From assembly GCA_020184695.1 (NCBI GenBank), contig JAANOX010000278.1:434001-498000 (forward strand): a stretch of DNA of 64,000 nt. Reading direction: 5' to 3'. This stretch comes from Histomonas meleagridis 2922-C6/04-290x (taxonomy: Eukaryota > Protista > Parabasalia). The first letter of the stretch is position 1. The number at the start of each line of letters is the position of its first letter. Below the pieces are notes generated by a model. It was given only the letters and a program-made list of their open reading frames with translations. It was not told where the DNA came from and did no database searches. This document shows positions 1 through 64,000 of this stretch, one piece after another. A program made the position numbers and the translations under genes.

Positions 1-438
1 AAATAAACTTTATGATTTTTTAATAAACCCATTTGTCTGTATTCTGTTCAAGCCTTTTAAAAAAGTATTTGATTATCAATAAGGGTTGATTATATTCTGC
101 AGCATAATGTAGGAATGTTCGGAAATTAAAAAAGAAACCCCAAAATAACATTATAATTTCTGGAATTTTGAAATAAACCATGTCTCGAACTGTTAAATCT
201 GCATTTCCATCAATAAGTAGATCAGCTGCGAACTTATTTTTACGTTGAATGGCAAGAAAAATGGGAGCATTATGTAACAAAAATAAAAACCAAATGGATG
301 AAAATTAAGAAAACATCAAATGAAAATTAAGAAACTTTCGGTAAATTTACAAAAAACGACATTTAAATCACCTCCTTCCTCTTTGTATTTTTTTAGACTT
401 GCATTATCTTCGTTTATGATGAATTTAGTAAAATCCAT
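1..438 (-). CDS. Ankyrin-repeat protein interrupted by intervening sequences; 3' end runs off the window
   Basis: ATG at 438 gives MDFTKFIINEDNASLKKYKEEGGDLNV. In another frame follow HNAPIFLAIQRKNKFAADLLIDGNADLTVRD and RTFLHYAAEYNQPLLIIKYFF, which are ankyrin-like segments separated by T-rich inserts. Confidence 0.6.
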
Positions 439-1413
439 CGAAAGTTAGAAAAAACGTTACAAATTTTAACGTATTCAACATCACTTTTCATTTGAAAACA
501 AGGCTTAAGGGCTGACTAGATATAAATTCATCTTTTAGTAAGTTAATGGATTGGCCAGACATCAAAAACTGTAAAAAAAAAGATTGTATAGACATATATT
601 CTATTCTCAAGAATCATAACAAATGGTTGTATCTTTAATAGGAGAAATAAAAGGATTACTATAAATAAATAGAGATGGGAGGAATTAAATGTGTTAAATC
701 ACCATATGTTAGGTGTAAATATTTATCATTTTCGGTCTCAACATGTGAATCTTCAGTATGTGGATTTTTTTTTTTCTTGAAAATATATTTCTTGGAGGTG
801 AACAAAGCCAACTGCATGTGAAATCTGAATATATATTAATTTGCAAAGAGACACATTTCACAGGCATTTACATTTTCCATTTTTAATTCATGCAAACAAA
901 CTTAAACTTAAGCCCATTTTTATTTTCTATAGTGTATAGTTTAATCACAATAACCGCTATGTTTTACGCACGAGTTTATCATTTTCATTATTGTATCAAT
1001 TTTTTTTTATTCCTCTAAGAGAAGCTACACGTTTCTTTATCAAAGAATTTCTTTTCTTTGTTAATTTTTCATGGAAAATTACAAATTGCAATTTTATGTT
1101 TTCATCAAACAATTTTTAGTAGTTATAACATATTGAAATGTTCTCATATAAAATTATAGTTGTTACATAAAGCAGTTTCAATCAGTTCTTTTGTTATTCC
1201 ATTTGTTCAAAAGTTGTAGTTTTTTATTTTTAAATTTTGAGGTTAAGTGTTCAATACGTGAGCGTAAGAATTTGTTTCAATCTTGGCAGAAAAACTTGAT
1301 CGTACGGCTCAATTTCTCATTTATAAACTATTCATTTATTTATAAACTATTGAATTCCATGTATACTTAAAAACAAGAAAAAAAGTCAATTTAATATCAC
1401 ATATTTTATATAG

Positions 1414-3108
1414 ATGGATGGACAAAACCCTCAAGGGCAGTATTATACCCCAACTCAACCAGTATACACGCAACCTTATGGATACGAACAACCAGTAGTT
1501 GATGCTGGTAATCCGTATGCTCAAGTAAATCCCGATCCAAATCAAGCGAATTACCAATACCAACAAAATTACCAATACCAACAAAATTACCAATATCAAC
1601 CTAATCCATATCACTATCAACCACAAACGGGAAATTATCAATATGATTCCGAAAACATTAATTATCAAGATCTTCAAGTTGAACAATTCTCTTCCATTCC
1701 ATGTGATCAAACTTCATATTCTTGTTATTGGGAAAACCCACAAGCATTTGAACCTCAAACATATTCACAAAATACCAAAAAAGAAACCAAATGCAATGAT
1801 ATTTTATATCTTATAGTCTTCTTAATCAACTTAGTTATTACCATAGTTGTCTTTATTTGGCTTGTATCGAAGAAAGCTCCAACTGAATCAGAACCTACAA
1901 ATGAAGAACCAAGTGACGTTGACAACTTCAAGAGCCTACTTTGGAAATCCATTGGCATTAGCTTTGTTATCGGCCTTGTACTTAATATTATTCATGTTAT
2001 TTATATTGCAGCCATTCCAGTTATTTATATCAAATTTGGGTTTTTCATAGGCGTTGTGATTAGCATCATATACATTATCTATCCAATGATTCATTACACA
2101 TTATATTGGTTCTTATGTTTTCCCGGAATATTATTACTTATATCACTTCTTATGTTTTGTATCTATCGCGAATATATACCATTTTCTGCCGCATGTCTTC
2201 GACAATCCATCAAAATCATACTTCGAAATCCATCTATTTTAGTCATCATAATCATTGAAACTATATTAGATTTAGTCATCTGTGGAATCTTTTCATTAAT
2301 GATATATTATATCCAATATCATAACATTAGTGATGCTCTTTACATATACTTAGTATTTTCATATTATTGGATCTCATATACATTTGGTTATGTAATGTAT
2401 TTAACAGGCGCAGGTTTAGCAGGAACTTGGTACTTCTTAAATGACACTGAATATTATCCGAAGTCACCTGTTTGGGAATCATTTAAACGCGCAGCTACGA
2501 CATCATTTGGTAGTGCGTCAGGCGCAGCTTTATGGCTTGCCATCATTGAAGCATGTCGTGCGATTATCAGATTGGATATATCTGATTCAAACTCAACAGC
2601 GCAAGTGATTCTGATCATTCTTAAAGTGATTGCACATTGTATCATATGTATAATCCAATGTTGTTTCGCGTGGATTAATAGATACGCTTTGATTTATTGC
2701 GCTTTGTTCGGCGTTCCATTTAAAGAAGGATGCAGAAGATTTATGGAGTTATCATGCAACAGATACGTAGAAGTGATTATGGAATCTTCAATGATTAGAC
2801 ATGCGCTGACATTTAATATGTTCGTGTTCGTAATAGGTGGCGCTTGTCTCGGATATCTGTTCGGACTTTTGTTGGATGATAATAATGTTGGAGCTGTGTT
2901 TTCGACATTTTTCTCCTTGTTGTTCACTTGGTCAATTTACTTGGTCTGCGATTTCCCAATTGAAACTGTAAGTGATACTTTGGTCATTTGCTTCGCTGAG
3001 GCTCCAGAAAGATTGAAGACAACAGCATCAGAGCTATATGATTCAATGAAGGATCAGTTCTCGAAGAAATTAAGGAAGAAGATCGAAAAGAGAGCAAATA
3101 AACACTGA
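1414..3108 (+). CDS. Choline transporter-like (CTL/SLC44/Pns1 family) membrane protein with Q/Y/P-rich N-terminus
   Basis: About 10 hydrophobic segments. Motifs KCND..YLI.F, GTWYF, KRAATTSFGS and WINRYALIYCALFG.PF match the CTL family. Paralog of 7333-9093. Confidence 0.85.
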   Translation: MDGQNPQGQYYTPTQPVYTQPYGYEQPVVDAGNPYAQVNPDPNQANYQYQQNYQYQQNYQYQPNPYHYQPQTGNYQYDSENINYQDLQVEQFSSIPCDQTSYSCYWENPQAFEPQTYSQNTKKETKCNDILYLIVFLINLVITIVVFIWLVSKKAPTESEPTNEEPSDVDNFKSLLWKSIGISFVIGLVLNIIHVIYIAAIPVIYIKFGFFIGVVISIIYIIYPMIHYTLYWFLCFPGILLLISLLMFCIYREYIPFSAACLRQSIKIILRNPSILVIIIIETILDLVICGIFSLMIYYIQYHNISDALYIYLVFSYYWISYTFGYVMYLTGAGLAGTWYFLNDTEYYPKSPVWESFKRAATTSFGSASGAALWLAIIEACRAIIRLDISDSNSTAQVILIILKVIAHCIICIIQCCFAWINRYALIYCALFGVPFKEGCRRFMELSCNRYVEVIMESSMIRHALTFNMFVFVIGGACLGYLFGLLLDDNNVGAVFSTFFSLLFTWSIYLVCDFPIETVSDTLVICFAEAPERLKTTASELYDSMKDQFSKKLRKKIEKRANKH

Positions 3109-3468
3109 AATATGATTTGAATAAAAATGAAATTAATAATATGTTAAAAAAATTTAAAAATAAATTTCGAATAATGTTCAACATTTATTAAGTTCGAAAG
3201 TCTTTGCTGCAACTTTGAAACGAAATTACAGAAATCACAAAAATTGTTCTATAAATTAGTCAACAGCATTCCGACATTACTCAATAATAGATAAATTTTC
3301 GAAGAAATTAAGGAAAAAATTGAAAAAATAGCAAATAAATTAAAATTTTGATATGAATAAAAACGAAATTAATAATATGTTAAATAAATTTCAATAATAA
3401 AGTTTGATTGCCGTTCAACATTTATAAAGTTCGAAAGTCTTTTCTGCCACTTTGAAACCGAATTACAG
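3061..3468 (+). repeat. Degenerate direct duplication (about 170 bp, period about 238 bp) of the CTL gene's last codons and 3' flank
   Basis: tcgaagaaattaagga...aattaataatatgttaaa...gttcaacattta..aagttcgaaagtcttt.ctgc.actttgaaac.gaattacaga occurs at about 3061-3232 and again at about 3299-3468. Confidence 0.8.
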
Positions 3469-3497
3469 ATGAAATAAAAAACTGTCAGAAAAATTCT

Positions 3498-3838
3498 ATG
3501 CTCTACACAACAGTGTTCGATAAAAAGCGTTAATATTTTCTTTGCGAACGAAACCAAATAAGGATACAAAAAAACCGCCAACCACCAATTTTTGACCGTT
3601 TGAGATGGGCTTTTCAATTAAGCCGTCATTCATTTTCGGGATGTGCAAAGAAGTCGACATGGAAGAAGAATCAGAATCAGAAATATCACAAAAGAAAGCT
3701 AAGAAAAGCCCAAAGATTGGTGATCCACCTTCTATAAGTGAAAGTTCCATAGATTTCGCAAATGAAGATTTCGAAATAGAAAGAACTGAATATTCAAGTT
3801 ATACGGAAGAATTTGATTCTGATTTGTCTTCGTCTTAA
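3498..3838 (+). pseudogene. Small hypothetical gene with acidic C-terminus, apparently disrupted
   Basis: ATG at 3498 gives MLYTTVFDKKR, TAA at 3531, then coding-like YFLCERNQIRIQKNRQPPIFDRLRW. A frame change leads into the acidic 3605-3838 ORF (EEESESE...DSDLSSS). Confidence 0.35.
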
Positions 3839-4335
3839 AACCTTGGTACTCAGATCTAATAAATTTTATATTGTTGATAAACAAGTTTATATTTGATTAA
3901 ATTTTTATTCAAATAAACAAAATACCTCTGTCACAACAATTTTTTTAATGTATTTCCAAATGAAATTTTTAATTCGTCCTAATCTTTTTGGCAATAGATT
4001 TTTTCTTCTAATTTTCATTAATCTTGCTTATCTTAATTAAAAAAGCAGGTATAATGTTGTTGATTAAAAAGCTTATATGAAAGTTTAATGGAAAGACAAA
4101 AAAATCACATTCATTGAATATGATCAATAACATTATTAACAAAGTTTTATAATTCTATTTCTATGTTTACTATCGCACAGATATTTAATTGCTAATTTCG
4201 TTATACTTCTTGTGTATTACTTCAGTTCCAATTAGATCTTGTTGAGTTTTGCCATTTGTTCTACTCAAAAAGTTTGATTTTAAACATCAGAAAAAGTTAT
4301 TTCGTTTTTAATTTGTGAGATTTACTCTGTGAGTT

Positions 4336-5304
4336 TTACTCAAATGTTTCTGAATTCTTTTCAGAGAATATAAAACTATATGAAATTGTTCCACCATTCA
4401 CCAGAGAATCTTGTCTTTGGTTGATCGTCTTCTTCGCAGCTGAGCCTATATCGATTTCATTTGTTTCTGCAATAATAAAATCAGTTGTATTGTAGATTTG
4501 GAACTTCAACTTAGTCTTATAGCTGCTTCCAAATGAGAAGTCAGAATTCCAAGATGGACTGGGACCAGAGATTGGTGATGTTTGCTTTGAGTTATCTCCA
4601 TTTGTCACTTTGCAAGTGTACGTAACACCTGCTACACCTCCAAAGCCACTAGCACTAGCGATTCTAACCTTGAGGTAGTAAACCTTCCTGAATTTCCAAT
4701 AAAGTGAAAAGCCTAATAATGCAAGTAAAATGACAACAATAGCCCAAGAAAGGAACTTGTTGAATATAGCTCTGAGGAACATTGCCTTAGCACGGCTTTC
4801 TCCAACCTTACCTTCAACTTCAATTTCGTCAAGATTACTGTTGATGTGTTCAATATGTTGTCTATCTTGGAGTAAAGTATCTTGAGTGGCAGCTGCTGTG
4901 TTTAATGTATCATTACCAATTGCAATTGCGTTATCTAAGTTATCAATGATAGCATTACCCTTGTCAACATTTGATTGAAGTTGCCTGTTTTGTCTATAAG
5001 CTGGATCATTTGTTAAAGCTTGACGTTTTTGACGAAGTTCAGTAAACATCTTTGAATGTTGTGTATGGAATTCTCTAATTTCTTGGTCATAATAAGAACG
5101 TTCTGATTGTGGCATTGATTTTGTTTCGTTTGTCATCTTATTCAGCATTGAATCCAGTTGTACCAAATCTTGTTCAATTTTATGATCAAGTCCTTGGCGT
5201 TGATTATATGGGAGTGAATCAAGCCTTTGTAAGTCAGATTGAATCTGCTCGATAAGGCTTTCGGTTGATGTAATTTCGTCGTCTAATTTCTGGGTTATGC
5301 TCAT
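4336..5304 (-). CDS. Vti1-like Qb-SNARE with a C2-like domain C-terminal to the transmembrane helix
   Basis: N-terminal three-helix Habc-like region; SNARE heptads (TQDTLLQDRQHIEHINSNLDEI); TM FLSWAIVVILLALLGFSLYW; then a beta-rich C2-like pattern (LKVRIASA...YTCKV...TSPISGPSPSWNSDFSF...LKFQIYN). Confidence 0.85.
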   Translation of the reverse strand: MSITQKLDDEITSTESLIEQIQSDLQRLDSLPYNQRQGLDHKIEQDLVQLDSMLNKMTNETKSMPQSERSYYDQEIREFHTQHSKMFTELRQKRQALTNDPAYRQNRQLQSNVDKGNAIIDNLDNAIAIGNDTLNTAAATQDTLLQDRQHIEHINSNLDEIEVEGKVGESRAKAMFLRAIFNKFLSWAIVVILLALLGFSLYWKFRKVYYLKVRIASASGFGGVAGVTYTCKVTNGDNSKQTSPISGPSPSWNSDFSFGSSYKTKLKFQIYNTTDFIIAETNEIDIGSAAKKTINQRQDSLVNGGTISYSFIFSEKNSETFE

Positions 5305-5596
5305 CTTTTTAGAGCAGGATTGGTATTATAATACGGTTAGGTGTCAATTTTATCGGTTTGAATCAATTTTTATAACTTTTTGATAAAACATGAAAACAAT
5401 ACGCAGGTGGTCCAATTGACAAAACTTTGAGAACTTTATATGAAAAAGATAACTGATGAAAATTTTCATAATGATTCCAATTATTTGACGTTTTTAGATT
5501 AAAAATAAGAATCAAGTTTAACCAAACGCCTCAAAAACTCCTTTATTAATTTTATGTTCCATATTGAATCTCTGTCTTAATCAGATAAACATATGG

Positions 5597-6670
5597 CTAT
5601 GATGAAGAAGGTACTTCATTGAGTAGCTCTCTCAGAGATTGCTTCTTCTTTGTGACCGACCTAATTGAATCTCTCTTCTCTTTTCTTTCTTGTTTCTGCT
5701 TCATAAGTAGTTCTTGCTTTTCTCTATTTTGTCGTTCAATCAACGCAGTAAACTCTGGTGATTGCATGACCAATTCTGGTGTTACATTTGAATTCGAATT
5801 CTGAATAACAGATCCCATATCTCGCATAGATCTTGCACCATTAGCGTTCATGTTCTCAGAGATCAGAACATGTTCCCGAAGTTGGGAAAGTGTTGGTCTA
5901 TGATCAACTGGTAATAAACATGTTGTAATAAAATCTGCTATTATAGGGTCTGAGACATCAGATATAGCCTGTGGCATGATTCCCTCTAAAATGGCATTGC
6001 GTTTTGTCATTGGTGAAGAGTATTCATTATATGGTTCAACTCCTGTTGATATCTCAAGAACTGAAAGTCCGATCTGCCAAATATCGCTCTTGGGATCAGT
6101 GATTATGGACTTGACTTCAGGGGCAGATGTTTCTGGAGGAGTTCCAAATAATAACATTTCTAGATTTGGTGGTCCTAATTTAACAATTCCATCTGAACTA
6201 TCAATGTAAATGTTATTACAACAAATATCACCATGAATAAGAGGTGGATTTCTTGAATGATAATGTTCAAGACCATCAATAATTTGACTACACCAATTTC
6301 CAATTGCAGAACGTGATGGGCTATGAACAACTTCAGCAACATAGCTTCGAATTGTTTGCAAAGAAAATAATTCCGTTATATAGATAAAAACTTTTCTTGT
6401 TTTATCGATCCAGGCTCGATACAAAGCAATAAGATTAGGGTGAGAATTTGATCCAATGAAGTTCACAATCTGTATTAGGTTGTTAAAACCATTTTCTGTT
6501 GAACCTTCAATATAAATTTCATTCCATAAACAGAGAATTCCCTCGTTTTGATCAATTGCACGATATGAGACTTGGATCCCAGAGCGTACAATTACCTCTT
6601 CTCTTTTGAATCGCCCTGAGGGATCCACATTATAATCTTCCATTGTCTGACACTTTCCAAAAAGTGTCAT
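5597..6670 (-). CDS. WNK/NRBP-like kinase-fold protein, probably a pseudokinase, with C-terminal coiled coil
   Basis: LWNEI, HPNL, YITELF, WCSQIIDGLEHYHSRNPPLIHGDICCNNIYI and VKLG match the WNK/NRBP pattern. DFG is replaced by PPN and there is no Gly-rich loop. Confidence 0.8.
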   Translation of the reverse strand: MTLFGKCQTMEDYNVDPSGRFKREEVIVRSGIQVSYRAIDQNEGILCLWNEIYIEGSTENGFNNLIQIVNFIGSNSHPNLIALYRAWIDKTRKVFIYITELFSLQTIRSYVAEVVHSPSRSAIGNWCSQIIDGLEHYHSRNPPLIHGDICCNNIYIDSSDGIVKLGPPNLEMLLFGTPPETSAPEVKSIITDPKSDIWQIGLSVLEISTGVEPYNEYSSPMTKRNAILEGIMPQAISDVSDPIIADFITTCLLPVDHRPTLSQLREHVLISENMNANGARSMRDMGSVIQNSNSNVTPELVMQSPEFTALIERQNREKQELLMKQKQERKEKRDSIRSVTKKKQSLRELLNEVPSSS

Positions 6671-7332
6671 ATTATTTTCATTTTCATTCTATAAATGCTC
6701 ATTAAATTTCTTTATTATTAATTATTTAGCTTTAAAATTCAAATAACCAATGAAAGAAGAAATTGTTTTTTTTTTAAATTAATCTAAAATGTATTTTTCA
6801 GAATAATGTAATTTGATAAGAATAATTTTGAATTACCAAAGTATTTCATTTATAATAATGCATTGCATACATTTGACGTAATAAACTATAGTATTCTATT
6901 TTGTGAAAAAATAATATTTATTAATTTGGAAAAAGAGATTTTTTATTCAAACCCCACATTTAAAGACCGTTTATCAACGGTCACTCATAGCATTGAAAAT
7001 AAATCCGATAATTCAGATCAAATGTATTCAATAGGTTTATGTCATAAATTTTACAACTGAAACGTTTCAATGATCTGCACGATATTATCAGTAAAAACTT
7101 ATTATAAACATGATTTTTCACCAAGGGTTTTTATAAGAACAACAATTTTATGATTATCCTTCAGCATCGAATTCGGAAAAGATGTTATAAAAGGCGTTCA
7201 GAACATGTGACAAACCAACGGTTCATGACAAAACCACACCAATTTTGAGTGTCATAGTCGATAAACCGACCGGATTTTACTATGAAAAAGTTTTGTCGTC
7301 ATAAGGTTAAACCATTCCAAAATTGACAAAAA

Positions 7333-9093
7333 ATGTCTGGAAATCCTCCAGCTTCTGATCCAATGTATCAAGCAACGATACCACTTGAACAGCAAAATGC
7401 TTATTCGCAACCTTATCCACCACAACAAGGATACCCACAACAGGGTTATCCACCACAAGGCTATACTGATCCAAACATGCAACCAGCCCCACAATATGCT
7501 CCACCACCTCCTTCATATCAGCCACAAACATACACACAAGGATACGTTGATCCAAATGCACAATATCAACAAGGATATTATCAACCTAACCCATACAATT
7601 ATCAACCACAAACAGCAAACTATCATTATGATCCTAACCATATCCAATATCACGAAATGCAAGTTGAGCAATGGGCCACAATTCCATGTGATCAAACAGC
7701 TTATTCATGTTATTGGGAAAACCAACAAGCCTTTGAACCACAAAATTACTCCCAAAACGTTAAGAAAGAAACCAAATGCAACGACCTTTTCTTTGTAATA
7801 TTATTCCTCATCAATCTTATTGCCACTATTGCTGTCTTTGTTTATCTTCTTATTGCCAAAGACATATATAAAGAAACTCAAAGCACATACCGTCCATTGG
7901 AAGTATTCTTTAAAGAAAATCTTGTCAAAACTTTAGGCATAGGACTTGCGATTGGTGTTGTCATTAACATTGTCCATCTTCTTTACATGACCTTCCTTCC
8001 AGGCGTTTACATTCGTCTCGGTTTCTTTATCTGTGTAATTATTGCAGTTATTATAATTATCGTTCCATCATTTATATATGGTCTTTATGTTCTCTTTATA
8101 TATCCAGCAATCTTTTTGTTATTTGCATTGATTTGTTTATGTTGCACACGTGGCCGTATTGAATTTTCAATTGCCGTATTAAAGCAAGCATGTCTAATTT
8201 TGCTTCGTAACCCATCCATCTTCTTATACATCTTCATTGAAGCCATTTTTGACATTATTCTCAATTGCGTATTTTCATTAATGATCTTCTACATCCAATA
8301 CAAGGGCATTAACAATGCGTTATATGTCTACTTAGTCTTATCCTACTATTGGATTTCATATACCTTTGCATATGTCATCTACACAACCGCATCTGGCTTA
8401 ACGGGCACCTGGTACTTCCTTAATGACACGGAGTACATGCCCAAGTACCCCGTCTGGGCCTCTTTCAAGCGCTCCATGACCACCTCCTTCGGAAGCGAAG
8501 CGTGCGCCGCCTTTTGGCTTGCAGTTGTCCAAGCATGTCGTGCCATTATCCATCTCAATGGCAACAACAGCCAAGTTATTATTATCCTTAAGGTCATTGC
8601 GCTCTGTATCTTGTGCATTATTGAGTGCTGTCTTAAGTGGATCAATCGTTATGCATTAATCTATTGCTCATTGTTTGGCGTTCCATTCAGAGAAGGCTGC
8701 AGACGATTTATGGAATTATCATGCAACAAATTCGCTGATGTATTATTCGAAGGATCGATCATCTCGTTAAGTACAACGTTCCATTTGTTCGCATTCACAT
8801 TGGCCGGATTCTTCGCAGGTTTCGGCATTGGTTATGCGATGGATAAGGAATACAGTTACGTGTTCATATTCACCTGCGTATTCGCATTGTTCTTTACATT
8901 GGCAATATTTTTGGTAATCGACTTCCCATTCGAAGGTATGACAGACACATTGTTCATTTGCTTCGCTGAGGCACCCGAAAAATTAAAGACATCGGCGTCG
9001 GAGCTATACGAAAGAATGAAGAACTCTTTCTCTGACTCAATGAATAAGAAACTCGATAAGGAAATTAAGAAAGGAGAAAGGAGAAACCAGTGA
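7333..9093 (+). CDS. Choline transporter-like (CTL/SLC44) protein with XYPPX repeats
   Basis: QPYPPQQGYPQQGYPPQGY N-terminus; same TM layout and motifs as 1414-3108 (IPCDQT.YSCYWEN.QAFEPQ.YSQN.KKETKCND). Confidence 0.85.
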   Translation: MSGNPPASDPMYQATIPLEQQNAYSQPYPPQQGYPQQGYPPQGYTDPNMQPAPQYAPPPPSYQPQTYTQGYVDPNAQYQQGYYQPNPYNYQPQTANYHYDPNHIQYHEMQVEQWATIPCDQTAYSCYWENQQAFEPQNYSQNVKKETKCNDLFFVILFLINLIATIAVFVYLLIAKDIYKETQSTYRPLEVFFKENLVKTLGIGLAIGVVINIVHLLYMTFLPGVYIRLGFFICVIIAVIIIIVPSFIYGLYVLFIYPAIFLLFALICLCCTRGRIEFSIAVLKQACLILLRNPSIFLYIFIEAIFDIILNCVFSLMIFYIQYKGINNALYVYLVLSYYWISYTFAYVIYTTASGLTGTWYFLNDTEYMPKYPVWASFKRSMTTSFGSEACAAFWLAVVQACRAIIHLNGNNSQVIIILKVIALCILCIIECCLKWINRYALIYCSLFGVPFREGCRRFMELSCNKFADVLFEGSIISLSTTFHLFAFTLAGFFAGFGIGYAMDKEYSYVFIFTCVFALFFTLAIFLVIDFPFEGMTDTLFICFAEAPEKLKTSASELYERMKNSFSDSMNKKLDKEIKKGERRNQ

Positions 9094-9736
9094 ATGAAAA
9101 AGTTTATATTCAGTTTAAGTAAACCAATTTGAAAAAGAAAATTTTCAATTGTTAAATGAACAAAAAATATTCGAATATGGCAACAGACTTAGTGAAATAT
9201 CAATGTCCGCCGAATGAATTTATTTTCATTACAAATGATATTAACTCATGCGGCGGCAGAAAGAGCTTCATAAATCAAACGAAACATTAATTATATTATG
9301 TTTTAAAAAGTCACTTTTACATGATAAATACTTTTTGTGATTACGATAATAACCGCTCCGATAGGTTTTTTTGTAGTCACTTTTCAAAAAATGTGTTGCC
9401 ATTTTTTTGCATACATGCTTGCCATATTTTTAGAACTTCAGGTGGCAATGAAAGAGTCTAAATTCAACAGAACGATTTCTGCATAACCACTTGAATATGC
9501 TTTCATAAGTGCTGTTTTGGGTAACTTAATGAATTTCCAAATATATTTTTATGAATTATCAAATTATTATAATATATCTCAAATAAAACAAATGAATATC
9601 TTCAGCATTAATATTAATTTTTTTTTGTTAAAGAAGTATTTGAACCATTTCTGTATAGACATTTTTTTGAAGCATTTATTAGTGCCAAAAATATTTAAAA
9701 AAATTGTAAAAATTTTTATAAAGCGATAAAATATTC

Positions 9737-9906
9737 GGGTAGACTGAACTACACCCCCGGAAAAAATACGTTATTTACGATAGAGGACTATAGACATTTT
9801 ATGGTGAAAATGATCGTTCGATAAAATTTCAAATAATGATTTTCGGCGTTGCAAATTAAATTATGTATTTAATATAACGGTTATATTGAATATGGGTATA
9901 GTTCAG
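9737..9906. mobile_element. Possible MITE-like relic bounded by an imperfect 13-bp inverted repeat
   Basis: ctgaactacaccc (about 9744-9756) and gggtatagttcag (about 9894-9906) are reverse complements with one mismatch. No target-site duplication or transposase is seen. Confidence 0.2.
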
Positions 9907-10057
9907 CATAAGAGTTTTTGCTCATTTTATTTTGATGATCCGTTTCATGTTGCCACCCAAATATTTTAATAAAAATTTAATAAAATAAACAAACAAACTT
10001 TTTTTAATTTTCCAATTTTTGAATAAAACAAGGACTGAAAAAGACGTTTATTTTAAC

Positions 10058-10143
10058 AAAATCAGGTATATAATGAGGTCGTGACGATCCAGAGGACCCT
10101 AGGGGCCTCACTCCTCAGGGGGTAGGTCACCAAAGCATGATTT
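10058..10143. other. GC-rich intergenic island able to fold into a multi-branched hairpin; candidate ncRNA
   Basis: Pairings aaatca/tgattt, gtgac/gtcac, gagg/cctc and actcc/ggggt lie within AT-rich intergenic DNA. Confidence 0.3.
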
Positions 10144-10425
10144 GATATATAAACGGTCGGAAATTGTACTTTACCATTTTCTGATCAATCCATCTTAATA
10201 GGGTAATCCAATATAAAAATTCTGAATATTTTTGCGGTAAAAATTAAAAAAATAGCATTCCATTTGAAATGGATATATATATAATTTTTTTAAATAAAAT
10301 GAATATTATTTTTTGTGTGCTTAAGCCTTAAGGAGAATCTATAATTCCTTTTGAGAAACATAAAGAGCATACATAGTATATTTATTCATGGAGATAATAT
10401 TTTTATTATATTTAATAACATAAAT

Positions 10426-11712
10426 TCATTTGTGAATTGAGTGTTTTGAAACAATCTGTGGTTTTGCAACAATTGTTCTCTTGATAATTTTGTTCGGACT
10501 TCCCTGTGCTGTGAGATGCCGCATTGTTCCTGTTGCTGTGGAAAGTCTCTTTGAAGCATTTGTTGCTCGAATTGAAGATTGATTAGATGTTCTGATCGGA
10601 GCCGGGATATTTTTCTTCCTAAGCGAAGCAGTTCTTGTCAGCTTAGGTGTTGGCTTAGGCCTAGCACTAATTTCCACATTACTTTGATCTGATTTACTTT
10701 TCGAGATATGAGGCAAATTTGTTCCATTCTTCAACAAGCGAACTGTCTTTGATATGTTAAATGATGGGAAAGAATTATCTTTTTCTATGAAACTATTTGG
10801 TAACTTGAAGCTATCTTCAGATATTTCTTTTCCAAAATATCGGTCTATCATTCTGAGGCTTATCGAAAAAGTGGGACACATCGGTTGAAACTGTACTGGG
10901 GTGCCCCGAAGCCATTTGTGATTGAATGCCTCCTGTATCGTCATCCGTTTTGTGCAGTCAACCGTCATTAACCCCCGGATGAAGCTTTTGCAATCATCCG
11001 ACAAGAAACTTGGAATGACATATTCGCCTCGTTTGATTTGTGCAAAAAGTTCGGCTTGTTTTCGCTTTGTCCATGGGAGTTGACCTGTAAGCATAGCATA
11101 CAAAATGACACCAACACTCCAAACATCTGTGGTAACTCCGTTATAAGGTTTCCCAGAAATACACTCTGGTGATGCATAACAAGGAGATCCACACGGTGTG
11201 TCAACAAGCCCATTCGGTGGGATAAAACGTGAAAGTCCAAAATCTGAGAATTTCACTTGGCCTGAATTACTTAAGAGGAGATTTTCTGGTTTAATGTCTC
11301 TATGAGAAACAGACATGTTATGAATGTATTCGAGTGTTTCGAGAATTTGTCGAACAAATGGTTTTGCTTCTTCTTCTTTTAGGTGATTATGGTCAACTAT
11401 GTATTGAAATAACTCTCCGTTTGGACAAAACTCCATAATTAAATAAAAATTGTTTTGATCTTGAAGAAGTTCATATAGTTGAACGATTCCTGGATGATGC
11501 ATTTGCTGGTTAATTCTAATTTCTGTTTCAAATCTTTCATGAAGGGATTCACTATTTAAGCGTGATTTTGGGACAATTTTACATGCGTAGTATTGATGTG
11601 TTTCTTCATGATGAACAAGCTTAACAACAGAAAAAGCGCCATCACCAACAGTACCCTTTAGAGAATAAGGTCCGATTTTTCTTGGTTCAACTACTTTCAA
11701 GGCACCATTCAT
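10426..11712 (-). CDS. CAMK-group (SNF1/AMPK-like) Ser/Thr kinase
   Basis: GDGAFSVV, YACK, HRDIKPENLL, DFGLS, TPCGSPCYASPE and DVWSVG; catalytic motifs intact. Confidence 0.92.
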   Translation of the reverse strand: MNGALKVVEPRKIGPYSLKGTVGDGAFSVVKLVHHEETHQYYACKIVPKSRLNSESLHERFETEIRINQQMHHPGIVQLYELLQDQNNFYLIMEFCPNGELFQYIVDHNHLKEEEAKPFVRQILETLEYIHNMSVSHRDIKPENLLLSNSGQVKFSDFGLSRFIPPNGLVDTPCGSPCYASPECISGKPYNGVTTDVWSVGVILYAMLTGQLPWTKRKQAELFAQIKRGEYVIPSFLSDDCKSFIRGLMTVDCTKRMTIQEAFNHKWLRGTPVQFQPMCPTFSISLRMIDRYFGKEISEDSFKLPNSFIEKDNSFPSFNISKTVRLLKNGTNLPHISKSKSDQSNVEISARPKPTPKLTRTASLRKKNIPAPIRTSNQSSIRATNASKRLSTATGTMRHLTAQGSPNKIIKRTIVAKPQIVSKHSIHK

Positions 11713-12210
11713 TTGTTATTGTAAACCACAGAAAGCATGTCCAAAAAGTGCCTCGCCGATAGCGTTGTAAAAAAGAAAGAACGAAAATATTTTTGGAATT
11801 GCAACGAAATTTTATATATTTTATGAATATTTAAACCCAAAAATCAAAATAACAGTTTCTAAAACCAAAGATATTAACTCATTTCCAATAGAATCATCAA
11901 AACTTATAACATGGTACTGAATGCCGATCAAAATCCATTTAATTCGTTTTTTTTTACATTTTGATACACCATTAAATGTTTTAAGTTTTAACAAATGAAT
12001 AATCAAAAAATATTTCATTTTACACCACATCTAAATCGGCAAATCTAAAACTCAAAGATGACATCAAAATTTTCATTTTTATAAAGTGAAAACTTTTCAT
12101 TGAAAAAAATCATGGCCCTGTTCAAAAGTCCTATTGAAAAAGTCGCATTTTCACAACCAATTTTTGGCTATTTAAACGTATTTCATGTATAAAATTTTCC
12201 ACTTCAAATT

Positions 12211-13584
12211 TCAATAACTTTCTTCATCGATTTCGTCACAAACTTTGAATATCTTTTGACTTAAGTTCATTGCTTCGTAACGTACTTCTTCAACATCAGA
12301 GTTCTTTAGTAGATCCAAAGCATCGTTCAATTTTTCAACTAATTCAGCTGAGTAAATTTTAGAAATTATTTTGCCATTCATTCCAACGCATAACAAATAT
12401 TTGAAACATTTGACAATTTGTAAATTCATTTGTTCATCACATGAATTAATTAAATCGAAACATGTGTCAATGAATTCAACAGATATTATCTCTTCTATTT
12501 GTTCAGTGTCGAATTGTTCTAATGCAATTAACAATGGTTCGATTGCGAGTTTCTTTAGTTTGAAGTACGTGTCGCATGTAATGATGTTGAGAAGACAATG
12601 GAATACATTTGCGGTATACATTGGTATTATTAACATCCAATTGGAGTTAATGATGAGTTTAGTATAAAGACAAAATAATTCTTTGATTTCGTGCGATTCG
12701 GATTGTGATAGTATTGACCATTGTTCAAAGTTTATAGGTATGGAACACTTAATTTCATTATCGCATTTGGTTAAGATTATGGTAATGAATTTCATGACTT
12801 CAATTGTGACTTCTGGATTTGGATTTAATAGGTTTTCAAGGATGAAATAGATTTGTTGTGTTCGAATTAAATGATGAATTGTATATGGCTGGATTTCAAG
12901 ACATTTACAATATCCTTGTAACGAATAAATGTTTATCTCATTGTTAATCGATAAATAGCTGTGAAAAAATTCACTGATTCTGTCAATTAATGGGAAGATA
13001 ATGGAATTGTCAACATAAAGAAGAACTTTTAAATAACACATAAAGGATGAAATGGTATCACTATCTTCATGAAATGAAACAAGTCCTCCAACTTCTTCAT
13101 ATAGCTGATTGGTAAGTGAATGTACACGTAAATCAATTGACGCATAATTTAGATTAACAATGAGATTAAGACATGAAAGAAAAAGTTGCGCCGGTATTTC
13201 TTCATGCATGCGGCTAAGAATTTGTTGATAAAAATCATCTGTGGCATTTGAAAGCATGTAAATAGTTTGATGTTTAAAATAAAATAACCATGCAACTAAA
13301 TCAAGTACTTCTGATGAATCAGTGTGCTGATCAATTAGGTTTTTAAGGAATGAAAACAAATCATTTTTTTCAATAACTTGGAAAAATTCATTAAGAAATA
13401 TTTTTGAAATTTCATTATGGTAGTTTTCGAAAAAGCTAAGCAGTCCTTCTAATTGTGATTGATTTGTTTCTTGGTATAATTGTTTAATAATCTCATCGAA
13501 AAAAAGACGAAAATGAACAGAGTCCATGTTTGGGTCATAATTTCCTTTTAACATTAAAGACATTTTGTGTTTTTTGCTGGGCAT
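12211..13584 (-). CDS. ARM/HEAT-like helical repeat protein (importin-alpha-like fold)
   Basis: Long ORF of amphipathic helical repeats. The start is placed at MPSKK because an AAAGGCGC element precedes it; the ORF track starts at 13611. Confidence 0.55.
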   Translation of the reverse strand: MPSKKHKMSLMLKGNYDPNMDSVHFRLFFDEIIKQLYQETNQSQLEGLLSFFENYHNEISKIFLNEFFQVIEKNDLFSFLKNLIDQHTDSSEVLDLVAWLFYFKHQTIYMLSNATDDFYQQILSRMHEEIPAQLFLSCLNLIVNLNYASIDLRVHSLTNQLYEEVGGLVSFHEDSDTISSFMCYLKVLLYVDNSIIFPLIDRISEFFHSYLSINNEINIYSLQGYCKCLEIQPYTIHHLIRTQQIYFILENLLNPNPEVTIEVMKFITIILTKCDNEIKCSIPINFEQWSILSQSESHEIKELFCLYTKLIINSNWMLIIPMYTANVFHCLLNIITCDTYFKLKKLAIEPLLIALEQFDTEQIEEIISVEFIDTCFDLINSCDEQMNLQIVKCFKYLLCVGMNGKIISKIYSAELVEKLNDALDLLKNSDVEEVRYEAMNLSQKIFKVCDEIDEESY

Positions 13585-14018
13585 TGCGCCTTTTAATTTG
13601 TACGAAATCATTTATCACGAGTGAACTTCATCAAGAAAAAAGTGGCAAGAATTTGGAAATAATTAAATCATTGCTTATGACGTGGTTTGAGCTGTATAAT
13701 ATCTGTAACCAAGAAAACGTGGTGAGGCTATGTAATAATAATTGAAAAATCTATTTTTCAAAAGATATTAATTTAAAGATCTTATTGATAAAAAAGTGAA
13801 AGAGAGTTCAATTTTTCGATCTTAAAGCATTAAAAATGATGATTTTGTATTAAAATGTATACGTTTTTATGATCCATTAAGATCTAAAAGTATTAAAACC
13901 TAATTTCTGTAATTCTTTGATGTTTCATGCAAACAATTTTGCTTAAATTCTTTCATATTGTAGTTAGAATTATGTTTTGGACTTTACATATAGAAATTTT
14001 TATGAAAAGAAATAATAT

Positions 14019-14375
14019 TTAATCTACAGCTTCCCATTTTTCACCGCAAATAGGGCAATTTGGATTGCTTGCTATCCATTTTCTAATACAATGCATGTGA
14101 TATGAATGTCCACAAGCACCTATCTCTGGTGGGCATGGCTCGAGTACATCATCTGCTTCACACTGTGCACATGGCCCAGCTATAAGAGATCTGCAAATTG
14201 AACATAAATCATTATCATTTTTATTGCGTGATAAATATACTGGATTAAATCTTAACATTGTATATCGAGGTTCTTTAACTTCAGTCTTTTTTGGTGGTGG
14301 TTTTCCTGTTGCTGGTGACCTTATCCTTGTAGGCCTTGGTGCTGGGCGGGGTGCTGAATTAGTGTTTTCAGACAT
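14019..14375 (-). CDS. RING-H2 box protein (Rbx1/Apc11 family)
   Basis: CSICR...CAQC...C...GACGHSYHMHCIRKW...CPIC...W has the cullin RING-box ligand spacing. Confidence 0.85.
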   Translation of the reverse strand: MSENTNSAPRPAPRPTRIRSPATGKPPPKKTEVKEPRYTMLRFNPVYLSRNKNDNDLCSICRSLIAGPCAQCEADDVLEPCPPEIGACGHSYHMHCIRKWIASNPNCPICGEKWEAVD

Positions 14376-14869
14376 ATTATTTCATATCACATATCGTGAA
14401 AAGTGCCATTAATTGGATTTGTTCTTTGCACAAAGAAATATTAAATCTATTTTAAATACTTAAGTCCAAAGGGTCTCTTAAGGATTTAATTTCAAATTAA
14501 AAGTCATGGTGTATTAAAGTTTGCTTCAAACATTTGTTTTTTTGAATACAGATGATTTCAATTGGAAATTTAATATATATGATGGTTGTCTTAATTGGCT
14601 TTATTTTTTCTCATGGAACTACTAATAAAGTCAATGATGTTAATCAGCAATCTTGCATTATATTGAATGATATTTAAAAACATTTAAATGGGTTTAAATA
14701 ATTTTTTAATTTTTGATCATACTCAGATTGTTCATCATCTGTTTGTAGTTTTAGGCATAACCTCACGAAAAAAAAAATTAACATAGAACACTTTTTTTGT
14801 GTTTTATGGAAAGAAATACTTTCAAAAACCATTCCGATAGTAAAATTAAAATAATTATTTATTCAACTT

Positions 14870-15250
14870 ATGAGCAACACAAAAGATATAGAAAATAAGA
14901 ATGTCACAGCTCCTTCTCATGCGCCTGTAAAAGAAGAATCCAAATCGAAAAAGGTAAAGAAAGAACATAAAGAATCCAAAAAATCCAAAAAGAAAAGCGA
15001 AACGAATAAAGAGGCAAAAAAGGAAACGAAAAAAGAATCAAAAAAAGAATCAAAAAAAGCGCTTAAAGAATTAAAGAAAGACAAAAAGAAAAAGAAAGCG
15101 CATAAAGAAGCAAAAAAAGGCAAAAAGAACAGAAATTATGAGAGAATTCCAATTTGGATACACGATACAATTGAAGATACAGATGACCCGTTTTCAGATG
15201 ATTTTGGAGATGACATTCAAACTCCTATCGGAACACTTCAAAGCTCTTAA
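14870..15250 (+). CDS. Small lysine-rich low-complexity protein with acidic tail
   Basis: ATG-started ORF; KKESKK repeats; C-terminal DDPFSDDFGDD. Confidence 0.55.
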   Translation: MSNTKDIENKNVTAPSHAPVKEESKSKKVKKEHKESKKSKKKSETNKEAKKETKKESKKESKKALKELKKDKKKKKAHKEAKKGKKNRNYERIPIWIHDTIEDTDDPFSDDFGDDIQTPIGTLQSS

Positions 15251-15479
15251 TTAAACAATTTTTTAATATTTTTGTAAAGTAATTTTATAAATCTTATAAA
15301 GGAAAGTAAAAAAATCATTTAATTTTGATAATAAATTATGTCAGTACAAGCATAAAATCTACTGGTTCATTCATCGATGAATGCATTCATTATTATTTTT
15401 AAAAGTGAAATTTAATATAACTAAAAAAATCTCACTTATGCCTTTTATTATTTCGCTAAACATATCTTATTGGTAAATA

Positions 15480-16060
15480 TTATTATTATAAATCTATGTA
15501 ATTTATTTTTTATTAAATAATATTTGTTTTGATGTTAATGTATTATACTAATTGGTCTTAATTTCAATAATTTCTAAATATTATCTCAATATAAAAAATT
15601 ATTTAAATAATGATATCAAATTAATAGGATCGATATTAAATATTTTCATAATTTACATAAATTCCTGTAAGTAATTTAACGATTTCTAGATGGCCTTTAT
15701 GATCCAAGCAATGATAATATTTTCATTTATTTACGTAAATCCCTTTTTCAATCAAAAACGAAAGAATATCAAAATTACAATCCAAAATACATTTTTCTCC
15801 TAATTCTTTCAAATTACTAATTTCATTAATTTCATTCTCAAATAAATATTTAAAAATATTATTTTTATGGAAGATAATTGCAGCCTCATATACACCATTC
15901 AGAATCAAATTTATAAACATTTAACTGAAGGAAAAAATGCTGCTGTGAATATCAATGAGAATATTATTTATCAAAACAAATTTCTCATTTTTAAATTCAA
16001 TACCTATATCAAATTAACATTTAAATACTTCATATAATTTCACCATAAATATTAAATTTT
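15480..16060 (-). pseudogene. Degenerate DUF3447/ankyrin-type gene
   Basis: Fragments SLIFTAAFFPSVKC / FINLILNGV...AAIIFHKNNIFKYL / CILDCNFDILSFLIEKGIYVN / GHLEIVKLL lie in different frames with stops. Confidence 0.55.
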
Positions 16061-16076
16061 ATATTTTTACATTTTT

Positions 16077-19000
16077 TTATTCATTACAATCTTTAGATTT
16101 TGACACAACGTTATAAGACACAAGATCACCACCATTATTACCTATTGAAATCATTGGTAATACCGGATGAAACTTAAACACCGAATCACATCCGATACTT
16201 TTAGATTGGAAGAACATTTGCCCCTTCAACCCCATTATCGCCAAGTTTTCCTTCTTTCTCGCAACAGCGCATAAGGGCACCAATTCATGTATATCGAATC
16301 CGACTATTTGCTGTTTAATTTTGACGTTATTAAATGTGTTATCCTTTGTATTTAACAAAGAACAATTACCAGAAGAAGTAGCGATATAAAGGAATTCTCC
16401 ACCATTACGATTTATACCCAATTTTATTATATTTTCTTTTAAGTTTTTATTCATGAAAATGAAGTTATTTTTCTCAGTTGAAGGTACTCTTATATCAATA
16501 CCTATTAAATCACCAGTGGAATATCCACAAAAGATTTGGTTGTTATTATTTGGATGAAATATTAATGAACTAATGATATCATGATCAGAAGCTATCCAAT
16601 TACCCAAAATCTTTTGCGTTTCTAAATCCCATAAATTAATCGAATTATTACCACGTGCAGTAGCAATTTTAGAACTATCTTTTAATATAGTTAAATATTG
16701 TTCAATTGAATCACATATGAAATTAGAATCGACTCGAAACATTGATGAAAAATATTTGTTTTCTGGTTTCCATATGTTTAAACAACCTTTATTAGTTGTT
16801 GATATTATAAAGTTATCATTATTATAATTAAGGATTTGTAAGTCACTAATTTTCCCATTATTAACTTTAATTTTATTATCGTTACTAAGTTCATTATCTT
16901 CTTTTAAGTATATTATTGTATTATCTTCTAATGATATTACTGTGTCAACATTAGTTTGACTAAATGCAATATGTTTAACATTACTTTCGAATTTATATGT
17001 AAACTTTTGTTGTAATTCAACCGAATTTATTAATATGTTTCCATATTGTTTCGATTGTGTTTTATTAACATTTATGTTATTATTAATTGGTTCAATTCCT
17101 TCGTTTTTAATTGTTCGATGTTGTAATGTTTCGAATAATTCATTATTATTATTCTTAAAGTATTCATTATTAACAATATTATTATTTGAATTAGTTAATA
17201 ATAATCCAAATGTATTTGTACTATTTGACCATTGTAAGTTATTAAATGGTAAAGTTTTCTTTATAATCGAAGGAGGTGATGCATGAAATTGTACATGTTT
17301 TTGTGTATTATTATTATTATTTGTATTAGTATTACTTTGTTGTTGTAATAATATCTTTTGGAAATGTTGTTTTGCATTTTTTGCATATGATGATACATAT
17401 GGATGTGGATCATATATGAAATAATCGAGCATATTAAATGCGTTATTAAATATTAAACTTAATCCGTCTGTTTTTTGTGTGATGAAGTTATCAATTAATT
17501 TAATAAATGTAATGAAATCATTACGTTGATTATAATCATAATGAAATGATAACCAATTATTTAATAAGTCATTAAACGTCGAAAGTTTTTGGATGTTATG
17601 TATTGATACATAAGGTTTATCTTCGTAAATACATAAGAATTTACAGATTAATTTTAATAACTCAAATCGTACTAAATATGAAATGTCAGTAAAGATTGGA
17701 ATAGATACCATTAATATTAATAAATTTAAGTCATCGTCATTAATTTGGATAAAACAACTTAAACAATTTAATGCTATAGATCGTACGAAATGTGAATTAT
17801 GATATATTAAAGAAGCGATTTGAAAGTGTATACTTGTCTCATAAAAAAAACTTTCTTCGATTTCATATGAATTAATTTCAAATGTTTTACATATAAACAT
17901 TAATGTCCATTGAAGTCGAACATTTGATATATTATTTGTCGAAAGAATTTCTCGAATATTATTAAAGAAGATATCGGAATAATTTAATTGTCTTAAATTC
18001 TTATTATATATTATAAAACAAGTAATAATACACGTGATTAAAGTTTTAGTTTTTTCATTTAAATTCTTATCAAAGATATAATTATATATTTTAGTAATAT
18101 CAAAATCTTTTTTAATTTGATACATTATATCTTTGTTATATTCGATAACAGATAAAATGATAATACATAACGAATTATATTCATTTATATCTTTAATCGG
18201 TTCAAATAACTTTTGGAAATATTGGTTAAATGGTATAATCGATGAAACTTTTTTCTGATTCTCTTTCGAACTTAATATGTAATCGGAAATTAATTTAAAC
18301 AAATTATCATTTTCCGTTTGCTTATAAAATGGCATTTGTAATAAGATTAATAACATTGAAGGTTTAATTAACGTTTTGTTCTTGATTAAATTTTCATATA
18401 TATTAACGTCAGTAGGAAAATATGAAAGTTTTCGTGTGGGTAATATAACGAAATTAGATGTTATCCATGTGTCTAATGATGCTTCCCAATTAAACCATAA
18501 CGGATGAATTGACATATTCGGTATTTTTGGATACGATATAGGAGAGATATTATATGATAACAATAAATATTGGGCTAAAATGAAGTTATGGAACAAAACT
18601 GAGATGACTTTATCGGTTCGAAATAATTTGATAAATAAATTGGTCGGTAAATAATCGGCAGAAATCGACTCAAGAATTAACTGTAATGTCAGTTTTAATT
18701 CATTGTTCCCTAATAATGCGGTGTTTAAACAATCTAATGGAAATCGTATCGATGGAAAACTTGTCCGATAATATTTCAAAATATGACATAAAATCGAAGT
18801 TTCTATGGGCGTTAGTAAACAAGAAGTCAAAAAATCACGTGGGAGCCGTGGATCTGCTGGAAGTTTTTCATTGGCATCAGTTGCACATAGGATTATTAAA
18901 TCATCAACAAGATCAACTTTGCTGGTGTCGAGTTCATTGGTCTCTTTTATGATCGATGGAATTAATGTTCCGGCATTATCACAATCAAATATGAAAAATG

Positions 19001-19709
19001 ATGGACTACGAATTTGTGAAACTAATTGACTTATTGGATATGGAACAGTTTGGAATTGTTGGGCATCATAACATGAAATACTATTGTTTGTTGGTAATGG
19101 ATATCCATATCCAACATAATGAAATAAGATTCGTTGAAGTGGAAATTCTTTTCGTTGGGTGGCTAAAGTCTTGAAATTGTCTTTGGTGGGTGAAACCATA
19201 TGGTAAAATCGTAAAGTATGACTAATATCTTGATAATGAGTTTTATAAATGGAATGAAGAATCGTAGGAAATTCGAATTTGGAAGAGGCGTCACTTGGTA
19301 AGGACCAGGCTAAATAAGGTGAAATACATTCAGTAGATGATGAATGAGTGTGTGGATATTGGGATATATGAGCAACATCAATATTAATAGATTCTATCGA
19401 GCTACAGATTGGAGGTATGTAAACATTATTAGAAGTTGAGAATTGCTCTAGATTAAAATCAAAATCTGTGAAAAAAGAAATATATGGAACTTTACTATCA
19501 GCAGAAACTTTAGGATTAATTGTTTGAAGATGTTCTTCTAAAGTTTTTTCATAAGCTGGTTCATCCATTAATGATAAACTTTTAAATGTTTGTGCTTTTT
19601 TCATAGTTCGTGAAAATTGTGAAGTTACAATCTCTGTTTCAAGATCTTCTGATGTTTCACCTGAATAATCATAATCGTAATCGTAAGACGCAAAATTTTC
19701 CAAACTCAT
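16077..19709 (-). CDS. RPTOR: Raptor/KOG1-like protein (RNC domain, ARM/HEAT, WD40)
   Basis: RILFHYVGYGYP, FIFDCDNAG, LPADPRLPRDFLTSCLLTP and HPLWFNWEASLD, with C-terminal WD40 repeats. Confidence 0.9.
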   Translation of the reverse strand: MSLENFASYDYDYDYSGETSEDLETEIVTSQFSRTMKKAQTFKSLSLMDEPAYEKTLEEHLQTINPKVSADSKVPYISFFTDFDFNLEQFSTSNNVYIPPICSSIESINIDVAHISQYPHTHSSSTECISPYLAWSLPSDASSKFEFPTILHSIYKTHYQDISHTLRFYHMVSPTKDNFKTLATQRKEFPLQRILFHYVGYGYPLPTNNSISCYDAQQFQTVPYPISQLVSQIRSPSFFIFDCDNAGTLIPSIIKETNELDTSKVDLVDDLIILCATDANEKLPADPRLPRDFLTSCLLTPIETSILCHILKYYRTSFPSIRFPLDCLNTALLGNNELKLTLQLILESISADYLPTNLFIKLFRTDKVISVLFHNFILAQYLLLSYNISPISYPKIPNMSIHPLWFNWEASLDTWITSNFVILPTRKLSYFPTDVNIYENLIKNKTLIKPSMLLILLQMPFYKQTENDNLFKLISDYILSSKENQKKVSSIIPFNQYFQKLFEPIKDINEYNSLCIIILSVIEYNKDIMYQIKKDFDITKIYNYIFDKNLNEKTKTLITCIITCFIIYNKNLRQLNYSDIFFNNIREILSTNNISNVRLQWTLMFICKTFEINSYEIEESFFYETSIHFQIASLIYHNSHFVRSIALNCLSCFIQINDDDLNLLILMVSIPIFTDISYLVRFELLKLICKFLCIYEDKPYVSIHNIQKLSTFNDLLNNWLSFHYDYNQRNDFITFIKLIDNFITQKTDGLSLIFNNAFNMLDYFIYDPHPYVSSYAKNAKQHFQKILLQQQSNTNTNNNNNTQKHVQFHASPPSIIKKTLPFNNLQWSNSTNTFGLLLTNSNNNIVNNEYFKNNNNELFETLQHRTIKNEGIEPINNNINVNKTQSKQYGNILINSVELQQKFTYKFESNVKHIAFSQTNVDTVISLEDNTIIYLKEDNELSNDNKIKVNNGKISDLQILNYNNDNFIISTTNKGCLNIWKPENKYFSSMFRVDSNFICDSIEQYLTILKDSSKIATARGNNSINLWDLETQKILGNWIASDHDIISSLIFHPNNNNQIFCGYSTGDLIGIDIRVPSTEKNNFIFMNKNLKENIIKLGINRNGGEFLYIATSSGNCSLLNTKDNTFNNVKIKQQIVGFDIHELVPLCAVARKKENLAIMGLKGQMFFQSKSIGCDSVFKFHPVLPMISIGNNGGDLVSYNVVSKSKDCNE

Positions 19710-20075
19710 TTTTTATAAAAAAAACGTTAACTTGACTTAAAAAGGCGCTCTCAAAATATTGACAATGCCCAGTTTTTGAGCACTTTACGTACCATTTTTT
19801 CTGCCTTTTATTTTCATCTGATAGCATTTGGAAAAAAATTCAAAAATAGGTTCATTTTATAATATTTATAGCTAGGCTAAGGTTTAAGAAAGGCACTAAT
19901 TTGGAAAATTAAAAATTTTTGCCTAATTTTAAAAATTAATTAAAAAATAAATAAATAATTAAAAAAATTTCTTGAAATTGTCAATAAAAATTGATTTGAT
20001 GAAAGCAAAAACAAGCTTTTTTTTTTTTTTTAAATGAAAACATTCCAAAACATTAAAACCAAAAACTTTTTAAAT

Positions 20076-20894
20076 TTAATTATTTTGTTCTTCTTCCTTT
20101 TGCTCTTCATTTTGTTGTTCTTCATTATTTTGTGGTGCTGCTAAAGCAGATGCAAATTGTTCGAGTTGAATATTATGAAGAGCATTTGGATCAATTTGAC
20201 CATTTTGTATAAGAGACGCCAGTGCTTCTGATGCCTCTGCTGTGATTTGAATATTTTGATTATTTAAAGCATCAAGATCTTGATTATGTTTAAGTAAAAG
20301 TTCTGTCATTGCTTGATCAACAATTGATGTTCCTTGGAAATCTTCTGGAGGAGTTCCTTTCTTCTTTAAAGTTGAATTCCATCGATTTTTAACGGAATTA
20401 TCTGTTCGACCAGGAAGAAGTTTAGCAATTTCTGCCCACTTCTTTCCAATCTGTTGGATGGATGATATGATAATTCGATCTTCTTCGGCTGTAAAAGGTT
20501 CCTTTTTAATCTCTGGATTCAAATGATTACACCATCTCTCCCTGCATTGTTTAGCAATTCTTCCTGGGAGGAGCTCAGCAAGTGAACACCATTTAGAAGG
20601 ACCATTGGTATTTACCCAATTTATAATAGTTTGATCTTCTGCATAACTCCATGAACCACGAACAATATTTGGATTTGCGACTTTCTTCCAATGAGCAAGA
20701 ACTTGTTTGCCAGTTCTGTTTGGAAAATTTGTTGCAATTTGTGCCCAATCTTCAGATTGTTGAACAAGTTTTGATAAAAGTTCATCTTCTTCTGGTGTCC
20801 ACTTTGATGCTCCTGATCGCATCCTGTTTCTAGTGCGAGTGGGAGCAAGTGCTGGTGGAGCTTCGTTTTGTTGTGTCGGAGCTTCTTCAAGCAT
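20076..20894 (-). CDS. Three-repeat Myb transcription factor
   Basis: [15 protein letters not shown]; [28 protein letters not shown]; [31 protein letters not shown]. Confidence 0.95.
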
Positions 20895-20906
20895 TTCTTG
20901 TGAAGC

Positions 20907-20945
20907 AACCGTTAAATTAATTGAAATTTAAGGACCGTTAACCGC
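20907..20945 (-). promoter_or_regulatory. Cluster of M3/Myb-type sites (TAACGGT twice, GCGGTT) just upstream of the Myb gene
   Basis: Plus strand aaccgtta at 20907-20914 and accgttaaccgc at 20934-20945, 13-50 bp upstream of the ATG. Confidence 0.45.
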
Positions 20946-21469
20946 TTTGCTGGTTTTTGGCGCCTTTTTTTGGGGGGTGTCAATAAATCATACAATACGA
21001 TTTCATGTTAATATTAATGGCGATATTGAAGATATTTGATATGTAAAGTTACGTGTTTATTTAACAAAATTCAATCGACTTTTTATTCAAATCATATTCA
21101 ATCAATTAACTCTGAAATTCAATCATAAACTTAACTCTGAAAGTCTTAGTCTATTCAACAAAACTTTAACTCAAAAAAAAAAATATTATATAAATGCAAT
21201 TGTAGATGCAAGATCAAAGGCATTTTTAAACTTAAGTTAATAGAATTTGAGTATGTTATTCTTTTGAAGATTTTTCCCACATTGTGTCTTTATATACATC
21301 TAATTTCACGATATATAAACTCATAATAAAAATTTTCATAAATTTATACCGTGACAACAAATATGTTTACAAGACATTTTTAAGATTAAAAAAAATCGAT
21401 TTCAATTTATTTAACAAAAATATGAAAATTCTAATTCTTTTTAAAGCGTTGAAAAAAAATCGGCCAATT

Positions 21470-21720
21470 TCTATTTAATAACAAAGCTGACTTTCGATCT
21501 GTTATTTTCTTTATATTCTTGAAGAAATTTAACGACTTCTGGTCTACGATGCTCAGATGCTTTCATACGTGCTGTTTGAAATATCTGCTTTCAAAACTTC
21601 CTTTCTATTATGGGTTAGACCGCAAATAACTACTTTTATTGAATTCTTCTGTGCATGAACATATTGTGTTTATATCAATTTATCCATCATAAGCTGCATT
21701 ATAAAGTATTGAAAATTGAG
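21470..21720 (-). pseudogene. Ankyrin-like coding relic
   Basis: Fragments LYNAAYDG*I and FQTARMKASEHRRPEVVKFLQEY in broken frames. Confidence 0.3.
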
Positions 21721-21870
21721 AATGATTTTTGTAGACATGTCAAAATTGACAAGTTTATTAATAACCAGTCTCAATTGACCTCATAGAAAATTTTCAAAAC
21801 AAATGGCGCCGATGCGCTGGTTCAGTATTCAAAAAATTAAATGATAAACCTTTGAAAAAACAATGATTTT

Positions 21871-21956
21871 TTTGGGGGGTCCGAATATTGATGATTCCCT
21901 TGTGTGCGTTCGGAGGGGCTGCTGCAGAATAGTCTTACAAAAAGTTCAGCACTGAG
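21871..21956 (+). ncRNA. Weak box C/D snoRNA candidate (GC-rich island)
   Basis: TGATGA at 21889-21894 and CTGA at 21952-21955 flank a GC-rich interior with a tccgaa/ttcgga stem. No convincing D'/C' boxes. Confidence 0.2.
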
Positions 21957-21994
21957 TAAAGAATTTGCTAAAAATGTTTATTATAATTAAAATT

Positions 21995-23692
21995 TCAAAT
22001 AGAAGGAAACGGCTGGCTTTCGCACATGATGTCTTGGAGACTTCCCAAGTTATTTGCCAAATAGACAATTGCATTTTGTTCAATTGAATCATTTGTATCT
22101 TTAATGAACTTTTGCTTTTCAACATCAATTTCATGAATAACTCTTTTCGAAATTGAATCTCTTTTTTGAATTGTTTCGTTATGTCGCGTTTGAAAGTCGT
22201 TTTCTAGTACGGAAACATTTTTAGCAATTTCATCATTTTCTTTCGAAGTAGAATTTGTTACTTGTTGATGCTGTTGAGATAACTGCAATAGAACTCTATG
22301 ATGATCTTTAACCCTCGAAATGATATCCTGTAATTCCGCATTTATTTGTGCTTCGAGACCATTAATTGAGTCGAAAGTTTGTTGTTGATATATACCTAAA
22401 ATTGATTCGATTTTCTTAATCGACATTTCTTTCTCTTTGTTCTTATCAGGTTTTGTTATTTCTAATGCGTTTTCTTTTTGTATTATTGGGTTTGTTATGA
22501 ATATTTCATCTTTTTTGGATGCGTAAATTCTTTTCTGTTGTTTTCGTTCAGGTAATTTGGGTTTAATTGTCGTTTGTTGATGTTCCATTTTTAAGTTTTG
22601 TTGGAATTGTGTGCAACGCTTCGAGAATTCGGTTTGAATTGATTTGGGACAATTCTCAACAAGAAACTGAAACTTTAATGGTTTCTTTGTTGTGATTTTC
22701 TCAAACGCAATAAGTTTCTCTTTTGTTGTGAATCGTATTGTTTTGTTACTTGTTGAATTTTCGCATATTTGTGAAAACCTAAACACAAATACGTCGGGTA
22801 AATCAATGGATTTATGTATTATACATGCAACTAATGTGTCTTGGTTTATGTCAAGCCAACCTTCGCCTTCAATTTTAACTCCGTTACAGATAAAACTAGT
22901 AAATTTGACATGAAGAATATTCTTTGACATCGGGATTTTAGCTCTTTGATTAATTAACATAATAAATGAATGAATCGATTCACGAAAATTTGTTGCATTA
23001 ATCGATGAAAAAGAAGATTCAAATTGGCCAAATACATTTTGAAGATGTGGTGACTTTGTAAGACATGACTTAACTCTCCATGTAAATTCTGTGACAAGCA
23101 TTTGCGTTAATGAATCATTAGCTTCTTGTATTAATTTTAAACATTCCGAAATATGAACTTCACTAAAATATTGTGAAAATAATTGTCGATTCTTTGGACT
23201 TTGTGAAATTAATGTAATTAATAATTGAAATAATGATGATAAAACTGATTCTGGAAGAACTAAATTAAACCCTAATTCTCGGGAAAAACGTTCAATGATT
23301 TCTGATAGTATGATATTCTTCATATCTGGATTATTTGAACATATCGTACTAACAACTTTAAGAAAATCTGCAGTTTCATTTTCAAATTGTGCTTTTTCAT
23401 CAAATAGTAACACATTTGTAAGTAAGCCTATATCAGGTACAAGTTCAATGGGTAATGTATCTTTGACAATTTTTAGAAAAAATGAAAATGCCTTTATATG
23501 TTCAGGTTCATTTGGAATATAAGGAAATATTAGCTTTAAATTCATGATTCCTCTTCGATCAAGTCTTCCATGTTTTGTTGAAAACAATGAATTCCTGAAT
23601 TTTTTCCAGAATTCATGGCTGCTCGGATCAATTGGATTGCTCAACAGCGCTTGTATTGATCCCGCTTCATTATTGCCTCCAAGTGTCGACAT
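21995..23692 (-). CDS. Putative SYCP2/Rec10/ASY3-type meiotic chromosome-axis protein (ARM-like, PH-like, C-terminal coiled coil)
   Basis: LIQEANDSLTQMLVTEFTWRV, FSSINATNFRESIHSFIMLIN and GWLDIN parallel recalled SYCP2 motifs (ILDAGDYDLQV..EAL.R, FKRI...EF...C..F.NLVN, WIDFN) in the same order. Confidence 0.6.
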   Translation of the reverse strand: MSTLGGNNEAGSIQALLSNPIDPSSHEFWKKFRNSLFSTKHGRLDRRGIMNLKLIFPYIPNEPEHIKAFSFFLKIVKDTLPIELVPDIGLLTNVLLFDEKAQFENETADFLKVVSTICSNNPDMKNIILSEIIERFSRELGFNLVLPESVLSSLFQLLITLISQSPKNRQLFSQYFSEVHISECLKLIQEANDSLTQMLVTEFTWRVKSCLTKSPHLQNVFGQFESSFSSINATNFRESIHSFIMLINQRAKIPMSKNILHVKFTSFICNGVKIEGEGWLDINQDTLVACIIHKSIDLPDVFVFRFSQICENSTSNKTIRFTTKEKLIAFEKITTKKPLKFQFLVENCPKSIQTEFSKRCTQFQQNLKMEHQQTTIKPKLPERKQQKRIYASKKDEIFITNPIIQKENALEITKPDKNKEKEMSIKKIESILGIYQQQTFDSINGLEAQINAELQDIISRVKDHHRVLLQLSQQHQQVTNSTSKENDEIAKNVSVLENDFQTRHNETIQKRDSISKRVIHEIDVEKQKFIKDTNDSIEQNAIVYLANNLGSLQDIMCESQPFPSI

Positions 23693-24142
23693 CAAAACGA
23701 AATAAATGTTTTAACATCAAACATTTGATGCGAATTAACCGTTTTTACACAAAAAGTGAAAAAAGAAAATAACAAAAAATTATCAAATAAAAAACATTCT
23801 TGAAGAGAAATTCTGAATTAAATATGAAATATTGGATCATCTTCAATGAGAGCGTTGCTCCTTCCGAAAGAATCAATTGATGAGTTAGCTGATAAAAATT
23901 ATAATTTGAATCACACCATATGCTGTCTTTCCCATCTTCTATTCCAATACTTGAAGCAAAAAAATTCTGTACAAAATTTGAATTCATAATTTTGTTTTTA
24001 TGAGAAAATTTTATTAATGTGGTCATACTCATTTGTGAAAAGTGATTTTTTTTAAGTTGTATTCTGAATATTTTAAGGAAAATATAAATTTTTAAAAATT
24101 TTTGATCACAATAATCATTATTAAAAAAACATATTTTGATAA

Positions 24143-24200
<58 letters not shown>
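24143..24200. repeat. Compound microsatellite (TA)n(CA)n
   Basis: Directly visible. Confidence 0.97.
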
Positions 24201-24205
<5 letters not shown>

Positions 24206-24215
24206 AATTACAAAT

Positions 24216-25422
24216 TTATTGAGTAATATTAGGTAATTTTGGTGGGAAAAAAGCATAATTATATTGCAATTGATACAAATATTTAATGTATGCCATCCAA
24301 GAAAATGCCCAAAATGCTTCGCCTATTTCAGGTTTATTGCCTGGTCTATATCGAAATGCTTTTGCGGCAATTTTTAGTTCTTTTCTCATTTCGAGAATTT
24401 GGTCATTCGAATATTCTAAAAGTTGTTCATTTAATTTATTACTTTTATTTTCATTTATACGAATTGTAAATTTAGAATAATTCAATAAAACATTCTCAAA
24501 TGGAAGCTGTGGTGGATAAAAAATCAAAAACAAATACAGGAATACACCCAAAGTAAACAGAATCATAAAATAATTTGTTAAGATATGTCATATCTTTCTT
24601 TTGAAAAACGCAAAAGTCCGAATTACCATAGTATTTTAGCAGTTTTGTATTGGTTCCGAACACTGCTTTTTGTTTAGAATCATGAGAAATTGAAGTTCCA
24701 ATTTGAGATTTTCCTTTTGAATTTGTTTGATTTATGGAAAATTCATGAATAAATATAGTGTGTTTGCGGGTTTGAGTCCAATTAACTTCATCAAAAGGAT
24801 GATCAGGGAAATATGAAACTTGTGGAATAATTATGTTGCGATGACCATACCAGCCTCGGAGAGTTTCGCCGATTTTAGGATTTGGCAACGCAGCAATTGC
24901 ATTTTTTGTGTAGATATATTTGCTAATTTGTAAATTTTCTAAATTGAGATCAAAGTTTGATACAATAACATGATCTAGACCAAGTCTTTTATTATACCAA
25001 GGATTATTAGAACGAACTTCTTTGACGTAATTTAAGGTATCTTTCATATCTTGGAAGGATTGTGTTACAAATGGAAGAAAGAATAAATTTGCTTCTTTTG
25101 GATTTTTTGTAATAATAGGTGATAACATTATTTCACTGCGAAGTTCATCTTCAACAGAATATTGAAAATCTTTGTTATCAGAATTATTAATTTGTTTCAA
25201 ATAATTAGAAACATTATAGCAATATATTTTTATTGGAGGGAAGTGATTATTGAAAAGCTCTATATTTTGAGAATTCTCAGTAAGGGGAATTGATTCCTCA
25301 TTAACTTGTTTAAAATCAAATGGAGTTGATATCATAATAAAAGCGAAAAGGATAAAAATTATAAGAACTGCAATAATTGCATGCTCAAGTCCTTCTACTT
25401 TGGCATCCCGACGCAAGTACAT
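24216..25422 (-). CDS. Exostosin-like GT47 glycosyltransferase split by a 1-nt frameshift at about 24520
   Basis: N-terminal TM; KIYCY, NPKEANLFFLPF, GLDHVIV, SDFC and GCIPV. Removing one base of the 6-nt run at 24518-24523 gives GCIPVFVFDFYPPQLPFE and joins the two ORFs. Confidence 0.8.
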
Positions 25423-25467
25423 TTCAGTTCCCAAAATTCAGAGTCTTTTGATCAGAACCGTTATTAT

Positions 25468-27946
25468 ATGGATTCAAAATGCCTTCCAACAACACTTTCC
25501 TATAAATATGACTTCATTGAAATACCTGAACATGAACAAAATGAACAAGTAGGAGGAATGGAAGTACCTGTTTATATTTCACCTAAGAAAACACCTTTAG
25601 ATAAATATTACAACTCTATTGAAGGTACCATATTTGCTACAAGTAATGCCAAACCAGTAATCAATTGTTTTACCCAAGATAAGTTTCTACCAATATTTAG
25701 ACCTCAAGATCAACCTGATTTATCAACAGTTCCAAATCCAAAAAATTACGCTTCATTTCATGATTTTTCAATGGCCTTTGAACAGTGGTATCGAAAAGCA
25801 ATAGTGTTTTTTTCACCTGTTATATTACCAAATCCATTATCAGGAGAATTTTACCTTATTTCAATGCCAAAGATATTTGAAAGGGATGAACGAAACAATC
25901 CAGGTCGTTTCCGTACATTTAAACCAGAACTTTGGCCTCTTCTTCCACAAAATTATCTAGATATGGTTGATAAAATATATGATTCAAATAGTAAAATTGA
26001 TCCAGATGAACTTTTTAAAGAGCTTCTTAGCACAGGAAACTAATGATAGCGTGTGTAATCAATTTGATTGGGCACCAAAAAATATTAAATATCTCGATCG
26101 AGCTTCTATGAGTCTTCATGAACTATTTGTTGCAGACGTTGACAAATACGCTATCAAACCCAAAACTGATTCAATTTTATGTGTTTTTGATTTAGATGGC
26201 AAACAATTTGTCGATGAAATGATCAATTATGGAATCAAATGGGACTCAATAGAAAAGAATGAAATCATTCGGCCAAATAATTTTCTCAGAGGTGTACCAG
26301 AAAAAGACACACACAATGGTCAGATGTTAATAAGTCGCCGAAAATTTGATTTCAATTTAATTATTAACTTACTTAAATTCAATTACACAAGACAACAATT
26401 TTGCTCTTTAATGGAGACTCAAGTACCAGCTTTGAAAACAAGCGCAGCTATTGCATCTTCTGGAATAATCTCAACAAACGAATTTTTCGGTTTTATCGCG
26501 TCACTTTCTGTCACTTCACCTTATCACAAATACCGTTTGTCGAACTTTTTGTATGCAATTGTCAGAAATAACCCCGACGATACGAAGCTTCTTGATTTTC
26601 TATTGGCAGACGACCGTTTACCTTTTTTCTATCATTTCATTTCTTTAGTGTTTTATAACACACCAAAGAATAAAAATCTTATACCTATTATCAGTGATCT
26701 TAAGAACGAACAAAATTTGAAAATTAACAAATTTTATCTTCTTGAAAATTTTGTCACATTATTTAATGAATGTCTTGGCTATAAATTTTATACCAAATCG
26801 ATTGAAATATGTCATAAGTTAGGATATGAATGTTCTAAATTACTTACTGATCGAAGTTACATTGAGAAAATCAGATCATCACCTGATGAAGATTCATATA
26901 AAGTATTAATGATGATAATTCAAAGTGAAACACCACAACTTCAACGATTACTTTTGGGGAATAACTTCTATCAATGGGTTTCCAAGAATGAGAAATATTC
27001 CAAAATACTTTGGTCAATAGCACATTCTTCGACTATTGAAACGTTTTGTAATATGTTTTCTAAATATGGATTTAATCCACAAGAACTTGAAACGTATTCA
27101 CCTGAAGTCACACGTAACATTTGTTATTTCATTAATAATGTTTGTAATTATATTATTAATTTACCAAACAATTTACATGTTGATTTTTCAGGTGTTTCTT
27201 TAAATTCTATTTTTAAGTCTATTATTATGAGTTCTAATGAGAACATTTCGAAGTTATTAGTTCCGATTTCATTAATAATGAGTGACCCGAAGTTAATTTC
27301 TGATTTTAATTCGAATAAATATCAAGAATTACTTCTTGGTAATTGTGCGATATTATGTGCTGATCTGAATTCGTTATCATTCCCATTATGTTGTGAGCGT
27401 ATTAAAGCATTAACATCATTCACTAAAATCGAAAATTGTTGTGTTACGATGACCGAAATTACTGATTTTAATGAAACAATTGTTGCACTTTTACTTAAAG
27501 ATCAAGATATTACGAGAATGAAAAGTTATTGGAAATTCATTCAACTATTATCGCGTTATCCGAATGTTCTTTCGAACATATTAAGTGCACCGAATGTTAA
27601 AAAATCAATTTCGACAATCATTAAAATGGATAACCCTTTGTTATCGAGAAAATTTTTCGAGTTTTCGAATTATTTGTTTAATAAAAATAAAAACCAAAAG
27701 CTGAAGAAGTTGTTGTTGGATGCAGTAATGCCTTCGATAGGAAGAATCGTAACTATATACCAAACATTTGGCGGAATATATAAAAATGATATAGCACTAA
27801 AACATAAATTCATTTCCTTCTTGTGCGCAGTGTTCGCAATGAAAGGGCAGGAAACAGAGGAATTCATTCAGGCGTTCATTAAGCATTCGAAGGAAAATAG
27901 GTCGGCAATAGAAAAGAAACTGAATTCGTTGAAAAAGAATATGTGA
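25468..27946 (+). CDS. Hypothetical protein with helical C-terminal region, split by a frameshift near 26010-26040
   Basis: Two overlapping same-strand ORFs (25381-26043 and 25967-27946) with continuous coding-like composition. The likely ATG is at 25468. Confidence 0.5.
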
Positions 27947-28305
27947 TTACGGATAATTAAAGTTAGAAATAGAATTAAAGAGTAGAGAAAAAAGGCTTTT
28001 ATTAAATCTTATTTTATGTTTATATTTTTTATTTATAATTCAAATTGTATTTTTGTTCCTAATTTTATAGCGAACCTTAAGCTAACGTAAGCATGCTTTA
28101 GATAAAAGTACCTAATTTTGCATTTTTATTTGTTCACTGTTATACGTATTATGCCTTTATTTAGTTTCATGAAACTACATAAACAATATAATGGATCCTT
28201 CCACATTAATCTATTCTGTTTACCATTATTAATTATACGATTGTAGGGTAAAACAAATTTTATAAAGACAGTTTAATTTTGATTACAAAGGATACTCAGC
28301 TTATG

Positions 28306-28307
<2 letters not shown>

Positions 28308-28336
<29 letters not shown>
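28308..28336. repeat. (TA)n microsatellite
   Basis: Directly visible upstream of the D-serine dehydratase gene. Confidence 0.95.
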
Positions 28337-28451
28337 CTCTGGTATGATTCAGTTATGAGCCCATTTCTGCAGAAAGACAATTTTTATATAAAGTATACAA
28401 ATAAGTATAAAAGTGTCGCAAATAAACTTGTCAAATTATATTTTGCTTCAA

Positions 28452-29792
28452 ATGGACCCCAAAACACTGGAACTTCCCATCATTCAAAAATTATTAAAAA
28501 AGGAAGAAGTTACATGGATTAACCCAAAAATGGTAAACCCACCAGAGGCATTTGAAAATTTCAAATTAACTCTTCAAGATGTATTGGATGCTGAGAAAAG
28601 ACTTCACAGGTTTGCTCCACTTATCAAGAAGATTTTTCCAGAAACAGAAAACACAAATGGAATTATAGAATCACCACTTCAAGAAATACCAAACATGAAA
28701 AATCTCCTTAATGATTTTTGGAAATCCAATTTAACAGGCAACTTATACATAAAAATGGATTCTAACCTTCCAATTGCAGGTTCTGTCAAAGCACGTGGTG
28801 GTATTTATGAAGTTCTTAAACATGCTGAAGATCTTGCATTTTCCCATGGCCTTCTTCAACCAAACGATGATTACACCAAATTATCAGATCCTTCTATACG
28901 ACAATTTTTTTCAACCTATTCCATTCATGTTGGTTCCACTGGTAATTTAGGTTTATCAATTGGTATTATTAGTGCCAGTCTTGGCTTCCAAGTTTATGTC
29001 CACATGTCACGTGATGCTAAGCAATGGAAAAAAGATCTTCTCCGCTCGAAGGGAGTCCACGTCATCGAATATTCTGGCGATTACAACGAAGCGGTTTTAA
29101 ACGGTCGAATCCAATCATCGAAGGATCCGAAAAGTTATTTTATTGATGACGAAAATTCCAATGATTTGTTTTTAGGGTATTCTGTTTCATGCTTACGTCT
29201 TAAGGAACAACTTAAGTCTCAAGGGCTTGAAATTAACAAAGAAAATCAACTTTTTGTATACATTCCATGTGGTGTTGGAGGAGCTCCAGGCGGAATTTCT
29301 TTTGGTTTAAAGCAAGAATATTGTGAGGATGTGCATATCTTTTTGGTTGAGCCTATTGAGGCATGTTGTATGTTATTAGGAATTACATCTGAGCTTTATG
29401 AGAATATATCTGTGAATGATATCGGACTAAGTTGTAAAACTGAGGCTGATGGACTTGCGTGCGCAAAGCCATCCAAATTAGTGTCGAAATTAATGGAGAA
29501 ATTAATGAGCGGTGAGTTTACTGTGGATGATCAAAAGTTGTTCGTTTTCTTGAAACAACTTTTCGATTCTGAGAATATATTTATCGAGCCAAGTTCGTGC
29601 GCTGCTTTTATTGGGCCAACTTTGATCCAAAAGGATGAAAACTGTTTGCAGTATTTGGAAAGAAAAGGAATTAGCGACAAAATGGACAAGGCAACTCACA
29701 TTGTATGGGCAACTGGTGGCGACTTGGTGCCAAGTGAAATCAGAGAAATGTACTACAAAAGAGGACAGGATCTGTACGAGAAAATAAAGTAA
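28452..29792 (+). CDS. dsdA: Bacterial-type PLP-dependent D-serine dehydratase
   Basis: LPIAGSVKARGGIYEVL (PLP lysine), GSTGNLGLSIG, HMSRDAKQWKK, FIDDENS..LFLGY, PCGVGGAPGG, ADGLA and HIVWATGG. Confidence 0.92.
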   Translation: MDPKTLELPIIQKLLKKEEVTWINPKMVNPPEAFENFKLTLQDVLDAEKRLHRFAPLIKKIFPETENTNGIIESPLQEIPNMKNLLNDFWKSNLTGNLYIKMDSNLPIAGSVKARGGIYEVLKHAEDLAFSHGLLQPNDDYTKLSDPSIRQFFSTYSIHVGSTGNLGLSIGIISASLGFQVYVHMSRDAKQWKKDLLRSKGVHVIEYSGDYNEAVLNGRIQSSKDPKSYFIDDENSNDLFLGYSVSCLRLKEQLKSQGLEINKENQLFVYIPCGVGGAPGGISFGLKQEYCEDVHIFLVEPIEACCMLLGITSELYENISVNDIGLSCKTEADGLACAKPSKLVSKLMEKLMSGEFTVDDQKLFVFLKQLFDSENIFIEPSSCAAFIGPTLIQKDENCLQYLERKGISDKMDKATHIVWATGGDLVPSEIREMYYKRGQDLYEKIK

Positions 29793-30244
29793 TTTAATGT
29801 ATAAAGAAATTGTTTTTTATAGCGAATTCCTTGTAACAATTTCATTATCTACATTGTAACTGTTTGCAAATAAATTTTTTCATTTTATTCGATTGGTTTT
29901 AGAGAAAACTAAATATATTATTAATTGTTTTTATAAGAATTAATATACAAGTTGTTAATATCATAATAAAAATATCCTTGAAGTTGTTTTGATTTGATAT
30001 TGTAAAATGATACATTAAATTTCACTAAATTTATGACTACACTCTTTATATACCATCAATCATTAATACAAAAAAATATGTTTTAAACTATTAAATACAT
30101 AATTAAGATCTGCAAGAAAATCTATGAGAATTCTAATTTGTTATAAAATTAATTTTCTGAACGTTCCAACTTTTTGATTGCTGTCAACAACATTTCGTAT
30201 TCTTAAATGGCCGAACACTTATACGCTCAAAATCCATCTTTGCA

Positions 30245-31312
30245 ATGGTTTCTAAACATCTCCCGCTAGAGGAGTGCTATGAAATAATAACTTCTATAGC
30301 TGGCGGCACATGCGGTGATGTAATGAAAGGGAAAGACAAAAAGACAGGCGAAATTGTGGCATTAAAAAGAATTAAAATTATAGATCCAAAAGGAGGTTTC
30401 CCAATGAATGCAATGAAAGAAATTCAATCACTCAAAGAACTTAAACATGAAAACATTGTTCAATTAAGACGGGTTTGTGTTAGTAATTCACAAGAAACAA
30501 ATAGTGTATATTTAATATTTGATTACTGTGAATACGATCTTCAAGGACTACTTTCATTGAAGAAACTAACCCTTCTAGAAGTGAAATGTTATATGCGGCA
30601 ATTAATGAATGCATTAAATGTTTGTGCAGAGCATAACTTCATTCATCGTGATCTGAAGCCTGCAAACCTTCTGTTGACGCCTGATAATGTTGTTAAACTT
30701 GCGGATTTTGGTCTTGTTAAAAAGATTGATCCAAAAGCAGTTACTAATAAACCTATGACACCTAAAGTCATAACAATTTGGTACCGCCCACCGGAGCTTC
30801 TTATGGGTTCTACCAAATATGGTCTTGAAGTTGATATCTGGTCAGCTGGTTGCATATTATATGAAATGATAACAAACGAAGTCTTGTTTCGTTCTTACAT
30901 GGATCAAGAAGCAGATGAACTTTCTGCTATTTTCCGAGTATGTGGTTTTCCTAATGAGGAAATTTGGCCAGGATGGACTAATCTACCAAATTCAAGTCTT
31001 GTCCAAAATATAAAGCCAAACTTTCCTATGTCAACACTAGCGGATCACCTCAATTCTCGGCTGCCCCCAGAGTTTGCTGAGGCTAATGACTTGATCCAAA
31101 AGATGGTTCAATTTGACCCGTCAAAGCGCATCACAGCAAAAGAAGCACTTTTGCACCCGTTTATAGGGGAAAATTTCGAAGAATTTACCCCTGAAAAATT
31201 GGAGAAAATGACTTTCCCAGAAGCTCATCAGTATAATATATCACGAAAGCCGGCACCAAAAAAGACTACAAGAACTCGGCCTAAAAGAGTTGTGCCACCA
31301 AAAATCAAATAG
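30245..31312 (+). CDS. Cyclin-dependent kinase (CDK9/CDK12-like, CMGC group)
   Basis: VALKRI, GFPMNAMKEI, HRDLKPANLL, LADFGL and MTPKVITIWYRPPELLMG. Confidence 0.9.
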   Translation: MVSKHLPLEECYEIITSIAGGTCGDVMKGKDKKTGEIVALKRIKIIDPKGGFPMNAMKEIQSLKELKHENIVQLRRVCVSNSQETNSVYLIFDYCEYDLQGLLSLKKLTLLEVKCYMRQLMNALNVCAEHNFIHRDLKPANLLLTPDNVVKLADFGLVKKIDPKAVTNKPMTPKVITIWYRPPELLMGSTKYGLEVDIWSAGCILYEMITNEVLFRSYMDQEADELSAIFRVCGFPNEEIWPGWTNLPNSSLVQNIKPNFPMSTLADHLNSRLPPEFAEANDLIQKMVQFDPSKRITAKEALLHPFIGENFEEFTPEKLEKMTFPEAHQYNISRKPAPKKTTRTRPKRVVPPKIK

Positions 31313-31595
31313 AATGAAAAATATTGAGTTTTCGGATTTTCCGAAAAAAAACGCGGATTAGCTTCTCTTGCATGTTAGAATTTTTATAATCGTGAAGAGA
31401 AGGCAACTTCGTCAACAAAATGTTATATGTATTTAGAAGAGGTAGATTCTGGTTGACATGAAATAAACTTAAGTCTTTATTAATATGTTCTGTTCTTTAT
31501 TAAAACAAAGAAAAATATAAATAATATGTGAATGGATTCTACAATAGAATGTACCTAATGGTACTTCCAAAATATATTAACATATAATCAATCGT

Positions 31596-32069
31596 CTATT
31601 CGGATGATGCAAAGAACAATTTTCCGATAAGAATCAAAGCTATTAAAAAATAGGAAATTTTGACAATAAAGTCAAATTTAGATGTAACTTCATTTGAGCC
31701 ATTTCCTTGTTCATGCTTGTTGATAGGAGTAAACTTAGAAGGCTGAATTTTTTGAGTTACTTGAGATAATTGAACTTCATTGATTCTAGATGATCCATCC
31801 TTCCATTGAATATTCCTTTTGCTACTGGGAGTAATGGGTTCATTAACACTTGGTAGATATGTATAGTTTCTCTTTGAGCGTGGAAATAATTCAAAATTCC
31901 CACCATTTAAAATCACATTTGCAGATGCTTTGGTTATGCTTTCGACATCATCGCCCACAAGTGATTCTTCATTTCTGTCTTCTTCTTCCAATATAATATC
32001 CGAGTATTCGGACATCTGACCTGTTTTGCCACTTTTAATTTTAAACGGATTCCCTTCAGTGTGCCCCAT
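31596..32069 (-). CDS. Hypothetical tail-anchored membrane protein
   Basis: Hydrophilic body with a single C-terminal hydrophobic helix (ISYFLIALILIGKLFF). Confidence 0.55.
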   Translation of the reverse strand: MGHTEGNPFKIKSGKTGQMSEYSDIILEEEDRNEESLVGDDVESITKASANVILNGGNFELFPRSKRNYTYLPSVNEPITPSSKRNIQWKDGSSRINEVQLSQVTQKIQPSKFTPINKHEQGNGSNEVTSKFDFIVKISYFLIALILIGKLFFASSE

Positions 32070-32307
32070 TTCATATGCATAAGTTATACAAGCTAATTGT
32101 TGATTTGTGTTTTATAGTTCTTAAATTTAAGATGATATATTTATATTTTGGGCAATAGATGTTCTCTTTAATTTTCTAAAACACTAGAAAAAAGAAATTT
32201 TTGTCGGATATCATTCTTTTATTAATCAAAAACAAATATTGTAAACGCTTTATTCCGAAATATTCATTGTAATTTATAAAATTTAATAACCTAAAACCAT
32301 ATGAATT

Positions 32308-33279
32308 TTATTCAACCATAAACACAAAGTTTCGATCTACTGATGTCAAAATCAAATTAACAAGTAAAAACACAGAAAATCCAATAAAACTTACAATGAT
32401 ATCTCCTCTCAAGTAATCACCCAAGTTATCTTTCTCTTTGTTATCTGAAATCGTGGGAATCAAAGCGTCGTATTTGTTTTCTTCTGATGTGATCTTAAAC
32501 GGTTTCCAATCAGATTTCAGCCAATTTATTGATTTGCGCGTGAAACCAAAATGAATGTACAGGAGAGCAAATATTATCATTACAGTAGTACATCTGATTA
32601 CTATGTTAAGGGAACTTCTTCCAACAGGTTCGGTAAATTTATATTGCGATAATCGAAAACCAAATAATGAATATAAAATAATGGTCATAACAATCGCTAT
32701 GACGGGAATCCCTATCGGTGGAATAAGGAAGAAAAAGGAAATAATCCAAATCCCACAAAAAACACTAACAAAAATTTGTAATATTGAGGAATATTCAAAT
32801 AGGATAACTAAGCAGTAAAATACAACAAAAACTGTGGAAGCAATTCGAAGAGCTATTTTGTTACCAATTTTTAAAGACCAAATCATTTGACAAAAAATCA
32901 TAAGAACAAGAATTTCTGTGTTTGGTGTACGAGAACTGTGCTCTAATGCTGTGTAATCCCTTCCATTCCACTCTACACAAGGTGGACTTTGTTGGATTGA
33001 AAGATGAAATAATGATGCAATTGAAAATGAGAAGCCGAGTAAAAATACATATCTTATTATATTTTCGCGAAGTTGGTTGTAGATACCTTGTAATTTTTTC
33101 TGTGAACCATATCCATAAAGAGAGAAAAGAAGTGGAAATGAAATCAACATTATGAAGCAAACCAAAAGAATAATATCAAAATTTAGACGTGTCCCAATGG
33201 ATAAAATGACAGCTGATGTGAACCCAGCGTCAGTATGAAAACAATCATCAAATGCAAAATCAGAAGAACTAAATAACAT
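32308..33279 (-). CDS. Multi-pass membrane protein, remotely PAP2-like
   Basis: About 8 TM segments, with a PPC...PN loop where PAP2 motifs would sit. First ATG at 33279; the ORF track start is TTG. Confidence 0.5.
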   Translation of the reverse strand: MLFSSSDFAFDDCFHTDAGFTSAVILSIGTRLNFDIILLVCFIMLISFPLLFSLYGYGSQKKLQGIYNQLRENIIRYVFLLGFSFSIASLFHLSIQQSPPCVEWNGRDYTALEHSSRTPNTEILVLMIFCQMIWSLKIGNKIALRIASTVFVVFYCLVILFEYSSILQIFVSVFCGIWIISFFFLIPPIGIPVIAIVMTIILYSLFGFRLSQYKFTEPVGRSSLNIVIRCTTVMIIFALLYIHFGFTRKSINWLKSDWKPFKITSEENKYDALIPTISDNKEKDNLGDYLRGDIIVSFIGFSVFLLVNLILTSVDRNFVFMVE

Positions 33280-33457
33280 CTGACATATGATATGAAAAAA
33301 TTTCAAAAAAAAGTTTTCAAAGAACTGATTGAATATATTCAATGCATTAAATGACAGTATTGTTTTCGCTCAATATTTTTTGACATTTCTATAAATCGTT
33401 TTGTTGCTGTTTTGTCTTTTCTTTTCATTTAAAGTTCCAATACGAAATTTTTTTCAC

Positions 33458-34156
33458 ATGATTAACAGAGCTGCTTTCAATGCAAGAGTATTTGCTTATA
33501 ACAAAAATTATTTAATTAAAAAAATCAAATCGATTTTTAGTAAGCAGAATAACATCTTAAAAAATCTTCCTCAAGAAACGCCAATACAACCTATGCATTC
33601 AAATACGCCAGATGTTACACCAGAACCAATAAATGAAATTGAAACTAACGAAATTGAAGCCAATGAAACTATAATCAATGAAAACACAACAGAAACTCAC
33701 ATAGAGGAAGAAGTTCTTCCTCCAAAAAATTTCACAAGGATTTCATCTTGTATATCAAAGATAAATTCATGTTTTGGAAGCGAGAAAGTTAGTGATTTTC
33801 TTGAATTCATCAGACCATTCTTCAATTCTTTGAAATACACAAGTGTTGGTAAGAAGAATGACTTCTGGTCAATTGAAGGAACTCCAGCCAATTTCAAAAT
33901 CAAATTTCCAAAAACACAAATTTCTGGATTTGAAATTATCAAGCAAAACAGGAGTTGTGAAATTGAGCTGTTTGATTTAAGCACAAACATTGATGGAGAA
34001 AAAATTATTCTTTTAAAGAACCAATATCTTGAATCATCCACCAACTTCACATTTTCCAAACCGGTTCTCACAGATAATCTTAACCTATATGCAATACAGA
34101 CCAAAGAAAATAATTTTACATGTCTTTATAACTATAACATTTTGATTGAACAATAA
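33458..34156 (+). CDS. Divergent SUN-domain-like protein
   Basis: C-terminal FWSIEG...IKF...ISGFEI and NFTCLYNYNI resemble SUN-domain motifs (CW.F.G, YTC.YR). The 5' end is uncertain. Confidence 0.5.
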   Translation: MINRAAFNARVFAYNKNYLIKKIKSIFSKQNNILKNLPQETPIQPMHSNTPDVTPEPINEIETNEIEANETIINENTTETHIEEEVLPPKNFTRISSCISKINSCFGSEKVSDFLEFIRPFFNSLKYTSVGKKNDFWSIEGTPANFKIKFPKTQISGFEIIKQNRSCEIELFDLSTNIDGEKIILLKNQYLESSTNFTFSKPVLTDNLNLYAIQTKENNFTCLYNYNILIEQ

Positions 34157-34220
34157 AACTTTCAATTCTTAACATGTCATTGTTAATTGATAAAAAATAA
34201 AAATGTCAAATTTGAATTAT

Positions 34221-34808
34221 TTACTCTTTCTTTTCTTCTTTATCTTTTTCCATCTTCTCGATTTGTTCCTTGTTGATTTGACGAGCTTCTTCGAATTTCT
34301 TCTTGAATTCTTGTGTGATTTCTGCTGTCTTGAAACGAACAGAAAGAACATCATGGGATTCAGTTCCATCAGCAAAATCAGTAGCAGTCCAAATCAAAGC
34401 ACGTTCGTTACCAGCGTGTGACTTAAGTTCCATCTGTGGAAGGATGTAATGATTTGCACAAACGCGGAATGTTTGGTTACGCCTCATTAAAATACGGCAT
34501 CTTCCTGTTTCTTTGCTCTTAAGGATTTTGATAAAGCCAACGCCACGTTCCTTCCATTCTTTGCTTGTTGAATCGAAACGGTAAAGAATTGCCTTATCAC
34601 CGAAAAGCTTGTCTTCTCCTGCATCTGGGTCTTCTTGTTCAACTGTTGAAGGGGCTTCTTTATGGCTATCATCTACAGCGTTTGCATCATCTTGAGCTTG
34701 TGTTGTTGTAGCTGGAGTTGCAATAACTGGTATTGTTGGTGTTGTTGTAGCTGGTTTCTCTGCTTCAGGTGTAGCTGGTGTTGTTGGTGTTTTGTCTGCT
34801 TCAGACAT
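34221..34808 (-). CDS. RANBP1: Ran-binding protein 1 (RanBD)
   Basis: LYRFD...EWKERGVG..KILK...RILMRR.QT..VCANH, W...DFADG and FKKKFEEA. Confidence 0.92.
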   Translation of the reverse strand: MSEADKTPTTPATPEAEKPATTTPTIPVIATPATTTQAQDDANAVDDSHKEAPSTVEQEDPDAGEDKLFGDKAILYRFDSTSKEWKERGVGFIKILKSKETGRCRILMRRNQTFRVCANHYILPQMELKSHAGNERALIWTATDFADGTESHDVLSVRFKTAEITQEFKKKFEEARQINKEQIEKMEKDKEEKKE

Positions 34809-34811
34809 TTT

Positions 34812-34837
34812 AATGTGAACGACCATGTATAACCGCC
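34812..34837 (-). promoter_or_regulatory. Core promoter: M3-like GGCGGTT plus Inr-like TCACATT
   Basis: Minus strand reads ggcggtt...tcacattaaaATG, matching Trichomonas core-promoter motifs. Confidence 0.55.
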
Positions 34838-34923
34838 AGTAAACGATCAAATCTTCCTGAAACAAAGTGACACGAAAATAAAACATTGAAAAACGATTAT
34901 TTTGAATATAAATTTTAGTAATA

Positions 34924-37900
34924 TTACTTCCAACGCTGGCGAAGTTGTGTGAGCCGATTCTTCAGCTCAAGGAAATTTTTAGCTTGTGTTGTGTTCGTCC
35001 GAGTATTTTGTTGTTCGTCTGTCTTTGTTGATGTGGTAGGTTGAGTATCTGTATTTGTAGGTTTTGGGGCAGTTTTCCTGGGGGAAGTCAACTGCTTTGT
35101 TACATTGTTCGGCTTTGTGTCACTTGTCTTTTGTAGTGATGAGTTCAACGGCTGAGAAGTATTTGTAGCTTTTAATGGGGATTTAGGAAGTGTTACTTTA
35201 GTTGAGCTCGAAACATTTGTTTTATTAGTTGTACTCATTGTTGTTGTAGTTACTGTCTGTGCTTTCTTTTTATTTGTCAATGAATTAATTAACGCATTAC
35301 ATAGTTTCGATCGAATGTCATCATGATTAAATTCTTTCATTTTATCTTTTGCAAATGTAATCACTCTTTGGATATCTGACTGCTGTTGCATGTCTTTAAG
35401 CTGATTAGCCAAAGCTACCCAACATTTACAATAAAATGAATCTGTAGGAATGGTTCCTCTAAAATTGCTCATTCCGCCGAGTAAACCATTGAATATTTCT
35501 ATCGGCGGCAATTTATTAAATAATTTGAAAATGATCGAATTCGTTGCTTGAGAAATACCTTCCATTAACACCAATTTTCTTTGCCATCTATTTGCAATGA
35601 AGGTCACTGCAAGTAATATTTTTATTAATTCTTCTTGATCAAAATTACAATAAATTATCATTTGATGAATCGCAATCATTACAAATTTCATTGAGACCCA
35701 ATCAGTATCACTTGATAATAATTCATAAAGTAATGAATTTAGAATTACATTACTTTTATCAATTATTGCTTTAGAATTAAGTTTCAATTGTTCTAATAAA
35801 TTTCGACATAATTTAATTTTCTTAACAGAATCCATTTTCGAAAAAGAAGTGAAATCTAAATCATTCGACATATCAATTGGAATTACTGATCTTGCAAGTT
35901 CTCTTTGATTTGGTGTCAATGATTTTATAAATTGTTCTTTTTCTGGTTTTGTCATTTTTCGATAAAGCATTGAAAGAGCGCCGCTACATGCAGCAGCTAC
36001 TTCAATAGATTTATGATCAACATAATTGATTATTTCTAAAAATATGGATGAGTTATTGTCATTATTTCCAATGGCAAATTGTAATTCATTAAAAAGATGT
36101 ACAAGTGATGTGGCATTACAAACATTAAGACATGAGCGGAGAACGTTAGAGTACTCTGATGGTTCTGAGTGCGTTCTCACGAAGAAAAGAAGGTCTAAAG
36201 AAGAACCAACAACTTGTGGAGGCTTCGATTCAATGCTCCAAAGAATAACAGGAACAAGAGATTCAATCTCTTGTTGTGAAATTAATTCTTCTTCAAAAAT
36301 GGTCATAAGAAAGTTAACACCTTCAACTATAACCTTGACATTCTTATCGAAAAATCGTGTTGATACCCAACGAACATATAAATCACTACATTGGAAAAAT
36401 GTGGATTGATCAGATTCATATAAAGAACGACTTTCATTAAGACTTTCAATTTGATCTGGTAAAAGACTAGAAAACATTTTGTCAAATATTGACTGAGGTA
36501 GAATTTGTTGTGCTTCTGCTTTTAATTTTCCAATAATTGTTGTGACATTTTGACGATTTGATATTAAAAACAATCCAAGATTTGGTTGTTGTGATTTTAG
36601 GCGTTTTATCTTTTTTGCTTGTGTTGGTGTAGAAATATATTTTGGGACATATATTTCTTTTTCTTTAACTTCTTGTTTTTCTTCATTAATGTTATTTTGT
36701 GCTTCTGCTTTATTTTGAACTACTGAACCTCTTCTATTTGGTTTCTTCGGTGATTGTGGTTGTGTATCTTTAGTTTCTTGTTTTTCTTTTTGTCTTTGGT
36801 TATTTTGGGGCGCCTCATCCTTAACGTTCTCCATGTGAGCGTTTATGTATCGTTGAGAAGCACTTGGCAAATTTTTAAGTGCTGCATTAAAAGAATCTGG
36901 AATTTCTTGTTTAATACAAGAAGCTACTTGTATAGCAATTTGTCTAGTTGAAGACACTCTATCTTCTAAACATTGTAAAGTAAAAGGTATTAATTTTTCC
37001 ATTTCATTTTGAGGTATTTCATTAATATGTGATCGAATCCATTTAATAATTTCAAGTCTAATATCAGGATTCGGCTTAAATGAAATGTTTGCAAATGATC
37101 TAACAAAAGGAGAAGGGGTTGCATGAACACAATAAGCATTAATTGTTTTTGTAGCTTGTTCTCTAATATTTGGTCTTTGATCAGCCCAATTTGTAACAAT
37201 TGCAGGTGCAATTGTATTAACATATTTTGATATACCTTTATCAGAAGCATTAGCGATTTGTTCTAAAACAGATAAAGTCCTTAAGACAAGATTCTTATTA
37301 CCATCGCCTAAATATTTCTTTAAAATTTTCATTAAATGATCTAAATCATTTGATGAAATTTGCTTGCATTTATTTAATGCTGTTTCAACATTTTCGATAA
37401 ATTCTTTTTGTCCTGCCCATTTAGTTGCATTTTCTCCTTCTTTTAGTTGTTCTTCTGTTAAAAATTTGGACATTTTTACTCTTACAATATTTGCTTCAAG
37501 TGGTTTATTTTTCGATGTATTTCTTTGCCGATAAAATGTTTTTAATGGTTCAGGTAAATCTTTTGCTGTTTCGAAATCTTTTTTAAGTCTAATTAATGCA
37601 TGTTCTGGTAAACCGGTTAAATAACTTTCGAAATTTTGACCAAAATATTTATATAAATATTTTGCAACAAGTGAAGCAGGTGTTTTTACTTCTGGTGTTT
37701 TATGTTGTAATAATGTAATCAAATAAGGAAAGAAATCTTTTTGTATATCACCTACACCGAATTGTTGTATAATTTCGATACATATATCTAATGCCGATTT
37801 AATTGTTGCTGAACTTAAACTTTTTACTCCTCTATTAGTACTACAAATTTCAAAAACTTGTTGAAGGACAAACGAAGGACATATTAACTCTGATATAATA

Positions 37901-39558
37901 AGAAGTAAATCATGAATTGGTTGTTTAAGTTGTCGCATTGATAATTTTTCGATAAGATATGGAAATATGATTGATAAAATACTTTTTCGTATTTTGTTCG
38001 ATTTAACAATTACATGTCGAATTATATCAATTATTACTTGGTTAACTCCAATGTTTGATTGATTAAATCCCGGTATTTTCTCTAATCCACGAATAATCGC
38101 ATCGCTAAGATCATTTAAATCTTTATATGTCGATAATTTATCTTGTAAATCATTTAAGCCGGAAATCTTTTGCTTAAAATTAGAATTTGATAGTTTCGAT
38201 TGGATTTCACTTGTTATAAATTGATTCCAATTTGATAATGAAGCATCTTTTGGTATAGTGGAATCAAAGTTGGTGTCTTTTTCGGTGTCGTTTTGTATTT
38301 GTAAAGGTGGAAGTGGTAATGATAGTATTTTTGGTGTGATAACTTCTTCGCTTTTATTGATGGATGCTGATGGTGCTGGAGCTGGAGTTGGCTGCGTTGC
38401 ACTTGTGGTTTTCATTGGTGAATTTTGCATTCGTGTGCTGGCTTTAAACGCTGATGCATCATCCAAAATGTTATCGAAATTGTAATCTGCTTTTGGAACT
38501 TCAATTTCTTCATCTTCTGTTGTTTCTTTTGGTGTGCTTCTTCTAACATTTCTCTTTGGCTGTGTTTGAACTTTTGGTTGTGTTTGAGCATTCGCTGGTT
38601 TCATTGGAGAGTTCTGCATCTTTGTGCTGGCTTTAAACGCTGATGCATCGTCCAAAATATTATCATAATCATAATCCGCTTTTGGAACTTCTATTTCTTC
38701 ATCTTCTGTTGTTTCTTTTGGAATGCTTCTTCTAACATTTCTCTTTGGCTGTGTTTGAACATTTGCTGGCTTCATTGGGGAGTTCTGCATCTTTGTGCTG
38801 GCTTTAAACGCTGATGCATCGTCCAAAATATTATCATAATCATAATCCGCTTTTGGAACTTCTATTTCATCTTCTGTTGTTTCTTTTGGTATATTTCGTT
38901 TGATATTTCGTTTTGGCTTTGCTTGTGTAGTTTTTGGTGAATTTTGTATGCGATTACTTGATTTAAATGCTGATGCGTCATCTTTTATTTGTTCGAATTT
39001 ATATTCTTTTTGTGGTATATTAATATCTTCATCATTTTTGTCTTTTATTTGAAGATTTTGATTCGGTTTTCGTGGCAGCTTCGGTGAGTTTTGCATTAGT
39101 AGACTCGGTTTAGATGGAAAAACTTCATCATTTAAATTATCAAAATCGTACTCTTTTTGAGGAACCTCAATTTCGTCATCATCAATAATCTTTTCTTTCG
39201 GAACATTCATTCGAATGTTTTTTCTTACATTTCTTTTTGGTTGTTGTTGTATCTTTGGGGAATTTTGCATTAAAGTACTTGATTTGAAGGCAGCAGCTTC
39301 ATCATTTAGATTATCAAAATTATAGCCTCTTTTTGGAACTTCTATTTCTTCGTTTTCGGTTTTTCTATTTTGAGATATGTTTTTTTCCTTTGATTGAATT
39401 GGCGAATTCATTACTTTAGTTGATTTTGTTGTTGGAAAAGCATCTTCTGTGAATGACTCTGGATAATAACCAGGTGGAGGATCATTTATTTCTGGACTAT
39501 CCAAAGATGTTGTTGATTTCTTCATGTTTTTCTGCAATTTTAAACGGACGTACTTCAT
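34924..39558 (-). CDS. XMAP215/ch-TOG/Dis1-family microtubule polymerase with an N-terminal repeat region
   Basis: HEAT/TOG blocks (SNFKQKISGL, GFNQSN..V, KW..QKE, LYVRWVSTRFFDKN resembling TOG5) and an S/T-rich tail. Confidence 0.85.
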   Translation of the reverse strand: MKYVRLKLQKNMKKSTTSLDSPEINDPPPGYYPESFTEDAFPTTKSTKVMNSPIQSKEKNISQNRKTENEEIEVPKRGYNFDNLNDEAAAFKSSTLMQNSPKIQQQPKRNVRKNIRMNVPKEKIIDDDEIEVPQKEYDFDNLNDEVFPSKPSLLMQNSPKLPRKPNQNLQIKDKNDEDINIPQKEYKFEQIKDDASAFKSSNRIQNSPKTTQAKPKRNIKRNIPKETTEDEIEVPKADYDYDNILDDASAFKASTKMQNSPMKPANVQTQPKRNVRRSIPKETTEDEEIEVPKADYDYDNILDDASAFKASTKMQNSPMKPANAQTQPKVQTQPKRNVRRSTPKETTEDEEIEVPKADYNFDNILDDASAFKASTRMQNSPMKTTSATQPTPAPAPSASINKSEEVITPKILSLPLPPLQIQNDTEKDTNFDSTIPKDASLSNWNQFITSEIQSKLSNSNFKQKISGLNDLQDKLSTYKDLNDLSDAIIRGLEKIPGFNQSNIGVNQVIIDIIRHVIVKSNKIRKSILSIIFPYLIEKLSMRQLKQPIHDLLLIISELICPSFVLQQVFEICSTNRGVKSLSSATIKSALDICIEIIQQFGVGDIQKDFFPYLITLLQHKTPEVKTPASLVAKYLYKYFGQNFESYLTGLPEHALIRLKKDFETAKDLPEPLKTFYRQRNTSKNKPLEANIVRVKMSKFLTEEQLKEGENATKWAGQKEFIENVETALNKCKQISSNDLDHLMKILKKYLGDGNKNLVLRTLSVLEQIANASDKGISKYVNTIAPAIVTNWADQRPNIREQATKTINAYCVHATPSPFVRSFANISFKPNPDIRLEIIKWIRSHINEIPQNEMEKLIPFTLQCLEDRVSSTRQIAIQVASCIKQEIPDSFNAALKNLPSASQRYINAHMENVKDEAPQNNQRQKEKQETKDTQPQSPKKPNRRGSVVQNKAEAQNNINEEKQEVKEKEIYVPKYISTPTQAKKIKRLKSQQPNLGLFLISNRQNVTTIIGKLKAEAQQILPQSIFDKMFSSLLPDQIESLNESRSLYESDQSTFFQCSDLYVRWVSTRFFDKNVKVIVEGVNFLMTIFEEELISQQEIESLVPVILWSIESKPPQVVGSSLDLLFFVRTHSEPSEYSNVLRSCLNVCNATSLVHLFNELQFAIGNNDNNSSIFLEIINYVDHKSIEVAAACSGALSMLYRKMTKPEKEQFIKSLTPNQRELARSVIPIDMSNDLDFTSFSKMDSVKKIKLCRNLLEQLKLNSKAIIDKSNVILNSLLYELLSSDTDWVSMKFVMIAIHQMIIYCNFDQEELIKILLAVTFIANRWQRKLVLMEGISQATNSIIFKLFNKLPPIEIFNGLLGGMSNFRGTIPTDSFYCKCWVALANQLKDMQQQSDIQRVITFAKDKMKEFNHDDIRSKLCNALINSLTNKKKAQTVTTTTMSTTNKTNVSSSTKVTLPKSPLKATNTSQPLNSSLQKTSDTKPNNVTKQLTSPRKTAPKPTNTDTQPTTSTKTDEQQNTRTNTTQAKNFLELKNRLTQLRQRWK
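38409..39492 (-). repeat. Six clear plus one degenerate copy of EIEVPKxxY(N/D)FDNxxDDAxAFKxSxxMQNSP
   Basis: Visible in the translation; the last three copies are nearly identical at the DNA level (38409-38880). Confidence 0.92.
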
Positions 39559-40033
39559 ATAAAACGGTTAAAGATTCAATTTGATCCTGAAATGATTTCA
39601 GCATTTACGTTTCAGTAATTAAAGTTCTACATAAATAAATGTTAGTAAAAATTAGCTAATGAATTTGATGGTATATTGAAAGGAATATTAATAGATTTTG
39701 GTTAAAAAATTGATTAATTTTCAACAAGATCTAGGATTTTTACTACATATATAAATAAAAATAACGTGCTTTGTCATGAAAAAAATTATAATTGTGAATG
39801 TTATTAGGAATTAGTTTGTTTCGTATAGGAGAAGTCGAGTTGTTTATGATTAATTTTGATTACATTTTATTGATAACTTTCCTAAAAAGTGTCACTGATT
39901 CCTAAGCGACCGTTTATATGAATTATTAACATCCAACTGTTCAATTTTCTTGATGACCAATATTCTCACATGTTTAAGTTATGAGTATTAATTTCTTATA
40001 AATTAAAATAAAATATATTTTTTCAATAATAAT

Positions 40034-41299
40034 TTAAGCTAACAATTCTTTATTTATCTGTTCTTGATTTCTATTCCAATTCTTCATGAACATTATTATC
40101 AAAAAAATATAGGTAACGGCTTGGGTATAAATGAAAAATGATGTAAAAATTGAAAATATACCACCATAAAACAAACAAGCTATTACCCATGTGACAGTTT
40201 CCATTATCAAAGCCAAACTATTTATAGAGATTTCCAATTTTTGTAATAAACAAAGTTGAACTGATTCGAAATAAATTCCACATATATTAATTACAGGTAA
40301 AACCCATAATAAATAATAGCAAATCATAATTCCATAAGAATGTATATCGAAATATATATTTTTGTTATTATTATTATATGACCAAGTGATAGCTATATAA
40401 TTTTCAATTTGTGTTTCAGTATAAGGTAAAATTAAAGTTACTAATGTTAAAGTTATTATAAAAGTATAAACATGTATTGGAACTTTTCTTAACCTATTAT
40501 AAATATATAGAGGACCGAGAAAAATTTGTTTGTAAATTGAAATTAAATCGCTTCCTTCATAAAACATATAATTTTCAAATTCATCAAGTTCTTTCTTATA
40601 TGGAATCCACAGAGGAATTAAATTAAGTATTGTATCAAAAAGAAAAACAAATGCAAATGAACGTATAATATTTTCTGTATTTGAATTTTGCAATATTTTT
40701 ATAAAAAAATTAAATTCTTTATTTTCTTCAATTTTAAGTTTGTGTCTTCCATTTTTTAATGTAACATTTAGGGAATAAAGTATAATATTGTCTTTAAATT
40801 TTTTTGTCATCGGAATTTTGTAAACTTTTTTCCCTTTAGTTAACAATGTGAAATTTAATTCGTGGTTCGAGCATCCAATTACTTGTATGGTAAAATTGTT
40901 TTCATTAGGTATTTTGATTTTGCGAGATTGTATCAATGATGGAGAATGAAAAAAATTCGGTTCAAGTTTATTCATTATAGAACCATTTGTAATGTTATCA
41001 TAAATAAAAGTTATTGTTGATATATTTCTATTTTTTGATATAATTTTATATATATTTTCGATTCTAGCAGCATTTGAAGAATTGTCAAATTCAAGCATTT
41101 GAGCAAAATAAAATGGAATTTGAGGAAAACTTTTTTTATATAGAAAATGAATATAATGAACATTATTAATTGTTGATAATTTTGTTATGATAAAAGCACT
41201 TAAAAAGCAAATAATCAAAAAGATGATGTTTAAATAATGTGATAAAAAATATGGCAAATAACGAACATGATATTTTTTTTCGTTTGAGATCGCTTCCAT
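40034..41299 (-). CDS. TMEM62-like membrane protein (Ig-like plus C-terminal TM region), no phosphoesterase motifs visible
   Basis: N-terminal TM, beta-rich region (LKNGRHKLKI), LGPLYIYNRLRKVP...LILP...TWSY and further TM helices. ATG at 41299 follows an Inr-like TCACACTTCA. Confidence 0.45.
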   Translation of the reverse strand: MEAISNEKKYHVRYLPYFLSHYLNIIFLIICFLSAFIITKLSTINNVHYIHFLYKKSFPQIPFYFAQMLEFDNSSNAARIENIYKIISKNRNISTITFIYDNITNGSIMNKLEPNFFHSPSLIQSRKIKIPNENNFTIQVIGCSNHELNFTLLTKGKKVYKIPMTKKFKDNIILYSLNVTLKNGRHKLKIEENKEFNFFIKILQNSNTENIIRSFAFVFLFDTILNLIPLWIPYKKELDEFENYMFYEGSDLISIYKQIFLGPLYIYNRLRKVPIHVYTFIITLTLVTLILPYTETQIENYIAITWSYNNNNKNIYFDIHSYGIMICYYLLWVLPVINICGIYFESVQLCLLQKLEISINSLALIMETVTWVIACLFYGGIFSIFTSFFIYTQAVTYIFLIIMFMKNWNRNQEQINKELLA

Positions 41300-42608
41300 T
41301 AATGGTAAATCGATGAAGTGTGATTTGTGGAAACACCACCGGAGAACTTCCCTCAAATTGAGCACACTAAAATTTTTGAACGCACAATTTTTGAATTACT
41401 TTCAAATTTTTGAGTGAAAACCTTATTCAATTGAATTTTGAGCGGGTGCACAAAAATGGACAGTACGATAGAACTTTTTGAAAAGTCAATTTTCCACCGT
41501 TTTAACGTTTGTTTTTTTGAGCTTTGACAAATCTGTTTCGGTGACGGTTAACTCCAAAAGAAAGAAACAGAACTAAATCTAATTAGATTCACATGTAGGT
41601 GTAACATCTATATCAACAACATTTCATATTTTCTCGGATACAAAAAATATCTTTGCGATTACTTTGATTATATAGAATGTTTCATGAAACGGATAAAATT
41701 GCTAAGTTTTTAAATCAAGCATCTTTTAAGGTCTGTGGTACAACTTAAAAACGTTTGTATGTAAGGAATTACATTATGCGAGTACAATTTTTTTGTCATT
41801 AAAAAAGATACCATATTAAGGTTATTAATAAAGTGTTACACTAAAAGCCAATGAAACTATGTACATTAGGCTTTCTAATTTACATGTGTTTTCTCTTTTG
41901 GAAAAGTTCATCAAATTAGCATATAATTTTATCAATTGATTTGTCTAACAATTTAATGAAAAGAGTATTTTTCCAGGATACTTTGTATGTGTGGTGTAGG
42001 CGAGTCTTTCAAATCAGTGCTGATTTTTTTCAATAAAGTTTCTCAGACTAAACTTTCGTATTCACTTCGTTACAACTTTACAGTAAATTTCGTTTTGTTG
42101 AAAGAAGAGAAATCAATGAAGTTAAGTAAACTGTGAGTACTTGTTCATCCTGAGTCTCCTTTTTTGATATGAACTGACCGATCATCCAAACGAAATTTTT
42201 TCAATGCTTTTCATTGAAAAAGGAAATTATTCTGTTGTTTATTTTATCACCGAAATAAAAAACACTGAAATCGAAAGTAAATTTCTGAATTATTGCTAAT
42301 GAAACTTTTTCCCTAACAACATCCTTCATCAACATTGTTAAATTGTAATAACACCACCCACTAAGAAAATGCGGTTTTGGCTCAAAGTGAAAGATGAAAA
42401 TGTTAGTTGTCCATTTTTAAATTCAATGCTTCAAAAATTTAGAAAACAATATTATGTAATTAACAAGCATGAAAAGTAATGCTCCCTTATTTTATGAACC
42501 CGTTTTAATTTGTGGGTTGCAAAAAAGGATCTTATGTAACTTTAAAATTTGAAAAAAACGTTTTTGTATTTCTTCTCCCCATTGAAAGACGTTTAAAAGA
42601 CTATCGTT

Positions 42609-42629
42609 GACGGTTTTGGTCTGGCCTTT
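42609..42629 (+). promoter_or_regulatory. M3-like (GACGGTTT) and M5-like (CCTTT) core promoter elements
   Basis: Immediately upstream of the eS6 ATG. M5 is the motif described for Trichomonas ribosomal-protein genes. Confidence 0.6.
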
Positions 42630-42633
42630 GGTA

Positions 42634-43284
42634 ATGAGACTCACTCTCGCTTATCCAGATCATGGGACACAAATTTGCATTGATGTAGAAGATCCTGTTG
42701 CTCTTAATAGCCTTTACGATCACCGTCTTGGTCAGGACATTGATGGTTCAATTCTTGGACAACAATTTGCAGGATATCTTTTCCGTCTTGGTGGTGGATT
42801 CGACAAGCAAGGATTCCCAATGAAACAAGGTGTTCTTACTCCACGTCGTGTTCGTCTTCTTCTTCGTGCAGGCACATCTTGCTATCGCCCACGTAAGGAT
42901 GGAGAACGCAAGAGGAAAACTGTCCGTGGCTGTGTCATTTCATCAGAAATCTCTGCTCTCCACCTCATAGTTCTTAAGAAGGGTGATGCTGAAATTGAAG
43001 GTCTTACAGATAAAGTCGTTCCACGTCGTTATGGACCAAAGCGTGCTACAAGGATCAGGGCTATCTTTGGTGCTGATAAGAAGGCTGATGTCACCAAGCT
43101 TGTTCTTCGTCGTGAAGTTAAGCCAGGCAAATTCACACAACCAAAAATCCAACGTCTTATCACCCCACGTCGTCTTGCTCGTAAGGCTAAGTTCTTGAAG
43201 GAAAAGAAGGCCCGTAGGGAAGCAGCTGTTAAGAAGGCAGAAGCTTATAAGGCATTACTCGAACAAAGAGGTCTCAAGCACTAA
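42634..43284 (+). CDS. RPS6: 40S ribosomal protein eS6
   Basis: GGFDKQGFPMKQGVL...RVRLLL, CYRPRKDGERKRKTVRGC, PRRYGPKRA and KIQRLITP. Confidence 0.97.
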   Translation: MRLTLAYPDHGTQICIDVEDPVALNSLYDHRLGQDIDGSILGQQFAGYLFRLGGGFDKQGFPMKQGVLTPRRVRLLLRAGTSCYRPRKDGERKRKTVRGCVISSEISALHLIVLKKGDAEIEGLTDKVVPRRYGPKRATRIRAIFGADKKADVTKLVLRREVKPGKFTQPKIQRLITPRRLARKAKFLKEKKARREAAVKKAEAYKALLEQRGLKH

Positions 43285-43531
43285 ACCATTAATTTTGACA
43301 TATTGTTTGATCTATGCTTCTGAATTGGTGTCATTTTAGAATGTATCTTATTTATATATATCTCAAAAAATACATTTAAAAAATAAGGTGCATGAGAATC
43401 TTTCATGTATCTGAGCTATATTATTTAGGTTTCTTTAAAAATATTTTTTTTAATGGCGCTATTTTGATTTTTTTGGTCGCTTAATCCCCAAGGCAAAATG
43501 TAAACCATAGAAACACAAAAACAAAGAGAAA

Positions 43532-44212
43532 ATGGGTTTCAGACCTTGCGAGTCAAGAAATGACCTTCTTAACAGATGGGTTCGTATGAAGAGAGAAGAG
43601 CGTTTTGAGAAGTATTGGGAAAAGCCAACAGATCCTGGTACTGTTCTAACACTTGCCGAATGCGAAAGATGGAGAAAACGTGTACTTGAAACAATGGATG
43701 AAAAACTCACTAGATTATACACAGAGCCAATCCCACCAGCAGAAACGCGTTTTTTGAATGATGAAGTAAATAAAATGATAAAGGAGGTGCGGCGGTGGGA
43801 GATGAGAATAGTGGAGCTAGGGGGTATTGATTATTCCAGAGTAGGGGTGAAAATGCCTGATGGAGATATCCTTAATACAAATAATAATCAATATCAATAT
43901 TTTGGAAGAGCCCGAAATCTACCAGGAGTAAAAGAACTCCTTGAGGAAGAGAGAAAGCAATTAATTGAGAAAGCAACTGGGGCACAAAAAATTAACAAAG
44001 AACAATTAATGGAGAAAGTTAATTCGGATTACTATGGCTTAATGGATGATGAAAAGATAACTGAACAAGAGATAAAATTTGCAATGGACAATAATTATGA
44101 TAACTTTTCATGGGAGCCTGATTTAACACCAGCCAAAATACCACAGCCACATGAAATCCAAATTGGGCTCAACGAGCTGTACTCTGGTAAAACAGCAAGC
44201 GTTATTGTTTGA
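43532..44212 (+). CDS. ISY1: Isy1-like spliceosomal (NTC) protein
   Basis: LLNRW, ECERWR, RFLNDEVNKMIKE.RRWE.RI.ELGG.DY and YQYFGRARNLPGVKEL. Confidence 0.85.
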   Translation: MGFRPCESRNDLLNRWVRMKREERFEKYWEKPTDPGTVLTLAECERWRKRVLETMDEKLTRLYTEPIPPAETRFLNDEVNKMIKEVRRWEMRIVELGGIDYSRVGVKMPDGDILNTNNNQYQYFGRARNLPGVKELLEEERKQLIEKATGAQKINKEQLMEKVNSDYYGLMDDEKITEQEIKFAMDNNYDNFSWEPDLTPAKIPQPHEIQIGLNELYSGKTASVIV

Positions 44213-44617
44213 TTGATGAACTGGGAATCCATAACCTAAAAAACAATTTTTTTGAAATAATTTTTTTTTTTGAAAATGTATAATTACCTAAATTTTTGGT
44301 ACAAACAAAAATCGTTTTGTTCATGTAATGCGTCGTTATTATATTTTTATTTAATTCATATGAAAATTTCATTTTTTGAAATATGTTTCTTCCATTAAAT
44401 AGAACAAAATCTGAATGTCCTATTGTATGCATACATGAAAATTTCATTCAAATTTGCTAAATATTGTTTAATCAATTGCATTGCTAAAGCAATGCTAAAT
44501 TTGAAAATATGATTAAAAATGTATATACTTATTAAATTTTTTTATTTATTGAAGTTGTGCATGCAAACATATTAAAGCATATCAATTATACATAAAAAAA
44601 TAAATAAAATATAAAAA

Positions 44618-45208
44618 TCATTTAGCCATTAAATCTTGTGGGTTCTTAGAACTGTCACCGTTAATGTCATTCCTTAATGAGAAGAAGGTAGCAAAAGGCA
44701 TCAGTATTAAATTGATTCCTGCTTTTTCTACAAAGAAAATCCAAACCAAGGCAATGACCAGTCCTGGAACAAAGCTAACCGCACACATTCCCCATGTTAA
44801 GTAGTTTAAGATTGGCCGAGATATAAATGTTAAAACAGTCAATACAGTCCAAATAATTCCGCTTGATAAATCATGTGATATTTTTGCGATGTACCGATAA
44901 AAAGAGATAATAGCCATTGCAAAGCATATGGCTACATATGTTGATGGAACATAAAAACCGATATAACACGTTTCTTCTAATGTTTCCATTCCAAATGCTG
45001 ACTTTAGTATAAATTCATTAATAAAAGCTGTAACTGCAATCATAAGGAGGTTAGAAAAAGTTGTTAATCTCTTTGTTGTTAATAGTCTGAATATTTGTGA
45101 AAAAATTCCCATTGGAGCTAGAGGTATCATAAGAGAGAACAGTAAGGTCCACTTCCTATTTTCATCCCAACAACTTTTCCAGAACCAGAGATAATGAATC
45201 TTTCTCAT
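44618..45208 (-). CDS. PAP2/dolichyl-diphosphatase-like membrane protein with degenerate catalytic motifs
   Basis: NEFILK...C..G..VPSTY...SRPILNY layout; PSGH becomes PSTY and the third-motif His is absent. Confidence 0.5.
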   Translation of the reverse strand: MRKIHYLWFWKSCWDENRKWTLLFSLMIPLAPMGIFSQIFRLLTTKRLTTFSNLLMIAVTAFINEFILKSAFGMETLEETCYIGFYVPSTYVAICFAMAIISFYRYIAKISHDLSSGIIWTVLTVLTFISRPILNYLTWGMCAVSFVPGLVIALVWIFFVEKAGINLILMPFATFFSLRNDINGDSSKNPQDLMAK

Positions 45209-45283
45209 TTTCCAAGTTTTTTTAATGATTTTCATATCACATTTCACATAATTTATATTTCACGTCACATTACACAAATTTCG

Positions 45284-46495
45284 ATGAGTGAGACACAAAA
45301 CGCTGATCAGACAAAAAAACATCCAGCAATTCTTGATATTGACATGAATCACTCATCGAAAGATTCGATAGTTTTATCAATTTTTCTTTTATTTTTCTTT
45401 GCATTTGCCATGTTTAATAATATATTTGATTCCGAAGTATATGTAGAAGAATCAACATTTCCTTTTGATACAAATTGCCAAACAAAATTAAAGCATGTTG
45501 CATTTGAATTAAGTTCAATGAAAATGGATAATTGTCCAATGAAGATCGATATTTCATTTAAAATTAATAATAACATTATTAAACCTTTTTATAACATCTC
45601 ATTTGATGTTGCAATGACTCATACATATCAAAGCAAGTCATATTTATTCCATCGTTTTCAGCATAGATATGCTTTATTTGGTTCATCCAAGCCTGGTATG
45701 GTCACTGATCCAGTTACTATTTATACAGGTATGGTTCCCAAATATGATTCTCTCTTTATATCATTAACTGCTCGCGAAGATATCAGTGAATTCAGTTCAT
45801 TAGTTGCCACTGTTTATTATGATCCATCACCCACTGATTTGTCATATTTCTTTACTATTTTTGCATGTGTTTCATGTACTATTTTACTCATCAATCACAT
45901 CATCAATTTTTGGTATCATCGAAAAGAAATCATACCAAAAGAATTCTATGTTACCTTTGTTTTATTGGTCATTGGAGCCATTATCTTTTGGGTATTAATG
46001 TTTTCTGGCTTGAATTCGTTTTTTGGCGAATCATTGGTTTCGGTTTATTCTGCCGCATTGAGAGGGTTCTCAATTTGGGTCATTTTGAATTTGGTTGTAA
46101 AGGACACATCAAAGCTGAACATCATCATCATCCTGTTGTCTTCAGCAATTGCCGCAGTTGAGGTAAGTGAGGCGGGTATAATATATGCATCTGTTTCGGA
46201 GCTAACAAAATTAGATTTCCCTTTAATTATTTTGTACGATTGCATTTTCCTTGTTACAGCCGTTTACGGAAATATGAAAATAGAGGAGAAGAAGAAATCC
46301 AAATTATCCAAATATTTGGTGTTGGGAACTCTAATGATGTTTTATTGTACTTTTATATCACTGAGATTAAGTGATAGTAACTATGATAGAATGAGAAATA
46401 CCATTCAGTTCTTTAAAAGAGTTGTGGTATTCGGTTATTTAATGTGCATTGTGTCATTCCATGTGATTCAGATTCAGAAGGTGAAAGGTGAATAA
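45284..46495 (+). CDS. Multi-pass membrane protein (one TM, lumenal domain, about 7 TM), TMEM181/Wntless-like topology
   Basis: Hydropathy pattern only; likely ATG at 45284. Confidence 0.5.
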   Translation: MSETQNADQTKKHPAILDIDMNHSSKDSIVLSIFLLFFFAFAMFNNIFDSEVYVEESTFPFDTNCQTKLKHVAFELSSMKMDNCPMKIDISFKINNNIIKPFYNISFDVAMTHTYQSKSYLFHRFQHRYALFGSSKPGMVTDPVTIYTGMVPKYDSLFISLTAREDISEFSSLVATVYYDPSPTDLSYFFTIFACVSCTILLINHIINFWYHRKEIIPKEFYVTFVLLVIGAIIFWVLMFSGLNSFFGESLVSVYSAALRGFSIWVILNLVVKDTSKLNIIIILLSSAIAAVEVSEAGIIYASVSELTKLDFPLIILYDCIFLVTAVYGNMKIEEKKKSKLSKYLVLGTLMMFYCTFISLRLSDSNYDRMRNTIQFFKRVVVFGYLMCIVSFHVIQIQKVKGE

Positions 46496-47049
46496 GTTTT
46501 TGTGGATTATTTTTTTGTAGTTTGATCAAACAGAAATGTTAAATAAAAAAATGTTTAAAAAAACGATTTTTCATCGAACATACGCAGTACCTTTAACTTA
46601 ATTTATTGATGAAAATATTTTCACCAGATAGAAGGGAAGATCAGACATGTGATATGAAATGGAGCGTTCCGAAGTAAATTTGATTTAAAATCTTTACGAA
46701 TTCTTTCATTATGACTTCTATATATAACATGGTTTTCATAACATTTTGATACGAGAGAATGTGTGATTAAAATCAATAGATTGACCTTTGTTACAATCAA
46801 CTTCAAGTACAGAGCGAACAAAAAGATGAATTGGTTAGTAAAAATGAATGTTTTTAAAGATTTATTAAAAAGTAGGTATTGTTTGATTTGGAAGTTGGGC
46901 TTTGCTTTACCCGATAAGAGCAGTAAAAATCGACATTAAAAAGTGTCAAACAGTAAAACGCTCAAATTTTGAATTGATAGATACGATAATTCAATTGTTG
47001 TAACGCTCTTCACTTCACCCAATGCATTTTTTATTTTTACTCATAAATA

Positions 47050-49635
47050 TTATTCCTTAACCAAAAATGATGGTGGCCTTACATGTTGTCTTACACTATA
47101 TCTTCTTCTTACCGCTACTCCTGGTTCGCGAGGTTGTTCTCTCACGGTTTGCGCTGGTGTCTCCGTTTGCACGTCATCGTTCGTGAGTATACTTGGCGGC
47201 GGCGCTCCTCCGATGACAGTGCCAGAACGGCGCTTGTTCATTGGGACACCCATCGGCCCTCCCATCGGTGCGCCCATTGGCATTCCCATGGGCCTTCCCA
47301 TCGGAGTGTCCTTGAACATAACAAGACGCTCTCTGATGCTTCCGCGCCGCTCAGGAGGATTATTGTTCCGATTCGGCGCTGGCGGATTTTCGCGTGTCTG
47401 TGGCGGTGGCGCTGCAGGCGGCGTTGACGATGGCGATGGTGATGGCTGTAGAGCTGGTGGCGTTCTTTGGAATGCTGACATTCGGTTCCGAACTGATGAT
47501 GATGAAGAAGAAGGTGCGGGTGAGGGTGCGGGCGATGGCGCAGCATTGTTTCGCTGGAAGGCAGAGAGCCTATCACGAATGGAGCTGCCGGATGAGGATG
47601 CTGGCGATGGTTTAGGTGGCTGTGCGCGGAGTGTTGGCTGGGGAGGCGGCTGTGCTGTTGGCGATGGTGCTGGAGTAAACTGTGTGCGGAGCCTTGGCGA
47701 AGGAGGTGCTGCAGTAGGCTGTTGCGGCGGCGGTGCTGTTGGTGGAGGTGCTGGTGTAAACTGTGTGCGAAGCTTTGGCGAAGGAGGTGCTGCGGTAGGC
47801 TGTTGCGGTGGTGCTGGAGTAAATTGTGTGCGGAGCCTTGGTGAAGGCGGTGCTGCGGTAGGTTCATGTTGAGGTGGTGCTGAAGTAGATGGAGCTGGCT
47901 TTGACGGTTGTGTTGTCGGCGCAGGTGTTGCTGTTGTTGCTGGCTTAGGAGGCTGTGTATGCTGTGTTGATGTTGATGATGTTGTCGCTGTTGTTGTTGG
48001 TTTAGGAGGCTGTGTATGCTGTGTTGATGTTGTTGATGGTGTTGTTGTTGGTTTAGGAGGCTGTGCGTGCTGTGTTGATGTTGTTGTTGGTTTAGGAGGC
48101 TGTGTATGCTGTGTTGATGTTGTTGATGTTGTTGTTGTTGGCTTAGGAGGCTGTGTATGCTGTGTTGATGTTGATGATGTTGATGGTGTTGTTGTTGGTT
48201 TAGGAGGCTGTGCGTGCTGTGTTGATGTTGTTGATGTTGTTGTTGTTGGTTTAGGAGGCTGTGTATGCTGTGTTGATGTTGTTGATGTTGTTGTTGTTGG
48301 TTTAGGAGGCTGTGCGTGCTGTGTTGATGTTGTTGTTGGTTTAGGAGGCTGTGTATGCTGTGTTGATGTTGTTGATGGTGTTGTTGTTGGTTTAGGAGGC
48401 TGTGCGTGCTGTGTTGATGTTGTTGTTGGTTTAGGAGGCTGTGTATGCTGTGTTGATGTTGTTGATGGTGTTGTTGTTGGTTTAGGAGGCTGTGCGTGCT
48501 GTGTTGATGTTGTTGTTGGTTTAGGAGGCTGTGTATGCTGTGTTGATGTTGTTGATGTTGTTGTTGTTGGCTTAGGAGGCTGTGTATGCTGTGTTGATGT
48601 TGATGATGTTGATGGTGTTGTTGTTGGTTTAGGAGGCTGTGTATGCTGTGTTGATGTTGTTGATGTTGTTGTTGTTGGTTTAGGAGGCTGTGCGTGCTGT
48701 GTTGATGTTGTTGATGGTGTTGTTGTTGGTTTAGGAGGCTGTGTATGCTGTGTTGATGTTGTTGATGGTGTTGTTGCTGGCTTAGGAGGCTGTGTATGCT
48801 GTGTTGATGTTGATGGTGTTGTCGCTGTTGTTGTTGGTTTAGGAGGCTGTGTGCGAAATGAATTTGCGGGTGCAGGTGCTGTATGCTGTGGTGCGGCGTT
48901 ATTTTTCCAAGCAGCAAGCCTATCACGCATGGACATACCTGTGGACGAAGAAGTTGTTGATGGTTTTGACTGTACTGTTGTTGGCGTTGGTTTTGACTGT
49001 ACTGGAGTTGTTGGTTTTGTCTGTTCACCTGTTGTCGAAGTTTTTGGTTTTGCTTGTGTTGTTGTTGCTGATGTCGTAGGTGTTGTTGGCTTTGATTGTA
49101 CTGTTGTTGTAGATGTTGTTGGCTTTGATTGTACTGTTGTTGTAGATGTTGTTGGCTTCGATTGTGCTGTTGATGTTGCTGGTGTTGCTGGTTTTGTTTG
49201 TGCTGTAGTTGTTCTTGAATTTTGTTGTGGTGTTGAAGCATTACTTCTTCCTTGGAATACTGAAAGTCTGTCTTTCATAGACATTCCTGTTGATGTTCCT
49301 GTTGAAGTTGGTGGGTGTGAGGATGTTGTTTGTTGTTGGCGTTGCTGGACTGTATTAGTTTGACTAGGAGTTGATGGATGTTGTGCTTGCGTTGGTTTCG
49401 AAACATTTGATTGAGGCGTTGCTTGCGCCGGTTGATTTGTTGTATTAGCCGTATACGCCTGTGGTGGCTTTGGTTGAGTTGAAGCAGATGCATTGCTTTT
49501 TCCTGAGAAAGCTGATATTCTATCTCTCATAGAAGTTCCTGTGGATCGAAAAGCCGATGCCTGACCAGGCTGCGGAGGGTTTCCTTGGTTCGCATTATTT
49601 TGGAAAGCATTAATCCGATCCCTGAAAGAACTCAT
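47050..49635 (-). CDS. Low-complexity T/Q/P-rich protein with tandem repeats and a recurring S(M/I)RDRLxxF motif
   Basis: 861-aa ORF with 19 QPPKP units, three PTAAPPSP(R/K)LRTQFTPAP units, seven RDR-type motifs and a GMPMG tail. Confidence 0.8.
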   Translation of the reverse strand: MSSFRDRINAFQNNANQGNPPQPGQASAFRSTGTSMRDRISAFSGKSNASASTQPKPPQAYTANTTNQPAQATPQSNVSKPTQAQHPSTPSQTNTVQQRQQQTTSSHPPTSTGTSTGMSMKDRLSVFQGRSNASTPQQNSRTTTAQTKPATPATSTAQSKPTTSTTTVQSKPTTSTTTVQSKPTTPTTSATTTQAKPKTSTTGEQTKPTTPVQSKPTPTTVQSKPSTTSSSTGMSMRDRLAAWKNNAAPQHTAPAPANSFRTQPPKPTTTATTPSTSTQHTQPPKPATTPSTTSTQHTQPPKPTTTPSTTSTQHAQPPKPTTTTSTTSTQHTQPPKPTTTPSTSSTSTQHTQPPKPTTTTSTTSTQHTQPPKPTTTSTQHAQPPKPTTTPSTTSTQHTQPPKPTTTSTQHAQPPKPTTTPSTTSTQHTQPPKPTTTSTQHAQPPKPTTTTSTTSTQHTQPPKPTTTTSTTSTQHAQPPKPTTTPSTSSTSTQHTQPPKPTTTTSTTSTQHTQPPKPTTTSTQHAQPPKPTTTPSTTSTQHTQPPKPTTTATTSSTSTQHTQPPKPATTATPAPTTQPSKPAPSTSAPPQHEPTAAPPSPRLRTQFTPAPPQQPTAAPPSPKLRTQFTPAPPPTAPPPQQPTAAPPSPRLRTQFTPAPSPTAQPPPQPTLRAQPPKPSPASSSGSSIRDRLSAFQRNNAAPSPAPSPAPSSSSSSVRNRMSAFQRTPPALQPSPSPSSTPPAAPPPQTRENPPAPNRNNNPPERRGSIRERLVMFKDTPMGRPMGMPMGAPMGGPMGVPMNKRRSGTVIGGAPPPSILTNDDVQTETPAQTVREQPREPGVAVRRRYSVRQHVRPPSFLVKE
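47935..48855 (-). repeat. Coding minisatellite: 19 units of 13/17/19/20 codons ((T/A)QPPKPTTT...STQH)
   Basis: Counted from the translation; DNA core ttaggaggctgtg(ta/cg)tgctgtgttgatg. Confidence 0.95.
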
Positions 49636-50514
49636 GTTTGCGCGTAATAAATGTCAGTTATTAATTGAAATTATCGTCATATAAACGTTCGAAAATGTCC
49701 TTTATCAATTTGAAAAGCGGCAAAAATTAGTTTCTTTCAATTTATTATGGGGAAAATTAAATGACTTTAACTTCAATTTGAAGAAGAGATAAAACATTAA
49801 AACTCAAATTTAAGTATGCACGCTACTTGGAGTTTTTAACTTTAAAGAAACTTTTTTATTATAATATTATTTCGAATTAACCCAAATTATTTATCATATA
49901 GATATGTATTAGGTTATTTGTTCTGGAATTTTCCTTTGGAATGGCTTCAATTTTGGATTTTGAGCGAAAATAATGGATTCTTGTTAAATCACAATCATCC
50001 AATTGGATTCATTAATGAAAGTTATTTAATCGTTTTGCACGGTTTTCGTGAGTCCCTTTAAAAGTGATGACTGTAATGTTACAGTTTTTAGGGGGGGTTA
50101 AGAAAATATTAACTCAGTCTGTTTGCATAAGAAAAATTCAAATAACATGTCTGTTTATTTAACCGTTATTTCTTTGCTTTGCAATTTCTAGCAAAAAAAT
50201 TTGCCTTTTAATGTGCAAAAATAAAAATGAGAATTTTAATAAGTTATAATCGTTATAAAATGTTATAACATTTTTTGTTTTAAGATTTTATAAATGATTA
50301 AATGTACTCAGTGAAATTCGTTTTTGGAAAAAAATGAGTTAGCTTTTTTGTTCGTTAAGCATGGCTTTGTTCTTTTTGGCTACGTTTTTGGTTGGCTGGT
50401 TTTGCAAAGCACAAAAGGTGAACTTCCTGGTGAAGTAAATTTGAGAGCAAAACCGTCTTTAAAGCACTTTTGATTGATGTGATAGTTGATGTTAAATCAC
50501 TTCATTTTTATATT

Positions 50515-50778
50515 ATGTCCCAAGAGCAAGTTGAGCAAACAACAACTGAACAACAAAGCCAAGAAGAAGCGAAGGTAGAGACTAAAGAACAAGAACAAAT
50601 TGAAACTACAATTGAAGATAATCATCTTCCTCCAGAAGCTGAAGAAAACAATGTAAATACACCTGTCGAAACACCAGGAGAAGATAAAGTCGAAGAAGCC
50701 AATGAGGAAACTGAAAACGAGAAAGTTTTAGAGCAAAGTGCTGAAGACAAGTCTACACAAGCTGCAGTTACTGAATAA
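50515..50778 (+). CDS. Small acidic (E/Q/T-rich) disordered protein
   Basis: ATG at 50515 follows an Inr-like TCACTTCATT; coding-like composition. Confidence 0.6.
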   Translation: MSQEQVEQTTTEQQSQEEAKVETKEQEQIETTIEDNHLPPEAEENNVNTPVETPGEDKVEEANEETENEKVLEQSAEDKSTQAAVTE

Positions 50779-51190
50779 AATTTTGCTGCAAAGAAATTTC
50801 TTCTGTTTTTTCCAAAAGAAAACAGAATTTTTTGTTAAAAAATTGAAAATCCAAATATAAATTGATCAATTTAAAACACTTCTCGCTTGGTTTGCGGAAG
50901 AAAATGTTTGCGGAAACGAGTACATCCTAATGCACATGAAACCGTATGATTCACATTATATTATATTATATGAATATATATATATCTATATATATTTCTC
51001 TCTAATAATGAATATATGAATAAGATTAATAACTATAATGGACTTTCGCTTGTAAAGCACCGTGAGCGTTTGCTTATAAGTTGTTAATTTTGTGGTACAT
51101 TTGGAGCTATTGATGAATTAGAAGTGACGATTAAAACCGTGGTGTAAAATATACGTTAAGCATTTGACCGGTTAAAACGTTATTTTCCAG

Positions 51191-51769
51191 ATGTTTCGCG
51201 ATCGATATCAAGCAGGGTTTTTAAATTTGTTTTATTCTGTTGGTTCCAAACCTCTAAGTATATGGGATCAGCATGTAGAAAATGGGTATATTAAAAGAAT
51301 CACAGATCAAGACATTAGAAGTTGTGTCATTGAAATCGTAAGTACAAATGTAAATAGCACATATATAACATGTCCTAAAGGACCTAGAGAAGAACTTGGA
51401 ATCAAATTACCATTTCTTGTTTTGGTTCTCAAATATCTCAAAAAATATTTTACTTTTGAAATTCAAGTTTTGGATGATATGAACATGCGCCGTAGGTTCA
51501 GAGCTTCAAATTATCAGTCCAAAACGCGCGTGAAGCCTTTTGTTTGTACTCTTCCAATGCGTTTAGATCCAGGCTGGAACCAAATTCAATTCAACCTTTC
51601 CGACTTCACACGCCGCGCTTATGGTACAAACTATCTTGAAACTCTTAGAGTTAGTGTTTATGCAAATTGTAGAATTAGGCGAATTTACTTTAGTGATCGT
51701 CTATATACAGAAGACGAAGTGCCACCTGAATATCGCCTTATACCTAATAAAACTGAAAGCGAAGAATGA
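51191..51769 (+). CDS. CFAP20: Cilia- and flagella-associated protein 20 (BUG22/GTL3)
   Basis: [42 protein letters not shown] and [21 protein letters not shown]. Confidence 0.97.
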
Positions 51770-51859
51770 GCAAATTGTCAAGCAATGTATAAAGGAGCAC
51801 CTTTATAAAATTATCACAAAATAAAAAAACGTTATATAAATATTTGAAAAAGTCGTGTA

Positions 51860-52606
51860 ATGTTCTCTAAATATTCAATGTTTAAATGGTCAGAGCAAAT
51901 GAACGTTGCAAACACTGAAAGATACAAAGAATGGCAAAAACAATACTCGTCAGTATTTGTTCCAGAAAATCTCCAGAGATCAGATGAGACCAAGTTAATA
52001 GAAGGTTATTCTGTTCATTCAAAATTTTTTCAGGGAGGAGAGAATTCTTTATCAGCTTATGAAAATGAATTGGTTGATTATCAAGGGCAAGTGATTTATA
52101 GGTGGAGGAACTTAGATTCTCATCAAAGTTTGTCGATGTTTAAACATCGAAATGGGAATCATTATCTTGTGTTTCAGATAGAGTTATATGGATATAGTGT
52201 GTATGAGTTAGAAGCTGGGAAGGAAATGCATTTTGTGCCATTACAAGTTCATCCTGAAAATAAAAAAAATTTTGTTGAAGTATTCATCTGGACATCGGCT
52301 GACTATGATCCGAATAGTGATCTTTTGGCCGTAGGTGGCTGTTATTGGGCATGCCCTTGGTCAACAATTGTTGTTGATTTTGCAGATCCTCTCCATGAAC
52401 AACCTGTCGAGCATTGGTTGTATGTCGAAGATTTAATTGATTCCAAGCAAATTGATGGCGATGTGGATTTCGAAAGTTGGGTCGACGGAAATCTTCTACT
52501 TAATATCAATTCCGAAAATCAACATAAAATTCTATTACCAATATCAAACATAAAAAACGCCTTGATAGAACTTAAGGCAAAAGATAGGGTGTGCGACTTA
52601 ATCTAA
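51860..52606 (+). CDS. Hypothetical protein of bacterial appearance
   Basis: Intact 248-aa ORF with LYGYSV, FIWT and LAVGGCYWACPW motifs that I associate with uncharacterised bacterial proteins (recalled, not searched). Confidence 0.65.
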   Translation: MFSKYSMFKWSEQMNVANTERYKEWQKQYSSVFVPENLQRSDETKLIEGYSVHSKFFQGGENSLSAYENELVDYQGQVIYRWRNLDSHQSLSMFKHRNGNHYLVFQIELYGYSVYELEAGKEMHFVPLQVHPENKKNFVEVFIWTSADYDPNSDLLAVGGCYWACPWSTIVVDFADPLHEQPVEHWLYVEDLIDSKQIDGDVDFESWVDGNLLLNINSENQHKILLPISNIKNALIELKAKDRVCDLI

Positions 52607-53039
52607 CGTCTTCGATTTTTGAAACTCATTCCAAATTTTTCATAATGAAATAACGACTTATAAATATTTTTCTCTATACAATTTTCTTTTTTTCACAAAC
52701 ATTTTGATCAATGCGAACAATAATTAAAATATTTTTTGACTTCTAATTTTAAAGAAAACATCTCTAAACAAAATGATTTTTGGTAATATCAAAACGAGTT
52801 TATACCTTAATAATTTCGATTAAAGTGAAAATATAGACATAACTATCATAGCATTGTTTGCTAAATTTTATATTATATTTGTAAAAAAGATAATATTCTA
52901 AATAAATAGGAAATTATGCATAACATTATTTTCTAGATTATCTACCTCTTTCAGAAGAAACACATTCTTTTATTTAATATTCAAACATAAACACAAAAAA
53001 ATACCACAATTTTATTGTTTTATTGCAACCATTGTGAAG

Positions 53040-53365
53040 AGCACTTGAATCAAATTGTTCATTTTGCATAAGAAACGCTATTGCAATTGCTTAAAATTCT
53101 TATGGAAGAGCTTTCTTCTTTAAAGTTTAATTCCATCAATTTTCAACGGAATTACTTGTTCTAACCAGAAAGAAGTTCAGCATTTTGTTTAACAGATATT
53201 ATGATAATTCGTTCCTTTTTAATCCTTGAACTCTCTCCCTACATTTTTTAGCAATTCTTCCCGAGAGAAGCTCATCAAGTAAAATTCCACGTTCAATTTC
53301 TATTATGGGAACATCTTCGAAGAAGTTGTTGAACGATCTTCTCTTGATGCTCCTGAGCTCATTCC
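53040..53365 (-). pseudogene. Decayed copy of the Myb gene at 20076-20894
   Basis: LLSGRIAKKCRER and LLSG-RTSNSVEN*WN*TLKKK. Plus-strand 53110-53185 aligns almost base-for-base with 20357-20430, and ttgatgctcctga is shared. Confidence 0.82.
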
Positions 53366-53489
53366 GTAATTTAATGGAAAGCCGCACAGTTTGCAAAGTA
53401 AATACTATGTTTAACCACATCACAACAACAACAATAACATGAAATATTTAACGGTCTCTAATTTATTCAAATACAAAAAGTGCCATACA

Positions 53490-55382
53490 ATGAACTCGGA
53501 CGACATTCTCCAGCGCCAGCTCCAAATGATCGGCTACAAAAAGGCCTCTTCAATTCAGAGCTTCGGTGACATTACTTCGGACCAATTTATTGATATAATT
53601 CTTTACATTTTCAACCAAATTCCTCAAACGGCAAATCAGCTTTCTGCTCCACCCAAATCACACTCCGCTTTGTTCAAGTACACCACTCAAATGGTTAGTT
53701 TGATGAGCTCTCTTGGATACTATGGCGATTTACGATACGACAATTTCATGTATCCAAAGGCAGACAAAACTTATGATGTCCTTCGTTTCCTTCTTGAGAA
53801 GGTACCACGATCGGAGTCAGTCGCGACAAAGACGACAACCTCAGTCACTCCACTTTCCTTGTCGATATCCTCTGCAATTTCCACCTTCTCCGAAGCCCAA
53901 AAGCAGAAGAACAATCGCGAGCCAATCGCTCAGCCACTTCCCCTTCTTAATTCCTCTCTCCCAGAGCAAACTAAGTCGTCCATAAAATCAATTCTCAAAC
54001 AGCCAAAGATCCCATTCATCGCCGTCCCAATCCTCAGCAACTCCATTCCGTTCAACAAACAATGCGGCCCCAACTCCTTTGCGTCACTTCTTTCCCGCAA
54101 CGATAGAGAAAGTGACATCGACACTTTTGTTCTCCCTGAGGCCGATGAAGAAATCGCAACCAAACAGACCTCCACAAAGTCGCTACAAAAAGTCGCCAAA
54201 CGTGCGTTTGCGACTTCACTCTCATCGACGGAAGACGTTTCCATATCGGCGCAGCCAACGTCGACGGCGCCATCGGCCAAAATCAAATCGCGACTTGAGA
54301 ACATCGCACGTTTTGAGTTCGGTATCTCCGACACTAAAATCGGCGCATCTGTAGTTGTGCCAACTGTCGCAGCATCGTCACTCGTCAGTCGTGAAGCGGA
54401 AATACAACAAACAGAAGAAGTGCAACAGATAAAAGATGTGTCTAAAGAGCCGAAGTTAACAATGGAACAAGTGCGCTCGATAAAAGCTGAGCAACATGAA
54501 GAACTCCAAAGTACAGTTGAATTACTTCAAGCGACAGAACAAAAAGTTGCGGAAATCGAAGACCAACTTGAGGCCGAACGTGAAGAACTTAACACAATAA
54601 CAGTGGATCTTCAGTCATTGATTAATGAGAATGAGAAACTTGAAGCTGAAGCTGAGCGAGTTAAAAACGTTGCAACTGTATCGACATCAGATTCGACACA
54701 AATCAAACAATTGAAACGTGATCTAATCGATAGTACATCCGAAATTTTGGATATCGCGAACCAATGGGAACCAAAGAGGAAGCAATTAATCGCTGAGTAT
54801 AGAGAATTGACGTCGTTCTTGAAGAGGAGAAAAGAAGATCGTCAATTACAAATGGCGAAACTTGCGAAGTTAAAGAGACAATTACAAGAAGGTGAAGAAA
54901 AAATGCAAAGTTTCGACGTGTCTATTAATGAGCTTAAGAATGCATTGGAAGCAAGAGGTGAACAAATGCCTAGACATCATTACGTTGAAATGATATTCGA
55001 TATGATTAAGAAGATATCGAAGCAAGAAGCTGAGGTCGAAAAAATGAGAGTCGATTATATCGCTGAAAATCAAAGAATGAATCAAACAGTGGAGACCGTT
55101 AAGAGAACATGGATGTTATTGGACGAAACAATTTATTCGGAAGCTAAGAAGAAGAAAGAAGAATGGATGAATAAGTCGTATAGAATGGTGGTGGAATTGT
55201 TGACTATATTGGAAAATACATCAGAAAATGTAGAGTTGTCAGGTAAATTAAGTGCACAAGCAATGGAATTGGAATCGAAGATCGATAAAATTAAACAACA
55301 AAACGATCCAAAGGCATTGAAGAGAATATTGAAGGATTTGGAAGAGGTAAAAGAAGAAATTAAAGAACTCGAAAGCAGATAA
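53490..55382 (+). CDS. CCDC22: CCDC22 (Commander/CCC complex subunit)
   Basis: N-terminal CH-like region (DIL..QL..IG, LGYYGD..Y.NF.YP, LRFL.EK.PR). C-terminal coiled coil with R.HY..MI.D....I.KQ..E and LDE.IY.EAKK. Confidence 0.85.
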   Translation: MNSDDILQRQLQMIGYKKASSIQSFGDITSDQFIDIILYIFNQIPQTANQLSAPPKSHSALFKYTTQMVSLMSSLGYYGDLRYDNFMYPKADKTYDVLRFLLEKVPRSESVATKTTTSVTPLSLSISSAISTFSEAQKQKNNREPIAQPLPLLNSSLPEQTKSSIKSILKQPKIPFIAVPILSNSIPFNKQCGPNSFASLLSRNDRESDIDTFVLPEADEEIATKQTSTKSLQKVAKRAFATSLSSTEDVSISAQPTSTAPSAKIKSRLENIARFEFGISDTKIGASVVVPTVAASSLVSREAEIQQTEEVQQIKDVSKEPKLTMEQVRSIKAEQHEELQSTVELLQATEQKVAEIEDQLEAEREELNTITVDLQSLINENEKLEAEAERVKNVATVSTSDSTQIKQLKRDLIDSTSEILDIANQWEPKRKQLIAEYRELTSFLKRRKEDRQLQMAKLAKLKRQLQEGEEKMQSFDVSINELKNALEARGEQMPRHHYVEMIFDMIKKISKQEAEVEKMRVDYIAENQRMNQTVETVKRTWMLLDETIYSEAKKKKEEWMNKSYRMVVELLTILENTSENVELSGKLSAQAMELESKIDKIKQQNDPKALKRILKDLEEVKEEIKELESR

Positions 55383-55930
55383 GTAAAAGGCCAATTAACT
55401 TGATGTGGTTTTGATGCACTATTGAAATTTCGAATGTAAAGCTTTGAAAATTAGCTTTGGAAAGAAGAAAAAAAACAGCGATAAAATATTTGGATATAAA
55501 CAAAAGGAGCTGCGAAAGAAGTTTTTGATTATAAGCATTACAATAAAATATAGACTACAGAAAAAACATGTATGCCGACACCTTAATATAACCTAAGCCT
55601 ACACTGTAGCATTATTCATAGATAACATACTTAGTAATATTTATTTACTAAAAATTTTTTCGATTTAATTATGTAAATTTCGAGATATTCCTATTTTTAA
55701 CTCACTTCACTAAGGAGAAGGTTAACACAAAAAATTTTTTTTTCGTTTTTCTTTACATATTTTAATTAATTCATATTTTTGGGACTGAGTATACTTAATA
55801 GATATTAAAATTTCAATTTGCCAAAAAACTTTATAAATATTTATGATTTATCTAAAATTATGTTGTTTGTTTAAAGTTTTTTCGCAATCTATTTATGATT
55901 AACTTTATTACAAAAAGATTTTCTCAATAT

Positions 55931-57049
55931 TTATTGACACATGCGGTGCACTATTTGTGTACCTTCTTCATCGTATTCATCACGTGTGATAACGCATTGT
56001 GGGAACCAATTGAGTGATGCAAAGATAGAGCCGCCTATCCAAACTCCATACCTAAGTTCTGGTGGAGCAATGACTTTAATACACATTGATGGTGGAGCAA
56101 TGTTTACTATTTCCTTATACATTCGTTCTGGAAAACCTTTTAACGCTGTGTTTCCTCCTGACACAACAATATTTTGGTAAAAGCTCTTTTGTTCCTCTAT
56201 TTTAAATGAATTAATTGAATCATAAAAGATTCGATGAATTCCTTTCTCTTCGAATCCATTTAACATTGGTTTAAAAAGAAGTTCTCCACATTTAAATCGT
56301 TCTTCACTAATATTTATGATGTCTTTATTTGGGAGTGTATATTTTATTTCACGAATAGATGAAGTCGAAAATTTATATCTTTCTTCATCATAATCAATTG
56401 CAACATAAGAATGTTTTTCTTTAATGTCGCGAATAATGTCCTTTTCTGCATTTGAAATAAAAGTATTTTCATGTTCATTAATAAGTATTTGGAGATAATC
56501 TGTGATACTTTCACCAGCAAGATTTGTTTTTCGAGCTTCAGTTTTTCTACATTTGAATTCATAAATTGGAAGAATTTGTGAAACACCTCCCCCAGATTCA
56601 AGAACAATTCCTGTTTTAGTTCCTGATGCAAGTAATGGAAGATATGGTTGATAAGCAACATAAAAAGCTGGAACATTAAATGTCTCAAATTGAATCTGAA
56701 TCATTTTTTCCCGATTAGATTTCGGATTTAATATTGCATCTGTAAGGAGAACTGGATGTTCGGTTACATCTACTTTTAATTTGTTATTATATAGATAGCT
56801 CCATATTTTTTCCATATTATCCCAATTTCTAATCACCCCATGTTCTATTGGATAATTTAAAATATATTTACTTATGTCAGATATAACTTCATCACCAATG
56901 TATATATCTTTAGATGATGAATTCATTTTTGAATGGCCGATAATTGATGGAATAATTGTACAAGGCGATTCTTCACCAGCATAACCTGCTGCACACATGC
57001 TTGATCCATTATCAATGACTAACACTTGAATTTCACAATCAAAACTCAT
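55931..57049 (-). CDS. Divergent actin-family protein
   Basis: VIDNGS.M..AG.AG, YPIEHG.I.NWD.MEKIW, EHPVLLT, FETFNVPAFYV, EERFKCGE.LF.P and YGVWIGGSI.ASL. Confidence 0.92.
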   Translation of the reverse strand: MSFDCEIQVLVIDNGSSMCAAGYAGEESPCTIIPSIIGHSKMNSSSKDIYIGDEVISDISKYILNYPIEHGVIRNWDNMEKIWSYLYNNKLKVDVTEHPVLLTDAILNPKSNREKMIQIQFETFNVPAFYVAYQPYLPLLASGTKTGIVLESGGGVSQILPIYEFKCRKTEARKTNLAGESITDYLQILINEHENTFISNAEKDIIRDIKEKHSYVAIDYDEERYKFSTSSIREIKYTLPNKDIINISEERFKCGELLFKPMLNGFEEKGIHRIFYDSINSFKIEEQKSFYQNIVVSGGNTALKGFPERMYKEIVNIAPPSMCIKVIAPPELRYGVWIGGSIFASLNWFPQCVITRDEYDEEGTQIVHRMCQ

Positions 57050-57410
57050 CAAATGTCAAAAAAGAGGAAGAAAGTGAACACAATTTTGGCATTTTTTGAC
57101 CATATTCAAATAAATTATACAGTAAAGTATTTAAACAACAACTGTTATTTCCTAAAAACGATTAACTCATTTTATTGCTGATAATTATTTTAATACTTTA
57201 TCACAAATTTTTTGCAGTGATATAAATAATTTATGAATAAGAAAGTTATGGATAAATTAATCTCAGGAAGAATATGATATAAACATTTTCTCATTGAGTC
57301 AAAAAAATGGTGAAACTTGCAAAGTTAAAGAGATTTTCAAGATGTTAATATTTATTATTAAAAAAAGAAAATAGTTTTAAATATCAAAGCTTATTTTATA
57401 TTAAACAAAA

Positions 57411-58290
57411 TTACATTTGCACGACAAATATGTCTTCTTTGAAATCAGCAAAAGGGTCTTCTTCAATTGTCGGTATAGAAATTCCTGTTAAAAATGTATT
57501 TGTAGTTTCTTTTTCGTTGACATTTTCTTCTGAACTTTCGTTTATAATATTTTCTGCTTTTTTGTTTCGAATTCGAATCAATAATATGACGAGTAGTGTC
57601 AAAATAATCATAACTATAATAACAACACAAACAATAATAATAATTGTTGTTAGATTATCATTACTTAGGAATTAATTTATATTTATATATGTATAAAAAT
57701 TTGAATAATAATTATAATATGTTGAATAAATAACAATTGTGTAATCATAGTAAATAAATTTAGTTTCAATATATGAAAACATTGAATTACGTAAAAATAA
57801 TGAAAATGATTTGATTTGAGTTTCATAAAATGTTAATTTATGTGTAATTAAAATGGTGAATGTATAAGAAAATGATAAAGTTAAATAACTTTGAAGTGAT
57901 TTCACAAATGTATTCAAATTGGTGAATGCACTTGATTTATGTGTTTGATTGTGTGTATGTGTTTGATTTAATGAATGAGTTTGATTATGTATATGTACTT
58001 GATCTAGTGAAAGTATTTGATTGTGTGTATGTACTTGATTTAATGAATGAGTTTGATTGTGCATATTTATTTGAACTTGAAAATGATTGAGTAAATAACA
58101 GTTTACATTCACTGTAAATGGACCAAATCTTGTATCTTCATATGTTGGATATGTAAGAACTGTTGCATTAACTGAAAAAAATGCACTTTCTCCAATCGAT
58201 AGTTGTGAAATACCGTAATAATAAATATATTTAAGATTATTATGCGAAAATGCACTTGTTGCAATCGCTGATAATATCTTTACCCAATTA
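57411..58290 (-). pseudogene. 5'-truncated BspA-like surface-protein pseudogene (end of LRR region, FTxS hexamer stalk, TM, DPF tail)
   Basis: ILSAIATSAFSHNNLKYIYYYG..IGESAF..TYEDTRFG; frameshift into FTQSFSSSNKYAQSNSF repeats with a stop; TAA before the TM IIIIVCVVIIVMIILTLLVILLI; tail EEDPFADFKEDIF. Confidence 0.75.
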
Positions 58291-59264
58291 AAGTGGAAAC
58301 TAAAGAAGGATTAACTTCAATTGGTTATGCATTTAGTGGTTGTTATAGTTTAAAGTCAATCATATTACCTAATTCTCTTCTTAACATTGGCTCATATGCA
58401 TTATATTCGACTTCATTACAAAATATTACATTAGGAAATAAAATAAATATTATCAATAGTTATACGTTTTCAAAATGCACATCATTAGAAAATATTATAA
58501 ATGGAAATAATATAAGCAAAATTGGTTCATGTTCATTTTATGATTGTAAATCATTATTAAATATTCCGTTTGATAATAATTTAATTAAAATTGGTTCAAG
58601 TTCATTTGATAATTGTATATCATTTCAAACAATTAGACTTGGAAATAATTTAAAACAAATTGGTTCATATGCATTTTATAATTGTACTTCATTACAAACC
58701 ATTACATTTCCTGGTTCACTTCGTTATATTCATGAAGGTAGTTTTGAATATTGTACTTCATTAGTTACAATAATCTTTGAATCTAATATAACCGGGGTTG
58801 GAGCGTATGCATTTTATGAATGCACATCATTAAATTGTATTTATTATCACAGTGATAAATACGTCGATGTAGATTCCTATGCTTTTAGTGGTGTAAAAAC
58901 AGAGTGTGTGTATGTTGATAAGTCGTATCCTTATGAAAAATTTGGAGGTCTCGAAGTTAAAAAAGGATTTCCTAAATGCACTGCATCGACGATTAATCGT
59001 GATCTATCTGGAATACTTATACCAACACTTTGTTCTATAATACCTTTTTTTGTTGTAGGAACGACATTTGTTGTTTTTATACTCATTCGTCGTAAACTAT
59101 TAAGTGTTCAACCGGATGATAATTCTCAATTAAAACAGTCATTAATTATCGAAGAAGAACTACTGGGAAATGAAGAATTAGAACCAAAAGTTCAGTTAGA
59201 AAACGAAGAAAAACAAGTGAATTCAAGTGAATGTCAAAAAGAATCATTAGAAGATTATACTTGA
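58275..59264 (+). pseudogene. Headless BspA-like (TpLRR) surface-protein ORF, intact from the LRRs to the stop
   Basis: Repeated IG.YAF..C.SL..I LRR units, a TM and a cytoplasmic tail. There is no Met in the whole frame, and an in-frame TAA lies at 58272. Confidence 0.78.
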
Positions 59265-60213
59265 TTTGATAACCCTTACAATGATGTTGGTAATGATTTC
59301 ATTTAGTTTGATGTAATTTTATAAATGCACTTTTTTAATAAAAATTATTTTTATTTTTTCATATCTATTTTTAAGTATAAGAAGTGACTTAGAAGTGAAT
59401 TTAATTATTGAGATAAATAAATATAAAACATTGCGTTTTGAATTCAAAAATTATAGATTTTAATAATTATATTTAATTTTGAAAAACTCTATAAAATCAA
59501 AGTTGATCCGTAATAAAATTCATTAGATGTTATCTACATTTGATTCACTAATGAACCTTTTCTGTCAAAGCGATACATAGTTTTTCCATTCCTCTTTTTT
59601 TTTAATCCGAATACAAAAAAAAATATACATAACACTTCATTGTGGTTTATTTATGTGGTAGATTTTAACCAAGATGAGAATGAAATTCATTTCTAGATAT
59701 CTTTTTTGGGTAACAAATTCTTCTCATGAGATTTTCGCATTAACTTTGATGATGGAAAGCATTAGATAATCAGAAAAAAATAGAAAAATTTTTAATACCA
59801 CAAAATTTAATGAATTTTTTATCCAAGTTTTAACCACTCTATTGTATTTTTTTATTGTGATGTATTTATGCTATTGGTATTTACCAGTAATAAACATTTT
59901 TTTTTTTTTGGAAATAACATTTGGAAATAATTAAAGTTATTTTTGTCAGCGCTTATGTATGCATCCGAAAATATATTGATATTCATGCTAAAGATATTTT
60001 TTTCTTGTATTTAAAATCAATTTTTATGATATAATATTTTATAATAATATACTCTCACAAAAACATTTTTTTTGTAATTATAATATTTGATTGGCTTTTT
60101 TTAGCTCCAAAATATTTCATTAATATTTTAATAAGCCTTTTTCATCATGTTTTATTTTTATCTCACCAATTGAGAACATAACCGAAAATTTGATTCAATT
60201 CCCATCCTTCAAA

Positions 60214-63200
60214 ATGACAAATCTCTCCAACAAGACAAAGATTCTCAAAACATTATTTAAGGAAGTTATAGAACACAGCAAGTGCGCATTGATCTGTTCT
60301 AAGCAGCTTGAAGCTATTCTTCCATCCATAATCACATATCGAGATAAGTTATTAAATTCAAATCTTAAAATCAGTGGTTTATCATCAAATTTAGTAACTA
60401 TGCACATCGAAACTATAACCACAATACTCTCTAATTTTGATTTACTTCTTCAACTCTGTTCAAAAAATTCATGGCCGAAACTATCTCTTTCGCTCTCAAT
60501 TTCAACGCCTTTCAACGAGATAAAAGATATTACACAACGACTTGAAGAAGAGTTTAAGCAATTACAACTTGGAACAACACCAATAACAATTCCGAAAGCC
60601 GCTATTGAGCAAGACCTCAAATATGTGTTTGATGTTTACAGTGCATCCGAATCCAAAACACCGAAAGCCAAAGATCAGCTGAATCTTGTCAAAAATTTAT
60701 ATTCAGCATATGATATCAATGTTCCATCTTCACCATCCAAAGTTGATGACATTGTTTCACAAGCGGGAAATTGGGAAATCAATTTAAATCAAATTTCGGA
60801 TGACCTTCAAATCATTCTTGGATCCTCCCAATCTTCATTGTCGAAAACTACAATTGTCGGCAAGAAAGACGAAATATTCCTTCTCAGGATCGTTGCCAGA
60901 AATCAGCATGTACTTGACCGAGCGCAACGTGAGCTCATGTTGTTATCGACATTGAAGCATAAGAATATTGCAAATTTTGTAGGAGGCTCCATCAAAAACG
61001 GCATTACGTGCGCGTTCAAATATGGCAGCAACTCCATTTTATCCAATTTACTTCGTCAAGTTGATGGTGCGTCACCATTAGAATTAACGAAAATTGCGTA
61101 TGGAATTGCATGTGGCATGAACTACTTACATAGCAACAAGATCTTACATCGTAACCTTAACTCCAATGCTGTTATTCTTGAGAAAAAGAACAAACCATTA
61201 TTATGGAATTTTGGTATTTCATCCCAACTAACAAACCCAACGATAATGCCACCAGAGTATCTTGAGTCCGGTGTTTACACACGTAAATCCGATGTATATC
61301 AATTTGGTTTGTTATTATGGGAAATTGGTACCCATATGAGACCGTTTGGGATGGACTCGTCAGAAACCGTTAAAATTAACGTCATCCAGAAACATTTGAG
61401 GCCCCCCATCAATGACACTTTTACTCCGCATATGAAACAATTAATTGAAGATTGCTGGGCACAGAACCCTAAGGACAGGCCGACTTTCCCACAAATTCTT
61501 CGACGTTTTGAGACAGGCAACATCTACTTTTTGAATTCTTCCACACAAAACGTGTCAAAATATTTCAAGAAGATTCGAAGTGATTTGTGGAAACCAGAGA
61601 AAGTCACTGATGCTAAACTTAAAGACTTTGTTACTGCGTATTCAGTTAAAGGGAAAGGCGCAATTAAAACTAAAGCGATTACTGAATTTGTTGATAAGTC
61701 AGATAAAGAGACTTTAATTAAAGCCATTTCACATGGCATCGTTAACAAGATGAAAATACTTGTTAACAAAGCTGAGAAGAAACAAACTATCATTAATACA
61801 TTATGTAAATTATTGTCACATTCAGAAGTCGGCAAATATGCAATTAAAAGTTTCATCTTTTCCGATGGTGTCAAATGTATCATTAATTTAATCAATGATA
61901 AGAACAACAAAGAATATGGATACAAAATCATTACGACAATTGGAAATAATTTGTCATCGACTTCTGCATGTCAATTATTACCTTATGTATTAAAAGATAA
62001 TAACTTAAATGTGTGTAAATCATTGGTGATATTGGGCGGTAAGGAATCGGCAAAAATATTGAACGAAAACATCGAAACTTTAACAGACGCATTAAAAGAT
62101 CAAAAGATGAAAGAAGACGCTTCGTTCCTAATACAGTTTTATCTTGAAAATGTATCAGCTCAAGAATATGTTAAAAGAATTACTGTCCTCGATGCAATAT
62201 CGATTGGAGATTTAATATTATTGAAACGTTTGATGATGTATAATGAATTTATCGAAACATTTTCAAATGATCAAATTATATCTTTATGTCAATTAATTGT
62301 AAATGGTGGAAATGAACAAAAACAATGCGCTTTGTTATTTGCATTAAGTTTAGGTCCGGAATTTTATCAAGTTATTTCACAATTCCCGAATTTCATTAAT
62401 TCGATTTTAGATATTAATAACATTGAATTAGTTAGTCGATTCATTGTAAGAGTTACACGTTTCCCTCAATCGTGTGAATATTTGTTAACGAATAAGTCCA
62501 ACATATTCGAAAAGAACTTTAATAATTCTTGGTATATAATCGCTTTAAGTCGAATTGCTTCTTATTACCCAACCGCCGTATCGTCACTATCGTTTGTCAA
62601 AAATAAAATCAAAGAAAACTTGAATGACATGAAAAATATTGAAGCAACTGTTCGATTATTAGGTACACTTTCTAGATGTAATAATTTTTGGCAAGATAAT
62701 GAACTAATTAAATTATTATTTAAGATATTAGAATCAGGTATTATTACAACATTAGAGAAAATATTAATTTTAAGTGTTATATCAAATGTAACTGATTTCA
62801 TATCTATTGGAGATGAATACTTCTTACAGTTATTGTCAATTGCTGAAAATGATGGTAATATTTCGGGTATAGCTTTAAAGGTTATATCTACAATCGAATT
62901 ACCAAATAAGCCTTCAAGAGAATTGTTGAGATTATTGATATTGTTAAAGAACGCTATCGAAAAAGGTGATGATAATGCAAAGGCTGCAAGCTCGAAAATT
63001 ATCGAAAAGTTGGCATCAAACGCAAATTTAAGAGAAATGTTTCAAATCCAAAAGTTCGATCAAACAATTGTGAATGCGTCCGCTAATGAAAGTGATCCAA
63101 TGACTTTTATAGCTTTGATGTCTGCACTCGATAAATTGGAAGTGACGCCGAACCCTCAAATTTTGTCATTGTTCGATAATATGTTGATGAAATCATTCGG

Positions 63201-63267
63201 TGATCACGAGGCTTCGGAAGAATTCATGGAACTCAGGAGGAGAATGCGGCTGAAGGCGAAGTGGTAG
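60214..63267 (+). CDS. TKL-like pseudokinase with N-terminal helical bundle and C-terminal ARM/HEAT repeats
   Basis: LKHKNI..FVG, IA.GM.YLH, HRNLNS (catalytic D to N), WNFG (DFG to NFG), PPE, DVYQFG.LLWEI, PF and CWAQNP.DRPTF. ATG at 60214. Confidence 0.82.
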   Translation: MTNLSNKTKILKTLFKEVIEHSKCALICSKQLEAILPSIITYRDKLLNSNLKISGLSSNLVTMHIETITTILSNFDLLLQLCSKNSWPKLSLSLSISTPFNEIKDITQRLEEEFKQLQLGTTPITIPKAAIEQDLKYVFDVYSASESKTPKAKDQLNLVKNLYSAYDINVPSSPSKVDDIVSQAGNWEINLNQISDDLQIILGSSQSSLSKTTIVGKKDEIFLLRIVARNQHVLDRAQRELMLLSTLKHKNIANFVGGSIKNGITCAFKYGSNSILSNLLRQVDGASPLELTKIAYGIACGMNYLHSNKILHRNLNSNAVILEKKNKPLLWNFGISSQLTNPTIMPPEYLESGVYTRKSDVYQFGLLLWEIGTHMRPFGMDSSETVKINVIQKHLRPPINDTFTPHMKQLIEDCWAQNPKDRPTFPQILRRFETGNIYFLNSSTQNVSKYFKKIRSDLWKPEKVTDAKLKDFVTAYSVKGKGAIKTKAITEFVDKSDKETLIKAISHGIVNKMKILVNKAEKKQTIINTLCKLLSHSEVGKYAIKSFIFSDGVKCIINLINDKNNKEYGYKIITTIGNNLSSTSACQLLPYVLKDNNLNVCKSLVILGGKESAKILNENIETLTDALKDQKMKEDASFLIQFYLENVSAQEYVKRITVLDAISIGDLILLKRLMMYNEFIETFSNDQIISLCQLIVNGGNEQKQCALLFALSLGPEFYQVISQFPNFINSILDINNIELVSRFIVRVTRFPQSCEYLLTNKSNIFEKNFNNSWYIIALSRIASYYPTAVSSLSFVKNKIKENLNDMKNIEATVRLLGTLSRCNNFWQDNELIKLLFKILESGIITTLEKILILSVISNVTDFISIGDEYFLQLLSIAENDGNISGIALKVISTIELPNKPSRELLRLLILLKNAIEKGDDNAKAASSKIIEKLASNANLREMFQIQKFDQTIVNASANESDPMTFIALMSALDKLEVTPNPQILSLFDNMLMKSFGDHEASEEFMELRRRMRLKAKW

Positions 63268-64000
63268 TAAATGACGCGCATCAAATAATATTTGATGCGA
63301 TAATTAAAAATTTTTTTGATTTTATGACTTTGATGTGATTTAATTAACACGATGTGAAGTGAATGAATTGAAAACCGAATTCAGTGAACGAATTTTGGTG
63401 TATAATGTGCGTACGAATAAGCTATGGCTGGTGTTTATAAATTTGTTGGTAATGAGAAATTAATTTGTCGCTCGAAAAAATGCATTGATAAAATTATCAA
63501 AAATCATTTGTGTAAACTTTGTTCATCATTGATAAAGAATATAAAATCATATATGCAAAATTGATGAACACACTTAGATAAATATAAGAATAGTTATGAA
63601 GATTTGTAAAAAATTCAAAAAAGTGGTTTTATCATACCTATAATCTGATGCATCCACATTATTCAACTGATCTCAGATCATGTAATTTTTGATTTTTCGG
63701 AAGAATATATATATATATTATAAAAGATGAATATGATTTAAAAATCATGCATTTTCAACAGTAGATAACGATAAGTTCTTAAGAGCTTTAATGAACGAAT
63801 GGAAAATTTAAACCAAGTAATTGAGCAAAGTCAATTTACTAATTAAATAAAAATCATATGAAAAATCTCTTATGAAATCGGAAGGAATCAATGTTTGTTT
63901 GCCTTCTATATTAAACTTATAATTATTTTAACTTTGTTGTATTTAATTTGAGTTAAAAAAATATATAATTATTAGAATAACTTTGTTTATTCATTTCAGA

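Follow-up and report, generated by a model that had tools for sequence, protein, structure and literature searches.

SNAREs are textbook tail-anchored proteins that enter their membranes by GET/TRC40 insertion, and models of the fusion pore assume that their transmembrane (TM) segment ends at the lumenal surface. Members of the Vti1 family, such as mouse Vti1a and Vti1b and yeast Vti1p, consist of an Habc helical bundle (PF05008; structures 1vcs, 3onj and 2qyw), a SNARE motif and a single TM segment, and they stop a few residues past the latter. In human SNAREs the lumenal end of the TM segment is usually no more than one residue away from the phosphate plane on that side (PMC13748404). The longest human tails beyond it are those of myobrevin, with about 22 residues, VAMP7, whose C-terminus is curled, and Sec20 (PMC13748404). 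These three thus also have non-cytosolic residues, but the latter are short, disordered or arranged in a small disulfide loop. A C2 domain next to a TM segment is found in the synaptotagmins, extended synaptotagmins, ferlins and MCTPs; in all of these it lies on the cytosolic side together with the SNAREs, which it regulates. The Histomonas meleagridis protein described here shares with Vti1 proteins the Habc domain, a motif that aligns weakly with that of Vti1a and the single TM segment, but continues for about 118–119 residues into a folded C2 domain. Like the synaptotagmins and their kin it has a C2 domain beside its TM segment, but this C2 domain is part of the SNARE polypeptide itself and would lie across the bilayer from the cytosol. 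Because human tails reach only about 22 residues, a folded lumenal domain of 13 kDa is well outside the described range, and we found no SNARE with a lumenal C2 domain or other folded lumenal domain described in the full-text papers searched.

The window analysed is a stretch of 64,000 nucleotides of H. meleagridis 2922-C6/04-290x (assembly GCA_020184695.1, contig JAANOX010000278.1, positions 434,001 to 498,000). The features of the locus are collected in the table. Its 322-amino-acid product is made up of an Habc bundle, a weakly recognizable Qb SNARE motif, a 20-residue TM segment, a four-residue linker and a 109-residue beta-sandwich. In a single-sequence AF2 model (mean pLDDT 73) there are three predicted helices in residues 3–98, further helices at 101–162 and 172–204, and eight strands between residues 209 and 315; the SNARE motif falls partly within the long helix 101–162. 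The initial annotation had read Habc-like helices, a SNARE motif, a TM segment and a C2-like tail in one frame, and this order of parts agrees with the AF2 model and with Pfam.

Features of the SNARE-C2 locus, in positions of the window
Feature	Position	Strand	Basis or remark
Complete coding frame	4336..5304	minus	322 codons, ATG start, TAA stop at 4336–4338
Vti1-type Habc three-helix bundle, residues 3–98	5011..5298	minus	Pfam PF05008, 1vcs, VIA
Qb SNARE motif, residues 122–182	4759..4941	minus	weak profile alignment to 2nps chain C; D147 at 4864–4866
Single TM segment, residues 184–203	4696..4755	minus	hydrophobicity, AF2 helix, relatives
Basic linker K-F-R-K, four residues, from TM segment to first strand	4684..4695	minus	junction kept in the P0012 cluster
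C2 beta-sandwich, residues 208–316	4357..4683	minus	AF2, Foldseek, VIA, ESM Atlas, hhalign, phmmer
N-T-T sequon, residues 272–274, in the loop equivalent to Ca-binding loop 3	4483..4491	minus	sequence and hhalign
3' UTR, ending at the poly(A) addition site	4300..4335	minus	RNA contig of run X5
Short 5' UTR	5305..5327	minus	end of RNA contig, only an approximate transcript start

The SNARE-C2 gene is transcribed as one open frame. The frame is covered by contigs from RNA libraries of a 2023 study (X3 and X4) and of a 2013 run (X5), which contain no indels and at most one mismatch, and a DNA contig, which is possibly the window's own source, is identical to the window across the frame. The X5 contig corresponds to positions 4300–5327 and has a T-rich loose end before position 4300, which is the poly(A) of a minus-strand mRNA; the poly(A) site lies about 36 nucleotides past the stop codon, and the whole frame is on one unspliced, polyadenylated mRNA. 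The tetranucleotide TAAA overlaps the stop codon of the frame, and a TAAA in this position is the poly(A) signal of trichomonads, a group related to Histomonas. Across the frame the DNA and RNA contigs contained neither a joint nor a skipped segment, and behind the TM segment neither an indel nor a stop, and poly(A) appears in the RNA contigs only after the full frame; the reading of the initial annotation, in which the frame runs on past the TM segment, is sustained by this. We note that the transcript evidence consists of assembled contigs, which a minor shorter isoform could escape. Since the closest relative of the protein by identity ends shortly after its TM segment, we considered whether the fusion of a SNARE gene with an adjacent C2 frame was an error of assembly or annotation. 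Nothing was found in favour of such an error, and it is most improbable given the collinear RNA and DNA contigs, the absence from them of any indel at the junction, the position of the poly(A), and the presence of the same junction in an independent metagenomic lineage (the P0012 cluster, below) on at least five contigs. The part of the frame that encodes the tail contains no stop codon, compared with 4 to 12 in each of the other five frames, and by mononucleotide shuffling the chance that it would stay open is about 1 in 10,000.

The Habc part of the protein is recognized by the Pfam V-SNARE N-terminus model PF05008 over residues 15–93 (36.7 bits, E 6.1e-9, cut-off 25.9 bits), and it matches the N-domain of mouse Vti1a (1vcs) with an E value of 4.6e-4 as a single sequence and of 1.4e-6 as a three-sequence profile. 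Its modelled structure aligns with those of yeast Vti1p and mouse vti1b at VIA Z scores of 11–12, values that are not decisive alone for a helical bundle. A SNARE motif is a heptad stretch of about 60 residues with a Q in its central layer, or a D in Vti1a. Over 61 residues, 122–182 of the Histomonas protein align by profile with the Vti1a motif in the early-endosomal complex (2nps chain C, residues 21–81) at a weak E value of 0.1, an alignment in which D147 and R148 fall on the D-R of Vti1a; the D of Vti1a at this position is presumably its zero layer. Both residues are invariant across all 7 relatives that were aligned. The Pfam V-SNARE_C model scores 16.5 bits, under its cut-off of 27.1. 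Directly after the motif, as in a Vti1-type Qb SNARE, comes the TM segment FLSWAIVVILLALLGFSLYW, the sole stretch whose Kyte-Doolittle mean exceeds 1.6; outside residues 175–212 there is no window with a mean above 0.95. The segment is conserved with tail-anchored relatives and is a helix in the AF2 model. By homology, then, the protein may be filed as Vti1-like, with a SNARE motif that is weakly recognizable.

Residues 208–316 are a C2 domain, for which the case from sequence is weaker than that from fold but real. The tail of the AF2 model has eight strands (pLDDT 60–81), and a Foldseek search of the PDB with this model returned only C2 domains among its best 50 matches, the top one being Munc13-1 C2B (E 1.1e-6); isolated C2 domains gave TM-scores by target of 0.6–0.69. 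With VIA-align, Z scores of 12–13 and rmsd values of 2.2–2.8 Å over 107–117 residues were obtained for C2 domains of CAPS, otoferlin, CEP120 and Trichomonas vaginalis, and the C2 domains of E-Syt, otoferlin, dysferlin and MCTP2 scored Z 11–12.7 by VIA. An independent model of the same sequence in the ESM Atlas has a TM-score of 0.83 to C2 clusters, so that an eight-stranded C2 fold is predicted by both the AF2 and ESM models. Foldseek, VIA and the ESM Atlas thus agree with the initial annotation, which had recognized the tail as C2-like from its letters.

Sequence comparison points in the same direction. The Pfam C2 model PF00168 reaches 16 bits (E 0.015) on residues 229–275 only and stays under its gathering score of 22, and a sequence search of the PDB with the tail gave no C2 match. 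A phmmer search of 1.84 billion representatives found a protein with nine C2 domains (E 4.9e-5) and another with five (E 6.5e-4), both euglenid; by BLASTP the tail aligns to several repeats of the nine-C2 protein, with a best E of 4e-6, and keeps their core P-x-W-N-x-x-F-x-F motif. When the tail was aligned by hhalign with a profile of eight repeats of this protein, the match had a probability of 90% and an E value of 1.6e-6 over 99 columns. We also searched for a donor of the domain, and an exhaustive phmmer search with residues 201–322 gave no close copy, only the euglenid multi-C2 proteins (from Ploeotia and Entosiphon). Single-domain C2 proteins of T. vaginalis (9zk0, 9bkw and 9bky) are among the best structural matches (Z 12.5–12.7, 14–17% identity); these are soluble, 9zk0 is Ca-bound, and their sequences have no detectable relationship to the tail, so they are not shown to be its donor. 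Matches to bacterial Ig-like and Calx-beta repeat proteins were rejected as spurious short similarities around VTYTCKVTNG.

The C2 domain lacks the Ca ligands of its class, as had been noted initially. In the subclass that binds lipid in a Ca-dependent manner, loops 1 and 3 together provide a Ca-binding cluster of about five Asp residues. The repeat profile has five invariant Asp columns, and in the hhalign alignment the tail keeps an Asp at none of them: one is a gap, one is Gly, two fall on the Asn and Thr of the N-T-T sequon (itself present, as had been reported), and the fifth has gone too. Relative to the repeats, loop 1 has six fewer residues and reads G-F-G-G-V-A-G, the D-K-D of loop 3 has become N-T-T, and D275 is the only Asp near loop 3. 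With no Asp cluster in its loops the tail cannot, therefore, act as a Ca sensor. The domain opens, right behind the TM segment, with an L-x-V-x-I-x-x-A strand, has an extra last strand beyond the one that aligns with the RQVGLKK stretch of the C2 repeats, and is co-linear over 107–109 residues with the type II C2 domains of cPLA2 (1rlw) and PKC epsilon (1gmi); for these reasons we read it as a C2 domain of type II topology. In such domains the N- and C-termini emerge together at one end and the classical binding loops are at the other, so that the termini of the tail would be near the membrane and its binding loops would point away from it. Residues 204–322 have a pI of about 9.2.

In tail-anchored proteins the TM segment is about 30–40 residues or less from the C-terminus, which allows post-translational insertion. 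Here 109 of the residues that follow the TM segment belong to a folded domain, and the protein is not tail-anchored in this sense. One TM segment of 20 residues means that the two ends of the protein are on opposite sides of the membrane, and since the SNARE part is the best conserved and works only in the cytosol, the C2 domain should be in the lumen or outside the cell. A folded 13-kDa domain that begins four residues beyond the TM segment in turn implies insertion by a route other than GET/TRC40. A C-terminal part of about 119 residues exceeds what the tail-anchor pathways handle, and in signal-anchor insertion an N-domain of 183 residues is made and folded before the TM segment emerges, which favours an N-in orientation, so the protein probably enters the membrane as a type II signal-anchor protein through SRP and Sec61.

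The converse arrangement, in which the C2 domain is cytosolic like those of synaptotagmins, ferlins and MCTPs, either because the protein is N-out/C-in or because the hydrophobic segment does not span the bilayer, is unlikely but has some features on its side. Over 15 residues the C-terminal flank of the TM segment has a net charge of +5 and the N-terminal flank +3, a difference that, if the charge-difference rule were the only guide, would speak for a C-terminus in the cytosol; the tail as a whole is basic; and the best full-length look-alikes of residues 157–322 are proteins with a TM segment and cytosolic C2 domains. Nothing marks the tail as lumenal, as it has one Cys, with no possible pair, and one sequon, and we rejected the sequon as an indication of lumenal location because the stretch of 204 residues that ends with the TM segment has two others, both in its cytosolic part, compared with one in the 118 of the tail. 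The basic residues behind the TM segment are, however, no argument for a cytosolic tail, because they are common to relatives that are undoubtedly tail-anchored. Against a cytosolic C2 domain there is, in addition to the early folding of the N-domain, the single 20-residue hydrophobic segment, too short for a hairpin, and the consideration that a SNARE motif would serve no purpose in the lumen, although no part of the protein is better conserved than the SNARE part. We therefore favour a lumenal or extracellular C2 domain. The initial annotation had set this topology against the cytosolic C2 domains of trafficking proteins; extracellular C2 domains are already known, and those of perforin and of Jagged and Delta are among the fold matches of a related tail.

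Nine relatives were collected in word-index searches with the single protein and with profiles; all come from metagenomes or run assemblies, and none of the nine is named as Trichomonas. They differ in what follows the TM segment. The closest, P0002 (58% identity), has 9 residues there and P0029 has 11, and P0003, P0010, P0011 and P0014 have 26–35, mostly rich in Gly, Ser, Pro and Thr. The P0012 cluster, in contrast to these, has a long tail. It comprises 15 members of 295–309 amino acids and one fragment of 84, from several human-gut metagenome samples. Its TM-tail junction, L-Y-W-K-L-R-K-Q-Y-D-L-S-V, is conserved with L-Y-W-K-F-R-K-V-Y-Y-L-K-V in the window protein, and the consensus of the two is L-Y-W-K-x-R-K-x-Y-x-L-x-V. 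The expectation that orthologues too would be read through the membrane thus holds for the P0012 cluster, which keeps a long tail at the same junction, and fails for P0002 and P0029, which stop 9–11 residues past the TM segment. Similarly, the contrast drawn initially with Qb SNAREs that have almost no lumenal residues stands in so far as the tail goes well beyond those of human SNAREs, but it is less sharp among parabasalids, where relatives carry 9–35 residues behind the TM segment.

The P0012 tail is 103 residues long and beta-rich, and its frame stays open in about 2 of 10,000 shuffles. Its AF2 model has eight strands at low confidence (pLDDT 42–56); Foldseek ranked C2 domains first with this model (a T. 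vaginalis C2 protein, E 1e-4), a result that a poor model can make misleading, and compared by sequence with the C2 repeat profile the P0012 tail gave no signal. Beyond the junction the window and P0012 tails are not significantly similar (BLASTP E 0.016; shuffle z 0.2), apart from a short G-x-x-Y-T-x-K...P-I-S-G patch that is common to both; identity to P0012 is 53% in the SNARE part and about 30% in the tail, the latter figure coming from a global alignment that was forced and lacks significance. A common origin of the two tails is accordingly suggested by their position, the junction and the predicted pattern of strands, not by alignment statistics. In a tree of the SNARE parts P0001, P0002 and P0012 form a polytomy, which does not separate loss of the tail in P0002 from gain of the tail after a duplication. 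The P0012 gene is present twice in tandem on the 76 kb contig L003, and L005 has the same tandem arrangement. Differences between the two L003 copies are confined to codons 1–83; beginning at codon 84 their DNA is the same, a pattern that indicates gene conversion. Among six gene copies on five contigs the tail has one synonymous and no non-synonymous change, numbers that carry no statistical power, and dN/dS between the tails of the two lineages is not usable because they are too diverged. Apart from the SNARE gene, L003 and the window showed no synteny.

The combination of a SNARE with a C2 domain appears to be restricted to a narrow parabasalid lineage. Scans of JGI metagenome contigs gave no relative, the ESM Atlas contains no other SNARE-C2 cluster that could be found by shape or feature, and the best cluster match in the AlphaFold DB, A0A1J4KSN5, is an ordinary short v-SNARE of 207 amino acids without a tail (35% identity), which from its accession series we take to be a Tritrichomonas foetus protein. 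This narrow distribution limits the general reach of the feature.

We lean, though not strongly, towards a working Vti1-type Qb SNARE that has become a type II protein (N-in, C-out) by gain of a C2 domain, which is likely a Ca-independent binding or sorting module. A tail-anchored Vti1 ancestor would have been converted to a type II membrane protein when a C2 domain was gained directly behind its TM segment. Habc domain and SNARE motif would have stayed in the cytosol and would act in fusion of endosomes, lysosomes or phagosomes, like Vti1 elsewhere. The basic 13-kDa C2 domain, separated from the outer end of the TM segment by four residues, would be in the organelle lumen and, after exocytic fusion, on the cell surface, with its loops facing away from its own membrane and presenting Gly, Phe, Val and one sequon in place of Asp. 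There it could serve as a Ca-independent module that binds or sorts lumenal lipid, cargo or surface ligands, which we name with low confidence as its likeliest function; the binding of cargo, lipid or host surface proposed in the initial annotation is speculation.

The main rival to this proposal is that the C2 segment is a passenger. It would have been fused behind the TM segment in an ancestor of Histomonas and its human-gut relative, and would be tolerated and translocated while it drifts without a function, the protein being otherwise an ordinary Vti1. This is a distinctly less probable explanation, though one to be taken seriously: the tails have diverged far faster than the SNARE part (see the identities above), that of P0012 is no longer C2-like by sequence, all the Ca-binding Asp residues are gone, the closest relatives thrive although they have no tail, and polymorphism gives no signal of constraint. 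A drifting segment fits less well, however, with about 100–118 codons that have remained open in each of two lineages, in AT-rich DNA whose other frames contain 4–15 stops (P about 1e-4 to 2e-4 each), with a window tail that is confidently predicted to fold as a complete C2 domain and keeps the P-x-W-N-x-x-F-x-F motif, or with retention of the tail in both tandem copies of the relative's gene. A bolder form of the proposal of a functional C2 domain, which seems to us rather improbable, would make the SNARE a receptor. Exposed on the parasite surface and inside phagosomes or lysosomes, its C2 domain would bind a lipid or glycan of ingested bacteria or of host cells, and this would be coupled to how the cytosolic fusion machine is sorted, retained or kept active, while the domain would evolve fast because it faces the host; alternatively the bulky C2 domain might throttle the opening of the fusion pore and so form a built-in inhibitory SNARE.

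C2 domains that are also non-cytosolic are known from perforin and from the N-termini of Jagged and Delta-like proteins, and both are among the fold matches of the P0012 tail. They are parts of secreted or type I proteins outside the fusion machinery, and the C2 domain of perforin is Ca-dependent (by the title of entry 4y1s), whereas that of the window protein has no Ca ligands. A functional SNARE of this architecture would be a natural test of how much lumenal load a fusion SNARE tolerates, and its C2 domain, of a kind that usually partners SNAREs in the cytosol, would have been placed across the bilayer within the same polypeptide. H. meleagridis is described in PMC9610433 as a poultry pathogen for which there is no licensed treatment in various countries, and a surface-exposed, lineage-specific C2 domain could be of use as a marker or antigen, a modest practical point.

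One NCBI protein is identical to these 322 residues, and gene order links the locus to published proteomic data. In Table S2 of PMC9610433, KAH0801132 and KAH0801135 (10 TM) are listed as XYPPX, KAH0801142 as a D-serine ammonia-lyase and KAH0801145 as CKAP5. The window contains in order an XYPPX-type choline-transporter-like gene (1414–3108), the SNARE gene, a kinase gene and a second XYPPX-type choline-transporter-like gene (7333–9093), so that in this order KAH0801132 matches the first of these frames and KAH0801135 the last. Genes for a D-serine dehydratase and a TOG protein come further along the window, in line with KAH0801142 and KAH0801145. Judged by gene order alone, KAH0801133 is probably the product of the SNARE-C2 gene. 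The same table reports four unique peptides of KAH0801133 in the biotinylated surface fraction of both H. meleagridis strains and marks it as present in an earlier proteome and in the exoproteome. As listed there, the surface fraction also includes many ribosomal and cytosolic proteins, and the table gives no peptide positions; the detection supports translation and is consistent with, though not specific for, surface exposure of the protein. The molecular weight of 21.8 kDa given for KAH0801133 was rejected as a sign of a short product, because the column is scrambled (RPB2, with 19 peptides, has 12.8 kDa).

Four metagenomic Vti1-like relatives of the SNARE (P0003, P0010, P0011 and P0014) carry 26–35 residues beyond the TM, and these tails are mostly Gly-, Ser-, Pro- and Thr-rich, similar in this to mucin-type stalks; lumenal extensions of varied kinds therefore seem to be common in this parabasalid SNARE family. 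The first 76 residues (1–76) of the 305 aa P0003 gene call are unrelated to the family, and its start codon was probably placed too far upstream, because the cluster member P0034 is 229 aa long.

In human-gut metagenome contig L003 the SNARE-plus-tail gene is present as two tandem copies (see table), and a tandem pair is also found on a second such contig, L005. The L003 copies differ at 33 codons (19 synonymous and 14 non-synonymous differences), all of which lie within codons 1–83, and their DNA is identical from codon 84 through the stop codon. This sharp boundary, which falls inside the Habc domain, points to gene conversion or partial duplication.

A second Qb SNARE, the NPSN-type KAH0803606 ("Putative plant SNARE 11"), which has one TM, is listed in the H. 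meleagridis surface fraction (PMC9610433, Table S2); it was not found in the 64,000-nt window. The molecular weights in that supplementary table do not match the protein names (for example, RPB2, which has 19 peptides, is given as 12.8 kDa, and a Rab as 93.6 kDa); the molecular weights seem to have been reordered independently of the other columns and are therefore unfit for use (PMC9610433).

Immediately upstream of the SNARE gene, and on its strand, there is a protein kinase gene. The RNA contig of this kinase gene in the 2013 run X5 has at 5517 a loose end of its own that resembles poly(A), so each of the two genes yields its own transcript. This pair is flanked, one on either side, by paralogues in which a Tyr/Pro/Gln-rich ("XYPPX") N-terminal region is joined to a PF04515 domain (plasma-membrane choline-transporter-like); they are probably KAH0801132 and KAH0801135.

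Genes neighbouring the SNARE gene, and its tandem human-gut relatives
Feature	Location	Strand	Match
XYPPX-choline-transporter-like gene 1	window 1414-3108	+	PF04515, E about 1e-37
Protein kinase gene, 357 aa	window 5597-6670	-	Pkinase, E 2e-14
XYPPX-choline-transporter-like gene 2	window 7333-9093	+	PF04515, E about 1e-37
SNARE-plus-tail gene, tandem copies	L003:10001-10921 and L003:11039-11959

Follow-up and report, generated by a model that had tools for sequence, protein, structure and literature searches.

The 565-codon gene on the minus strand at 21995–23692 of the analysed window, a 64,000-nucleotide stretch of the Histomonas meleagridis genome, probably encodes (probability about 0.8) a short-form chromosome-axis core protein of the SYCP2 type (SYCP2/Red1/Rec10/ASY3). 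That the protein is a homologue of SYCP2-type proteins in the general sense is very likely, and its action as a Hop1-recruiting meiotic axis core, proposed by analogy with characterized systems, is somewhat favoured. The assignment to the SYCP2/Rec10/ASY3-type family, which had been suggested from the DNA sequence, is supported since three lines of evidence agree: the match of the predicted fold to the solved structure of the mouse SYCP2 N-terminus (5IWZ), a transitive chain of sequence similarity leading through an Entosiphon protein, and the overall layout of the protein.

The gene and its transcription

The segment 21995–23695 (minus strand) contains a sole open frame, in which the ATG at 23692 defines a complete CDS of 565 aa plus stop codon (21995–23692, minus strand), as established from the ORF list and the full-length orthologue alignment. 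The frame was intact, and all of the motif strings quoted for it were present. The G+C content of the window is approximately 30%. In the H. meleagridis assembly used for own-genome searches (43.13 Mb, 281 contigs), the window corresponds to C278:434001–498000. The NCBI model of the gene encompasses only 368 aa, starting at M198 (position 23101 of the window), and thus lacks the N-terminal part of the protein. A word search with the 565-aa protein identified three orthologue clusters. The orthologues were 36–53% identical in alignments spanning 96–99% of the 565-aa query, their N-termini were at or close to the N-terminus of the query, and more than 120 columns of the alignment were invariant. 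Since the orthologues align from the N-terminus and the invariant columns exceed 120, the full 565-aa frame is the real gene.

The gene lies next to a three-repeat Myb gene (20076–20894) and an exostosin GT47 gene (24216–25434), and no functional link to either of them was seen. Part of the gene was found in four small sequencing runs of one 2023 study, for which the library type was guessed to be RNA and the life stage is not given. When the run contigs were placed along the 20000–25800 region, they were bounded by genes, the depth being approximately 50–240 across the Myb gene and 23–38 across the GT47 gene, and falling to 0 within the intergenic segment 20970–21163. As the contigs are gene-bounded and differ greatly in depth, they probably derive from RNA. 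The 565-aa gene was covered at a depth of 4–13 over 21964–22904 in all four runs, and one X1 contig (23203–23397) was located upstream of the START of the NCBI model. These data suggest low-level transcription with 3′-biased coverage, the contigs showing neither the strand, the ends, nor the level of the transcripts.

Fold of the N-terminal module

The structure of residues 1–365 was modelled by AF2 using a four-sequence alignment as input, which resulted in a model with a pLDDT of 86.6 and a pTM of 0.79. It consists of 13 helices within residues 13–250, in agreement with the helical N-terminus that had been foreseen, followed by seven strands beginning from residue 260 and a closing helix (350–364). 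The helices make up an ARM-like helical repeat domain (residues 11–250, 22943–23662, minus strand), whose pLDDT values were mostly 80–96, and the strands with the closing helix form a PH-like (Spt16M-like) β-sandwich (residues 258–364, 22601–22921, minus strand), which holds the GWLDIN motif. The boundaries of both domains were taken from the AF2 model and its alignment to 5IWZ.

Foldseek search against the PDB gave 5IWZ as the top match over the full length of the model (E 1.6e-6, TM 0.60/0.59), and all other matches had TM values below 0.3. VIA-align, which is independent of Foldseek, also placed 5iwz_A at the top among 48,161 representative chains with Z 22.0, where 331 of the 365 residues were aligned (model range 5..365). 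The second match was WapL (Z 11.3), followed by many generic ARM or PH proteins with Z 10–11. Thus 5IWZ is the only whole-length match of the residues 1–365 model among the solved structures searched by Foldseek and VIA-align, and the other, partial matches include PH-domain structures. All three methods indicated that the ARM-like repeats are directly joined to the PH-like domain and that the two are arranged as in SYCP2. The original prediction had named the outcome that would speak against it, namely the lack of any match, by profile or by structure, to the N-terminal domains of SYCP2; the AlphaFold and Foldseek check proposed there gave a strong structural match to these very domains. In the ESM Atlas, comparison by shape found a 624-aa Euglenozoan cluster carrying DUF8079 and PH_30 (TM 0.76) and a basidiomycete cluster (TM 0.75), and comparison by features ranked the Euglenozoan DUF8079 + PH_30 cluster at the top (0.97), with SYCP2 ARLD+SLD clusters at 0.92 and a Red1 cluster at 0.83.

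Sequence similarity and conserved motifs

Pfam hmmscan of the 565-aa protein detected nothing at E ≤10, hence neither SYCP2_ARLD (PF18581), SYCP2_SLD (PF18584), nor Red1 (PF07964), and the scans of the orthologues, the own-genome paralogue, and 29 family members found no SYCP2, Red1, or PH family at E ≤0.1–1. No match to the Pfam SYCP2 profiles was therefore obtained for the protein or for any of these 29 relatives. Since none of these profiles match, the protein does not belong to the narrower Pfam families SYCP2_ARLD, SYCP2_SLD, or Red1, though it falls into the wider superfamily. Similarly, phmmer and hmmsearch runs of the protein and of the profiles A3 and A4 against the PDB sequences gave no direct 5IWZ match, only matches of the coiled-coil type, and a word search with a 30-sequence alignment returned nothing beyond four proteins already known.

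The A3 profile, which was built from the N-terminal 365 residues of the orthologues and the own-genome paralogue, detected only 41 proteins at E ≤0.001 among 1.84 billion representatives. The named parabasalid matches were TRFO_10263 (603 aa) and TRFO_02696 (895 aa) of Tritrichomonas foetus and TVAG_072080 (829 aa; E 3.5e-24) of Trichomonas vaginalis. Outside the parabasalids, the profile matched PROFUN_14956 of Planoprotostelium fungivorum (E 1.2e-5) and the Entosiphon sulcatum transcript P0048 (E 3.9e-5). The latter served as a bridge to SYCP2: hhalign matched query residues 138–296 of A3 to P0048 (Prob 95.5, E 1.4e-8), and in a phmmer search of P0048 against the PDB, mouse SYCP2 (5IWZ_A) was the sole significant match (E 1.3e-4, next match E 0.14), residues 125–267 of P0048 being aligned with SYCP2 155–299. 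Both alignments extend from the last ARM repeats into the beginning of the PH domain. Consequently, similarity at E < 1e-2 across the final ARM repeats together with the PH domain, an inclusion criterion of Tromer et al. (2021; PMC8131943), was reached only transitively, via P0048.

The most conserved core of the protein comprises the last ARM repeats (residues 149–248, 22949–23248, minus strand) according to the alignments with the paralogue, the Entosiphon protein, and SYCP2, and it carries the D..LTQ....E..WR and F..I....F......F..LIN motifs. The first of these, contained in IQEANDSLTQMLVTEFTWR (residues 187–206), corresponds through the Entosiphon protein to D-Y-E-L-Q-V-G-I-V-E-A-L-C-R of SYCP2, with D193, Q197, E202, and R206 as the matching residues. 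The second, contained in FSSINATNFRESIHSFIMLIN (residues 228–248), corresponds in the same way to F-I-A-N-A-F-K-E-I-K-D-C-E-F-...-F-L-N-L-V-N, where N248 falls on the L-V-N of SYCP2. Q197, E202, R206, and N248 were invariant or almost so in 30 family members. Three motif matches to SYCP2 had been claimed, and the first two were borne out by these alignments; GWLDIN (residues 278–283) could be aligned with Entosiphon only and could not be traced to SYCP2 by sequence because the SYCP2 alignment stops before it.

Linker and C-terminal helix

In the full-length model, the N-terminal module is followed by a disordered linker (residues 369–423, 22424–22588, minus strand; pLDDT <50). The linker had been described as basic, and it is indeed mildly so, with 14 K+R versus 9 D+E in the 60 residues 365–424. 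The family alignment revealed a conserved short linear motif within it (K377–K394, 22511–22564, minus strand) with the core K-R-I-Y-A at residues 387–391, as seen in KPKLPERKQQKRIYA (residues 377–391), which is a candidate HORMAD closure motif. K-R-I-Y-A lies 23 residues downstream of the N-terminal domain in the Histomonas protein, and the pattern [KR][KR][IV][YF]A occurs 15–60 residues past the N-domain in 14 of the 20 short-clade rows listed (the Histomonas gene included; for the clades, see below). The long-clade proteins have the form Y-[TA]-P-[ED]-[RK]-W-E-L-[ED]-x-F-[DE]-E-L-K directly ahead of the helix, and the family HMM aligned the two forms with each other. The closure motifs of Red1 and SYCP2 are found directly after the folded N-domain (PMC6349405), a position like that of the Histomonas motif, and by this analogy K-R-I-Y-A may be considered a candidate closure motif for the HORMA domain of Hop1. 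ESMFold2-based complex prediction with the Hop1 HORMA domain (1–240) and the linker (364–425) gave scores of 0.01 and 0.00, which count neither for nor against such binding. Comparison of 26 parabasalid Hop1 C-terminal tails with the linker motif showed no convincing likeness; some of these tails carry E-N-x-x-[IL]-[YF]-x-x-A-K, and the Histomonas Hop1 ends in K-I-A-A-K-Y.

The C-terminal part of the full-length model is a long amphipathic helix (residues 425–558, 22019–22420, minus strand), presumed to be an oligomerising coiled coil. It is a single, uninterrupted helix of 134 residues with a pLDDT of 75–83 and contains no proline. Amphipathic periodicity was detected at 3.6–3.8 residues, a level reached by 2, 3, and 0.4 per 100 shuffled sequences at periods of 3.6, 3.67, and 3.8, respectively, and heptad-like periodicity was local to residues 439–501. 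A crude single-register heptad test over the C-terminal helix was not significant. The claim of a C-terminal coiled coil is thus backed by the length of the modelled helix, its amphipathic periodicity, and the local heptads at 439–501, but not by a global heptad register, and the coiled coil is plausible, not demonstrated. The best PDB sequence match of the family profile was apolipoprotein A-IV (E 0.003); the coiled-coil HMMs of SYCP2/SYCP3 likewise cross-match this protein (Tromer et al., 2021; PMC8131943).

Two parabasalid clades and the meiotic genes of Histomonas

Exactly two members of the family were detectable in the Histomonas genome, the 565-aa gene and a 749-aa paralogue on contig C153 (GPJ56_006366, KAH0789864.1), which is annotated as a hypothetical protein. 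The two are 34% identical over residues 149–248 (E 9e-14). In a midpoint-rooted maximum-likelihood tree, for which 34 rows were compared over their initial 400 residues, two groups were separated with 100/99 support each. The short clade contains 19 rows of 452–603 aa, among them the Histomonas 565-aa gene and TRFO_10263. The second group of 15 rows comprises the long clade and the two non-parabasalid rows; the long clade itself (13 rows, 98/98 support, 468–895 aa) includes GPJ56_006366, TRFO_02696, and TVAG_072080. The rooting of the tree is unreliable because it was set at the midpoint and long branches meet.

The Histomonas genome also encodes a Hop1 protein (PF02301, 217 bits; named Hop1 by NCBI), whose best PDB match was HORMAD1 (E 7.5e-34), as well as a Spo11-type TP6A_N protein and Mnd1. 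To our knowledge, meiosis has never been seen in H. meleagridis. Searching the genome with the C-terminal helix for an SYCP3-type partner gave nothing below E 0.17. Red1 needs no partner of this type because it forms homotetramers (PMC6349405).

Comparison with known axis proteins

The original prediction was accompanied by the statement that no parabasalid axis-core orthologue had been reported. Three paralogues of the SYCP2 type (I–III) were, in fact, described in T. vaginalis, together with orthologues in Giardia, and the axis core, which is present in metamonads, was dated to the last common ancestor of eukaryotes (Tromer et al., 2021; PMC8131943). The premise of novelty therefore fails, and the inference of an ancient axis core is already in print. 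Our literature search found no other paper that links SYCP2 to parabasalids and none on Histomonas. The Histomonas finding confirms and extends that work and is not a first discovery; what is new here is the Histomonas member, the corrected gene model, the structural confirmation, the two parabasalid clades, the common linker motif, and the probable transcription. The T. vaginalis paralogues, to which the ARM + PH + coiled-coil criteria used here likewise apply, belong to the same phylum and gene family, and TVAG_072080 was matched by the profile of the Histomonas N-domain. However, T. vaginalis has three paralogues compared with the two detectable in Histomonas, and the one named T. vaginalis member identified here, TVAG_072080, belongs to the long clade, whereas the Histomonas gene is a member of the short clade.

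Mouse SYCP2 (5IWZ) shares with the Histomonas protein the same two-domain fold and arrangement, and the D..LQ....E...R and F......F..L.N patterns are common to both via the intermediate. On the other hand, their identity is only 12–14% with an rmsd of 5.0–6.5 Å, neither Pfam nor a direct sequence search linked the two, and the Histomonas protein is much shorter (565 aa vs. approximately 1,500 aa for SYCP2; Tromer et al., 2021, PMC8131943). The same layout, that is, a folded N-domain with an adjoining motif, a disordered linker, and a C-terminal helix, which is self-associating in Red1, is found in the fungal Red1/Rec10 (PMC6349405). The Histomonas protein matched a Red1 cluster by ESM features (see above) but not the Pfam Red1 profile, and a closure-motif function and assembly into tetramers or filaments are putative traits of this protein. 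KKT17/KKT18 of kinetoplastids, which are SYCP2-type proteins repurposed for the kinetochore, are of similar size and have the same ARM + PH + coiled-coil layout, the coiled coil being presumed in the Histomonas protein. They are, however, kinetochore subunits of the KKT16 complex, and the likeness of the Histomonas protein to them includes that to the Euglenozoan ESM cluster, which may or may not represent KKT17/18.

Alternative explanations

The main alternative, conceivable though rather unlikely, is that the short clade represents a parabasalid-specific, derived SYCP2-type paralogue with a non-meiotic, or not only meiotic, job, for example at the centromere or kinetochore. In that case, the 565-aa protein could be a mitotic scaffold docked via K-R-I-Y-A, and the role of the true axis protein would fall to the long-form paralogue of 749 aa. 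Besides KKT17/KKT18, the centromeric SYCP2L of vertebrates provides a precedent, and repurposing of exactly this kind has been documented (Tromer et al., 2021; PMC8131943). The non-parabasalid rows attach on the long-clade side of the tree, thus the short clade looks derived, but this status depends on the midpoint rooting of a tree with long branches. The top ESM Atlas matches both by features (0.97) and by shape (TM 0.76) belong to the Euglenozoan cluster and not to animal SYCP2, yet this cluster could consist of KKT17/18 or plain SYCP2-type proteins. The probable transcripts found in four runs also favour a role outside meiosis, although their depth is low and they come from runs with no stated stage or library type. 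In Trichomonas, vegetative cells have been reported to express meiotic genes at a low level, which counts against this interpretation of the transcripts.

Convergence of an unrelated ARM-repeat + PH scaffold, such as a signalling or trafficking adaptor (e.g., the ASK1 central region or a RhoGEF-type helical+PH protein), on the SYCP2 layout appears very improbable. The low identity to 5IWZ (12–14%), the lack of any Pfam match, the commonness of ARM and PH folds, and the occurrence of ASK1, FERM, and DH/PH proteins further down the Foldseek list could be cited in its favour. These proteins, however, reached only TM 0.17–0.28, or Z ≤11 over one domain, while 5IWZ spans both domains in their mutual arrangement with Z 22. 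Moreover, the Entosiphon chain leads to SYCP2 alone (next PDB match E 0.14) with coinciding conserved residues, and the disordered linker and long C-terminal helix agree with the inclusion criteria of Tromer et al. (2021; PMC8131943), in which the last ARM repeats + PH region combined with a C-terminal coiled coil is the best indicator of SYCP2-type proteins. A generic ARM+PH adaptor was thus rejected on the grounds that the fold match is specific and spans both domains. It is even harder to believe that the ORF represents a remnant that is decaying or has no function, as might be supposed from the NCBI annotation of just the C-terminal 368 aa and the sparse RNA contigs over the 5′ half. The 565-codon frame is fully open, its orthologues are 36–53% identical across 96–99% of the query, the N-terminal half folds confidently in the AF2 model, and the X1 contig at 23203–23397 lies upstream of the NCBI START; the open and conserved frame led us to reject a pseudogene.

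Possible role and significance

If the gene encodes a short-form SYCP2-type axis core protein, as we prefer, its parts may be assigned functions by analogy. As in Red1, SYCP2, and ASY3 (PMC6349405), the C-terminal helix would oligomerise into an axis filament, either as a homo-oligomer or together with the 749-aa paralogue, and the K-R-I-Y-A motif of the linker would be wrapped by the safety belt of the Hop1 HORMA domain. The N-terminal module would dock on chromatin or cohesin, as proposed from the comparison with Red1 and SYCP2. Together, these interactions would build a meiotic axis during a sexual or parasexual stage that has so far escaped observation.

H. meleagridis, the agent of turkey blackhead with no known sexual cycle, thereby gains a probable axis-core gene beside Hop1, Spo11, and Mnd1, and a truncated database gene model is corrected. 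The parabasalids as a whole have retained two old lineages of the SYCP2 type, which have a linker motif in common. Should the non-meiotic role prove true, the axis core of the synaptonemal complex would have been repurposed a second time, independently, in the short clade, parallel to KKT17/KKT18. The linker motif offers a concrete peptide and Hop1 a concrete partner for binding tests, and the family provides two proteins whose localisation can be studied in transfectable relatives.

A long-form SYCP2-type paralogue and Hop1 in Histomonas

Besides the 565-aa SYCP2-type protein of the window, the Histomonas assembly encodes a long-form paralogue of 749 aa, GPJ56_006366, which is annotated as hypothetical and is located on the forward strand of contig C153 (G000:C153:835362-837611, local coordinates L003:2863-5112). 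Its N-terminal ARM+PH domain, the 200-residue linker rich in lysine and proline and the C-terminal helix are accompanied by the motif Y-T-P-E-R-W-E-L-E-T-F-D-E-L. TRFO_02696 of Tritrichomonas foetus is its orthologue, and TVAG_072080 of Trichomonas vaginalis falls in the same group. The Histomonas Hop1 (G000:C128:87137-88114, local coordinates L004:1444-2421, forward strand) is a short protein of 326 aa, in which the HORMA domain is followed by a small helical, winged-helix-like C-terminal part. While the animal relatives of Hop1 carry a second Pfam domain, PF20826, the parabasalid proteins are devoid of it, and their tails have a conserved terminal helix of the type E-N-x-x-[IL]-x-x-[IL]-x-x-K-Y or I-Y-x-E-A-K.

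The GT47 neighbour and other features of the window

The exostosin GT47 neighbour of the SYCP2-type gene (24216-25434, reverse strand) is represented by two ORFs on the reverse strand, 24496..25434 (312 aa, Exostosin GT47 match, E 4e-21) and 24216..24566 (116 aa). Comparison of the run contigs with the window revealed that 7 letters at 24516 are absent from all four sequencing runs, and their deletion joins the two ORFs into a single frame of 404 codons including the stop (~403 aa). These letters could represent an intervening sequence; however, an assembly or strain indel is the more likely explanation, given that the coding strand carries a T-rich 7-mer here in near-tandem copies (TTTTTGA/TTTTTTA). 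The genome's gene model at 24216-25434 (reverse strand) is probably wrongly split. The repeats at 24131-24214 were skipped when the run contigs were placed on the window.

The segment upstream of the SYCP2-type gene (23745-24200, reverse strand) includes a microsatellite of (TG/CA)n and (TA)n units, which translates as MCVCVCVCVCVCVYIYIYIF within a spurious ORF. Elsewhere, at 46001-50000, the G+C content rises to 0.41-0.43 against a background of 0.25-0.34; the GC skew is very strong here (+0.25 to +0.51), and the AT skew is -0.43. This segment may consist of repeats or of coding sequence with a strong strand bias.

Follow-up and report, generated by a model that had tools for sequence, protein, structure and literature searches.

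TACC-type repeat units ahead of the TOG domains of a parabasalid XMAP215-family protein: a putative docking array

Introduction

TACC and XMAP215/ch-TOG proteins work together in spindle assembly, and few partnerships in that process are as highly conserved. Work on the pair has focused on the coiled coil of TACC and the tail of ch-TOG, and the XMAP215 proteins of model organisms start at TOG1. To our knowledge, there is no consensus on what the repeats in the N-terminal half of TACC proteins do. These TACC-type units, which we take to be the 'SDP' repeats of vertebrate TACC1/2, presumably also make up the region of TACC1/2 that binds GAS41/YEATS4. An interaction of human TACC1/2 with GAS41/YEATS4 is reported in a review (PMC10583379). 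On the polymerase side, helix H5 of ch-TOG (R1938, L1939, L1942, R1943 and R1945) binds TACC3 (PMC11921806).

Here, we analysed a stretch of 64,000 nucleotides of the Histomonas meleagridis genome (the window), which encodes a protein with a repeat array in front of TOG domains. An earlier sequence-only reading had proposed that this array is a TACC-type repeat module fused to its polymerase partner. No description of the unit outside TACC was found in the literature searched.

Results

Gene, reading frame and transcript

The gene occupies the following interval of the window:

34924..39558, minus strand: whole coding sequence of an XMAP215-family protein that carries a repeat array at its N-terminus; 1,544 amino acids plus stop, from the ORF list and its translation; a second ATG lies at codon 12

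The repeats lie upstream of the TOG domains in one frame, with zero stop codons between them (ORF 34924-39558). Contigs assembled from four RNA runs tile 34600-39741 without splice joints, and they also bridge the last repeat (unit 6) and TOG1 without joints. The depth of the RNA runs is 10-20x greater across the 3' half of the gene, and intergenic depth is zero past ~39850. This evidence consists of assembled contigs from runs whose RNA nature is only guessed, and none of the contigs spans the gene alone. The repeat units and TOG domains are thus very probably carried by a single mRNA, and separate transcripts for the two parts, which would have undone the proposal of a fusion, find no support in the shared ORF or in the joint-free contigs running from the last repeat into TOG1.

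Orthologs of the protein are 37-49% identical to it, including the 'TOG domain-containing protein' of Tritrichomonas foetus and of T. musculus. Judged from its domains, the gene is a parabasalid member of the XMAP215/ch-TOG family of microtubule polymerases; tubulin binding and polymerase activity are inferred.

TOG domains and C-terminal tail

Downstream of the array, a short conserved segment leads into three TOG-like domains:

38251..38349, minus strand: conserved pre-TOG segment, EEVITPKILSLPL..., aa 404-436, kept in 12/12 sequences
37573..38250, minus strand: TOG domain 1, aa about 437-662; Pfam XMAP215_CLASP_TOG, E 2.1e-10 (aa 452-650)
36925..37482, minus strand: TOG domain 2, aa about 693-878; phmmer against the PDB, Pfam CEP104-like_TOG (aa 726-878) and HEAT
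36106..36537, minus strand: third TOG-like region, aa about 1008-1151; phmmer against the PDB
34927..34974, minus strand: C-terminal tail helix, FLELKNRLTQLRQRWK, with an RLxxLRxR pattern, aa 1529-1544

TOG1 was modelled by AF2 with a pLDDT above 90, and its best Foldseek match is TOG3 of Msps (4y5j, E 8.4e-7, TM 0.77), ahead of CLASP TOG1. The pre-TOG segment (pLDDT 59-86) is predicted to pack on TOG1, a short strand pairing with the end of the domain. In phmmer searches against the PDB, TOG2 matched TOG4 of ch-TOG (4qmi, E 3.8e-15) and of Msps (4qmh, E 9e-8), with a weaker CLASP match (E 2.7e-4), while the third region matched TOG5 of XMAP215 (9c13_E, E 3.7e-5) and of Msps (5vjc, E 3e-4) as well as TOG3 of ZYG-9 (2of3, E 0.01). 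A K-W pair is kept at the start of the first helix of TOG2, its W being invariant in alignment A2; TOG1 has F there. By these matches, the XMAP215/Dis1/ch-TOG criterion of at least two tandem TOG (HEAT-repeat) domains is met, and so is that of TOG domains nearer the XMAP215 type than the CLASP type.

The likeness to XMAP215, ch-TOG, Msps, ZYG-9 and Stu2 extends from the TOG domains themselves, recognised by Pfam, by solved TOG structures and by fold, to a K/S/T-rich linker separating TOG 2 and TOG 3. The C-terminal layout also resembles that of XMAP215/ch-TOG: behind a helical domain, AF2 predicts 93 residues of disordered linker and then a terminal helix with an RLxxLRxR pattern. This helix is kept as LxxRLxxLKxRW in orthologs, and in its end, ...NRLTQLRQRWK, the residues R, L, L, R and R are spaced like R1938, L1939, L1942, R1943 and R1945 of ch-TOG. 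On this pattern match only, the TACC-binding tail helix of ch-TOG appears to be retained. Unlike the five-TOG XMAP215 proteins, the window protein has only three TOG-like domains, which resemble TOG3, TOG4 and TOG5 and not TOG1-2, and its first ~400 aa are a disordered extension where TOG1 would be expected.

Repeat array

The extension is filled by seven TACC-type units:

38413..39504, minus strand: repeat array of seven units with K/R/P/Q-rich spacers, aa 19-382
39397..39504, minus strand: unit 0, degenerate, PPGYYPESFTEDAFPTTKSTKVMNSP, aa 19-54
39253..39360, minus strand: unit 1, TENEEIEVPKRGYNFDNLNDEAAAFKSSTLMQNSPK, aa 67-102
39079..39186, minus strand: unit 2, aa 125-160
38932..39039, minus strand: unit 3, aa 174-209
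38773..38880, minus strand: unit 4, NSPMK end, aa 227-262
38602..38709, minus strand: unit 5, NSPMK end, aa 284-319; DNA 91% identical to the unit 4 period
38413..38520, minus strand: unit 6, NSPMK end, aa 347-382; DNA 89% identical to the unit 5 period

Each unit spans ~36 aa with the pattern EEIEVPKxxYxFDNLxDDxxAFKxSxxMQNSP, and the spacers are variable in length (12-27 aa). An HMM of the six clear units finds all seven, scoring 70-83 bits for each of the six and 6.3 bits for the degenerate unit 0, whose counterpart in the Tritrichomonas orthologs reads 'DGYPSPSQFDDNYFPSSKRGKVANSP'. The seven copies ahead of the TOG domains that had been noticed earlier are thereby recovered as six clear units and one degenerate unit, with the array at 38413-39504 where 38409-39492 had been given. 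NSP ends all seven units; S-P-M-K ends exactly three (aa 260, 317 and 380), the number that had been counted before.

Tandem Repeats Finder detects a period of 171 nt (94% matches) at 38573-38889. In pairwise DNA comparisons, units 4-6 are 84-91% identical to one another, as against 63-76% among units 1-3 and between units 1-3 and units 4-6, which marks units 4-6 as recent duplicates; one of these three also carries an internal 6-aa duplication. The array grew recently through tandem duplication, and the suspicion that its last three copies are a recent expansion is borne out.

AF2 gave a pLDDT below 50 over aa 340-403, which include unit 6, the sole unit modelled; the repeat unit is predicted to be disordered. 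A tandem arrangement in a disordered region, as expected of TACC-type units, is accordingly met (seven units; pLDDT <50). Docking of the unit in cis on TOG1 was considered and set aside: the AF2 model leaves the unit unstructured, which is weak counter-evidence given the shallow alignment of 12 sequences.

No Pfam model covers the repeat unit. The only Pfam match on the N-terminal part, PG_binding_5 (27.5 bits against a cutoff of 24.1), is regarded as spurious because it fits a bacterial domain to 45 residues of disordered repeat. A search of the unit profile against all PDB chain sequences gave zero matches at E<=10, and a word-indexed search for homologs of the first 420 aa came back empty from a collection without this genome's protein. 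In a protein-language-model atlas, the best score for the same 420 aa was 0.72, to unrelated disordered or repeat proteins, and was uninformative.

Match to animal TACC units

Profile A1, built from the units, was searched against 1.84 billion (1.84e9) proteins with a threshold of E<=1e-3. It returned 23 matches, 21 of them non-self, including at least six animal TACC proteins from shrimps, abalone and whitefish. NCBI names place these in Penaeus, Palaemon, Haliotis and Coregonus, several as TACC2- or TACC3-like, and their tandem units read EEIIPPKKGYNLDFLDNLDDPNFNPFATKTAVSNSP. Pfam TACC_C is present in 5 of the 21 non-self matches, namely P0016 (E 6.8e-15), P0018 (4.9e-10), P0021 (2.1e-6) and, more weakly, P0025 (8.6e-6) and P0026 (1.2e-5); the sixth belongs to a cluster named TACC2-like by NCBI. 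Among the top unnamed matches (P0012, P0013, P0015 and P0024), neither the domain calls nor tblastn over the following 10 kb turned up a TACC_C, with DNA lacking for two of the four. In tandem-repeat proteins a single weak match counts repeatedly and so inflates whole-protein E-values, and four clearly spurious repeat proteins appeared at E 1e-7 to 1e-3. Taken singly, TACC units score no higher than 28-36 bits, a marginal value in a search of 1.84 billion proteins.

Models of each side alone were then compared. An HMM of the seven window units only gives TACC units 2-22 bits, in most cases 12-22, as against a maximum of 14.7 bits and a 99.9th percentile of 9.6 over 10,500 shuffles; at database scale it would still give E 1e-3 for two TACC_C proteins. 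In the reverse direction, an HMM of TACC units only has this ORF as its sole match among 900 six-frame pieces of the window (E 1.4e-23), fitting six units almost full length (HMM positions 1-38), unit 1 best (25.1 bits). Aligning the two profiles with hhalign gave a probability of 97.6% and an E of 3e-12 over 35 columns with 43% consensus identity. Retrieval of TACC proteins by a repeat HMM had been named as the check on the TACC resemblance. The search, its reverse and the profile-profile comparison agree on it (five proteins with TACC_C and one TACC2-like), and the vertebrate SDP pattern given in the earlier reading fits a teleost TACC unit, PPKGTYELDFANLDSVNPFQTGGSKMQNSP.

Unit-by-unit alignments show that window and TACC units share the order of their elements: an acidic patch, Phi-x-Phi-P-K, G-Y-x-(L/F)-D...N-L, an aromatic plug, and K-(S/T)-x-x-Phi-x-N-S-P. 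They are also alike in unit length (~33-39 aa in the N-terminal units of Penaeus, Palaemon, Haliotis and Coregonus), in forming tandem arrays where no Pfam domain lies, and in the invariant terminal S-P. The segment from the Y to the plug, however, is 2-5 residues shorter in the window units, and the plug itself differs, being (D/N)PF in TACCs and AF or FP in the window protein. The P and F of (D/N)PF are invariant in 20 aligned TACC units, whereas the window units carry AAAF, SAF, VFP or AFP and fail a (D/N)PF criterion. Should (D/N)PF be what does the work in animals, the window protein may have other partners than theirs. With this exception, the window units meet the TACC-type unit profile, and the match, as far as profile comparisons can tell, is specific and reciprocal.

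The TACC coiled coil (PF05010) is absent: searches for TACC_C came up empty with the whole protein (E<=1) and with its three parts (E<=10). By its domain content the window protein is not a TACC, and only the repeat unit is common to both; the carrier is TACC in animals and here a polymerase without the TACC coiled coil. The idea of a Rosetta-stone fusion is supported, with qualifications. A TACC-type repeat does sit on the polymerase, as the HMM match and the single ORF indicate, but this is no classical fusion of interacting domains, because the shared part is the N-terminal repeat of TACC and not the coiled coil that binds XMAP215, and the pattern of the TACC-binding helix is kept.

Distribution across orthologs

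A motif corresponding to the first half of the unit, [DE]Y[DN][FL]xNLxxxAF, is found just before EEPEVVPKILSL and TOG1 in 10 of 11 parabasalid orthologs; the model of the eleventh, P0007, starts at EEPEIIPKILNL, just downstream of the half-motif. The other half, (N/D)PFK...NSP, is also present in T. musculus, T. foetus and two other orthologs, and Tritrichomonas orthologs have NFNPF, NFDPF or NDPF. The number of units varies across orthologs from 0 or 1 to 7.

In two unrelated eukaryotes outside the parabasalids, both intron-bearing and known from metagenomes, the half-motif is found as well, as exon 1 of the XMAP215 gene. The TACC-only HMM scores these two half-motifs at 3.7 and 8.4 bits, which is not significant; for P0017 (3.7 bits), shuffles reach 9.3. 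At least in its first half, the N-terminal motif extends beyond this genome, to go by its occurrence in 10 of 11 parabasalid orthologs and two non-parabasalid XMAP215 genes. The parabasalid first-half motif, the exon 1 half-motif of the two other eukaryotes and the ch-TOG-like tail pattern are new here.

Discussion

We consider it reasonably likely, though by no means secure, that the N-terminal array of this XMAP215 protein is a disordered, multivalent, phospho-regulated docking array of TACC-type units, whose partner is unidentified and for which there are no binding, phosphorylation or localisation data. The units would act as short linear docking motifs, several of them presented together, and may recruit to the polymerase the same unidentified factor that TACC units recruit in animals. 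Through the invariant S-P, which in three units belongs to a full CDK consensus, a proline-directed mitotic kinase could switch this docking. Overall, the polymerase would be targeted to microtubule-organising structures, or clustered there, under control of the cell cycle. Since the ch-TOG tail helix that binds TACC seems to be kept, the array probably supplements a TACC-like partner and does not substitute for one.

A further resemblance concerns the NPF/DPF motifs that bind EH domains, AP-2, POLE2 and, as in Bora, Aurora-A. Peptides with the NPF of BORA or PYGO2 remove Aurora-A along with EH-domain proteins from cell extracts (PMC12808100; PMC12953601). TACC and Tritrichomonas units contain NFNPF or NFDPF, and the shared working principle would be that of a disordered mitotic regulator presenting an aromatic plug. 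No more than a resemblance is claimed here: the window protein has no NPF/DPF, its unit is far longer than three residues, and there are no binding data.

The likeness between the two sets of units need not mean a common origin. Each set may have arisen on its own, as composite linear motifs within a disordered tail, either by fitting one conserved surface or merely through similar composition, with no shared ancestor or transferred module. Units this short, disordered and motif-like leave room for such an origin, as motifs of this kind are known to arise repeatedly. The patchy distribution is also in keeping with it, only animal TACCs and XMAP215 N-termini having been retrieved and no fungal, plant or amoebozoan TACC, as are the failure of the TACC-only HMM to recognise the half-motif of the non-parabasalid XMAP215 genes and the lack of conservation of (D/N)PF in the window protein. 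We nevertheless hold independent origin to be unlikely, though not negligible, in view of four sub-elements in the same order and with similar spacing across ~35 residues, an hhalign probability of 97.6% with 43% consensus identity, far lower scores for shuffles of the same composition, and near-identical strings such as TFDIDFDDKNFNPFKTSSKMANSP in T. musculus and ...NPFQTGGSKMQNSP in a teleost.

If the units do share an origin, a parabasalid ancestor might have captured a repeat-coding piece of an animal TACC and fused it 5' of its XMAP215 gene. Animals are the habitat of parabasalids, the KMQNSP ending is common to the window protein and a vertebrate TACC, and, apart from the window protein, only orthologs of Tritrichomonas-like relatives show the full two-part unit, those further removed having just its first half. 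That first half, however, is already in place at the same position in 10 of 11 orthologs (37-49% identical) and in the XMAP215 genes of two unrelated eukaryotes, so the anchor motif predates any transfer. The repeat DNA is as poor in G+C as the sequence around it, flanking animal-like sequence is absent, and such a host-to-symbiont transfer seems quite improbable to us. We give still less credence to the array being a lineage-specific, low-complexity spacer that expanded by replication slippage, without specific function and with a functionally meaningless similarity to TACC. Copy number does vary greatly among orthologs (0 or 1 to 7), the last three copies are recent, and spacer lengths vary; but in the old copies (DNA 63-76% identical) the core Y, D, NL, F, K and NSP are kept while the spacers drift, the position of the motif is conserved across orthologs that are 37-49% identical, and the TACC match is specific and reciprocal.

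Beyond the docking array itself, a wider reading is possible, which we regard as doubtful at present: the GYxLD...NL...F...K..NSP unit may be an ancient eukaryotic docking motif for a conserved regulator of the spindle or MTOC, carried by either member of the TACC-TOG pair, an Aurora-type kinase being one candidate for the regulator. Animals would then carry the unit on TACC, and parabasalids, together with at least two other protist lineages that have a shorter form, on the N-terminus of the polymerase. If this is true, the parabasalid gene would reveal the function of the TACC N-terminal repeat, and part of the adaptor's job could be built into the polymerase. Finding the same unit on the polymerase of a distant eukaryote would tie its function to the polymerase-adaptor system rather than to roles of TACC that are peculiar to animals. 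With its seven units and the TOG domains behind them, the parabasalid protein offers a simple natural construct for testing what the unit does. With the half-motif also present on the XMAP215 genes of two other protists, the rule that XMAP215 starts with TOG1 does not hold for eukaryotes as a whole.

An N-terminal repeat array on a parabasalid XMAP215-family protein

The repeats and the TOG domains share one reading frame:

34924..39558, minus strand, XMAP215-family ORF, single long ORF of 1,544 aa

Pfam assigns XMAP215_CLASP_TOG to aa 452-650 and a second TOG to aa 726-878. In a sequence search against solved structures, aa 693-876 matched TOG4 of ch-TOG (4qmi, E 3.8e-15) and of Msps, and aa 1008-1151 matched XMAP215 TOG5, Msps TOG5 and ZYG-9 TOG3; CLASP matched more weakly. 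TOG1 is confident in the AF2 model of aa 340-700 (pLDDT above 90), with Msps TOG3 as its best structural match (4y5j, E 8.4e-7, TM 0.77). Its nearest relatives share 37-49% identity across the TOG portion, and among them are the 'TOG domain-containing proteins' from Tritrichomonas foetus (TRFO_04946) and from T. musculus. Together, these results identify the protein as a parabasalid member of the XMAP215 family with three TOG-like domains. Since these domains (window 36106-38250) resemble TOG3, TOG4 and TOG5 of five-TOG proteins, it seems to correspond to the C-terminal half of such a polymerase and to have no domains of TOG1-2 type. The W that is conserved where the first helix of TOG2 begins is an F in TOG1.

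Within the first 385 residues lie six clear units of ~36 aa (aa 67-102, 125-160, 174-209, 227-262, 284-319 and 347-382) and a degenerate seventh, unit 0 (aa 19-54), separated by K/R/P/Q-rich spacers of 12-27 aa. The unit consensus is EEIEVPK-x-x-Y-x-F-D-N-(L/I)-x-D-(D/E)-x-x-A-F-K-x-S-x-x-M-Q-N-S-P. All seven terminate in N-S-P, and three have S-P-M-K at their end, a full [ST]-P-x-[KR] CDK consensus. At 38573-38889 Tandem Repeats Finder detects a period of 171 nt (94% matches). Compared pairwise, the last three periods are 84-91% identical in DNA and the older ones 63-76%. The sequence-only reading had described seven units, three with SPMK ends, and remarked that the last three copies were still expanding; the unit positions, their termini and the period identities bear out that description, its coordinates (38409-39492) and the remark on expansion.

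The first ATG of the ORF is at 39558, and a second, at codon 12 (MKKSTTS..., within window 39523-39558), aligns with the MKKTPP start region of the parabasalid ortholog P0003. Both possible starts lie upstream of all units.

Transcript evidence

Assembled contigs of four runs, whose RNA nature is only presumed, tile 34600-39741 at 99% identity or more, without joints. Contig depth is zero past ~39850, so the contigs are not genomic background. One low-depth contig extends to 39741, ~180 nt upstream of the first ATG, a long leader for a trichomonad. Three contigs join the last repeat to the pre-TOG segment (38110-38564, 38204-38564 and 38287-38510), and the first two extend into TOG1 itself. 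Separate transcripts for repeats and TOG domains, which would have refuted the proposed fusion, were thus not seen. Depth is 10-20x higher in the 3' 2.2-2.9 kb (window 34900-37775) than in the 5' part (37800-39740), with a step at 37017-37775 whose position varies with the run. Either the libraries are 3'-biased or transcription can start within the gene, which would yield a short isoform lacking the repeats and TOG1. Given this depth difference, and since no assembled contig of the four runs covers the whole gene, it is very likely, but not proven, that repeats and TOG domains are carried on a single mRNA.

Relationship of the unit to animal TACC repeats

A profile of 36 positions (A1), made from the seven window units and 13 related segments of parabasalid orthologs, was searched against a 1.84-billion-protein representative library with a cut-off of E<=1e-3. 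It retrieved 23 proteins, two being the orthologs themselves; five of the 21 others carry Pfam TACC_C.

TACC_C proteins matched in the A1 search
P0016, TACC_C, E 6.8e-15, nine units
P0018, TACC_C, E 4.9e-10
P0021, TACC_C and TACC3 Aurora-A-binding region, E 2.1e-6
P0025, TACC_C, E 8.6e-6
P0026, TACC_C and TACC3 Aurora-A-binding region, E 1.2e-5

By cluster look-up, those from Penaeus vannamei and Haliotis rufescens are TACC2- or TACC3-like; the others are from Palaemon carinicauda and Coregonus. One more match, P0014, falls in a cluster with a TACC2-like protein of Penaeus japonicus and brings the count to six. A repeat HMM thus does retrieve TACC proteins, a check that the sequence-only reading had set. 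Nine more matches bear a TACC-type unit without a recognisable domain in the gene model, and two (P0017 and P0030) are XMAP215-type first exons. Four look spurious: a repeat protein from a cyanobacterium, another with zinc-knuckle repeats, one of Cna_B pilin type and one that is short and of low complexity. The TACC units, for instance EEIIPPKKGYNLDFLDNLDDPNFNPFATKTAVSNSP (shrimp) and PPKGTYELDFANLDSVNPFQTGGSKMQNSP (whitefish), have the same elements in the same order as the window unit EEIEVPKRGYNFDNLNDEAAAFKSSTLMQNSP. No Pfam model for the unit was found on scanning the window protein and the matched proteins.

As the four spurious matches show, whole-protein E-values are inflated for tandem-repeat proteins, and further checks were therefore made. 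TACC proteins make up a vanishingly small part of the library, so at least six among 21 matches cannot be chance. With an HMM of the seven window units only, 21 individual TACC units scored 2-22 bits, most of them 12-22, while 10,500 composition-preserving shuffles reached a maximum of 14.7 bits (99.9th percentile 9.6). At database scale this HMM would still give E ~1e-3 for two TACC_C proteins and E 1e-10 to 1e-15 for two unnamed proteins bearing TACC-type units. Conversely, an HMM of only 20 units from four TACC_C proteins (A3), searched against 900 stop-to-stop window pieces and the 11 orthologs, hit a single window ORF, 34924..39558 (E 1.4e-23), matching six units over almost the full model; among the orthologs, the T. 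musculus protein was matched at E 1.5e-6 and the T. foetus one only weakly. Comparison of A1 with A3 by hhalign gave 97.6% probability (E 3e-12, 35 aligned columns, 43% consensus identity). TACC enrichment, shuffles, reverse search and profile comparison together show that the relationship is genuine at the level of sequence rather than an effect of composition.

Age and spread of the N-terminal motif

A single copy of [DE]-Y-[DN]-[FL]-x-N-L-P-P-E-A-F, directly ahead of the conserved EEPE(V/I)VPKILSL segment and TOG1, occurs in ten of the 11 parabasalid orthologs; P0007 differs, its gene model beginning at that segment. Additional N-terminal pieces are TFDIDFDDKNFNPFKTSSKMANSP in T. musculus, LDENFDPFKRSSKIPNSP in T. 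foetus and others in further orthologs, and unit 0 is the counterpart of the conserved DGYPSPSQFDDNYFPSSKRGKVANSP of Tritrichomonas proteins. The half-motif in ten orthologs and the counterpart of unit 0 show that the element predates the amplification, and that the window lineage multiplied what already existed. Another motif, SPPIPTLRN, stands at the start of several orthologs (P0002, P0004 and P0009, aa 1-15; P0010, aa 5-135, in three copies) and is absent from the window protein.

The P0017 and P0030 exons belong to XMAP215-type genes that have normal GT-AG introns and come from metagenomic eukaryote contigs (L001:8001-15805 and L002:8001-11000); each exon stands immediately upstream of same-strand ORFs that encode TOG domains. 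P0017 has four copies of GY-x-[IL]-D-[NA]-L-P-[PA]-[ES]-A-F-P and P0030 two or three of GYDLDNLPPEAF; overall, these exons hold 2-4 copies of GYDLDNLPPEAF(P). On L001 the exon junctions run into a typical TOG1 start and the downstream ORF has 2,276 aa, the whole gene encoding more than that. In the best-aligned TOG the L001 protein shares just 21% identity with the window protein; no named relative was found, and it belongs to another lineage. The half-motif at the XMAP215 N-terminus thus extends beyond parabasalids. The TACC-only HMM did not recognise the P0017 and P0030 half-motifs significantly (3.7 bits, against shuffles of up to 9.3, and 8.4 bits), and their tie to TACC runs only via the parabasalid units.

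Possible roles of the array and the C-terminal tail

In the AF2 model, the unit region included (aa 340-403) has pLDDT below 50 and no contact with TOG1, so the array is best read as a series of short linear motifs in a predicted disordered chain; aa 404-436, a conserved segment, is placed against TOG1 (pLDDT 59-86). The conserved unit positions (an aromatic Y, a run of acidic residues and leucine, another aromatic residue as plug, a basic residue and the invariant S-P) are what is typically seen in docking motifs that are switched by proline-directed phosphorylation. Seven copies would provide avidity. We infer, without having shown it, that the array may recruit to the polymerase the factor that animal TACC units recruit to TACC, possibly under mitotic-kinase control. 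The TACC1/2 repeats are reportedly the GAS41/YEATS4-binding region. GAS41/YEATS4, which interacts with human TACC1/2 (review PMC10583379), is a candidate partner. For NPF/DPF-containing versions of the unit, EH-domain proteins are candidates, as is Aurora-A because NPF peptides of BORA and PYGO2 deplete it from extracts (PMC12808100; PMC12953601); this lead is weak for the window protein, whose units lack NPF/DPF. Ahead of NSP, some units have S-x-I-P, the EB1-binding SxIP pattern, in a basic serine-rich context, as in RSSKIPNSP (T. foetus) and KSKSQIPNSP (abalone TACC); such stretches occur in P0002 (aa 160-172), P0005 (aa 4-12), P0021 (aa 433-545) and P0015 (aa 277-365), and window units have T-x-M-Q there instead.

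The sequence-only reading had proposed a Rosetta-stone fusion of a TACC-type repeat module with its polymerase partner. This holds in a loose sense only: TACC-type repeats do sit on the polymerase, but the shared module is not the XMAP215-binding TACC coiled coil, and Pfam finds no TACC_C in the window protein. The other end of the protein carries a second feature:

34927-34974, minus strand, C-terminal tail (aa 1529-1544), FLELKNRLTQLRQRWK, ending ...NRLTQLRQRWK

Nearly all parabasalid orthologs keep this tail in the form RLxxL(K/R)xRW; in the AF2 prediction it forms a terminal helix that follows a disordered linker of 93 residues. Helix H5 of ch-TOG is the TACC3-binding element, and L1939A/L1942A abolishes binding (PMC11921806); the tail has R, L, L, R and R at the exact spacing of R1938, L1939, L1942, R1943 and R1945. 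This is a pattern match only, and homology is not demonstrated. If it holds, a TACC-like partner would persist in parabasalids, and the array would add to that partner rather than replace it.

Origin and significance of the repeats

Parabasalid and TACC units might have converged, as their patchy distribution, confined to animal TACCs and protist XMAP215s, and their motif-like nature would allow; we leave this open. The four elements keep one order through 35 residues, and some strings of T. musculus are all but identical to strings of animal TACCs; both points favour a true relationship. That an animal-associated parabasalid captured part of an animal TACC cannot be excluded for the second half of the unit, but the first half is older than any such event and the repeat DNA has a low G+C content equal to its surroundings.

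The repeats ahead of the TOG domains are confirmed, and the retrieval of TACC proteins, together with the shared ORF and the bridging contigs, supports the sequence-only reading of them on both of the checks that it had set. The polymerase family and the repeats were each already known; what is new is an XMAP215-family polymerase bearing such repeats. Its interest lies in the fact that the function of TACC-type repeats is unknown, and that the N-terminal motif is present on XMAP215 genes of several protist lineages.
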